Of a stretch of 64,000 nt of DNA, positions 1 to 64,000 are shown in pieces (positions within the stretch are counted from its first letter, which is position 1; each line of letters begins with the position of its first letter). The stretch comes from the human T2T-CHM13v2.0 reference genome, Homo sapiens. The notes beneath the pieces are model-generated. The model made no database searches. It was not told the DNA's origin and worked only from the letters and a program-made list of their open reading frames with translations. A program made the position numbers and the translations under genes. Location of the stretch: NCBI RefSeq assembly GCF_009914755.1, contig NC_060928.1; one strand, 5' to 3'.

Positions 1-329
1 TAAATACAGCCCTTTCAGTGCTATTTAAAATATTGTCATCCTTTGCCTTACCCTTCATCTCTCAACTCTGTCCAATGGGGTCCCTTAAGGATGGGGAGCA
101 AATTACCCTGCTAAGTGTTATATTGAAGTGTTTACTGAACACATTAGAAAATGTTTAGGTAGGCCTGTAAGTGCTTGCTTATATAAGTTCAGTCACCAGG
201 AATAATTTCACTGTCACTGCCGTTTCATTCTTCTAATTTCAGTTCATTTTTTTCGTGCCTCCCTGGTGAAATAATTAGAAAGGTTACAAAGCAAGTTGGA
301 GATATAAATCAAATGTATAGTGGGGTGCT

Positions 330-900
330 ATCACCCACTCCTTTGTAATCTGTCTTTTCTTATCACACATTCCTGGAGATTGTTCTCTCACAAATTATCA
401 ATAACTCTATGTCAATCACCTTTGCTCAGATTTCCTTCTGAAGAACTTCTTTCCTTACCAAGTGACATGGTTCAACCCCTTCAGACTCTCCATCTTAGCC
501 CCACGGCATCATGCAGACCAAGTTTTCCCCCATTGACTCTGATTCTCTGAGTCTTTATTCTTTCCTGCCATTCTCTTCTTGCCTAAACACAGGCATTGTC
601 AAATCTTTTGCCTTTGGGCAATATTTCTTTTCTGTTTTCCCTTCCACTGGAAGCTCTTCCACTGTGATCAAACTCTCATCTTTATGTAGATGACCCCAAA
701 TATTCATGTTTCCCAAAATCTCCACTGACCAACAATTCTCTTTCAACCACCTGCTTAACAAATTCATCAGTCTGTTCTATTGACATTTTAAAATGTAGTT
801 CATCATCTTCAAGCCAACTGCTTGCTCCCCTTTCCTTCTTTCTTTTACTAGTTCTGCTATTTTCCCTGTCATCTGAAGTTGAATGGTTACTTTTGAACTG
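330..900 (+). mobile_element. L2 LINE ORF2 (reverse transcriptase) fossil
   Basis: Degenerate RT motifs in L2 order: LNTGIVKSFAFGQYFFS (cf. GVPQGSVLGPLLFS), then after a frameshift cat ctt tat gta gat gac = HLYVDD at 677-694 (cf. HLYADD). Boundaries approximate. Confidence 0.65.
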
Positions 901-3006
901 TCTTTGATTCTTGTGTATTTCCACACTAGCCTTAACCAATTAAAACCATGCTGTAAGGAATATTCTGCGATATACATTCGTTTCTATTTAAATATATGGT
1001 CAATATATTTTTAAAATATATTTTAGTGGTTGTATAGTGTTCTAGTATGGCACTTCCTTTAATCTCTTGTTGGTATATATTACATGGTTTCCAGACATTT
1101 TTTAATTAAAAGCAATGCTACAATTAGGTCATCATTGATATATGTATTTGAAATTGCTGCATCTAAAGCTATTAAGAGTTAAATTGTGAGCATACTCTCA
1201 AATTAAGCCTCAAAATGTACAAATTTGCTCTTGTTCCAACAGTGCATTTGTTATATATACATTCTCTGGTAATTTAAAATATCATTTTGTGTCCCAACAT
1301 ATATGATGATTTTTTAATTGTTTTGGACTTGCGGTATATTTCCATTGATCTTTACTAAGATTTTCACCAGTGCCATACAATCTTATTTACTGAATTTTAT
1401 AGCATTTTGATATCCACTTAGGCATATCCCCTCCTATTAGTCTTTCTTTCCAAAAGCTTCATGGCTATTCTCACACTTCTATTCTCCCAATAAAAGTTGG
1501 GCATTTCTAAGACTGTATAAGTTCTCCTGCACTTACAACTACCAATTAATATTTGTATTTACCTGTATTAAATTTACATATTTTGGACATCATTACAAAA
1601 TGAAATCTCTCCATTTGGAAACAAGATATTTATCTCTCCAATTATTTTACTTGTTTTAACATCCCTGAATAATATGTATAATTTTCTTCATTTCGGCCTT
1701 GGACACTTAACAGAATCCTCTCTAGCAACATAGTTGTTTACACATATGCCATTTTTATTATATTTTCTAACTGGGTATTAGTAGCCAGCTTTTGATATTG
1801 CCTGTTTAATTTTAGATTAAAGATTGGTTGTGTGGATCTACCACTCAACCAAAGTGTACTATTTATTCATTAATTCATTTAGGCTTCCATATTTTGCATT
1901 ATAAGATTTCTGTGTTATTTTAGTTTGAGATACAATGCTTTTCAAACCATAAGCACAACAGAAACAATTTTCACTTCGAAAGAAACACATCTTCAGCCAA
2001 ATCATTTACCCGAGGCCTTTTCTCGCACCTGGTACTCAATTGACCCTCCTGTATCTGTGCACTCCATCCACCTGAAAGGCCTTTCCTTCACTTTTTCATT
2101 TCAGTCTGCCAACAATCTGTCCATCCTTCAATTTCTATCTCTTCCAAAACTACTTTTCTGATAATCTTAACATCATTTTAGTTTTTCCTCCACAGAAACC
2201 TCCTCCTACATTGACAGCTCCAATAGCATTTTTTTGTGTGTGTGCAAATCATTTGATGTGAACTGTTAAGACTGTATATGAATTGGAAGTGGGAACTATC
2301 ATTTTGTCATCTTTATATCTTCTGCAGCATGTAGTGCTGCTTCTTCATATGTTGTTGAAGAGCTCAATATATATGCTTTTATTCAATCGAATATATCAAG
2401 TCTGGAGCCTAGAATCTTAGCTAAGGGGTTTCATTTTCTATTCATTGCATTGCTCTGTATTAATAATGGATGGACTAAAGTTTGGTGGGCCATCCGTCAC
2501 TGATGGGGTCAACAGAACATGGGGGAATTGGCTTCTTATGTGCTTATAAAACATGCTATTTCATTTCTTCCTGACGAATAGTACTGCCACTTTGCCCTAA
2601 ACATGCACCATCCCACAGCCCCACAGAAACAACAGAATTCTGAAAAAAACCGTAACTGATCTATAGAACTGGAGTTGTAATTTCTTTCTTTTCTGGCTGT
2701 TAGAATGTCCTACTTTGGGAAAAAAAGTGTTCATTTTATTTTTATAATTTAATTTTATATTTTATAGGTACATAATGTTACTTTATATTACAGTTTTAAC
2801 TAGCATGTACCTTTAAGTTCAATTATGAAACTTACAAAATCCATTTATATTAAAAGCTATAACAGGGTGTCATTTTTCACAAAGGCTCCTTATTAAATGA
2901 CTTCTTTACTGAAATGACTTTTTCTTCCTCCTTAGGGATGGAGAAGCTCAGCTATTTTTTCCATTAAAGATGAGATTAACTTAAAATAAATTAAAGAGAA
3001 GTATTC

Positions 3007-3388
3007 TTTTTTATTATTATTATTATACTCTAAGTTTTAGGGTACATGTGCACAATGTGCAGGTTAGTTACATATGTATACATGTGCCATGCTGGTGTGC
3101 TGCACCCACTAACTTGTCATCTAGCATTAGGTATATCTCCCAATGCTATCCCTCCCCCCTCCCCCCGCCCCACAACAGTCCCCAGAGTGTGATGTTCCCC
3201 TTCCTGTGTCCATGTGTTCTCATTGTTCAATTCCCACCTATGAGTGAGAATATGCGGTGTTTGGTTTTTTGTTCTTGCGATAGTTTACTGAGAATGATGA
3301 TTTCCAATTTCATCCATGTCCCTACAAAGGACATGAACTCATCATTTTTTATGGTTGCATAGTATTCCATGGTGTATATGTGCCACAT
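3007..3388 (-). mobile_element. 5'-truncated young L1 3' end (L1PA2/L1PA3-like)
   Basis: T/(TTA)n tail followed by near-consensus antisense L1 3'UTR and ORF2 end; minus ORF contains HIYTMEYYATIKNDEFMSFVGTWMKLEIIILSKLSQEQKTKHRIFSLIGGN. Confidence 0.95.
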
Positions 3389-5454
3389 AAAGAACAGACA
3401 CACAAAATACTGACCTATTCCTATGTCTAATATTTGAAATCCCTCTACCTTTTGATCTGCACTTTTACTCAAAAACAGAAAGAATTTTCGATCTGAAATG
3501 ATAGGCACTTTGAAGTCCAGAAGAAACTAAATGCCTTTTACCACTCTCCATTGCAATATGTCTGCATTTATAACCACCTAAATAAAAAAAAAAAAACAGT
3601 GACACAAAACTAGTATACAAACTACTAGGCCTGGACTCAAGCAAATGCGACATGCAGTGTTATAAACCCTGGATAATGTTAAAGCCTGTGTCTTCTTAAT
3701 TAAAGAGTACAGTACCATTAGAAAAAAGTTTATCTGATATCTAAAGAGTATTTCAAACTGGTTTTATTTCTCGTAACCTTTTGTTACAAAACAGCATCTT
3801 GGCTAAGACACTGAAAAAACTAGGCATACATCTCTGTGAAGCCACACACAATGCCTATAAAGCCACAGTCTTTATGGTGTGTGAACCTCAAGTCTCAGAA
3901 AGTAGTTCCTATTATACCATAGTATTGTGGAACTTCTCTGCAAAAACCACAGCTCTCATATTAGTTGGACATTCACTGAGGTAGGCCTAGATGCTTGGGT
4001 ACCACTGAGTTTTCTGTTTGCCAATATGTCATATATATTCCAGTAATTCCCAGTTGTTGTACTGATGTAGCCTTTCTTCAGGAATTTTCATTTGATAATA
4101 GTGTGAAACATGCTAAACTAGGCACTTTGAACTAATTCATAGCCTTATGATATTCAGGAAGCTTTGATAATCCTCTTGTCCCCATGGGCAATGTCTGTTC
4201 ACTTTGTGGCTTGCTGCTTAACCAAACCCAAATGAAGTTATCAACATAAAATGCCATGAGAACATTTGTTTTATCAGAAGCCTTTCCTAACATAAGGTTA
4301 CTGTTCTTACTCATTTGTTCTTCTGTTCTATTAGATTGGCTTATTGATTTTTAAAAAACAAATTTATTTTTTGTGAACCACTTCAAGGAGGCTATTCAAA
4401 CACAGTATCTGTAACCATTTCCTTAATGGCTTATGCTACTTTTCCTTTTTCTAACAAACATTTTCTCCATCTTCCCCTCCTCTTCCTTCTTCCTTTTTGC
4501 AAAATAGAGGACAAGATTTAGGGAAGCTTTTAAAAAATACCTGATTTTGGTTTTAGAAAATTTTTATTAAGCCTCCTTTCAATGCCAGGGAGCAAGGCAT
4601 TGGTTTGTTATCTATGAAAATAATAGTTGGACCACAAGTGTGTCATTTGATTGTCAATAATAATAATAATAAATTATTGAATCTGGTTGTGATAGACATC
4701 TTGGAGAGTAGTTAATATAGAGTATGGTTAGTGCAATTTTTGAGTTTTTACAGGCTTCTAAAAGGGTAAAGAGGAAAAAAGCAAGTAGCTTGCCATTTGT
4801 TTATCAAGGACTTATGCCTTTTAATTCAAAGATAATTAATTAGACTTTGATTTAGAAATAGATTGGAACCTTAAATTATCGTTGACTATTGCTGCTCTCA
4901 GGCACATTTCAAACTATCAGCCACCTCATGCCTTGGCTCCCAAGTGAGAATAAATCACATAAAGACAACTTCAAGGATAAGAAATATTTACCATTGGCCA
5001 GGATGAGAGACTTGGGATTTGTGGGCTTAAGACCCATAGTCAGCTCAGGAAGCAGCATATCTTAGCCTAATGTTGGTAACACCTGGATTTCAGTACATCT
5101 GACTCCCACCCAAGGAGGCTGCTGAATACACAGCTTTTCTGTGACAAACTTTCTCTAAATCAGAATAACAGTGCTTATTCATCCAGAAGGGAAATTATTA
5201 AAAGTTGTCACAAGGAAAACAAACATTTCCCAAGTGTCCTAAATGAACCAGAAAGCATTCAAGATAGTTTTACTCGTTAGTCCAATTTATTAATCGTTAA
5301 TTGAGCACTTACTGTATTCAAGGTAATACGCGTACTGCTTTTAGGAGAAATAAATGAGTGGAACTGAAATGTTGCCATCAAAGGGGTCGCAGTTAAATGG
5401 GAGTCATGTTTTCTAAGCAATTACTGTGTGTGACACTGTTTTGTCTTTTGCATG

Positions 5455-5640
5455 TGTCAACTAATTTATTCTAACAATAGTCATATGACATCAGTACTAT
5501 TGCAATTCTCATTTTATAGATGAGGGAACTGAGACATAGACAGTCCAAGAAAATTGCAAAGGATATTAAAAAATTTAGATCCAGGATTCATGCCCAAGTT
5601 TATGGCTCCAGAATCCACATCACAGTCTGTTCTGTCTCTA
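5455..5640 (-). mobile_element. MIR SINE
   Basis: MIR core ctcattttatagatgagggaactgagacataga. Confidence 0.7.
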
Positions 5641-8600
5641 GAGAAAGAATTATAATGGGATGGTGTCTGTGTAGAAAACTTGAAAGGTACAGAGCAGCAC
5701 ATAAAAGAGAATAATAGATTTAAACAAATTGAGAAAGGGGGTGTGGAATAGGTATTTAGAGAAAATAAATATATGGGAAGTTCAGACAAAATTACATTCA
5801 ATTCAATAAACCCACCAGGTCTCTGTAATTTATACTAACTTTGTCGCTTTTTTTTACTGAAAAAACGATGCTCTGAAGGATTTAAGGTCACACAGCTCAT
5901 ATATAGCAGAATCAGGTTTCATATCCCAGACTTTGTGAATTCCACTCTTACATGCTTCTTCTTTTGGATTAAACCTTAACTTAATTATTACTCCCAAGAA
6001 AGGACCAATCTGAAGTAGCAAGTATAAAAGGTAACATGGGAAATAAAAAGAAGAAGAGTATTAGAAGAAGTGAGGTTGAAATTAAACAGCCATATGGAAA
6101 CAAAGGACTTTTAGGATGACTCAGAATAAGATTCAACAGCATAAAACTTAACTGTTTTCAATCAACCAACTGCAGTAACATAGAATTAGAAGAAACAAGA
6201 GATGGGAAAACTCTGACCAAGTCTTGGCATAGAAGGAACAGGAATCTCTAGTAAGTGAGGGAAAGCATATTGGTCTCTGAAGGAGGGAAGAAAATGTGCA
6301 CAGAAAAGTGAACAATGATTTCTTATCCATGGAAGGTACCCACAGATGATAAGAAGAAATGCCCACACAGGAGGCTACAGAGGGGAGAGGGCGGGGCATT
6401 AGTTACTCATTGAGTCTTACGTCAAAAGATTTATTTACTGTAATTTAGATTGTCAGCAAGAAATAGCTTGATTTAACCTTTGGGAAGGGAATGTTATATG
6501 ACAAATGTTAAAATAAATATATAAGGAAGCCACAAAATTGCTGGGAGGCATTTGCAGAGAAACTGTTAAACAGCCACAGGACAAAAATGGCATATTCAAT
6601 GTAGGCATAGAAGATAAAGAACATTGTGTTATGTCTGCTGAAATGGCACTCTAATATTTCAGACTGTCCAAAGGAAGTTTCAGATAGATTTGGGTCTACA
6701 TAGAAAAATTCAAGTGTGAAGTAGAGTTGTACAGAAAACTTTTTTTTTTCTAGTGTCTGAAATGTGGTCTCAAAGGGAGGTGTAGAGAGGAGAGTAACAA
6801 TGCCCCGTTGGTTGCAGTTAGAGGGGCAGACAAGTAAGAAGGTGATGGGTGGGGCTCTGCTCCCAGAGAACGAAAGTACAAGGGCACTGCTGAAGAAGGA
6901 AATGAGGCCAATTGAAATGTGAAATGAAATGTTTTAAAACTGCAGGGGACTACAGAGAAAAAGATAAAAATTAGCAAGAATTCTTCCCTCATGTATCATA
7001 CAAATGTTAGAAAATTTCTTATGCAGGAGGTGGAGAGAGGGAAATCCAAACAAATAGATACCTTACTCCTGAGAAGAAAACAGAAAAGTTGACTGCAAAA
7101 TAATGAAAGACTATTTTGAACATGATGTGATGCTAAAATGTTATTGAGAATGGGAACACCCAAAGGTGATGGTGGTAATACAGTCTAGATGAGAAACCAT
7201 GTCCCTTTCCCAGACCTTTGTTAGTTTCGGGTTTCAGAAAACAAAGAATGCTGTTGTGAGATAATGGCTGAGATCTGAGCTCATTGGAAGGAGAGTCGTC
7301 TCTACCATAGACTCTTCTCAGTATGCTTTAGTATGACTTGGAGCTTCTTGTATTTGATAAAGATTGGATGCTGTGCCTCCTCTGGGAATCAGATCAAAAC
7401 ACAGAGAACAGGGTCAGACCAGAGTCCTGAACTATAGCTTTCTCTATACCTGACCTTGAAGAAATGGAAAAGCAAAGATCTTTTTTTTAAAAAAATCAAA
7501 CTAGAAAGCGAAGTCATCTGAAATACTTAAGGAGTTCATACTATACCATTAGCTATTATAAGTGAAATGGGAAGGAAATTGTGTCTCTGGCTAATGAAAA
7601 TGCCTAGGCAACTAATTATGAATTAGTTTAAAAGTTTGCATAATGAGAAACACTTGATAAAAGTGAAGTTTCAGATATTATTTGATTAATGTGCATAGCC
7701 AAAAGAGTCTTGATAAATGTTACATAAACTAAGAAAAATTTTGGTTAGTTATTAAAAGTTTTGGTAATTTTATAACAACACACTGCCTTCCATTCCAAAG
7801 TAAAATATTTCCAAATCCCTAAAAGTTTCTTTGTAAAAAAAAAAGTTTACTGAGGAAAATATTTATTTGAATAAAAAATGACCCTCTCACTAAATTTGCT
7901 GTCCAAATGTATTTGGGATAAGTATACATGTGCAGATGATGTCTAGAGAATTATAGGATGAATGAAATGGACACCCTATTTGTTACTATGGATAGACTGG
8001 AAACCAATCTTCCTCAGCAGGGAGAGTAGTGGTGTTCCCCCGCTCCACACCAGCAAAGCAAATGGTAGGAGACCATTTCAGATTTCCTCTTTTCAGGCTA
8101 ATTTTCAAATAAAATTAATATAATCAGAGATCAGTAAAATTATTTATTATTTTCCAATGAAGGCTTCCTATAGGGAGTGTGTATTTAGGACCCATTATTT
8201 GTACAGAATGGTTTTCAATGCCACAATAGTTTCAATCAATAAGATACCTGTTTTGCCTCTGCAAAGTCAGTAAGACAGTCTTGAGTTTTAAAGGATTTTA
8301 CCAGCTGCTTGATCTTGGGTAAGTTATTTCACCTCTCTAATCCTCTGTTTCCTCCTCTAAGTTCCCATCATTCCAGCTGACTCTAGGTTGAACTTTTTAT
8401 TGAATTCCTTCTGCGTGTCAGGCACTGTTATCCCAGAGGACTGTTGTGAAGATTCGAGGCGCTGGCGCATAGTACGGATTCAATAGGTAGCTACTATTAC
8501 CATGGATATTGTTATAGTTAAGCAATTGAGACGAGTGTCAGAGTAATGCAGACAATAAATGGAAAGTTGAGGAAAGAAAGTTTGGCAATTGCATAATGAA

Positions 8601-9692
8601 CTATGGTTTGAATATTTAGGAATTACCTGTAAGAATCAGAAGTGGGAAAGTTAAAGTAACTGTGAAAAAGTTTCAGAAATGAGAAATCCCCAATTTCTTT
8701 CATCAATTTCTTTCATTTTATTCTGTCTTTGTCCTATCACCACCACTCTCCTGGAGGGGAGAGGAAGCAACAACAACCAAACAGCAAACAAGCTTGGACG
8801 TAAGATACTCTTAACTTTGTTTCAGATGAACATTCACTTTAGGAAAGTCGTGTTAGCCTGCACAGCTTGGCATGATAATTAAATAGAAAATGAGAAAGGC
8901 TGCAGTGGATGTCAGCTCACTCACTCATAGCCTTCCAGCCAGTCTCCACAGTCCCCACTGGGAAATCTGTCATGACCCTGTCATGCTCCCCAGATAGATG
9001 TTTGCTTAGAGAAAACCAAACATCTGATAAGGGAAGATCAGTAGAATCTGGTTTTATGTTCCCTAGGGTCAACCCAGAGTGAAATATAAGAAGTAAACAT
9101 GATTTCCTTAGGATTTCAGCTATGATCATTTAAAAATTTTCTGTTTAGCAGGATTCTAAACATACAGCCCCAAGTAACTGGCCCGTTGTTTGTCACACTT
9201 GTGTCATAGCGTGCAGGCGTGTAATGAGGCTTCACAGATGTGCTGCCAAAGATGAATGACCAGGTGGAATGTTGGGATGAACTCTTCATGCAACATAATT
9301 TGAACTGTACTATGAATTAAGAAAAGGAAATAGCAAGAAATATAGCATAACTTAAAGGTGTTACCTGATAAACTTCGAGCTTTCTCAGTATACAGATCAC
9401 TCTCTGGGCAATAAATAATGCTAAAGGACAATTAAATATATTAGGGTGAAAACTAGATGCATTTATAAACTCCAGGGGATACTGAGGTATTTTGTGGCTT
9501 TTAATCAAGTGTGTCTCCAAATATTCTATTAAGAAAATGTGTAAAAAACAGAAAAATAAGTGAGAATCTATTTGGTGGAAATTCTGATAACAGCATAGAC
9601 ATATGGTAAGACTTGAGATACAGCCAGAAATCATTCTCTCATAAAAAACAATAAGATGAACATAGCTAGTATTTTCACATCTAAAACTATCC

Positions 9693-10668
9693 TAGGTCAT
9701 CTCTCCACACTTAATTATTTCCTTTGCTGTGCAGAACCTGTTTAGTTTGATGTGATTCTGTTTGTCTATTTATGCTTATGTTGCCTGTGTTTTGGGGGTC
9801 AAATCCAAAAAAGTCATTGCCCAAATCAATGTCATGTAGTTTTCCCCTGGCAGTTTACAGTTTCTGGTTTTACATTTAAGTATTTATAATCCACTTTGAG
9901 TTGATTTTTGTATATAGTATGAGATATTTCATTCTTCTGCATGTAGCTGCATCCAGTTTTCCCAAAACCATTTATTGAAATGACTGTTCTTTTCCCATTA
10001 TGTATTCTTGGCAGCTTTGTTGAAAATCAATTGACCATACTTGCATGGGTTCACTTCTGGGCTATCTGTTCTGTTCCATTCGTTGATACCTTTCTTTTTC
10101 TTGCCAGTGCCGTGCTGTTTAATTACCACAGATTTGTAGTATAATTTGAAGTCAGGTAGTGTGATACTTTTACTTTGTTCTTTTTGTACAATATTGCCTT
10201 GGCTATTTGGGGTTCTTTGTGTTTTCATGTTAACTTTAGGATCGTTTTTTCTACTCCTATGAAAAATGACAATAATTTTGATAGGAATGGTATTGAATCT
10301 GTAAATTGCTTTGAATAGTATGGACATTTTAACAATATTAATTATTTAAACCCGTGAACGTGGGATGTCTCAATTTATTTGTCTTCCTCAGTTGTTTTTG
10401 TGAATCTTTGATAGTTTTCAGTATATAGGTCTTTCACCTTTTTGATTAAATTTATTCCTAAGTCTTTTCTTATAGCTATTGTAGTTAGGATTCTTCCCTT
10501 GATTTCTCTTTTGGATAGTTCATTGAATAAACGTATTCATTGGCTAGTTCCTTTTTGGATAGTTTATTCTATAAATACATTTGTATAGAAATGCTACAGA
10601 TTTTTGTGTGTTGATATTGTATCCTGCAACTTTACTGTATTTGTTTATTGGTTCTAACAGAGAGTCTT
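9693..10668 (-). mobile_element. L1MA-type ORF2 segment, antisense (inverted part of a composite L1)
   Basis: Minus ORF 9998-10327 (KAIYRFNTIPIKI...ITLPDFKLYYK...YGQLIFNKAAKN) is L1 ORF2; typical antisense L1 text such as tttcctttgctgtgcagaa and ttgtatcctgcaactttactg. Confidence 0.9.
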
Positions 10669-11061
10669 TACTCTAAAGACCTTATTATTGAAACTGCAAA
10701 CATGTAATATACTAACACCTGAGCCCTCTTAATTACACTCATTGCCACCTCACTAAAAGCTGTCCACAGTACTAGAATTATTGTCTTTGCATTCTTAGGA
10801 CAACCTAGCTTCACAATCCTATTCATCATCAATGAAAATCATCCCCCTTCTAATCAACTCAATTAAATGTTTAGCAGTCAGTAGTATTCCTGCCCGATCT
10901 CTTATCTCCAGCAACATTACTGTCATATCTATTCCCCAGATATGCCCTTATACCTAAAATTCACAGCTCTTGTCATAACTCATCTAGAATTTACAGAGGC
11001 AATAGAACTTAACCTTATAACAAATAATCTCAAATTTGAGTCCCCCTCACGTGCACATAAA
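10669..11061 (+). pseudogene. Nuclear mitochondrial insertion (NUMT): MT-ND5 fragment, about codons 390-521
   Basis: Mitochondrial-code translation from 10669: [66 protein letters not shown]...; after a ~4-nt deletion near 10940: MPLYLKFTALVMT...ELNLMTNNLKFESPS. TGA sits at the conserved Trp; a stop and a frameshift show decay. Confidence 0.93.
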
Positions 11062-11145
11062 GTAGGATTGCCAGCAATGGACTGATAATTACAAACTTCC
11101 ACTGTGACAAATAATTCTGTGTTTTGTTTGTTGTAAGGTAACAGA
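11059..11145 (+). repeat. Dispersed direct repeat, copy 1 (matches 12737-12829)
   Basis: aaagtaggattgccagcaatggactgataattacaaacttccactgtgacaaataattc...gtttgttgtaaggtaacaga; 4 mismatches to copy 2 over the first 59 nt. Confidence 0.92.
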
Positions 11146-11541
11146 AATAAGCCAAGCACCAAAAGACAAATACTGCATGTTCTCACATGTGGAGAGAGTA
11201 GAATAGTGGTTATGCAGGATGTGGGTTGGGGAAAAGGGCAGCTGATGGTCACATGATGATCACAAGGTACAAAATCTCAGACAGGAGGAATCTGTGGTGG
11301 TTTTTTTTTTAGCTCTATTACCCAACGTGGTAAATATAGTTAATAATAGAGTATTGTACATTCCAAATTTTCTAAGAGACTAAATTTCAAATGCTCTCAC
11401 CACAACCAATGTCAAGTATTTGAGGTGATGGATATGTTAACTAGTTTAATTTAATTATTCCACATTGTATTAATAATTCATAATACCACTTTGTGCCTTA
11501 TAAATTTACATAATTATATATTATCTATTTATAATTAAAAA
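11144..11541 (+). mobile_element. L1MA-type 3' end (ORF2 terminus, 3'UTR, short A tail), sense
   Basis: gaaataagccaagcaccaaaagacaaatactgcatgttctcac ... atgctctcaccacaa ... tgaggtgatggatatgttaactag ... aattaaaaa. Confidence 0.88.
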
Positions 11542-12736
11542 CTACAGCCATCATAGATTTTTACTTTATTTATACAAATAACATTCAAAAAAACTTAGAG
11601 TAGATTTTATGATCTTTATTTTACAGAATAGGAAACTTCAGCTTATATTAAGTAAGTTGCTCAAAGCCATACAGTCAATATGTTGCATAGTTGAAATGTA
11701 AACATGACTGAGTCCAGAGCTTTCTTCCTGAGCCTCTAAATTCTACTGCCTTAGTCACTAAACTTTCCTGCCTGAAGTATTTTTATAGGAATAGAAGATC
11801 AGTAAATAAACTATTTTATGATGTGGAAATTCCAGGAAATGCTAAATTTTCCTCTAATGGTGGAAAATAGTCATTTTGCATTACTTTCATAAGTTTTTGA
11901 GTTCCCTGGCTCTTTTTCACATTATGAAAAAATCCCCAGAGTCACATATAATATAACTCATTTCGGGGTTGTTAATGTTATGAAATGTTGAGTTTTATAA
12001 ATGGAAACAAAAGTAATATTATCTTTTGCATATAAAACATTTCTACATAGTCTATGAAATAGAAAAGACAATCATATTATAGTTGGTCCTTTTTTTAAAT
12101 GGCAAAATTGAGTGAGAGGGCTCATTGACTTCCCTAATCCTAACTAGCTACTGAATTTCAGACCAATGCTCTGTTAAAAAGTGATATTCCAATTATTATT
12201 AATCATTTAACACTGAAAGGTTTTAACAACATAGCTTTTTACCTGGTATTAATTATTATTGTTGTGTTAATTGAACCCAGTACCTGGCGTAGGGTGGGTG
12301 TTCAGTAAATACTTATTGTCTCAAGGAGAAAAAGAATGTATTATTAAATGAATTTAAATAATAAATATTCCTATTTAGAAATATTTAAATACTTTCTCTG
12401 CTTCTTTTCCATGTAATAATCTTGTTTTATGTCAAAAAACCTAACTGAGTGGAGACAATTGAACTGAAACAACTATTTGTTTATTCTTCTATTCTTCAGT
12501 TATGGAGGGCAGCATTTAGCTATTAGCCGCTTTCACTCCTTTTACTTTAATCATTTCCCTCTCAAAATCATAAACATGTTTGTAAACAACCTGCCTAAAT
12601 ACTATAAAATTTCTGCCACATTGGATAAAAAGCAGAGAGAGGAGTTGTAATGTTCATAATACCTCCTACCTTTTCATCAGTTTAATCACTAGAGCAGTGC
12701 AAGTTTATCTCATGTCATCACTAGCTTCTTAGATTG

Positions 12737-12829
12737 AAAGTAAGATTGCCAGCAATGGACTGATAATAACAACCTTCCACTGTGCCAAATAATTCCATGG
12801 TCTCCAATAGTTTGTTGTGCAGTAACAGA
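12737..12829 (+). repeat. Dispersed direct repeat, copy 2 (putative donor of 11059-11145)
   Basis: aaagtaagattgccagcaatggactgataataacaaccttccactgtgccaaataattc...gtttgttgtgcagtaacaga. Confidence 0.92.
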
Positions 12830-12899
12830 TTTTTGCCAGTAATGTTATATGGCCCTAAATCTAATACATTTTAAACTGTAGCTCTTGTGTTATGTCTTA

Positions 12900-13217
<318 letters not shown>

Positions 13218-13689
13218 CTGAAACATTTAGGTGCAGTGTGCTCATTGTAACCTACAAGCCAAACTAATAAACATGGCTTCCCAATTGCTTAACAAAAGAG
13301 AGAGAGGGACTGGGGGAAAAAAATCTGCTTTATTCTAAAGCCATTTTCAGAGATGTCAGTGGAAAAATTCTCCAAAATCCTTAGAAGGAAGAACTGACTT
13401 CACAAGTAGTTTCTTCTATGATAGGAGAGTTCATCTAAGCTTGTTTTAAATAAATCATATAAGCAGATTTGGAGATAACATTTAGATTGTCATTAAACAC
13501 ATTTAGCTAACTCTTTTTTCCTTTTATTCAGACTGAGAGCAATGATATAAATTATTTAACTTCATCAGATCTCCAGTTAAAGATGAGTTGTTCATGTAAG
13601 TCTAGACTATCTAAATTATGCCCATCATAAAGGCTTACTGCTTTTTATATTTCCTCTGGTCTTGAAGCCATTACAGTTCATTAGAGAGA

Positions 13690-13945
13690 TTGTAGAATAT
13701 GGTGGTTAGAGCATGGAATGTGCAGGCAGACTTCTTTGGTTCAAAACTTTGCTCTGCCTCTTTCTAGTTATTTGTCCAGAGACAGTTCTCTCTGTGTCTG
13801 TTTCCTCATCTGTAAAATGGCAGTGCTAATAATAAAATCACCACCTTCATAAGATTATTGCAAGGACTAAATGAGTTAATGCATTAAAAGTGGTTTTATT
13901 AGTGGCTAGCAATAACACTCAATGTTAGCTGGAATTATTATCATT
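13690..13945 (+). mobile_element. MIR SINE
   Basis: tctgtttcctcatctgtaaaatgg ... aggactaaatgagttaat. Confidence 0.75.
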
Positions 13946-15322
13946 TGTTTTATTTGCTGGATTTTCTGATAAGCTGAAATCTTTTTGAGTGCTGTTTCTG
14001 CTCTTTATCCTTAGTAATGAGCACAGATCAAGGATGTGGCAAATGATCAATCACTTTATTAAATGAATAAATAAATGAATATTCATATTGTTATAATGAG
14101 AATGGAACCAGTGACTGATTATAACCACCAATAGTGTTTGATAACTTCCGTCCTTTCTCTGTGCGAATTTCCGCATTCAGATATGCTATCCTTTCTTTTA
14201 GACTCTCAAAGGTCTTTTCTCAAAGACCTTTTCCTACAACATATCCTCCCCAAACCAGGGGAAGAAGCTGATTAGAAATTAATTCATTCAGTAAATAATT
14301 TTCAGCACCTTGTATGTGTATAAACTAGCGCTGAAAGGCATTTAAAGAAACATCTCAGGTTTCCAGTTTGTCCAAAGATCTGAAGTTCCTGTGGTCATAA
14401 GCAGTGAATTAGAGATATTGCTCTTTGTTGCCTCTTTTCAGTATTCTAAATACAGCTTGGCTGTCTCTGGATCTATACTTCAATGCCACAGGGAAAATCG
14501 ATAGTAATAACACAAGATGCTGAGAGTAGGGGTTAGGTTTCTCCATTTTCTAAACTAATCTTCTAAGTCTGAGACTTTCCTGTGAAGTGGGAAAGTATTG
14601 AACTATCCAGGATTCTGATTAATGCTGGCAAAGAATACACAAAAATAATACACAAAAAGATGGCTGAAGAGATTTTGAGTTATTTTAATGGCATATTTAA
14701 TTCAGAGAGTACATGTAGAATTGGCATCCTGACATTTTCTTTAATTTTCTAGCCAGAGTAAAGTATTGATTAGACAATTTTCTGCTTTGAGCATTAATAT
14801 ATCTAAATGGAAATTTTGGATAATAAAGAGTCCAGGTTTGCTCCCTTCACATGCCAGATAAACATCATATTTTAATTTGCAATTATAAATTTCATTTGAT
14901 TATCACTAGAATGCCATATGCTTCCTATGAATATCATAAAATTTATCTGAGTTTAGTCAGTTTTATAACTGGTGCTTCTGAAAATCTTATTCTTTAGAAC
15001 AACAATGTTAAGAAAATAAATCATCTGCAAACTTAGTCAAAACAGGCATGTCATGTGGGCAACTTGTAAAAGATTTAAAAGTATCAGAGATTTTGTATGC
15101 AAGCTGAATCTTACGGTGGAATATTCAGGTAGCATTATTTTACAGGATGCAGTATTCAATTTATTTCTATTATAACAAAAGTAATAATATGAATCAGCAA
15201 ATATTATGAATTAGAAAGTAAAATTACTTTAGTGTTGTGAAAGTCATCCAGATTTTGTGCATCTAATTAAGTCTGATGCATGTAGTCAGGGATGAAGAAA
15301 GTCCCTGAATTCCAAGAGATGC

Positions 15323-15668
15323 TGTTTCAGTCAGGATAGGCTAGCTGCAATAACAGAAAACACAGAATTCTCAGTGGCTAAAGATGACACTCATTTACAC
15401 TGCACATTGAAAGCAGTTCAGCTTGGGGCTTCTGCTCATCATAATCACTAAGGACCCAGCCTGGCAGACTTCATCATTACTCATATTTCCATGCTTCTTG
15501 CAGCATAAGGAAGGGAATGTGGTGAATCACACACTGGTTCTTAAAGCTTCCTGACAAAGCCAGGCACATGGCCAAGCCTAACTCAAGGAGGAGAGAGAAG
15601 TGTAGTCCAACTTTATGATGTGCCCAAAAGAGGAGCATCAAAATATTTTAAACAGCACTAATGACGCA
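15323..15668 (-). mobile_element. MLT1-type (MaLR) LTR fragment
   Basis: tcaggataggctagctgcaataacagaaaa...ctcagtggctaaa and cacatggccaagcctaactcaag resemble old MLT1 LTRs. Confidence 0.55.
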
Positions 15669-16187
15669 GATTAGCCCCAAAATTGTTCTTGTCACTGTGG
15701 TCGTTAAATGTGACTATTTGTATCTTTTTCATCATAAACTGTGTTGTTATTTATTAAATCAAGATATTCCTGTGATGTGGCCCATTCTTCCACTTTATTG
15801 GCTATTAACTTAATTGGAGCATCAGGACCACAATTCTTAAGAATACAATTATTTCCAGACAAATGTAGTCTCTGAGTTCTTCTAATTTCTTTCTTTCATG
15901 TATTTTCTGACCTTATATCAATAAGATTACATGAATTACCATCCTGAGTGAGATCCATGGTCATTCCAGCCAAAAATCCTATCTTTAACAAAAAATGAGT
16001 CACTTATATTATTTCTCCATTGTTCTTAAAGACAAAAATGATAGAACTATTACAAGAATTGCTATTTTAAAAATACCTGATTCTATTTAGTGTGCATGAA
16101 GATGTATACTCACCACAAATCAAATATTTCTTCCTCAAATTTCAACAAATACCAATGAAAATTAGTATTAAATGTTTTAAAATTTAG

Positions 16188-16391
<204 letters not shown>

Positions 16392-17959
16392 TAAAAAAAA
16401 AAGAAAAAAAGAAAACAATGAAACTCTAATGATTTCATTTACTCAATTTTGTAATTCCAGATCAGAAAATGATGAACTTTATTTTTAGAATCACAGTATT
16501 TTAAAGCAGTTCTTCAAAGATCATACAACTCAACCTGATCATTTTATAAATGGGGAAACTGAAACCTGAGAAGTATACTAATAAACAGAGAGACTAAATT
16601 CTTGTCTCTGTAATATTAAATTCTGTAGAGGGAGATATTAAACAATTTAATTGCAATAATATATATGATGTACCTGGAAGGTAGTAAGTACTCAATAAAC
16701 ATTAGTTGCTATTATTACAATTATCGTTTGAAGGTAGTCCCCTATTCCAATTTTTCTCCCAATATTTAATTACCAGGCATTCTTAATACGTACATTTAGC
16801 TCTTGATCAAATAGTTCCAGATCTATAGAGCTTTTCAAGACACTTAGAAAGCTTTCTTGTTGTGTTTCTGAAATATGTTAGGAAAACTTAGGTATCAGTG
16901 ACCGACCGTAATTTGTCATAGTTTCTTTCCATTGAAAAAAAAAGAATTGTGGCTTGACCACAATAATAGTTTTGATTGATTTTCTTATTTAATGCCACAG
17001 ATTTTTGCTTAAAATATCTTTCCCATTGAAATACAGACTTAAATACAATATATTCCGTAGAAACACCAAATTTATGTCACACTTAACTAACATCACCAAA
17101 TTTCAAAAATTAAGATACTGTGATATTTGTTTTTATCAATGTAATGATACATCCTTTAAGGTTTAGCTTTCCTACTTGTATTTAAAATTGGTAGATGTCA
17201 TTTGCCAAAGAGGCTGGCTGATAATTAGATTTGGAATAACACATGACTTTTGCATCTTATTATCTTTATTATAAATTGTCAAAGAGTATAGGACATGCAT
17301 AAAGAAGCAGTAATGCAAATGTTAGGCACAATCCATTTTATAAAATAAAGATCCAATATACCTGTGAAATATAAGATGAGAAGAAATAAATTTAAGATAA
17401 AGTTTGCAAGATAATACCTGATGTAATGTTCTATTCTCTGAAAAGAATGGTAGCATTGTTATATTTCACTGCAGCAAAGGCTTTCTTAAGAAAAAAAACA
17501 GACTGCCTCTGGTAGTGTTTAAAATTGTATAACATTAGTTTTTGACCATAAAAAATTAATTTGTATAAATTATTCCAGTGGAAACCAATAAAGCTGTGAA
17601 TATAATCCAGAAAGAGAAAGAACAGTAAACAACCTGTTATTGTTCTGAGTAGAAAAACTCCCTGTTTCTTATTGAAATGTTGCAAATGACTCACAATACT
17701 ATTAAATGTTTCCTTTTCATTGAGTCAATATTCAACATTTTTTTGAGAATAAGTTGTTTTCAGAAAGACATATAAACTGAGAGAAAATCATAAAGGGTTA
17801 ATAAATTATATGAAATTTGCTATTTCAGTTAGATCACTAAAACAAAATCGTGACTATCTATGTCTATCTCTCTATATGTATGATTTTGATTCTCACATTC
17901 TTAAGGACTGCTAACATACATTTACATATGTGTATATGTAAGAAATTTAGATTTGTGTA

Positions 17960-19880
17960 AGTATATAAATAAATATGTATATTTTGATAGGGACTGCCAA
18001 GTTGCCCTCCTAGGTGGTGAACCAATTCACACTTTTACAAATTAATGAAGATTAGTGCCCAATTTCTTGGCTATAAATTGTCAAACATAGAATTTTGCCA
18101 TTTTTTATGGGAGTAAATTGGTATCTGACTTCTCTTAGTATTACTCAGATGAAACATATTTTCCTATTGTTTCAAACTATTTGTATTACTTTTTCTATAA
18201 ACACTTGATATTCCTTGCCCAATTTTGTGGTTGTTTTGTTGACTTGTTAGTCCTTTACTTCTTCATTTTGAAAAATTCTCTAGATTTTGGGGAGATTACC
18301 ACTTTATAAGTGGCAAAAGTTTTTTTCTTATTTTTCTTTTGAGTTTGATTGCATTAAGTTTCTTCTTGTGAAGAAATTTATCATTTTTGTGTTGCCAAGT
18401 TCATTAACTATTTTTTGTGGTTTATAGATTTCTGTGTCAATGTTAGAAAATTACTCAAGAGACTCTAAAGAATTCTGCTAGGTTTTTCATAATTTTGTTT
18501 TCATTTTTAACATTTAAATCGTTTATCCATTTTGAATTTATCTTGGTTGAGTAAGTGAGGATTGGATTTTATTTTTTTCCTGAGTATCAATTGTCCCAAA
18601 AATTGCTAGTTTTATTTTTTCCCAGTGATTTTCTGTGTCATTATTTTTACATAATAAAATGCCATATATATTTGAGTTATTTTTTTTTTACTTTCTCTTG
18701 TTCTGTTGTTCTCTTTTTCTGTTCATAAATGAGTCGTGACAGTGTGTTTTAATCTGATAAGGCTGCTCCCCTCCTCCCGTTGCTCTTCTTTTGCAGAAGC
18801 TTTTTGGATATTCTTATTTATATTGTCTTGACATTCAAACTTTAGAAAAACCTTGTGTATTTATGAAAAATAAAATGTTACTGGGATTGCTTTTATTTAT
18901 AAATTAAATTGAAACAGTTTATGTCCTTGTGATGTTGAGTCTTTCTCTCCAAAGAAACAGTATGTCATCCCACTTACCTTCATCTTCTTTCATGTTTGCA
19001 AAGATGGTTTTACATTCTTCTTTCTTTTTTCTTCTCTTTCTTTGAGCATTTTTGTTAAGTTTATTTCTCTGCATTTGATTATTTGTTGCTATCATGAATT
19101 GGTCTTCATCAGGATCTTCTAACAGATTATTGTTTACATGTAATCAAGGCTATTAATTTAAGTGTGCTGCTACTGGCATCTTACTAAATAACTTTGATGG
19201 TTGTATTAAATTTGTACTTGATTTTCATGAGCTTCCCAAGCATATGAGACATCATCTGCAAATATAGTGATAGTTTCTCCTCTTCTTTCCAATTTTAATA
19301 TCTCTAATTTTGTCCTCTTGTGAATTGTAACTATTCACTGAGTGAAGTGTTATTTAATAGTTGATAGTGGGCATCCTTGCCTTGTTTCCAACTTTAGTGA
19401 AAATGCCTCTATTATTCTCCCATTGAGCCTGATACTCTCTCTGTGACTGAAATAGATGTGTTTATCAGGTTATATAACTTTTCATTGATTACTATTCTGA
19501 GAATTAATTTTTATTTGTCAAGAATGCATGTTGAATTTGGTCAAATACCATTTTAGTGTCAATGGAGAGAGGAATATTCTTTTTCTCTTTAGACTAATTA
19601 ATATAATAAAGTAGTTGAATAGATTTAATAATATTGACCTGATTTTGTGTTCTAGGAATAAATTCCCCTTGGTCATGATATATTTTTCTCGTAATGTGCT
19701 GACGGCTTCTGATTAATAAATTTTATTATTTTAACATTGAAATGCATGAGTTAAAATGTTCTGTAGCATATGTTTTTCTGAAATCATTGATGATTTTAGC
19801 TATACATGTTTCAAATAGGATTTGGATATACTTTTTTATATGCCTTGGCACATTTTAGTAACACTGGAATTATATATTTA
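17960..19880 (-). mobile_element. Old L1M (L1ME-like) fragment
   Basis: T-rich degenerate antisense L1 text, e.g. gatagtgggcatccttgccttgtttccaactttagtgaaaatgcctct and ggaataaattccccttggtcatga. Confidence 0.75.
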
Positions 19881-21564
19881 AATATTTATCCTGATCTATG
19901 GCAGAGGGTTCCTGGTGGGAGTTCCCTCATCGGTTAAAATGTTCTGCTTTCTTCATCATTTTTTCTTTCTATACCTTTTCTAAGCTACTATACTAGTTCT
20001 TTCATTAATACATGATATTCAGTGAGTCAGCTTTGAAGATATCCATCTACTGTCAAAGGAGCCAGGTTGTTTTACAGGTTCACCAAGTTTTGGCTGCCAC
20101 AAAATAAGAAGGCTTCCTGAAAGCACTGCTGCTTGGCATACTTCTTGTAGTAACCCTGTCACCGTCTGCTTTTTGAAGCTAAACTAGGTATGTGGTAGGG
20201 TGTGTGTGGGTAGGGATTGTGGTTCTGCTCCCACTCAGTTCCCCCATGCCTCTCTTATTACCAGCAAGGCTTTAACCCCCTGGATGGGCCCCTTGCCATG
20301 AGGAAGTGTACTTGTGCTCTTCCTCCCTGGGTCTGCTGCAGCTGCACTCTCTTTGCAGGGATCTCTTCTAAGCTTCCCTCATTTTCCTTCTGTTGGCTCC
20401 TATAATGAATTAGTAGCAGCTTTGGCAACCTTTTATATTTTATGGTGTCTTTTTTCTAGTTTCATTAACAATATTTTAAATATTTTAAAGATATTTTAAT
20501 CTATATAATAAAAACATATTTTAATAATAATATTTTAAGACAGAACTTTAACAACCCATATAAATTGGCATTGATGGTCTATGACTCTGACATTGGTCAA
20601 TCTTTTTGTAGAAATAAAAATTATTAGGCCTATTAGTGGCCTGAAATGCCTATCATTATGAAGTTTAGTAGAGAATTCTTTTTCTATTTATTGTGCTATT
20701 TATCATACCTAAGGAATACTTCAGCTAAGTAGGTATACATTTGTTTGACAATAAGCAAATATGATTTATTTAAATATTAGATTCTCTTTAACACATATTG
20801 TAGGCAATCAATAACTTTTTAAAGCACTTTTTTATTCGGCAAAAGTACTTACTATAGTACTTACTATAACACTCATAACATATACAGCTCCTATCACACC
20901 TTTGGATTATCATATATTTTACTATATCTGATTTGTTTCTGATTATGTCAAGAATACATCATTATTATGTAAAGAGAGCAGCAGTTGTATCATATTTCAT
21001 TCCATTGACAAATATATTCAATGAATATAATCATTAAGTATAATTTAAAAATGCCGCCCAACCAATGCATCAAGTTAAACCGGTTTTACATATTTAATAA
21101 TTTTATTCTAAGGCTATATATATATATGTATATACGCATGGAATTTCACCAAGATTATGTAGAAGCTTTCCCTAAATTCCCTAAAATTTAATCTCTTTAA
21201 GTAATGAAAATTTGTCCTTGAAGAATTTTCTGATAACAATTTTTAAAGATTTATTTTACTTTATTTTTATGCTATCATTTCCCAAGGCGCAGTATAACTA
21301 TCCCCTAACAAATTGTAGTTTGGTTAGGCTTCAAGTTTAGTTTTAGGTTTGCTTTTCTTCTTATGCCTAATAAGTAATGGAAATATTTATCTTTAAAATT
21401 TTCTGTATGTGAAGCGCAAAGCCAAGTTATGGATAAAATGAAGTTAATATTTAAATTTTAAAATACACATTTATGACTTACTCTCAAATACAGCACTGAC
21501 ATTTAGCCATATTATATGCTAGAGGAAAATGTATGGAAATCTTTTAGAAGTTATTAGCAATTTA

Positions 21565-21790
21565 GTGCAGTGTTCAAAAGATCAGACTCTGGGATCATAC
21601 TACCTGGACTTGAATCTTGTCTTTACCACGTAGTAGCTGTTGTGACTTTAAGCAAATTATTAAAGTTCTGCTCCTTAATTTCCTCATCCATAAAACAGTC
21701 TCTTCCACAATTTGTTCAAAACAAACTGTTGTGAGGATAAAGTGAGTTAATGTAATAAAGTGCTTACAACAATGCCTGGCAGCCATTATA
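21565..21790 (+). mobile_element. MIR SINE
   Basis: cctggacttgaatcttg...aatttcctcatccataaaa...gtgaggataaagtgagttaat...aatgcctggca. Confidence 0.8.
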
Positions 21791-23208
21791 ATTTCAGTAC
21801 AGCCCCTTCAGAAAATTGTTGGAAGACAAGATTATGAATAACTGACCTATTTGAAGTGTAGCATAGTATTCACAGATATTTAAAAGCTAACCATAAGATT
21901 AAAAGAAACAAATGGACCTGATTAAAGACTTCCTATCACAAAGGATTTTTTGGAAGAAGGGAGAAAAGATGTTCCAGATATTTAACACAGAGCAAAATTA
22001 TTTAGCTGAAAGCATTAGATTTGTCAGTGCTTCAAAGCCTCCCCAAATTAGCTTATTTACTTTCAATATTATTTTAATTAATTTGTCAAAAAGTAATCCA
22101 AATAACATATTGGATAGCATTAATGCTTTGGCAAGGGCATAATAGCAAAGAATAGTACTGAGAGGATAATATGAAAGCCTGAAGTGCACAAGAAAAAAAA
22201 TTCCAGAGCCAATCATAATATGTTCTGACTGTATTAAATCACAATGTTTACATAGATAAGAGAGGGGAATGTATAACTAGCTCAAGACATGCTGATATCA
22301 GATATGAAATGCATCTAGTGTAGATAAGCAGAGAATTTCATTTATATTACAAGAAACTAAACATTTATTAGTCACAATTTTACTAAAATACTATGTAAGG
22401 CTTAAGTTGCCACACTTCCAAAAGGACATAAAAGACCTAAGAAAGCTCGAAAAAGAGGAATGAAAAGTTAAGAAACCTTTAGTAAAGAAGCCCTGGGAAG
22501 AAAGTTAAGGATTAGGGTAGTTAGCCTAAAAAGTAGAGGCCAAGATCAATATTATCCTCCCTTTTAGAATATGGTGGGATTTTATGAAAATGACACTAAG
22601 TAGTTATTCTCTTTATAGAAAAGATAGCTAGCTTCAGCTTTAAGACCACTAACTTACCAGGAAAAGCTTTTTGTTTTGATGAAGATTTTCTATCCAGAAA
22701 ATAAGGATATTATCTCATTTACCATTGACCTCTCAGAATTATTATACACATAACATGCAATTTGCAATAAAAGTGCTAAGTAGTTTTGAAGTAAAAGCAC
22801 TAAGGGATGTTATCATTGCTGTCATTGATAGTGTTATGGAATAACAGTAATTCTTAGGGAACCAACTTAATTAAAGACAGAATTTCAATTAGATCTAAGA
22901 ACAAACTTGCTGATTATCACTGTGATAAATGTGAAAATGAGATTCTGTGGGGAGGAATAAATGCCATCTTCATTCTCAGAGACCTTTCAAAACAAAAAGA
23001 AAACCATCATCCTAGGTTATTTTAAATAGCTATCTGCATAAGAAAAAGGGGGCAGGTAGAACAAAATCCTTTGAGTCTTTTTGGCAGTTCTGAGATAATG
23101 TAATCACGAATGCGACCTGAAGTGACAACTACTAGGAAAAGATAAAAGCCTATAACAATCATTGATCCTATGAAGAGTGGAGCAGGATATTTAACCATGT
23201 ATACAATC

Positions 23209-23692
23209 TGTATTAGATTAGGTTCTCCAGAGAACAGAACCAATAGGAGATTTCAACAAGAGAGAGAGAGAGATTGATTTACTATGAGGAATTGGCTCAC
23301 ATTATTATGAAGGATGCAGTCAGCAAGCTAGAGACCCAGGAGAGTTGCTAGTGTGGTTCCAGTCCAAATCTGAAGGTCTGAGAACCAGGAGAGCCAATGG
23401 TGTAAGTTCCAATTCGAGTCCAAGTTTAAAGAGAAGATCAACATCCCAACTCAGAAACAGACAGGCAAGACAAAGAATACTTTCTTGTTCAGCCTTTTAT
23501 TCTATTCAGGTCTCAACAGATTGGATGTGGTTCACACACGTTGGAGGAGGGTAATTTGCTTTACTCAGTTTACCAATTCAAATGTTAATTTCATCCAAAA
23601 ACGCCTTCACAGATCCATCCAGAAATAATGTTAACCAACTATCTGGGCACCATGTGGCCTAGGCAAGTTGATACATAAAATTAACAATCACT
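23209..23692 (-). mobile_element. MLT2 (ERVL) solo LTR
   Basis: Reverse complement starts like MLT2 (gtgattgttaattttatgtatcaacttg...gtgcccagatag...aacattatttctgg); other end is ggttctccagagaacagaaccaatagga. Flanks caatc/aaatc fit a 5-bp TSD with one mismatch. Confidence 0.85.
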
Positions 23693-25020
23693 AAATCTGG
23701 TTTTTTTTAATTTAGTTTTCAAAATTTATTACTACTTAATAGTTATTAAATCCCCATAGTAGGATTTCATAATATTGGGTAAAGGGTGTTAAATTTTAAC
23801 TTGTGTTCTAGAAATGAGTGCTACTTGCTAATGTTATTATTTAATTGCTGCAGTATTCATTGACTTGCTTTATACCTTGGAAACATTTTTCAAGTTGATG
23901 CATGTAAAAATATTGCATGTTCAATCATGTTTCCATTTATGTCTGTTATAATCAGTGTAAACTTTCTTCCAAAATGAAAATAACATGAAATTAAAAAAAA
24001 TAAAAATCTACATTCAACATCTAATAGATTTCCAATGTCAGATTTCTGACATTAATTATAAATAACATCTACCTCTAGCAAAATGAGTCTTTGTTTACTT
24101 TATGCATTTATTGAAGATTTATATTTTGTCAGATTTCAAAGGATTTGAGAGAATCCTTAGTAAGCTAAGAATCAAGGAAACATTTAAGGATAAAAGAGAA
24201 CTGCATTCCGAAAGCATTAATTCACTTACTCCATTCAGAAAATATGTATTTAATGTCTACCAATCATTGTAATGGGATCTTAGGAATATGAAGGTGAATA
24301 AAGCATAGTTCTTCCCTTGGAGAAACTCAAAACTCTCTTACTGATCCATAAACAAGTAATTTAAAGTGCTCCAGTGAATATTTGTGTAAGGGCTAATGTA
24401 TGTGAGAAAGGCACCAATAAATGTGCATATAAAGTGCTATGGGACCTTTGAGACAGGTATTTTAGGCATTCAAGACACACATGTTCCTAAAATAGAGCTT
24501 AAGTATTAGACAACAGAAACATACAGTTTTAATGCATGGAATAGACCTTCTTAATTACATTCCTGCTAACTCCCTAGATACCAAATGGCTCAAGCAAACC
24601 AGGTTGCTCACTGTTTCTGTCTTACTCCTTACTTTCCTCCCTCTTCATGAAATAACATGAATGAAAAAACTCACTGCCTTCTGGGGTCAGACAAAATAGG
24701 ATTCAAATTACATGGATCTTGCTGAGCTTCAGTTTCCTTACTTTAAAAATATGGATGATAATTTATCTCTTTGAATTTTTTCGATGACAAGAAATAGTAA
24801 GAGTAAATGTACTTGGCATTTTTAAGCATTCAGTAATTGGTAATTATTATTATTATTCAGATGCTCTCATGCCATACTCTGAACTGGGCTACCCTATCAC
24901 CAATACCACCTCATAAAATTATTTCTGCTTTTGAAGCTCTATATTTCATGTCAAACTTATTTCTCATTTACTCTTTCTTCTAATGTGATTGATCCTCTGC
25001 TACATAGGAAGGTTTTAAAT

Positions 25021-25111
25021 TATATATGTGTGTATATATATGTGTATATATATGTATATATATGTGTATATATATGTATATATATGTGTATATATATGTA
25101 TATATATATGT

Positions 25112-25174
<63 letters not shown>
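25021..25174. repeat. Compound (TA)n/(TG)n microsatellite
   Basis: About 154 nt of alternating pyrimidine-purine sequence. Confidence 0.98.
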
Positions 25175-25177
<3 letters not shown>

Positions 25178-25479
25178 GGCTTGCCAGTAAATATATTTTT
25201 TAAGTTAAGTAACCTCAACTTGTCTAGAAAGAACAAAAGAAAAAAAAAAAGGAAAGAAAAGCTATGTCAAGAAAATATTGTGATCTACCAGAAGTTGCCC
25301 AACCAATTAGAGACAAAAGTATGAGGCTGGAGCTGGGCTTCCTGATGTTTAGTATACATGCTGTTGTCTTTAGGAAAGATGGTTGCTTATCTTTACAAAC
25401 AAAATTGGTCCTCAATCCTTCACTTTCCCAGTCCATGTAAGGAATTAGCCAAATGGGTAATCAGTCCAGTTAATTATAG

Positions 25480-25710
25480 AAAACACTTATTATAATATTT
25501 ACTAGGGATTACTAAGTGTTCTGTGTGTGTGTACTCATTCAGTCTTCAAAGAATCTCATAAGTGAGGTGGACATTAATACTATACCCTCATTTATAAGTG
25601 AGGAAACTGAGTCACAGAGAGTTTATGTTACATTTTCAAGGTCTTGCTGATAATAAGTGGCAGAACCAGGATTCAAACCCAGCCTTGATGGCTTTAACCA
25701 CCCAGTATAC
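25480..25710 (-). mobile_element. MIR SINE
   Basis: catttataagtgaggaaactgagtcacagaga...gtggcagaaccaggattcaaacccag. Confidence 0.8.
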
Positions 25711-25995
25711 TCCCTCTTATTTTTCATATATTTTGATATACTCATTTAAAGCATATAAATACTAAAATATTCCATACCAATTACCAATTAAGCTTATCTC
25801 ATTGGGAATTGTTCTTCCTCAACAACCTTGGCAGGAGTGTATCTTTGTATGATCAGTCCATGCCACTTGTTCAAGTAATTCTGAGAACTTTCTAAATGCA
25901 AAGAAGCTCCTCTGTTCATGACAAATATTAAAAAAAGAGCAGAAATCTTATTCTACCTCTGTTATCTTACTTTCATTTGCATCTGATACAGGTTT

Positions 25996-26365
25996 GTGAG
26001 AGTCATTAGACATCTTTATCAAAAATGTCCAATCCTCTTTCTGAACCTATGGTATCATTATACTTCCTGTATCCTGATGTTGGTATGGACACCAGGGTTG
26101 GTTTGGGCAACGAAACATGAGTAGCAGTCATGTGCGTTGCCTGTGGGAGAAAGCATGAAAAGCCAGTGCAAGATTCTCCACATCCCCTTCCCACTGCAGA
26201 AGTGATCATAGAAGCACTGGTTGAGCTAAAGCCTGAGTCCCAGAATAACCATGAAGAGCAGAGGCCTGGTGCACATCACAGTGACACATTGAGTGAGCAA
26301 GGAATAAATACTTCTTGAGTTAAGCCCCTGAGATGTTTGTGGTTGCTACCAAAACCGAGCTGTTT
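25996..26365 (+). mobile_element. MLT1-type (MLT1J-like) LTR
   Basis: 3' signature gagtgagcaaggaataaatacttcttgagttaagcccctgagatgtttgtggttgctacc. Confidence 0.55.
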
Positions 26366-27207
26366 CTGTGTCTTTCAAGGATCAGTTATCATTAGAGATC
26401 CTTCATATGGTTTATGTTTAACGAAAATAGTTTAATTTTAGAATAGTTCTCAAATCCCGTGGTATTGTTTGACTCAAATTTTATGCTTTGTGAGTTTTCA
26501 CAATATATGTTTTCTATAAATGTAAAGCATGAAAATATTTCCTAGGTGTTAAAACAGCTTTTAGAGTTCTAATTAGCACTGAAATTGCCTATAATTTCGC
26601 TTGTAGGGATGCTCCCTGAGAAATTTGAAGTTATTCATAATTACACATATGGTAGTGTCATTAATGTTCTGTTTTTGTTATTGTTGCTTTGAGTTGTTGT
26701 GAATGTTTTGTTCACTCTTCTCTTTTATTTGTAGACTGCTGGACATAATGTGCCTCAACAAAGTATTTTTGAAAATATTTTAGTACAACTCTTCATTAAG
26801 TTTTCAACTACAACATTTCCTTCCCACTATTATATTAGCTGTTCACTATAGAGGTTACAGATAATATGTGTATGTGTTCATCACAGTCTCTAAATAATTG
26901 TATTTTGACCAGTCCTTAGGAAACTTTTCCAAGGACTGTATTAGTCTTTGAATCATTCTAGCTTGGATTATTCTTGAATTTCATTTTTATAATGATCAAG
27001 CCCTTGATTATTCAAACTCACAGAAGAAAACAGCATGGTACATAAATTCAAAACTAGAACTGATCCAAGATATTAATTGGCTCTGAAAATTATTATGTAA
27101 CGTTTTATTAAGGAAGCATCTTACATTTCAGACTTACAGAAAGTTACAAAAATATACTAAGAAATTACCATATACCCTCACCTAGCTTTACTGAAAGGTT
27201 AACATCT

Positions 27208-27263
27208 TATATAACATTCTTTATATAACATTATATAACATTCCTTATATAACATTATATAAC
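27208..27263. repeat. Short tandem repeat of ttatataaca units
   Basis: ttatataaca occurs 5 times with 0-3 nt spacers. Confidence 0.85.
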
Positions 27264-27283
27264 AGTTTCCAAAACCAAGAAAG

Positions 27284-27395
27284 TAGCTGGCCACAATGGC
27301 ACCCACCTGAAGTTCCAGCTGTTCAGGAAGCTGAGGCAGAAGGACTGCTTGAGCCAGCCTGGGCCAACATAGCAAGAACCCCCTGTTTCTTATAA
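27284..27395 (+). mobile_element. Degenerate Alu monomer (FLAM/FRAM-like)
   Basis: agctggccacaatggcacccacctgaagttccagct...gctgaggcagaaggactgcttgagcc...cctgggccaacatagcaagaaccc. Confidence 0.7.
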
Positions 27396-27405
27396 AGCTC
27401 TTCTT

Positions 27406-27696
<291 letters not shown>

Positions 27697-29209
27697 GCTT
27701 TTCTTGAATTTAAAAACCAGAAAAGCCAGAAAAGTAATATTGATACACTATTATTAATTAATCTAAAGAAATTATTTCAATTTTGTCAATTCCTGCTAAT
27801 ATACTTTTTGGGGGCCAAGATTCAAACTGGACAGAATACATTTAGCGTCGTGTCTCCTGAGTCTCATTTCATCTGGGACAGCTTTTTTTTTTCTCTGTCT
27901 CTCTTTCATGACTGACAGTTTTGAAAATAGTTACTCTGTATAGACAGCCTCTCCATTTGGGGCTGTCTGACATTTTCCTCATGATTAAATCCAGGTTATG
28001 TATTTTTTATAAGAATGCCAGAGACGTGATGTCATGCCTTTCTAAGTGCATTATATCAAGAGACATGATGTTGTTATATCTCATTACTGTTGATGTGAAC
28101 TTTGATCACTAAAACAACACACTGTCTTCTAGATTTCTCCACTACACAGTTGTTCTTATTCAACCAAAGATACTTTTAAATGGTTTCACATGCCTTCTCT
28201 CCTACCTTTCTTTTTTTCCCTCTTTCCCAAATATCATGTGAAGTGGTGATAGTAGAAAATTAGAAAGACACTAATTAAGCTGATGGATTCCCAGTATTAA
28301 TTCTCCAATCCATTTTGTATTTTTCAGACTGTAATAATTAATGACTGCACTAGTGAAAAAGCAAAATGTTTGACTATGACTTTAGAGAATATTGGCATAT
28401 AATCAAAAAGCATCTGAGGTACTATTTGGATATACAAGACAAATCTAATTATTTTCCTTGTTCAGCTTATAAAAAACAAAACAAGCAAAACAGCAAACAA
28501 AAGCAATACTCTGGCTCTAACTGTGAATTAGCATGAATGACTTTATGATTATACATTTTTCTCATGTAAAGAATTTTTGTTTTGATGTCCCTAAATGCTT
28601 CAAAATATATTGCATTCTGTGGTTACTCTGCAAATCTAATAAACAAGAAGCCTTTCCCCTATGACTTCCAAGATACCTTCCTTAATTTTCACCATGGTCA
28701 CGTTAAAACTTATTGCTATTGTATTCTTCACAGAACAAGCATTGTCATTTGCAAACTTTCTGGAAAATGAATTGTCATTTGCAAACTGTTTTGACATGTG
28801 AAAGATGGAGTACATTTTTCCTTATAAATCTTTTTCTTAGGAGAATTTTAGGAGCTGCAGAAGCAGTCTACCTGTGGTAAAGCAAGGAAGATCTATATCC
28901 AAAAATCCCATGTTTGAATCCTGGCCTTACTTCCTACAAACTGCTGTTATACCTCTATCAGCTTTTACAAAGTAGATCATAGAATGCAATATATTTTGAA
29001 ACATTCAACATCATCAAAATATAAGTTCTTTATGCAGAAAATTTAGGCAAATTATTTATCTTTGCCTCCATTTTCTCATACATAAAATTGAGATGATGAT
29101 GGTATTTAACTCATACCGTTTTGTGAGGATAATAAGTTAAATCACGTAAAGTGCTTTAACAGTGCTTGGCATGCAGTAGGTATTCAATAAAATTAACTAA
29201 AAATGCTGT

Positions 29210-29470
29210 CTCTAATAATAGCTTCCATATGTTGAAGACTTCCTCAATGTAAGGTACCATGCTGGGAGTTTTCATGTATTAGGCCATTAATCTTTATTAC
29301 AATCATTAGTTAAAAAGTATTATCCCCGTTTTGTATATGAGAAAATGAAGGCTTACAATAGTCATGTAACTCACCAAACCCCACACAGCTGGTGAAGGAC
29401 TGAGTTGGGATTTGAATCCTGTTCTCTGAGACTCCAAAGTCAATTCTCTTAAGCCCTGTGCTATACTTGC
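29210..29470 (-). mobile_element. MIR SINE (a second, opposite-orientation MIR lies at ~28870-29200)
   Basis: tattatccccgttttgtatatgagaaaatgaaggct...gggatttgaatcctg. Confidence 0.7.
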
Positions 29471-30774
29471 CTTCCTTAGGGTGTGAACCCATAAGAACCC
29501 TTCTCATTTAGAACTTCAAAGAAAACAAACCTAGAGTTGATTATAGTAGCTTTTAAAACTGTAGTTGATTACAAGTTAAAGTATGAATAACTTGCAAGAT
29601 AAATACTACTAGCAGGCAAGCCTGCTCACACTGTCTCAAATAAGCTCTTTATATTCCTGGGTGGATAAGTTGTTTTTGTTTTTGTTTTGTTTGTTTTTTA
29701 CTTTTTACATGAGTAGATTTAATTGGGTAAGGGTTAAAAAGATATAGAGATAAAGTTGAAAATGTCTTCTACATTCCACAGGATTATCATTTTTTTGACA
29801 CTCTGACTTTAAAAATGAGCCCAGGAGGTGGTTTAATTAGCCTATGGACAAGTGACCTTGTGGAACTGTATCTAATTCATACAAGCCTCATGCCATAAGG
29901 CCCTGTTAGCCTTTCCAAGCATTCCACATGTGCATTACACAAAACAATTCCATGTATATCTGGGGGCAGTGGGGGTGGGGAAGAACCAGCAAGTAGAACT
30001 TTTCAAAGATGAACAGAAACTATGGATTTGTCTATGTGTATGTTTGTGTTTGTACACATACGTGTGTATTTGCACATACATGTACATGTCTGGTTGGGTC
30101 ATCTCTTTCTCATCGCAGACCTAGTCTTTAAGGGATACACAGAGAGAAGGTTTCCATGAAATACTCACCACCACCTACAAACATGTAAAATTCTGCCTGA
30201 AGCCTGAGAGCAAATGAACCACTGCCTTTTGGTTCATGTGGGTATGTAGGACATAAGAAATGCTTTCAACCCATGTTACGGAAACCCTTCAATTTGCAGA
30301 TGAAAAATAGGAGGCTCAGGGATGTTTAGAGGCTTGTTAAAATTATTTGGCTAGTAGATTGTCATGCTAAAAATTGAACTCAGTTTTTATTATCACTCTA
30401 ATCATGTGCTTTTCTTACTGAACCATGTTGACATTTTAGTTCAATGGGAAGAACAAAGAACAATGACTTTTAAAACTATAAATCAACAAGAATGTTTGTG
30501 AAATCATGCATTGATGACCAGTGGATTTCTCAATAAAATCAACTATGAATATAATTTTAAAAAGAAGGGCTACAAAATAATGTAGATATTTGTAAGTAAA
30601 ACCTCCCAACCAAAATCACAAAATCATGGCATAGGAAATATGGGCACAATAATATTTTTTTGTTCAGACAAAAATATCTTGGATTATGTACTTTTAAATT
30701 CAAAATTTTTTTACCATTATCTTACCAGTCTTTTTATACAGCTTGTGTTTAGACATAAGCGTGATGTGTGCAGC

Positions 30775-30835
30775 AGTTCATAGAAACCATGTTAGAAAAG
30801 TTCATAGAAACCATGTTAGAAAAGCACATAGAAAC
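30775..30835. repeat. 24-nt tandem duplication, ~2.5 copies
   Basis: agttcatagaaaccatgttagaaa twice, then agcacatagaaac. Confidence 0.92.
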
Positions 30836-31122
30836 ATTATTCAGGATTTTTCTTTTTACATATCTCTTTGGAGTATGACTAATTCTGCACACAACTTCTC
30901 CCCACCTGGCTTCATTTAAATTGCAAATAAATAAAGAACAAGATGATACATTTCCCAAAGTTCATAACATATGCTAGATGACCTGCTAAACATCAAAAGA
31001 TAATGGAAGTAAATATCTATTACTTAAGCTTCAAGCATGTTTTTATTTTGTGTCAAAATATTATCTGATTCCTCAAATACTCGGAGATCTAAAAAAGGTA
31101 CTTAAGAAGCACCACCACCACA

Positions 31123-31221
31123 ATGGTGAACCAACTATCTCTGTCGCCCAGAACTGAGGGTTTTCCTAGGATTCAGGACTTTCAGAGCTAAAATTTAGAC
31201 AGTCTCAGGTCGATCACCCTA
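31123..31221. mobile_element. MER81-like non-autonomous hAT-Blackjack element
   Basis: ggtgaaccaact...actgagggttttcctaggattcaggactttcagagctaaaa...gatcacccta. Confidence 0.65.
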
Positions 31222-33195
31222 CAGTCGTCCTAAATGTGTAGGTTCACAAGCCCTTTAGGAACTGTTGTTGATCCCCTGGACAGCTAATCCAGACCACTCT
31301 TAACGGCACAGTTGGCTCTCATGGAGACCATAAGTTATTTTCCATCTTTCTGGGTCAGGATTTTATGTAATCTGTTAACTGTGAATCTAGTCATTGATTC
31401 TGTACTGGACCTGCCTAAGTGAGTGGCTGTAAGTATGCATGTCTGCATGCTCTAGTTTTGAAAGAAATGGGAAGTAATTCTAAAACAGGAGGCCTAAAAC
31501 AGCTGGAAAAAGTTGTACATCGTTTTCTCATACTTTCTGGTTAGGCTTTCACCAGCAGTAGCAATCATCAGTAGCTTTTTGGCAATTTACTTTCTTCTCT
31601 CCTGAACTACTAGCCTAGTGAATCTCCATGAAACCCTTTCATTTTTCTGATTCTAGAATGCTTTGTTACAGAAAGCAACAGCAAGAGGGAAGTACAGCTT
31701 AGGGAGTAAATGTGGTAAACTGGGGCGTGGAGGTATACAGACTTTCAGGGCCTGACATTTTTAAATACATTGCCAAAGCTGACCAAGCATATTTCCTTTC
31801 CAGCATTAATAATTACTTGGCACTGAAGAAATGCATGCTGATAGAGCACTTTATGGTATGATATTTTATTATCTCTGTCTTGAAAAATTGTAGCCACTGA
31901 TAATCTAATAGAGAGAAGAAACTCACTTCATTAATTTATTATAGCCCAGAATCCTGGGCAGGGCGTTTGATTACGGAGAATATTCCTTTATTTCTGCCAA
32001 ATTAAAAAGCTGGCACAACACAGTAGATGATGTAAAGCTTTTGGCTAAATGCCTTCCAGATTCCATTTTCCAAAAGATCTACCAAGAATTTGCAGTTTAA
32101 GCTTTTCTTACCAATTTTATATTTGCTTGGTTTCTCCTGATTTATTTTTACTTTAATAACAAGCTCACACTGGCTCTATTAGATATTGTTGTCTTTGTCT
32201 ACATGGTGCCATACAGTCAGAGGCCTAGGCCCTGACCCTGTCAGTACTGCTAATCCTTGAGTCTGTGACCTTGTGCATAGCACCTCATCGCACTGGGCTT
32301 CTGTTTCTTTATCTGTGAGATGGAGCATTTGGACTAAGGTCTCCTCCAGGCTTAATATCTTATGATTCATTTTGGATTAAAAGTTGAGGAAAAATAAGTA
32401 TGACGTATTTTTTTCAGAGACTTTAACAAAAGGAACATATCTAAGTTTTGTTAAATTCCAATTAAAGAATGAGTTATCTGATCCAGTCTTCAGTTTGCAG
32501 TGTACAGTATTTAGAGCCCAGGAGCTATTATGATGGATGCTACAGAAATGCTTATTGTATTCACAGACTATTCCTGATGGAAACAAAACATCTGGAGGAT
32601 TTCTGCAAGGCGAGGATTCACTCATAAATGACCCTTTTGCTTTTGGACAGGGTTGTACATTATTTTGTCTGCCCTACTTTGAGAGAGTTTCACCATCTGT
32701 CTAATGTTAGCAATTATTTGTTTTCCTAATTAATTGATAGAATCTGTTTTTTTAAAAAATATAATTGCATCATGTCAATTTAAGAAAAAGGAAGTGGCTA
32801 CATGCTGTTGTACATGGTGCATGAAAATGGAATCAGAAAAGCAGTATGTTAGGGCTGATAGGGGCCTTAGAGATCAATTATTCCAACTCCCTCATTTTGT
32901 AGATGAGGAAAAACACTCAGCTCATTGTTAGCAAAGCAGGAAACCTGTATCTTTTGATTCCTATCGTATCTTTCTCATTCATGGTAGTACATTTCTTGTG
33001 ATATTTAAAATTCTTCAATTTCAAAATGAGAGTGAAACTAGAAAAATCACTTTATTGCACAGAGAAGTTTCATGGGGTCACAGCTGAGAAGCCAATCATT
33101 TTACAAGGTTTATAACAACAACAAAAAAAGTTGTCTCTTTTTTTATCCCAACTTTTGAATTCTTATTGTCATAATTTACTTTTTGATATTGCCTC

Positions 33196-36960
<3,765 letters not shown>

Positions 36961-37550
36961 AATCCTCTCTTTTTCTACTTTTTACTTATATTGTGATGCC
37001 ACAAAAGCACACACATTCAATTCTTTAGCTGTTCTTTTTGCTATTTGCTTTCACAATGGTAAATAAATATTTTATAGTATTGGCCCTTGATTATTAGTTG
37101 TCTCTCTGGTGTTTGAATTCTCTGTTTCCTGGGTCCCATGTCCTACTGCCTCCTAGTTTACTTTTGTATTTGGATGTCTGCTTGCTTTATTAACAGCCTG
37201 ATAAAGGGTGCAAAGAACATAGAATATTTTGAAAAACATAAGACTGAAAATACATTCTGAGCTCACCTTTGCTTGATAGTTTGGCTGAACATAAAAATCT
37301 AGTTTGGAAATCTTTTTTGCCTAGAAATTTTATGACATTTTCCCCATTGTCTTCTACCTTCTGGTGGTCTTCCAGATTTCACTGTGAAATGCTGTGGTTT
37401 GTATCTTTACTTGTCACTTTTACTGCACACTCAGTTGAATACTCTCAATATTAAAGCTCATGCCCTCCAGTTTGGGCATATTTTGATGAATTATTTTGTG
37501 AAAATTCCTTGCCTTTTCCAACTTCTAGAAGCTGCCTCTACACTTTGATT
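36961..37550 (-). mobile_element. Old L1M fragment next to the L1PA
   Basis: gatagtttggctgaacataaaaatctagtttggaaatctttt...ccattgtcttct resembles antisense L1M ORF1-region text. Confidence 0.55.
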
Positions 37551-37769
37551 CTTTGGCTCTTTTCTTTTTTTCTCCACCTTCAAAGCCAGCAGCATAGCAC
37601 TTCCAAATTTCTCTCTGCTTCTGCCCTAGTACTAATATTAAGTGAGGTCTCCTTGTTTCAAAGAAAATGGATGTCAATAAAGCACTGATGCATCAGCAAA
37701 TAGTTTTAAACTCCCTGGATGTATATCTAGTCTTCCAGAATACCTCTCTTCTCTACTAGAGTTTAGATT

Positions 37770-38220
37770 TATTCATTTACTCATCACTCAATCATTTAAA
37801 AAACATTTTCTAAGAAACTGCTTTGCCTTTGGGACTGCCCTAGGCACTGGAATATAATAGTGAGCATGACATTGTTTGAACTTTTAAAGCAGCTTACAGT
37901 TAAATAGGTGAAACAAACCAATATACAAGGACTTGCCATATATAACAAATACTTTTGTAGAGCTAAGTATAGAATGTAAAAGAAAGGAAATAGCTCAGTC
38001 TTGGAGGGGGAAAGGAGATTTCTCAGTGACCTGGGACACTTGAAGAATAAGTAGGAGTCATCCAAAGAAAGAACAGGCAAAGCTATTGATATAGCATGTA
38101 CAAAGACCCAGAAGTGAAAGAAGGTATAGTATTTTCAGAGAAATTACTCATGTAATCTGAGACTTAGACAAGTAGAGACAGAGATGAATCTGGAGAGGCA
38201 AAGTAATGAAGGACCTTATG
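37770..38220 (-). mobile_element. L2 3' end
   Basis: attcatttactcatcactcaatcattt...ctaggcactggaatataatagtgag followed by a purine-rich body. Confidence 0.6.
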
Positions 38221-38223
38221 AAT

Positions 38224-38690
38224 TGGGTGACCATAGAATATACTATCCAAACCTATACACTTTTGAAAATGAAAGAGATACCCGGGTGCAGTGGCTCATG
38301 CCTGTAATCCCAGCACTTTGGGAGGCCAAGCAAGACAGGCCGATCATCTGAGGTCAGGAGTTTGAGACCAGCCTGACCAACATGGTGAAACCCCATCACT
38401 ACTAACATTACAAAATTAGCCAGGCATGGTAGCTCACACCTGTATTCCCAGCTACTCAGGAGGCTGAGGTAGTAGAATCGCTTGAACCCGGGAAGTGGAA
38501 GTTGCAGTGAGCCAAGATTGTGCCATTGCACTCTAGCCTGGGTGGCAGAGCGAAACTCTGTCTCAAAAAAAAAAAAAAAAAAAAAAAACAGTGAAAGAGA
38601 TTATATTAATAATTGTCACATAAGGAAGCAAATTGGGAATTGCAACAAATTGGGACTGTCCTAGGCAAGCCAAGACATATGACTACCCTA
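38224..38690. mobile_element. MER94-like hAT-Blackjack element interrupted by an Alu
   Basis: Ends gggtgaccatag... and ...gggactgtcctaggcaagccaagacatatgactacccta form degenerate terminal inverted repeats around the Alu. Confidence 0.7.
38280..38588 (+). mobile_element. AluS
   Basis: Dimer with long poly(A); TSD tgaaagagat on both sides. Confidence 0.96.
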
Positions 38691-39561
38691 CCTATAAACC
38701 ATGTAAATCTTTTCTTTATCCTGTTGAAGATACTGAGGAAAATGGAAAGATCTTCAGTAAGAGGGTGGGAAGGTGACATAGTTAGACATTCATTTAACAA
38801 ATATTACTTTTGCTGTGGTATGGATTGCTTGCAGATTGGGAAGTGGGTATGCAAAAGGAGAAAAAGAAAAAAGGAAACTGATACATGTGTTGCAATAATT
38901 CAGGTAAGCAATTAGGCTTCTTCTAAACTAGCAATGTAGTAATGGAGGTGGCAAAAAGCTGATGAATTCTATACATATTTAGGAAGTAGAATTAATTAGA
39001 TGTGCTGATTGAGTATAGTGAAGAAATAAGTTGCAAACACCAAGCACAGTTTCCATGTTTTCACCTTGTGCAAATCGATTGGACTATAGGATCCAACACA
39101 TAATAGAGCATCCCCTGATGGTGTTGCTTATAAGTGACCTGCACTGTGTTTTGTGTATAGGTTTTTTGAGGGCCAGGGTAGTGGAGTTTTTTCTGTTGTT
39201 GTTCCAAAGTATTAAACTAAGCTCTAAATGATCTGAGCCGTCACAGCGAATGGCTACAGTGAGTGCTGGAATGGGAAAGACAAAGACCAAATCCAATTGG
39301 TGGACTGCAAAGCCCATGAAGAACACTAAAAATAAGGGCATGCAGCAGCAGCAGTGTGTATGGTCACAGGCTGGTTTCTAGAATATCAAAGGAGCAACAC
39401 TGAAGTCTATGTGAATAAAGGCTGTACGTTCATTTCCCTGGCATGGGGACACTTCAGGTAATTTGAGCAAAATCTTAGACAACATATACTGAAGTCCCTT
39501 AAGAAAGCCCAAAGTGTTTTATTCTGTTACCACTTCCTCTCTTAAAAATTAAAGACACCTG

Positions 39562-39855
<294 letters not shown>

Positions 39856-40784
39856 TCAAGAAACCATAACAATGAAAAAAATTAAAAATCAGAGTGAAGG
39901 GCGCAGTCAACCACAGCTGATCATCATGAGCCTCCAATGAGGTTGAGGCAGACAATACAGAGTTAAAAATCATAAACAGAGAATTGTGGCCAGATTGCCT
40001 CAGAAGCCAGGACCTGCAGGGGTAAAATAGGAGCCAGCAGGGACAAAAAAATTGGGCAGCATTCATCATGAAATCAGTCTAGGTGATAGGGTGCCACAGG
40101 CTGATACCAGCCCAAAGCCAAGGAAACAGAATTTGGAAGCTTAACAATGTTACTTAAGTAATTCATACAGTGTGGTAAAACCAAGATAGGAACACTGTGC
40201 TTCATTCTTGGTTCTCCAACCCATCTCTGAAGCCCTACTCTTCAGAGCAAGAAGACTGCATTGCGGCAGCCTGTCTCCCAACACCTCCATGTTTTTGGCT
40301 TCATGCCATATAAACATAGAACTGGCAGTGCCTGCAGCACCCAACATTTCCAAATTCTCATTTCATTTCCTGTAACACGACTGCTCCTCCTATATGAACC
40401 ATCTTATCCTGCTGTCTTGTCTGTTTCCATGTTTTCAGCACTTTACCTCTTTCACACGTATGATCTTATTGGATGTGACACATAGTGGTTATGAGACCTG
40501 CCTCTGCTAGCAGAAAGGCTTCGTTTTTAAATCCCATTCCAATATTTCATGTTTGATCTTGGGCAAGTTACTTAATCTCTTTGTAAGTCAGTTTCTTCCT
40601 TTGTGGAAAAAAAAAAAGAGGTAACAATAGTACCAAAGAAAGTGTGTAGTTTTGAAGAAAAAAAATGTGTGAAAAGCACATAGTGCAGTGCCTACTACAT
40701 AGTATGCACTCCAAAATATTAGTAATCATTATTATTACTATTATTAAGCCTCACAATTTTTGATGGTAGACAATATTAATACAA

Positions 40785-40786
<2 letters not shown>

Positions 40787-40833
<47 letters not shown>
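40787..40833. repeat. (CA)n(TA)n microsatellite
   Basis: Seen directly. Confidence 0.97.
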
Positions 40834-41056
40834 CCTACTCATATACAAAAAGATTTTTAAAGGTAAAATGACTTGCTCAAGATATACACCTATAACTCAC
40901 AGAGCTTCAATCCACAGCTTTCGGCCTCAGAATCAGTGTCTCACTGGACAAACCTGGACAGAGAACTCAAATTCAGGGAAACTATTCAGATCATCTGTCA
41001 GGATTCAATCTAACAGAGCCATCAAAGCAGGTAACTCTAGTAAAATGGGCCATACT

Positions 41057-41314
41057 AGAGTGCAGTGGTGCAGTCTTGGCTAACTGCAACCTCTGCCTCC
41101 TAGGTTCAAGTGATTCTCATGTCCAGCTTCCCAAGTAGCTGGGATTATAGGCATGTGCCACCATGCCCAGCTAATTTTGGTATTTTATGTAGAGATGGGG
41201 GCCACACTGGTCTCAAACTCCTGGCCTCAAGTGATCCGCCCACCTCGGCCTCCCAAAGTACTGGGATTACAGGTGTGAGCTACCGTGCCCAGCCTGCTAG
41301 TGTTCTTAGTAGCT
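41057..41314 (-). mobile_element. Older Alu (J/S) lacking its tail
   Basis: tagagtgcagtggtgcagtcttggc ... gggattacaggtgtgagctaccgtgcccagcc. Confidence 0.92.
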
Positions 41315-41445
41315 AAGGTCGGCAGCACAGTGGTCCCTTTTTCAAGACACCCAAGTTAGTTTCAAGTTGTTTATTTGTCATCTCATCCTGAAAATTGGAA
41401 GGAATACACTAAGTAGAGGTTTAACCAAACCAGTTACACCTAGTT

Positions 41446-41975
41446 GTATGTATTGCCCAGGCTATATATTGTTGTGTAAAAAAGCCATCCTAAAACTCAG
41501 TGGATTAAAACCATGACAGTGATTGAGTTTTACTCATAATCATGCAATTTGAGCAGGATTTAGCAGGGGAGGCTCATCTTTGCTCCAGCTGACTTCAGTT
41601 AGGGCAGCTCAAAAGAGAACTGGAGGATTACACTTTAAAAATGGATTATTCCCATGTCTGGCAATTGGAGGTCTGGGCTGAGGTCAGCTGGGACTGTGAA
41701 CCAGGGACTCTATTTCTCTCCATGTGGTGAGGCTGTACCTTTTCCTGGACTACCTCACAGCATGGTGGCTGGGTTCTAAGGGTGAACATTCAGAGAGAGG
41801 GAGACCAGGCAAAATTGTATCATTTCTGTGACCTAGTTGCAGAAGTCATATTGAGGCACTTGTGCCCTTTTTTTAGTCAAGGTGATCACAAAGGTCCACC
41901 CTTTCTCAAGGAGAGAGAACATAAATATTTGCTATTGGTGGGAAGTAGCAAGGCTCTGGAAGAGCATGTTGAAGG
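41446..41975 (-). mobile_element. MLT1-type (MLT1F/G-like) LTR
   Basis: ccatcctaaaactcagtggattaaaac ... tctctccatgtgg ... cctcacagcatggtggctgggttc ... tgacctagttgcagaagtca. Confidence 0.7.
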
Positions 41976-41994
41976 AGAAGTAGAGGGCATGGGA

Positions 41995-42240
41995 AATATA
42001 CATATGCATACACACAGATATAAATATGTAAATATATATTTCACATGCATATATATATTTACTTATGTATATATATATGCCTATTTCATATTTAAATATA
42101 TTTCATGTTCATATATGTATATACATATATGTGTGTATATATGTATGTATACATATATGTATATGTGTATATACGTATATATACACACATATATGTGTAT
42201 ACATCTATATACATACACATATACATATATGTATATATAA
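41995..42240. repeat. Degenerate TA/TG/CA low-complexity repeat
   Basis: Seen directly; source of spurious Y/I/M/C-rich ORFs. Confidence 0.93.
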
Positions 42241-42289
42241 CCTATTTGAGCTATGTAAAATGACAACCCCAGTCTGGCACTGCCTATTC

Positions 42290-42482
42290 CTTTTTTTGTC
42301 CACAGCAACTATAATCACCTGGCCTGTTATATATTTGTTTATCATCTATCTGCCCTCCACTAGAATGAATTACCACAGAGGCAGGAACTTTATCATATTT
42401 TATATACTGCTATATCCTTATTACCAAGAGCATTGCCTGGCACATAGTAGGTGCCCAATTTATTTGTTGAATGAATGAATGT
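42290..42482 (+). mobile_element. L2 3' end
   Basis: gcctggcacatagtaggtgcccaatttatttgttgaatgaatgaat. Confidence 0.8.
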
Positions 42483-43879
42483 ATGTGTGAATAGATACAA
42501 CCTATAATATCTAGGACTATAAATTCACCAGCATAAATGCTGGCTCTCAGGCTAGACTCTGAGGCATCAGGTAAATGAGGGGTTCATGACATTCTCTTCC
42601 ATACATAGCACAATTTGCACATGACAAAGAAAGAATGTCACTGAGACTCCTGACATCTGCATTTCCAATCACGTCAAAAATATAACTTCTATAACCACTT
42701 TTCTTCTGCATTTTATTTATTTTTTCATCGACCAGCCATTGCTAGGATCTTTGGCAGAGAGAATTTTTGGATGGCAGCTGTGAAGTATTATGAAAAACTC
42801 AGTGCCAGATGTAAGGATTTTATTTGCCTTCCACAAGATGGAATCTGTGAAGCCTCATAAAGTCATAGTTAATAAGTTGCCTGCTTTGCCTTAAGGTGGT
42901 TTTAGTAGCTCATAATAGCATTTATTTCAGAAAGTATGAGAGTTGTTACTCCCAAATATCTTTTGGCACATTAAGGGTCAAGTAAAAATCATGAGAAAAT
43001 ACCTTGTGTGGCTTTAGAAAAATTAAAGCCCTCACAGCATAGAAAGCAATAAAAGATTATTATGTGCCTTTTGTCAGGTATGAGATACATTATATGAATC
43101 CCTGTGACAAGTACCTCCACTGCTTTAGTTGTAAATACCTTATATTGAATGCTACGTGTAATATTCAGCAGATCCTTGACACTAATATGTGATCTCCTAC
43201 ATAGACATCATTTTGGCTCTGATAAAACACTACCTAATAGCTAGAGTGGGAATAAAAAAATTAGAAAAGTCATGAATTACACAATGTTTCTGTGGCACGG
43301 CATTTAAAAAATCTTAAATTTTGATTATAGAAGAAGCCAAAAGAATAATATTAAATGCTAAAATAGATGTTCAATGGTCTCTGGGGAAAAGAAAACTTCT
43401 CTGTTCTTAAAATGTTATCAAGAATATTTCTATTGAAGTCTTAAAAAGAGGCTTTTGTATAAGAATTTCAACATGACAATAATCTATGAATTCTCTTAAT
43501 TTTTTTCTGTTATCAACATCAATCTGTGATCATGTATAAGCATATGATAAATGATTAAAAAATTATAAAATAAATGCATGAACAAAGAAGATGCTACTTG
43601 TTAACCATCAATAGGACATGTTTTTCAATCCATTTTTAAGAAGTGGTTATGGATATGAATCATTAATTCCAAAGGTTCTGTGAACTAGCAGAAAAGAGAG
43701 ATGTAAACCTTGCCCTTGAAAACTTTATACTTCACAGTTGGTTCTAGTGGACACAGTGTGGGAGAACAGCTAAGAAGGATGGAAAGAACTGGTTAGCGCA
43801 TTGTTAGATTGTTTTCATTCATGGAAAATAGACATCATTGGTTGAAACATCAGTAAATGAGTTCGCTAACACCATTATT

Positions 43880-44150
43880 ATTATTTGCATTATGATAGAA
43901 AATATTTATTGAGCATTTACAATGAGCAAGGAATATATTAAGTGCTTTATATATATTAATGCATTCACTCATGACAACATTCTTTTTCTTTTGAGGCAGG
44001 TACTGTTAATACCCCATTTTACAGATAAGCAAACTGAGGGACAGATAATTTAAGTGTTTGCACAATGTCACAGAATTAACCAATTGCACTGTCAGGAATT
44101 AAACTTGGCTGCTGGCTCCAGAATTCATTCTCTCAACCACACTGTTGTAT
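43880..44150 (-). mobile_element. MIR SINE
   Basis: atttattgagcatttac...ccccattttacagataagcaaactgagggacaga. Confidence 0.8.
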
Positions 44151-44544
44151 TTCTTCAAAAAGGCACAATATTGCGTATAAAGAAAAAATTTAAGTAAGTT
44201 TTAATTGAGTATATAATAATGGAAATCTGGAATGCCATCAGGTATTGGGGCACAAGAACTACAATGCAGTTTCAGAGATTAGCATACACTACTACACTTT
44301 ACCTGCACACGAAATGGCTTTTCCCCCATTGTATAATACTAATGATATCTAATCTATGCCAAGAACTAGTTCATCTAATCCTTGAAACAACCCAAAGAAA
44401 CAGATGAAAACTAGTTCTGAGAAAGATTAAATAACTTGTTCATCATCAGTCATCAGGAGCCACTTTGAATTTAGGATATCTGACCTTAAGTATTTGTTTT
44501 TAATCTCTGTTCTCATGTTTCTCCCTCATGGATGCACAGTAGAA

Positions 44545-44692
44545 TTCCCAGCAGAGTTATTAATAAATGCCAGTGACTGGGTCCCACTTCTAGAGATTCT
44601 AACTTAATTGGTTTTGAGTGGGGCTTGGGAATAGGTAGTTTATAAAAGCTCCCCACATAAATTTAATGTGCATTCAGGGCAAAGAACCACTA
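44545..44692. mobile_element. MER5A-like hAT-Charlie element
   Basis: gggtcccacttctagagattctaacttaattggttttgagtggggcttgggaat...aagctcccc...agaaccact. Confidence 0.7.
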
Positions 44693-45271
44693 CACTATCT
44701 GATGCTGTTCCTCATCTTAAAATTGTCTTTGGTATCAACCTCCTAAAGCACCACAATCTAGATTATTCTTTCCAGGATGGTGTAAAGTATGAACAGAAAA
44801 CTTAAGTGATTGGAAACCTTACATGTTTTCTTATTTGGGGGGTTTTAAGACACAAGGCATGGATGTTAAATGTGAAATAGCTTTCTTTACCCATTCACAA
44901 ACAATTAGATAGTTCTGGATAGGATTTCATAATTTTTAATTCCATTTTTTTCTCACCTTCATGACAGACAATCTTTCATAAGATACGATCTATTTAATTT
45001 GCTGGCCCTTACTGTAATTTTATCTTTAGTAAACCTGGCCCACACTTGTTTAGCTAGTGCAGTTCTGATTCACAAAAGTATAACATAGGGGTAACTGGAA
45101 TCATGCCACATGTGTCTCATCAATCTACAGTGTGGATGGCAATGAAGATTTGTCAACTTGTTATGTAAAAGAACATCTTTCTGTGGCCTGTATTTATTTT
45201 TTTAAAGTAAAAAAAAAGAAAGGAAGCATTGAGCTAGTGAGCAAGTCAGAAAAAGAATACTATCTTAATGG

Positions 45272-45373
45272 TAAATATATATATATATAAAATATATAAT
45301 TTTATATATATATAAATATATATATAATATATTTATATATATATAAATATATATTTTATATATATATAAAAAA

Positions 45374-45404
<31 letters not shown>

Positions 45405-45408
45405 AAAT
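45272..45408. repeat. Pure AT low-complexity/(TA)n tract
   Basis: About 135 nt without G or C. Confidence 0.97.
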
Positions 45409-48218
45409 CCCTAAAATAGAATGCCTGACATCTGGATCACAATGTGTTAGGTACCTGAAAAAAAATGAAAATGTATATCTGGACAGATTTGTTGACCAGG
45501 TAAAACGAATTAGAAGAAACAAGCACAGATCAACAACTCTGTTTTAGCAAATGAGCATCAGTAGGCTTTGTGCTAGAGGAGTTATACTGATTACAAACAT
45601 TTGTCAAATAGCAACTGGGTATTAGGTTCAAGAGACAAATCAGTGCTAAAAGTTTAAATTCTTTGGCCGTTTTTGAAATGTTGGCTAAAAATTCAGAAAA
45701 TAAGAAAGAAAGGATATGAAATTTGCTATGTTAATAGGGGGCCAGGGAAACAAGGTAATCTGAAGCCACAAATTAAAATGAGTTTTAACTTTTCTGTCAC
45801 AAAACGTAGACAAATGTAAAAATAATATGTGGAATTTTGCTTTTCCCTTTTTAGTACATCTATCAGAAAATAGCTAAATTCTACCTGATAAAAAATGTTT
45901 CTCCTCTGAAAACGGTAACATGTTCTAGAAAATTCAACTGCTGTAAATAAAGACAGTGAAATAAAGAATTTTCTATATTTCTATTGATCAGGAATATTCA
46001 GAATCATATTTTAATGTCCTTGAAGTCATAGTGGTCATCCTTCATCCTGAACTGTATCACACAATTTTAAATGATTACTAAATTTTGTTGAATTAATTCC
46101 ATAATTTTCTCCATTATTCAAACTCTGTAGAATATAACACTATTAGTCAAAGCTAGAGGATATGAAGTTCAAATATGCTTTTACCACCAACATAAATTTT
46201 TAAACTTTCATTTTCATTTATAGAGTAGAAGAACTTTAAACTGTAGTCAAATATGATTCCTTCATTGAGTAAGAAGTTTCATTTCCCAATATCTATTATC
46301 TTTTATGTCTCTTATGTGTCATCTGCCCACAGTGCAGATGGTTTTGACAGGGAAAGATAGCACCATGTTGTAGTACAAAGAGATGTGGACTTAGATTAGA
46401 GACATATGAATCCCAATGCCCTAAATTATCTTAGATTTGAATCTCTGCTTTATATACTGCAAACTGTAGACAAACCAACATCTCTTCATCTTAATGTCTT
46501 CATCTGTAGGATGAAGGCCAGTGCCTGCCTTGCTGGATTCATATGAGGATCACGATATCGGTGAAACTCCTTTGAAAAACATGAATTGTTTTATAAATAA
46601 ACAGAACTGTAATCAAGGTCTCACATCATGAATCTGCATCTCTCATTTAACAGCAAAACAGAGAGTACTGCTGCTAGCTGCATAGCACATATATCTTAGA
46701 AAGGAGTTGTAAATAAAATTGTAATTACAACAAACTCAATTTCATCTAGTGACCATGAACAAATCATTTATCTGTTATCCCATTTGTGATATGAGTATAG
46801 TGAAAGGTAATTGGGTATATTGCGTTAGGTAGATTTAGAAGGAATAGCCAGGCACATTTTAGTTCTGTCCTACCAAGGAGAAACAGCCCATTAAGTTATC
46901 AAACTATATTACTGTGAAACTTATATTTTCTTACTTGTAACATTTTCAGCTTACAACATTTTTTTTTGAAAGACTGGGCCTAAAGCAACATTCTCGGGTT
47001 ATAACATATCTCCATTCACCCCATTTTTTATTTCTCAGAACAAAAGAAACATTTCTAAGATACTTTTACCATATTTGTATCCAAGCCAGATGTCAAAATG
47101 TAGCTGTCTCCTGTTTCTCAAAAAACACATAGCTCTTGTGCAAGCAAGTTCAGCGGAGAAAAACGAACAGGGAAGCCTGAAGTCATGTTTCCTGAAGTTC
47201 ACTTGTTTTCTCTGGCCCCTGGCCCCAGTAGCTTCATCAGCACTCCTCTGTTGGCATCCATATGACATGGTTTTATAATGTCTTACTTGTGCTTTCAAAT
47301 GCCAGGATTGCTGTGTTGCCCATCTCTTCTTTGGGGATTGAGAGTAGGCCTTCTGTTGTTTTTCATAATTCAGACAACAGTCAATACGGTACTTATCCCC
47401 ATGTGTGCTCCATAGGCAGCTTTGACAGACATCCTGGCTCCTGCTGCCCAACTTGAGTGTTGGAAAGTGGTGAGGAAAGAACTATACAACTGGGGTTTCC
47501 CCGTGCCCTGTAGGCAGATATCTATTGCCCCTACCCTCTAGTCAATCTGGCCGACTTGTTTCCCAACTGAGCATGGCCTATACTCTCCCACGTCCACATT
47601 TTGATTATTTTAATTATGTTGCTTTGACTGCCCAGATGCCCTACCTCTGCCTCTACTCCTGCTTTTGAATATTTTATTGTCTTTCAAAGATGTCTCAAAT
47701 GCTGCCACCCTGAGGCTTGCACATTCTTGCAAAATGTTGTCAGCTGTCTCTCTTATGAACATGATTCTTGATTTATAGTAATTGTTAGGTGACTTGCCAC
47801 ATTCCTCCTTGTAAATGCTTGCTTACTTATTTTCCTTATTGTTTGGCCACTCCACTAAAAGATACTAGCTGTATAACCTTGGACAAGTTATTTAACCCCA
47901 TTGTGCCTTTTTTCGGTTCATTAAATGAGGATTAAAAATAGTAAACCTACCTCATAAAATTGTTTTAAAATTAAATGTTAACATAAGTACAGAACTTAGA
48001 TCGGTGACTGGTAAATAGTAAATGTTATGTAAGTTATTGTTTTTATATTATTATTATGTATATCATATAAATTATACATATGGATGTGCATGTCTGTGTT
48101 TTCTAAGAGAAAATTAACTTATCCTTCCTTATATTCTCATTTGCCTAACCTACTCTCTGATATTGAGAAGATTCTGAGTAAATGTTTTTGAATAAGTAAG
48201 TTAAAAATTGAAGTCTGT

Positions 48219-49047
<829 letters not shown>

Positions 49048-52000
49048 TAATAAATGCAAATTCCAGAAAAAGTAACTGAATCCTTACTTTACTGTTTTAA
49101 TTACATGATTCATAACAATGTAAAATTGTTCAAATATCTAAACAGAATGTTAGTAGAGTATGATAAGAAACTAGATAACCCAGTGTTTCAATATTATGTT
49201 TATATGTGCAATTTTACCTTAAACAGTTTCAGAAGCACTTTCAAACAAACTAAATAGCATGAAATCCTCTCTTAGGAATTTTGTTTTTAATTTAAAGCAA
49301 TTGTTTTAAACTTACACATATCTTACTATGAAATCATCCTTCCATCAAATGCCTCCACCTTACCTTCGGGAAATGAATAGCCTTCTACATTTGGAACAAG
49401 GAAAATTTCCCCAAAGGTATGTAAAGCTAAAGCTGAAGGAATACTGTAGTAGACAAATTTCTTCAAAGTTTGCTTAAGGCATTCACAGGAGTTGCTTCTA
49501 AATTAAAATAAATATCAGATACTCCCTGATTTCGATTTGACCAGTCCTGATTTCTTTTAGGCAATGTCTATGAAGATTAGAAATTATTTTCACAAGTGAC
49601 CGAAATCTACCTAATAAATCACTTGAAGTTTTAAATGCTAACCTATCACTTCACAACAAGGAGGTATGCAATTCTCAGGGGCAGAATGAAGTCAGATGAG
49701 GCTCATTGTGCAGTACTGATAGAATATGAATAGCAACACCCTTCGCGCCTTGGGTAGGGCCTCACAAAATAAAATTTATTTCATTATTATAAGCTAAAAA
49801 CTTTTGGATTTCTGGGATGAAGAAAAGGAAGTTTACCTTCCAACATGAGCTTATTAGTTTTATTGATTCCCTTCTATTTTGATCTTACGTCCCGATGTGG
49901 GGGGAAGTATGTTTCTTTAATAACAATATTGTTTCTTCTACCAGAAAAGTTTTCCATTTTATTTCACCTTAAATACACTGCAAATTTATATTTTAAGAGG
50001 TTCATTTTTTATCAACTTATCACATTTATTCTACTACAGATTTTCACTGGTTTGGGTTCATGAAATGTATTTCTTGTCTAGAAATAATTTTTAATAGGTC
50101 TGTATTTAGGTAAGATCTAAGTGTGTACCTCCTGCTGATAAACTCATCGAAGTTCAGTGAAACATAAAGGCCTTCTGATAACTGATATGAATGGAATCTG
50201 GCAAACTGAGAAGAGATGAATATGATGGCTTTTAATAAGGAAAATTATTCATGAAGGATATGTATGTATGTCTCCTAGTTTTCTTTATTTTTTTAAATGA
50301 GATACTTCTCTGCTTAATGATACATGCATTCTTACAAGTTAAATTTCATAATTTAAATGTAAAATTGTAAAAGGAAAAGAAATACTTAGGGTACTATGGT
50401 GTGTTGCATTGTATCAAATATAATATTGAATACCCTTATGAAGGTACATTTGTATACTTTTATCTATCTTGACTTACTCCACAGGAACAACCTGCACTGG
50501 ATGTTACCTGCCCTCAAGTTGAAGCCGTCAGGCTAAAAATTGTATTTATTTTCCCACCATGTTTTCACTGAATTTACAATTCACATTTTCCGTTTTTAGG
50601 TCTTTTATGTTGTAAACACTTTGGTCAATAAAAAATAACTCTCTTAATTCTGTACTTGGAAGGGAGGGATTATTCCAGCCATATGAACACCTACTGGAAA
50701 TAGATTTGCAACAATATAAACTTTAAGACTCTGTTTAATTTGTCAAATAACACTTATTTTCTGATAGTAATAATAGAAACTTAAAAGGTCTTTTGTTTCA
50801 TTTGTCAAATAACACTTATCTAACAACAAAAGAGTATAATCTGTGTGGGAAATTGCTAGGTGTTCAAGTAGTATTATATGTTTGCTTCTAGCTTGGATTT
50901 CAGAAGTTGCTTGCTCCTCTGTGTTTAGATAAATGCAATGTCCAACAACTTGTGGTGATGACAATTCTAGTCTTTTATTACTCAGCTTGTTTTTGTTTGT
51001 TTGTTTGTTTTACCATTTGGTTTTCTTTGACCCGTAATCAAATTATCAAAGACTTGGAAGAAAGAACAAAAAAAAAATTGCCTCTTAGTTTTATAAATGT
51101 AAACCTGGGTTCCTGTTCACTAACTTCAATCTGCCAACCTGGAAACATGTAAATTCATTCATTATTTAGTTTCTATGTAGTTTTTTTCCAAATTAAAGCA
51201 ACTTTTTGAACAATTATATTGAGGTATTCAAAGCAGCAAGATGATTTGTACTGTGGACATAGTGTTACTTTGCATTTCCTCTATAGACTTTTATTAACAT
51301 GATTTTGAAACTAAAACTGATTTCAAGATTTTAGAATGCTCAAAAGCAAAGTTTTTTGCTACTATCTGGTACACCCCGTTGTTATAGGGATAGAAAACCT
51401 GAGTTAGGTTCTGAATGCAGCAATTATAGATTCGTGTATTGAGCCAAGTTCCTTAATCAATTATTCGCTATTCTCTTATATACTCTGTATCTCATCCATA
51501 GCCAACTTCTTTTTCCCTACTCTTGGTGCTCCTGGAATGAAACACCCTTCTGAGTCAGCACTGGTCCTCTCTTATATCATTTTATGCTGGGAGAAGGCCA
51601 GCTAGTTTTAATGTTAGCCTAAAGAAGTTCTTGTTATAATATCAACATTATAAAATCAAATATAAGCCATTTGGGAATTAAACCGCTTGTAGAATCATCT
51701 GAGAGTCTTCTGTCCCCAACCCTGCTGACATTCAGCTCTTAGAGTACCTTACATATCATAGTCTATAGGAATGGTGGCCCCAGGAGAATTTCCATTTATA
51801 GCCCTCCTTAATTTCTGCTAGTTCAAATGGTCCACTATTGACCCATCATCACATCTGTCAGGTGTGATTTCTCGCACCTGAAAATAGGGATTTTTTTTAA
51901 ATCATAGTAAGCTATGAAAAGGAGGAGGTCTTTTTTTTTAATCTTTTGAAGATTTGGAGGTCTTTATTTTTAATCTTTATATTCCAATTTGAACACATCT

Positions 52001-55000
52001 GATCTTCACTCAACATTATAATTGAATATAAATTTTCACATAAACACAATTTGGTCATATTAAAAAATAGGGCAACATAAAAATTATTTTTTAACAAAAC
52101 GACAATTTTAAGGCAGATAATAGAGATAATTTTCGAGTGTTTTCTATGTACAAAGTTCTGTGCTAAGCACTTGATAGGTCTTATTTAATTTTCACAAAAA
52201 CCCTGCGAGATAAGGTACATTTATGGTCATTTTCACATCCAGAGAGGCCAAGAGAGAAGGATGTCCTTCAGTTCATGTAATTAATAAGGCAAAGAGTAAG
52301 AATTGAATCCAAGTCTGACAATATCCCTAATCTCAAACTCTTAACCTATACAACCTAAAGATGTTTAAATGGGATATTTAACAGCAATATCAGTTATGAT
52401 TATCATCATTATCATAATTGAGATACGTCTAATACTCCACAACTAGAGTATAGTAAAAATTGTTGACTTCACTCTTCCTATCAAAATGTACATCTTCTCC
52501 CAAAATCCACCTGCTTCTTTGATTGGGTAACTTTGCTCTTTGCCATTTGCATATGGCCTGCTCAACTTTGCTTTTGCTTGCTCCATTCTCCTTACCAAGA
52601 AAACCCACATTGTTCCCTCCTCCACCAACTCATGTACTGTCTGTTCATCTGTTAGATAAATAAACATGCGTTAGCTATTGGAACCAGATTCAGAAATTAT
52701 CTCTTAGATTCTACTCATCCTTCTAAACTCAGGCCTAATTATTCCAAGTAGAATTATTACAAGTTTACTCTCTATTGCACTATTTAGTCAAATGAGTCAA
52801 ATTTAGTCAAAATTAAAGGACTATAATTTCTTCGTGGTTGTCACTTTGATTTTCCCAGCTAAATATTCAGCATCCTGGGAGTATTTCACATCTCTTGTAT
52901 ACCCCTGGAAACTTGCCTAGTATTATAGTATTATACACACAGGAAACATTTACAAGGTATTTTCGACTAATTTAGCAGCATTGGTGTTGTCATGCCTAAA
53001 TATGTTAGATGGAATGTCTGAAGTACATACTAAGAATTTCCCAGGGCTCAGTTTTTGCATGTTTTGGTAAAGTTATCTACACCAGAAATTCACTCTTAAT
53101 ATCTTATTCAAGGTGTTTTATCTGAGTTCTGAATACCATTCTGAAATCAAGGAAGGCAAATTCAGGATGATTCTGTCTTTTAGCTTCAACCTTTGACTTA
53201 TGTAATTATGTCATCTTTCTGACTATCTCTGACATTTTTCTATCTTTCTTGTTTTCTTTTTTGCTAAACCCCTTCTTTTTCCTATCTTCTCACCATCCAA
53301 CTTCATTTATAAATGGTAGACATAACTATGTGGCTTTTGTTTGATTTTAGTGTATTGTTTAGGAGTGTCTGATACCCAATTAATTAGTTTGATTCCATGT
53401 CAGGCTTATTTAAATTTTTTTTAATTTTTATAAAGGAATATAGCAATATTTGAATAAATATAATTTATAGTTTGAAATTCAGTTTCTTCTATCTATGCTT
53501 TTTTTGGTATCTTTTTGACTTAATTTTGACTTTGTACTTTGTTATTCTGCAATTTAATTCTTACTGATCAAATTAATAGTTTACTTGGTCATCATACAAC
53601 TAACTACCTTCTGCCCTTCTGCCTTCCAAGTTGGTAAATACCATGACTTCATAAAGAAATTGAAAGAGTCACCATTTTATAGTTACATCCCCACTCCAAA
53701 TTTAATTTCAAATATTCCAGAAAGCAATGCAAAAAGACTTAAGATGTAGATTAAATTGACCTCAAACTTCTCATCAAATTGCATAGAAAATGTGATTTTA
53801 ATCAGTGTCTTTATCTCTAAATAACAAAAGTTCTTTGGAGGAGTGTCCTGGAAAAGACGGTTGTAAACAATAGTACTGGTTACCAGACAGTGAGCTGAGC
53901 AGAAACTTACATGCCATGTTTGACCCCTTTCCTCCAGCCTTTGGCATCAAAGCTGTGAAAAATCGTGTTCATACTCTCTCCTGGTTATTTCTTATATTTG
54001 CATTCTCCAGTAAATATTTTCTTCCACTAATCCTCATTACCCTTTGCTTTGACTATCAATATAGCCCTTCTCCCTCTTACCCACTGTTACTAGAATTATT
54101 TTTCTAAAATACGGGCAGGAACATGCTACTTTCCACTTCTTAAGAAACAATTACATACACCAAAGTCGTTTGAACTTTATAAAATAAAACCTTAATGCAC
54201 CAACATATCTTCACACTCAAATATATCCTTCCATGCAACCTAACCAAACCAACTAAAACCATCCACGAAGTATTCTTGCTGTTTTGTTCATGGTCCCCCA
54301 TTGGCCGCTAATATTTCATCCTTTTCTTTGCAGATTAAAACTGAACATATTTTAAGACTCAGATTTAATATCATCTATTCTTTGAAATTGTCTATCCCAC
54401 CCACTCAGTGGAAATGATTGCATGTTTCTATCTTATAGTATTTTGCAAGCATATGCATATTTTAAATGTATGTTTCATTTTGCCTAATCTATATTGTTTG
54501 TCTTCTCCACTAATTATAAAATATTGGAAGTTGGGGATCATGAAACCTTCATATGTGGGTATCCTGTATTTCCTGGTATAGTGTTTTGTGCATGTGACCT
54601 CCGGATATTATCACCTTCCATCTCCATAGCCCTTGCCTGTAATGAAGCACTCTCCAACATTTTTTATTCATTTTTGAAAAATCAAATCTGAAGCAAAATT
54701 GTCCTATACCCCCTCTTCACATTATGGCTCCTGAAAAGAAACTCTATACATGATGCATTGGATTCATCACCCTCGTTTAACTTTTTTAAGCTTCATCAAT
54801 CCAGTATGAATTCACACAATTCCATTGTAATTTCCATCATCAGGGTCACCGGTGACTTGGACTGGAAGACCTGATTAACTATTTTCAGGACTTTGCTTTT
54901 TCACACTTGGTGATGCAGTTAACATTTGTGATTTACTTAAAACCTTCTCTCCTGATTTTTCTGACATATCTCCCTTCTGGTTTTTCCCTTTGCTTCCATA

Positions 55001-57038
55001 ACTGTTTTCTTCTAATATCCTTTTCTGAATCCTAGAATCTAGACCTCAGAAAAGCCAGGAGCTAAAGACACGCCCACGAATAATAAGGTTAGAGATATAC
55101 ATTAAGGGCAGCAGAGTGGATAAGATGACTCTTATCCACTGTGGATAAGAATGGATACAGGGAGAGTGCATTCTGTAAAAAGAAAGGAGGGACAAAGATG
55201 AAACCCAGGAAAAGCAAATTTATAAAGATAGTTGGCCAGTGCAGACCATAGACTACATTTAAAAACAACTTTTTCCTGGAAAAATATTCAAATTATTACA
55301 AGTTTTAGTGTGATACATTGTTTTAATATTATATCACTGTATGAAAAATAGAATAAACAAGTTGTTATCTACAGGTTATTTTCAGACTTGGGGTTCCATC
55401 ATTTTAAACGAAGGTAGTTATCTTTTACATTTATAGTTACAGTCTTAACAAAGAACTGGATTTTAATTTTTCATTCCATTTTAGTGACAGAGATGGTCAG
55501 AGGCATTTGGCCCAATAAAGGTGCTGACACCTCACAGATACAGCCACAACTATGGTGGGCTTGAAACAAAGAGTATTAAAATAGGGCTAGAATATCTTTT
55601 AAAAGGACAGGTCCTCAAGCCTGATATTCATAACTGTAGTTAAAGCTGAATCATGGGCAAAGATTAAGGCCAAGAGCTTTCAGCACTGGGACCAGGGGTC
55701 CTATGGGTCACCACCACCAGAGGTCAGCTGGAATGTGGCCTCAGAGGGAGAGAGAAGCCTGGGGTGAGCACAGGTCAGAATGAGAGATGTGCCAGTCACA
55801 GAAGCCAACCCTCCATCGACATTTTGAAAGCTAACCATTTTCAATTCTGCCTTCCTAAGATTGAGAGACAAGGTCACAATATGCCTACTGCTTCTTTCTC
55901 CATTTCTACAAAGCAGGGGATCAAACCACAATTAGAAAATTGCATTTCCTGTTGTGCTGAATGAGACTTTGTTCACCTGATCACAATATCTTTTCATAAC
56001 TTTAGTTTTCTATAATAAGATCCTGTCTGAAAAATAGTGTATGTATACTCAGGTTATTCTAATGAAATTTTAACCCATACAAAGAAAATTTCTACTTTTA
56101 TTTTCCTTGAGTTTAACAGCTTTATTTCTATTTTATTCCTTTTCATTCCTCTCTCAACTGTGGATGGAGTTCCTCCTTAATTTTACACTCAGCATTTCAA
56201 TTCCTGTAATATAAAAAGAAACTTTCATGGGAAATTATATGAATGTGCTTTTAGGTCATATCCATAGATAGCCTAAGGAAAAACATTAAAAGATGTAATT
56301 AGAACTAAGACATTACTCTCCTATAATGTGCCCTTCAAGTTTTGTTTTTGAAAATGTGTTTTCTGTTATTTATGGTTTTAGTATAACATTGATCATTACT
56401 TTTAATATTTAGTAAGAATAATATATATTTTTCTATTCAAATATTATCTCTAATTCTTCAGCCTAGTACATTTATTTGGGGTAATACATAGAATGTTACA
56501 AGGTCAACTTGTCACTCTTCAAACATATATTTGTCTTCATATTCTCATCCCATGGGCTTCAATGTGCTTTATAAAAGCTGGTAAAAATCACTCATAACCA
56601 ACACTGTGGAAAGTTGTGCAAGAGTTGGGGCAATTACAATATCTTCAGAATCTCATAAAATGATTTGGAAACCAACTGCCATGTGAAGATTGTTTTTATT
56701 CACTTCCTCGAAATCAGAATATTATGATCAATTTGTACAGGACCAGATGTCAAAGCCATGTGGAACTTCATATACCTCAGTCAACAAGATATTCTCTTTT
56801 TAATTTATCTTTGATAATGAATGATTTTAATTTATTACATTAAACATTCTGTGCTACAAGGACTATCTGTGGGTTGAAATATTACATTAAGCATGTTCAG
56901 CTAATAGATTCTGTCATTTAATCTTAATCTTTCATTTAGAGAAGTGAGAATCAATGTGTGTGTCAAGATAATTTTTTAATCCAATCTCCAAACCCAAAAG
57001 CAAATGAATAAAACTTTTGCTCTGATCATCTATTTCTT

Positions 57039-57307
57039 TTCTTTCTTTCTTTCTTTTTTTTTTTTTTTTTGAGACAGAGTCTCGCTCTGTCGGCCAGGCT
57101 GGAGTGCAGTGGTGCGATCTCGGCTCACTGCAACCTCTGCCTCCGGGCTCAAGCAATTCTCCTGCCTCAGCCTCCCGAGTAGCTGGGATTACACAGGTGT
57201 GCCACCATGCCCAACTAATTTTTGTATTTTTAGTAGAGACAGAGTTTCACCATGTTGGCCAGGCTGGTCTTGAACTCCTGACCTCAGGTAATCCACCATG
57301 CCTGGCC
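57039..57307 (-). mobile_element. AluS with an internal left-arm deletion
   Basis: 21-nt TSD tgctctgatcatct(a/g)tttctt at 57018-57038 and 57308-57328; left arm jumps gtaatccacc to atgcctggcc. Confidence 0.96.
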
Positions 57308-57614
57308 TGCTCTGATCATCTGTTTCTTAATTCTCTATTTCACCTCTAAGGACTGAGTTTGTTGTTGTGAAATAAATAAAATATTGTATTCTAATAATTT
57401 TTTATTTATCTTCCTCTTCCAATAAAAATGTGATTATTTTTAAAATGGGAAATATATCTCTTTTTCTATTTTCAATTTACTTTCCCCAATAGTTAACAGA
57501 GTATTTAGCAGATAGTAGGCCTACAAAAATATTTGACGAATGAATGAATAAAAGAAACATGCTTGCTTAAAAGTAGGCGTATAGCTTAGATGAAGGAAGA
57601 TCAAATATGCAGAT

Positions 57615-57845
57615 TACATTTATTGAGCAGTTACTATGTGGTAGATGTGATATGTGTCTTGCTTACATTATTCTGATTTAATTCTCCCATCAAACTGATG
57701 ACATAGATATTACTATCCACATTTTGCAGGATATAATATTGAGGCTTAGAGTTAAGTGTCTGGCCTAATGTCACACAGCTAATATATGATAGAGCTGCGA
57801 TTTGTACTTAAATTGACTCCAAAGTCTATGTTCTGTCTACTCCAA
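57615..57845 (-). mobile_element. MIR SINE
   Basis: catttattgagcagttactatgtg...cattttgcagg...tgaggcttagagttaagtg...gtcacacagctaa. Confidence 0.78.
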
Positions 57846-59748
57846 CACACAGCCAAGGATTAAAATGATTAGATGTCAGAATGTCTTCAGACTCATCTTT
57901 GAAGCCATCATTGATTTTATTGAAGAATCATTAATATATTATTAGATCTGGCATGTTTTTCAAAATAAATATGATTGTAAGTGTAGGGAACCTAAGTAAG
58001 AAGCATTGGTTTTTTAGCATAAATATTTCTACAGAGCATTTTATTCTGGAGAAAACAATTACTCCCTGCATAGTCTGATTATATAAAATATCAATTGTAC
58101 ATAATATTTATGAAAGTTTTCAAATCAACCTAGACTTTTTTCTTAATTTAGAGGCAGATTCTTTTGAGACATTATTGGGTTCAGGGTATTTGGCTTTTTG
58201 TACAAATGTCATATGGCTTCAGTTATGACACAAAAACAATTCCATTAGGTTTCAGCCTCAGTACATACACATCCATCCACATACTTGCCTAATGTCAGTT
58301 TATTAATTCACAGTGATTTTGAGCTCATAATGCCCAAGCTTGTGAATAATATATAGGAATTTTTGCATAATTCTCAAAATCTTTGTAAACCATTGCTACT
58401 AATAAATTAGTAAAAAAAAATCCTTGAAGTGGTTTTGGGAGTACTATGGGTTTTCAAAATATATTTTTGACCTACCTTATGAAATATATAGGTGAAGCTA
58501 ATTGGAAACAAAGATTAGCTATATTAAACAATGATTTTAATACCAAAGCATACAAATATCAATCAAAATGTCAAACCTCCTACTAAAACTACACAATTTT
58601 TCATATTAGAATTTAGTGGAGTCCATCAAAGGGAAAATATAATTGAAATATAAAATGAGTTATTGCATCAGGCTCAGTAAAAAATACTGAAAATATTTCA
58701 TTTTCAAAATTCCATGGGAAATTAGGGACTGTTTTGCTTCTCTGGATGACATTAGTGTTTAAAAAAAAATTAATGAGTTCCATTGGGCTCTCTTTGGCCA
58801 AAGTGGGTGATAAACTTAATTGATGAAGTCAAAATGCAGGTGAAATACCTTTGCATATCAAAGCTACTATAAATTTCAAAATGCTTTAATATGGATGCTT
58901 CTAATTTTTGAAGGGACATTTCAAATGCAGAACAAATGGCCTAAATTATTTCAATTAATTTTTTAAGAACAGAAACGTAAGTCATTTGAATAATCCCTTG
59001 GAGTTCCTGGTAACAAAACACATCCTATGTGAAATCCAGTCAATCTCCATCCCTTTCCCTAGATGCTTTTGCACAAATAGAACCATCACTAGTATTAGCT
59101 TTCTCTCTGAGCACCAGTATGCACCACAACTGTAAACTCCATGTCTCTTTAGAGATTATAAACAAAGACTAGCAATTCTGGAGATAAGAGGTTTCTGTCA
59201 TTTCTCAGTTAATTCTGCCTTTGAAGTACATATAGTGGAACTGTTTTCAGAAAGACAAATAAAGAGAAGTACCCGTACTGGATTTATTTCTTTTTTGTAA
59301 AGATGGAGAATAAACCACTTTATAATTTCATTGTCTTTCACTGTATTACAGTAATTGTAATTAAGAATATCTTTTGAACTGTAAAAGATATAGAAATGTT
59401 CAAAAGGAAGAAAAGCTCATAGTTTTCAAGAGAAATAGTTGTGTTCAATTTTATTCAGAACTTCTTTATTACACTTAAACTTAACGATTATTGCCTCCTT
59501 TGCATCTTAAAGCTATTTCAATAGGTTTTATTTTTAAAGCAATTCATTGTTTATTATAAATGTACTATTTCCCTCGTTATACTTTTAGTACTATGTGCCA
59601 TTGAGCATTTATAGATGGCACAAATATATTATCCAAGATCTGTAATATAATATTTAAATAAAAACAAAAACTATTTCTTATTTGCACAGGCATCCAGTGC
59701 ATATTTATTAAGATTAATGCATATTATTAAAAATTACATTTTTTTCAG

Positions 59749-59827
59749 ATCCAAGAAATTGACATAAATAATGAGCAAGAAAATGATTATGAAGAGGATA
59801 TTGCCTCATTTTCCACATATATTCCTT
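59749..59827 (+). CDS. BANK1: BANK1 internal coding exon (79 nt, phase 0 to 1; probably exon 8)
   Basis: Acceptor tttttttcag|ATC and donor CTT|gtaagt; encodes IQEIDINNEQENDYEEDIASFSTYIP plus 1 nt, in frame with the next exon. Confidence 0.93.
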
Positions 59828-60276
59828 GTAAGTTTTTCTATGTTATATATATATATGACATATTCATATATATATCACATATATATGTGACTTATGGAAG
59901 ATGTAACTGAAAAAGCAAGACTGAAGAGAATGTGGCACGGTATTTAATTAACTGATTGGCTTTTAATTTGTAATAGAGACACTACTACATCATATTCCTA
60001 ATTTAAATACTTTTAATAAGTTCAAGTTTTAAAAATCAAATACTGATTTTTCCTACCCAGAGGGAATACACAAATAACTCTGTTATGACTATGTGGACTA
60101 TTTGACAACTACATTTTTAAAGTTTTTTAAAAACTCATAACCACATTATTTGCAGACCTTAGTTTTCTCAGCTATGAAATGAGAATATTGAACTAGAATA
60201 CTCTCTAAGGTCCTCCCTGGCTCTAATATCTGTGATTCTACATTCTAATGTCTGAAGAATAATTCAGGATGTTCCT

Positions 60277-60372
60277 ACATGTATATAAACGTATATGTGT
60301 ATATAAATGTATATATATACACATATATACATGTATATATAAACGTGTATATATACGCGTTTATATGTGTAC
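60277..60372. repeat. Degenerate (TA/TG/CA)n repeat
   Basis: Seen directly. Confidence 0.9.
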
Positions 60373-60379
60373 GTAAACT

Positions 60380-61410
60380 CCACCCATTATGCCAGGCTTT
60401 ATTGGCATACAGCTCAACAGCTTCACCAGCATGTTTGGTAGGAATCTCACATCCAACATTTTTGAAAGTTCGGATTCCTGCCATTGCCAAACCTCTCCAC
60501 CTGCTGACTTCCCCATCTCAGTAAGTGAAAACTCCTTCCCTCCTTTGTTCAAGTCAGTTAAAAAATGCTTGAAAGTCATCCTTGGCATTTTTACTTTCTC
60601 TCCTACCCCATATGCAATCAGTCTTACAATACTGTTGACTCTGCCTTCAAAACATTCCCAGCATTCAGCCATTTCTCTCCCCTTTCATTATCCTAGTCCA
60701 CACCATCATCAGTTCTCCCCTTGTTTACTGCAATAACACAGTGGAGAACTGGAGGGTCATTGTCACTTCCTACATTGCAAGCTTGGCAATGAACGGAAAT
60801 TGTTCTATTGTTATGACTCAGGAGGGAGGATTGCTACTGGTATTTATTGGGTAGAGATAGAAGGACTGCTGCTAAATAATGTATAGGACGCCTTCAATAG
60901 CAACTTCCACATTTGTTGCCTCTGATATTCTACACTTCATGAAAGGACTAAACACCTTTCATGAAGGACTAAACACTCTTCTGCTCCAAATCCTCCAATA
61001 TCTCCCCACTGTACTCATAACCTTTCTCATCCCCTACAAGGCCCTAATCTTTGTGTTCCCATCTCTCACCATTCTCTTACTCATTCACAAACCAATAATG
61101 TGCCTGCCTCAGGGCATTTGCACTTTCTATTCCTTCTGTACACTTTCTCCTTATATGCTCAATAGTTGCTTCATCACTTCTTTCTTCGTTTTATGACACC
61201 CTACTCTTCATTTCACTTTACCTGCTCCTTTTCTTCATTGCACTTATCAACATTTAATATGATATATTATTTATCTGGTTGTTGTTTATTGCCTGTATTC
61301 TCTTTCTAAATCACATGCTCAAAGGGATTAGGGCTTTTTATTCACTGTTTTGATTGTATCCCCAGTACCTGTAACAGAACATAGTCTATGCCCAATGAAA
61401 CATTATTGAC
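60380..61410 (+). mobile_element. L2 fragments interrupted by a MER20-like piece (~60800-60900)
   Basis: L2 text ttccccatctcagtaagtg...gtcatccttg and cctgcctcagggcatttgcac; MER20 text ttgctactggtatttattgggtagag...ctgctaaa. Confidence 0.65.
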
Positions 61411-63435
61411 CACAAGTTTTTCAAATGATGGGGACCTGCAAATCAAATAAAGTTAAATACAAGTAAATGCCTTCACTAGCATACTTTGGCAAAATTAGTA
61501 AACTCTTCAAGTTATTGCAGGACACAAAAAATGCTAAATATTAAATTAATGGATTAATGCACCAAGCTTTAAAGTTATACATCTTATCATTTAAATTATA
61601 ATAAAAGTGATTATAAAGGCCATGATTGAAAATGACCATATATTTATCATGACGTTTAATTTTCAGAAGAATTGACTGTAATAATAAAACATTATTTCAA
61701 TTCTTTATAAAGAAAAATTTCACTTTTGCAGTTTGAAACTACAAACTCTCTTGTATATGAAACTGTGTGTGACTGGGCTCAAGCCAGTCTCTTTCATGAG
61801 TGAGAGGGTGAAGCACAGAACCCTAGCTCAGTGGATTTCCATTGGTATTACCATTACAACAAAGCATGCTAAAACACACCAACTCATTAAATCTGACTTT
61901 CCGGGGCTGAAACCCAAGTTTGGGCATATTTGATGACAAGTACCATTCAGATTCTGTTGCTTATTCAGTATTAAGAAACACTGAATATATAAGCAGAAGT
62001 GTGGCTAAGAATAATTTCCTATAGCGTGAATGTAATTCTGAGTTGATGACTGATTTGCCCATACAGAAATAATAAAGTTCCTTTGCTAGCCTGAGCAATA
62101 ATTTTTTCCATCCATTCCATCATCTACTCCATCAGCATTTCTAGAGACTACTTTATTTCAGGCTTAGTGTTTTGTGTTAAGGATAGAAAAATGAATGAGA
62201 TCTGTGCAGATAGATTGTACAAAAACAAATAACTATCCACTCTGCCCATGCTGGTAATTAAAGAATCTTGGTTTAGTTTTAGTACTGGAAACTGTATCTT
62301 TCTTCTTTCTCACATGAAAGAATAGAAAAACAAAAAAAGAAAATTCCATATAATAATATGGGCTACCATCATGGGCATGATTTTTCTACATTCTACAGTG
62401 TAATTCTTCATTTTAAAGAAGTCTTTCTTCTCTACATTGTGCTGTTTGGGATTTTAAGCTATATTTTAGCTTAGCAACATTTTAATACAGCAATATCTTG
62501 CCTTGACAAGGAAAACAATTCACATATTCAAAGGTCTGTTACAGAGGTTCCAAAGTCTGTTTAGAAATTCCAAAAGACTGTTTTAAATTTTTTGAATCCT
62601 TTATTTAGAGAATATTTTTATAAAGAAAATTTAATAAAAGTTTTTTCTGAAGATTTAAAGTCATTGCATTATAATTTCTTTTTTTCTGCTTTCTTCCTGA
62701 GTGTTTAAAGAGCATTTACTGTATATAATATAAAAACAAATAATGGTATGGTTGTCAGAGTAGAGGGAATTTGGATCATTTGGTTAAATTTCTGGGTAGA
62801 ATGCATTTATAGGTAAAGAACTGATCCTCAGAAAGATTTACCTACTGTTGGTGATTTACATGCCTTTTTCACCAAAAAAAAATTAACTTTTCCCAAGTAA
62901 TAGCCCCAAAGTTAATACAGTATCTGTAAATGATTTACTATAAGGAATTATAAAATTATTATAGTTATCTGTAAAGATCAATATATATTAAAATAACTAA
63001 ATAAGAGTCAGATTCATTTCTATTTATTATTTACAAGCAAGTAAAGGTTTGTGTCTTTTTTCTTTACGTTTTCCATCATTTATTATTTTATTGGGTCAGT
63101 TATATTGTTTTCTAATAAAAATGCAAGGATGCTATCAAATATATGAATTTGTTCAAACAATAACTCTAAAGAATCAGAATATCGTTATCTGCATGAGTGT
63201 GTCATATACACAGATAGCAAGACATAATGGAGCTTTGACTGTTCATTTGGTAAGTATTTTAAAAACCCAGAAATAAATGACTGTTCACTAAAAGTTACAC
63301 ATTTGACAGCTTTTCACTATATCAGGTCATAAAAGTTTTATTAGCAGTACTACTATTTCTGTACAATTTTATAAAATATGAAATGCCTTCAGATGGTGTG
63401 TTTAAATGAAATCATGCAATCTTCGTCATAAACAG

Positions 63436-63744
63436 CCACACAGAACCCAGCATTTCATCATGAAAGCAGGAAGACATACGGGCAGAGTGCAGATGGAGCT
63501 GAGGCAAATGAAATGGAAGGGGAAGGAAAACAGAATGGATCAGGCATGGAGACCAAACACAGCCCACTAGAGGTTGGCAGTGAGAGTTCTGAAGACCAGT
63601 ATGATGACTTGTATGTGTTCATTCCTGGTGCTGATCCAGAAAATAATTCACAAGAGCCACTCATGAGCAGCAGACCTCCTCTCCCCCCGCCGCGACCTGT
63701 AGCTAATGCCTTCCAACTGGAAAGACCTCACTTCACCTTACCAG
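63436..63744 (+). CDS. BANK1: BANK1 internal coding exon (309 nt, phase 1 to 1; probably exon 9) with a tyrosine motif and proline-rich segment
   Basis: Acceptor aaacag|CC and donor CAG|gtaagt; open frame (S)TQNPAFHHESRKTYGQSADGAEANEMEGEG...EDQYDDLYVFIPG...RPPLPPPRPVANAFQLERPHFTLP(G). Peptide recognised as human BANK1. Confidence 0.95.
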
Positions 63745-63946
63745 GTAAGTTTAAGGTTAGAAAAAAACAAAACAAAACAAAGACAAATCTTTGACAGGCT
63801 TACATAGCAAATAGTGCAGTGGCAAATCTATACAGAGCAGATCAGCTTTTGAAACCAATAGCAACATTCTTCCTATTCTTTAAAAACTAAGGCCTGGGAA
63901 ATGAGGCAAGAGATACCTACCTCTACCTTGTTCTTTTGTTTCTTAT

Positions 63947-64000
63947 TTCCTTGCTTCCTTCCTTCCTTCCTCCCTCCCTCCCTCCTTCCCTTTCTTCCTT
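63947..64000. repeat. (CCTT/CCCT)n polypyrimidine repeat, cut by the window end
   Basis: Seen directly. Confidence 0.9.

What the first reader, a model, noticed from the sequence alone, without database searches (positions are those of the whole stretch)
9683..11544. Composite insertion: inverted L1 whose junction holds a mitochondrial ND5 piece and a copy of nearby DNA
Seen: four abutting modules - antisense L1MA ORF2 (9693-10668), ND5 NUMT (10669-11061), local copy (11059-11145) and sense L1MA 3' end with A tail (11144-11541). Junctions share 2-4 nt microhomologies (ttta, aaa, ga). aaaacta occurs on both flanks (9683-9689, after ct, resembling an L1 endonuclease TT/AAAA site; and 11538-11544). 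Established: antisense-internal plus sense-3' geometry is the twin-priming signature, and L1 RT can switch templates (U6-L1 chimeras). Inference: a single event. The L1 3' end, the local copy (BANK1 pre-mRNA sense) and ND5 (mRNA sense) are all on the same strand, as expected if RT moved from L1 RNA to local template to ND5 mRNA, giving an RNA-templated, L1-mediated NUMT. Templated end-joining at the junction is an alternative, and orientation alone is weak evidence.
Basis: partly seen in the sequence, partly recalled or inferred. Interest (0 to 1): 0.82.

Follow-up and report, generated by a model that had tools for sequence, protein, structure and literature searches.

The report
Inverted L1 with mitochondrial and local filler
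An ancient L1 retrotransposon insertion in a BANK1 intron has its two oppositely oriented halves joined through a piece of the mitochondrial ND5 gene and an 87-base copy of nearby DNA, so it probably records one messy integration event, but it cannot show whether RNA or DNA was copied.

Summary
All four modules are real and lie within a few bases of the stated borders.
- **Antisense L1 ORF2:** 9690-10667, about ORF2p aa 714-1033.
- **ND5 NUMT:** 10666-11061.
- **Local copy:** 11059-11145. It copies unique DNA at 12737-12829. These are the only two places in the genome that match.
- **Sense L1 3' end:** 11144-11535, with a 5-6 A tail.

Only the outer borders carry a 7-nt direct repeat, AAAACTA (chance P about 0.011), at a CT/AAAA site. 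The antisense arm has no 3' end of its own. Private decay is alike in both L1 arms and the NUMT (8-11%). The local copy looks somewhat younger.

**Best reading:** one complex 5'-inverted L1 integration, older than the human-rhesus split. Its arms were bridged by captured mitochondrial sequence and a repair-type copy of proximal DNA, with 2-3 nt microhomologies at the joints.

Its strand argument fails because either cDNA arm could have done the switching.

**Main rival:** a later break repair inside an existing L1.

**Atypical features:** a gap of about 650 nt in L1 coordinates between the arms, and the short repeat.

Extra sequence at inversion junctions and copies templated from nearby DNA both have experimental precedent. 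A mitochondrial filler was in none of the papers found.

The parts
9683..9689 (.). Left copy of the flanking direct repeat AAAACTA. It is preceded by CT, so the bottom strand reads TTTT/AG, close to the L1 endonuclease site.
   Evidence: Sequence. Chance P = 0.011. Inner junctions give at most 4 nt.
9690..10667 (-). Antisense L1 arm, ORF2 about aa 714-1033, with several frame breaks. It has no L1 3' end or poly(A) of its own to its left.
   Evidence: ORF2p matches. Genome L1 hits at 70-75%. No L1 homology in 9000-9692. Left border alignment.
10666..11061 (+). NUMT from an internal part of MT-ND5, ND5 aa about 390-521. It carries 4 stops by table 2, a +1 insertion and a -4 deletion.
   Evidence: Listed by Tsuji 2012 as hg18 chr4:103112600-103112981, mt 13500-13884, + strand, age class a.
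11059..11145 (+). Copy of unique local DNA in direct orientation. It overlaps ND5 by AAA and the sense L1 arm by GA.
12737..12829 (+). Donor of the local copy. It starts 1193 nt downstream of the first base after the insertion (11544).
   Evidence: Only these two places in the genome match.
11144..11535 (+). Sense L1 arm: the last ~25 codons of ORF2 (estimated from L038 spacing; no PDB match) and the 3' UTR. It has a deletion of about 30 nt near 11186-11193 relative to other copies.
11536..11541 (+). Remnant A-rich tail (taaaaa), merging into the right repeat copy.
   Evidence: Alignment with 28 of the 29 held L1 3' ends.
11538..11544 (.). Right copy of AAAACTA.

Best explanation
The locus records one complex L1 integration in the primate germ line, older than the human-rhesus split.

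Proposed sequence of events:
1. L1 endonuclease nicked the bottom strand at TTTT/AG (CT/AAAA on the top strand).
2. Target-primed reverse transcription copied only about 400 nt of the L1 3' end.
3. The opposite end acquired an antisense L1 ORF2 segment, either by twin priming on L1 RNA or by capture of an L1 cDNA.
4. The two ends were not joined directly. Repair-type synthesis and capture bridged them with a fragment of mitochondrial DNA (ND5) and an 87-nt stretch copied from unique DNA 1.2 kb downstream.
5. Each joint formed at 2-3 nt of microhomology, as in synthesis-dependent strand annealing or alternative end joining.

Shown here: the four modules, their borders, the donor, the outer repeat, the absence of a 3' end on the antisense arm, and similar decay of the three larger modules.

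Inferred: that all of this happened in one event, and that the fillers were copied from DNA rather than RNA.
For: For a single insertion:
- The outer borders alone carry a 7-nt direct repeat (P = 0.011). Inner junctions give at most 4 nt.
- The antisense arm has no 3' end or tail of its own.
- Both arms match the same four contiguous genomic L1 copies, L031, L038, L054 and L056.
- The arms occupy non-overlapping ORF2 coordinates: aa about 714-1033, and from about aa 1250 onward.

For similar age of the modules:
- Private differences at columns conserved in relatives are 32/300 (antisense arm), 13/164 (sense arm) and 18/198 (NUMT). None of the pairwise comparisons is significant, P 0.41-0.71.
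- Tsuji 2012 dates the NUMT to after the mouse split and before the rhesus split (supplement passages).

For bridging at the junction:
- The junction is where two ends must be joined, so filler there is expected.
- In L1-expressing cells, one inverted insertion carried two extra reverse-transcribed sequences at its internal junction. Three insertions carried sequence templated from nearby genomic DNA (PMC11702581, section 7 read whole).

For a DNA template:
- Copies from donors less than 5 kb away average 162 bp, show microhomology and filler at their ends, and can be chimeras of two donors. None of 39 examined had an A tail (PMC2671141 passages).
- The donor here is unique DNA.
Against: - The arms are about 650 nt apart in L1 coordinates (L038 spacing). 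In experimental twin priming, 32 of 32 junctions lay within 1-10 bp.
- The repeat is 7 nt. 5'-inverted L1s usually have 12-18 bp duplications and are not associated with short ones.
- Only CTA is distinguishable from the tail.
- Microhomology at the 5' border is at most 1-2 nt.
- The local copy differs from its donor at only 8 of 86 sites. If each lineage had decayed by 0.09, P(8 or fewer) = 0.034. The strict NUMT estimate is 4/71. The fillers could therefore be younger than the L1.
- Shared subfamily is not proven. ORF2 is too conserved to discriminate. Of 4 elements chosen by similarity to the antisense arm, only 1 had an uninterrupted 3' UTR, and it matched the sense arm at p = 0.30.
- No other species could be examined.
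Confidence: 0.4

Rival explanations
1. Two steps. An ordinary 5'-inverted L1 (or two L1 pieces) was already present. A later double-strand break in or near its inversion junction was repaired with loss of about 650 nt or more of L1. The repair captured a mitochondrial DNA fragment and a repair-mediated copy of proximal DNA.
For: - NUMT capture and proximal repair-mediated duplications inside existing transposable elements are documented, including chimeric acceptors with two donors (PMC2671141 passages).
- The local copy looks younger than the L1 arms: 8/86 pairwise, P = 0.034 at d = 0.09 and P = 0.006 at d = 0.107.
- The strict NUMT decay of 4/71 is lower than the L1 values.
- This model accounts for the 650-nt gap, which is atypical for twin priming.
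Against: - Deletions at such repair sites were 1-15 nt. A loss of 650 nt or more that removes the old junction, or a break exactly at it, is needed.
- At equal thresholds the NUMT decay (18/198) equals that of the L1 arms.
Confidence: 0.3
2. One reading: a single event in which L1 reverse transcriptase switched templates from L1 RNA to BANK1 pre-mRNA and then to ND5 mRNA, giving an RNA-templated NUMT. The product was then joined to a twin-primed antisense arm.
For: - Both fillers lie in the same sense as the L1 3' arm.
- The joints carry 2-3 nt microhomologies.
- Template switching and added cDNA products at inversion junctions occur in experiments.
- One paper proposes L1-mediated retrocopies of mitochondrial RNAs with A tails and duplications (PMC11727581 passages).
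Against: - Orientation has even odds and is uninformative, because either arm could have switched.
- The ND5 piece is internal, with no transcript end or A tail.
- Tsuji 2012 found no correspondence between NUMT ends and mitochondrial poly(A) sites.
- The local piece is deep intronic sequence of a gene that I recall to be expressed mainly in B cells.
- Proximal copies are known as DNA-level products.
- Two L1 chimera and insertion surveys do not mention mitochondrial partners in their main text (0 occurrences). Their supplements were not read.
Confidence: 0.2
3. Unrelated events: two independent L1 insertions of similar age, an independent NUMT and an independent small duplication that happen to abut. 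The AAAACTA repeat would be a chance match.
For: - The repeat is short and A-rich.
- Subfamily identity is unproven.
Against: - The antisense arm lacks any 3' end or tail.
- The sense arm has no repeat partner at its own 5' border (at most 4 nt).
- Four abutting borders with no intervening flank DNA would be needed.
- P = 0.011 for the outer repeat.
Confidence: 0.1

Closest known systems
5'-inverted L1 insertions by twin priming (Ostertag and Kazazian 2001, recalled, paper not held; Kojima 2010, PMC2912911; Mendez-Dorantes 2024 preprint, PMC11702581)
   Same: - An inverted internal arm is joined to a sense 3' arm with an A tail.
- The repeat lies at the outer borders only.
- The target resembles the L1 endonuclease site.
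- The inversion junction shows microhomology.
   Different: - There is a gap of about 650 nt between the arms in L1 coordinates, against a typical 1-10 bp.
- 480 nt of foreign filler sits at the junction.
- The repeat is 7 nt, against a typical 12-18 bp.
- There is little microhomology at the 5' border.
Non-canonical L1 insertions in L1-expressing cells (PMC11702581, section 7)
   Same: - One inverted insertion had two extra reverse-transcribed sequences at its internal junction.
[quoted passage not shown]
   Different: - Those are somatic events in culture.
- No mitochondrial partner is mentioned in the main text.
- Here both kinds of filler lie together in one fixed germ-line locus.
Repair-mediated duplication by capture of proximal DNA (Pace et al. 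2009, PMC2671141)
   Same: - The copy is short (87 nt) and comes from a donor less than 5 kb away.
- Its ends carry microhomology.
- It forms a chimeric acceptor with a second donor from elsewhere.
- It lies inside a transposable element.
   Different: - Their screen required both flanks of the element in the same orientation and within 30 bp in consensus coordinates, so it would not have found this locus.
- The second donor here is mitochondrial.
NUMT insertion at double-strand breaks, with L1 endonuclease proposed as the source of breaks (Tsuji et al. 2012, PMC3467031)
   Same: - A mitochondrial fragment sits next to retrotransposon sequence at an A+T-rich site.
- This NUMT is in their table.
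   Different: - They report that NUMTs tend not to lie inside retrotransposons.
- They did not describe a NUMT at an L1 inversion junction.
L1 chimeric retrocopies by template switching, such as U6/L1 and tripartite chimeras (catalogue in PMC13174262; mitochondrial RNA retrocopies proposed in PMC11727581)
   Same: Non-L1 segments lie upstream of an L1 3' end in the same sense, inside one pair of repeats.
   Different: - The partners here are an internal mitochondrial fragment and deep intronic DNA, not abundant nuclear RNAs with defined ends.
- An RNA origin is not shown.

Membership tests
5'-inverted (twin-priming) L1 insertion | Two segments of one L1 in opposite orientation, with the inverted one from further 5' in the element | tested here: met
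   The antisense arm covers ORF2p aa about 714-1033 and the sense arm starts at about aa 1250. Both match the same 4 contiguous L1 copies.
5'-inverted (twin-priming) L1 insertion | Breakpoints of the two arms adjacent in L1 coordinates (small deletion or duplication) | tested here: not met
   The gap is about 650 nt by the L038 spacing. Experiments gave 1-10 bp in 32 of 32 junctions.
5'-inverted (twin-priming) L1 insertion | Target-site duplication around the whole insertion, at an endonuclease-type site | tested here: inconclusive
   AAAACTA is 7 nt with P = 0.011 and lies at CT/AAAA. It is shorter than the usual 12-18 bp, and only CTA is separable from the tail.
5'-inverted (twin-priming) L1 insertion | Inverted arm lacks its own 3' end; sense arm ends in poly(A) | tested here: met
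   There is no L1 homology left of 9693. The L1 body ends at 11535, followed by taaaaa.
5'-inverted (twin-priming) L1 insertion | Both arms of the same subfamily and age | tested here: inconclusive
   Private decay is 32/300 against 13/164, P = 0.41. No repeat library is on hand to name subfamilies. The cross-check on 4 further elements was uninformative, because only 1 had an intact 3' UTR.
NUMT | Nuclear sequence homologous to mitochondrial DNA | tested here: met
   ND5 match at E 5.4e-11. 24 further nuclear matches to the ND5 stretch. RefSeq MTND5P5 (hub note). Tsuji table.
Repair-mediated duplication (Pace 2009) | Short copy of unique DNA from a donor within 5 kb, with microhomology, filler or deletion at the ends and no A tail | tested here: met
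   The copy is 87 nt. The donor starts 1678 nt from the copy and 1193 nt from the insertion border. It is unique in the genome. AAA and GA overlap the neighbouring modules.
L1 chimeric retrocopy by RNA template switching | The partner segment is copied from an RNA (defined RNA ends, splicing or an A tail) | not testable with these tools
   The ND5 piece is internal and the local piece is intronic. Neither carries an RNA-specific mark.

The most novel reading that the evidence does not exclude
The ND5 segment was reverse transcribed from mitochondrial RNA by L1 ORF2p during the integration, from either ND5 mRNA or the antisense transcript. The locus would then be a fixed germ-line example of an L1-made, RNA-templated NUMT, and L1 intermediates would be a regular entry point for mitochondrial sequence.
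Probability: 0.18. Interest if true: 0.75.

Novelty: new variant of a known kind. Interest (0 to 1): 0.45.

Why it matters
NUMTs are generally ascribed to end joining at random breaks. A role for L1 endonuclease breaks has been proposed from statistics only (Tsuji 2012).

If this locus was formed in one event, it is a concrete fixed case in which an L1 integration intermediate took up mitochondrial sequence and a proximal DNA copy. That would link three processes that are usually catalogued apart: L1 5' inversion, NUMT formation and repair-mediated duplication.

It also shows that screens requiring collinear transposable-element flanks miss such loci. On its own it cannot settle whether the template was RNA or DNA.

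Tried and rejected
- **Genetic code:** a code with three changes to X was not accepted. I used a shorter stretch with an allowed code instead.
- **Rfam and tandem repeats:** Rfam found nothing in 9000-13000. Tandem Repeats Finder found only an 11-nt, 2-copy unit at 11243-11264.
- **ORF2 C-terminus of the sense arm:** the 22-aa stretch found no PDB match. Its position rests on spacing in L038.
- **Mini-survey of 22 other ND5-containing nuclear loci:** none showed L1-like sequence abutting the ND5 match on both sides. The NUMT extents were unknown and my L1 references contained Alu, so this is inconclusive.
- **Subfamily cross-check:** I fetched 4 elements chosen by similarity to the antisense arm. 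In 3 of them the 3' UTR was interrupted or not reached, so the check was uninformative.
- **Dating of the local copy:** it rests on 86 sites only.
- **Literature:** no paper found joins NUMTs with L1 inversion junctions. 'MTND5P5' is in 0 papers. Ostertag and Kazazian 2001 is not held.
- **Supplements not read:** those of PMC11702581 (bioRxiv), PMC13174262 and PMC2671141 may list mitochondrial partners or this locus.
Full report
**What is there.** The window is a BANK1 intron on human chr4 (hub note; G000:C4). I read 9400-11900 and tested each module.

**Antisense L1 arm.**
- The minus-strand translation of 9998-10345 matches human ORF2p aa 810-923 (E 7.8e-21).
- 10547-10672 matches aa 716-744 (E 3.7e-4).
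- 9695-9769 matches chain residues 771-788 of 8c8j. With the +237 offset seen, this is aa 1008-1025. The match is weak (E 1.3) but collinear.
- The arm therefore covers about aa 714-1033 on the minus strand.
- Genome hits are 70-75% identical (40 of 12093 candidates scored).
- Against the held L1 loci, homology covers 9693-10520 and 10548-10641. Nothing in 9000-9692 matches. The arm has no 3' end or tail of its own.

**Sense L1 arm.**
- 11144-11541 matches L1 3' ends at 72-83% (40 of 1852 candidates scored).
- Aligned with 28 of the 29 held copies, the family ends in '...caattataaattgtcaatttacaat' plus A's.
- In the window the body ends at 11535 and is followed by taaaaa.
- Four contiguous genomic L1 copies (L031, L038, L054, L056) match both arms collinearly.
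- In L038 the two regions are about 650 nt apart. The arms do not overlap and leave that gap.

**ND5 piece.**
- Read by table 2, the frame from 10642 gives ND5 with stops.
- 10777-11061 matches ND5 aa 427-521 of the best-scoring chains (E 5.4e-11).
- It matches the 5xtc chain at E 1.1e-8 and the 6g2j chain at E 2.6e-3, out of 14 sequences matched. That the best chains are pig or cattle, 5xtc human and 6g2j mouse is recalled from the entry codes.
- The best other nuclear copy is only 74% identical (25 matches).
- Homology to these copies begins at 10667 in 11 rows and at 10663 in one row. It ends at 11049-11061.
- A +1 insertion and a -4 deletion shift the frame in the middle.
- Tsuji et al. 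2012 list it as hg18 chr4:103112600-103112981, mt 13500-13884, + strand, intron, unique, age class a. That class means after the mouse split and before the rhesus split (supplement and text passages).

**Local copy.**
- 11059-11145 copies 12737-12829 in direct orientation: 93% over the first 59 nt, and 86 aligned bases with 8 mismatches and 4 small indels overall.
- The whole genome holds only these two places. The donor is unique DNA, starting 1193 nt beyond the right border of the insertion.

**Borders.**

| Joint | Finding |
|---|---|
| Outer repeat | AAAACTA at 9683-9689 and 11538-11544. A repeat of 7 nt or more arises in 217 of 19020 random left positions, P = 0.011 |
| Inner junctions as left border | At most 4 nt |
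| Target site | Reads CT/AAAA, so the bottom strand is TTTT/AG. The consensus TT/AAAA is quoted in PMC13174262 |
| Local / sense L1 | Overlap GA |
| ND5 / local | Overlap AAA, if the ancestral mitochondrial sequence read 'ataaa' as in the older copies L021 and L006 |
| Antisense L1 / ND5 | Overlap 0-2 nt (CT), or up to 6 unassigned bases, depending on whether 'gagtct' is L1 |
| Left border of the insertion | Overlap with L1 of at most 1-2 nt |

**Ages.** I counted private differences at columns where relatives agree.

| Module | Private differences | Rate (95% interval) |
|---|---|---|
| Antisense arm | 32/300 | 0.107 (0.074-0.147) |
| Sense arm | 13/164 | 0.079 (0.043-0.132) |
| NUMT | 18/198 | 0.091 (0.055-0.140) |
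| NUMT, strict columns | 4/71 | 0.056 |

- No pairwise comparison among the three is significant (P 0.41-0.71).
- A star-type estimate gives 0.125 for the antisense arm and 0.112 for the sense arm.
- The local pair differs at 8/86 sites, about 0.05 per lineage. If each lineage had decayed by 0.09, P(8 or fewer) = 0.034.
- The three large modules are therefore of like age and older than the rhesus split. The local copy looks somewhat younger, or its donor evolves slowly.

**Mechanism.**
- The structure is that of a 5'-inverted L1, with 480 nt of foreign filler exactly where the two ends must be joined.
- Experiments give direct precedent (PMC11702581, section 7 read whole). One inverted insertion had two extra reverse-transcribed sequences at the internal junction. 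Three insertions had sequence templated from nearby genomic DNA.
- Pace et al. 2009 describe short copies from donors less than 5 kb away (mean 162 bp), with microhomology and filler, some of them chimeras of two donors. None of 39 examined had an A tail (passages). Their screen required collinear flanks within 30 bp and would miss this locus.
- Tsuji et al. proposed L1 endonuclease breaks as entry points for NUMTs (passages).
- I therefore favour one event with DNA-level bridging (0.40).
Its strand argument fails because either arm could have switched, which would call for templates of the opposite sense. Two L1 chimera and insertion surveys do not mention mitochondrial partners in their main text. 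One paper does propose mitochondrial RNA retrocopies.
- A later break repair inside an existing L1 gets 0.30. It is helped by the younger look of the local copy. It is hindered by the need for a deletion of 650 nt or more that spans the old junction, when reported deletions at such sites are 1-15 nt.

**Atypical points under any model.**
- The 650-nt gap, against 1-10 bp in 32 of 32 experimental junctions.
- The 7-nt repeat, against a typical 12-18 bp. Short duplications go with 5'-truncated rather than inverted L1s.
- Both points would fit a variant in which a short truncated L1 insertion had its 5' junction patched with three captured pieces, the antisense L1 cDNA being one of them.

**Limits.**
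- No other species could be examined and no repeat library was on hand.
- The subfamily name 'L1MA' is unverified.
- A cross-check with 4 elements chosen by the antisense arm was uninformative.
- The survey of 22 other ND5 loci was inconclusive.
- No paper found joins NUMTs with L1 inversion junctions.

Noticed in passing
window 10509-10569: The antisense L1 arm holds a partial internal duplication. 'ttttggatagttcatt' and 'ttttggatagtttatt' lie 45 nt apart. Other L1 copies skip the matching stretch, query 87-144. Tandem Repeats Finder does not report it.
   Followed up: partly
window 11186-11193 and 11299-11309: The sense L1 arm lacks about 30 nt that other copies have after 'ctcacatgtgga'. 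Hits split into query 1-43 and 50-398. It also carries an 11-nt T run.
   Followed up: no
L030, L033, L035 (G000:C8:58.80 Mb, C1:225.74 Mb, C17:6.82 Mb): Next to these L1 3' ends lie ORF2 pieces in the opposite orientation. They may be further 5'-inverted L1s of the same family.
   Followed up: no
L020 (G000:C2:155765800-155766024): This ND5 NUMT holds a short snap-back. After 'TTTACTCTAAAGACCTTATTATCGAA' comes 'GGTCTTTAGAGTAAC', the reverse complement of the start, in place of the expected bases.
   Followed up: no
L012/L018 (G000:C23:68558693-68559364): This ND5 NUMT is split in two by an insertion of about 300 nt. The insertion matches the Alu-contaminated references.
   Followed up: no
window 10777-11061: The ND5 reading scores higher against the best-scoring chains (which I recall to be pig and cattle ND5; 45.9 and 45.2 bits) than against the 5xtc chain (recalled to be human; 38.6 bits). 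This is expected if the copy predates most of the fast change of anthropoid mitochondrial DNA.
   Followed up: partly
window 2975-3391 and 33189-33567: Two further L1 3' pieces in the window are 82-85% alike (families D8, D10, D12). The long L1 at 33189-36941 is antisense and 69% identical to the antisense arm studied here.
   Followed up: no
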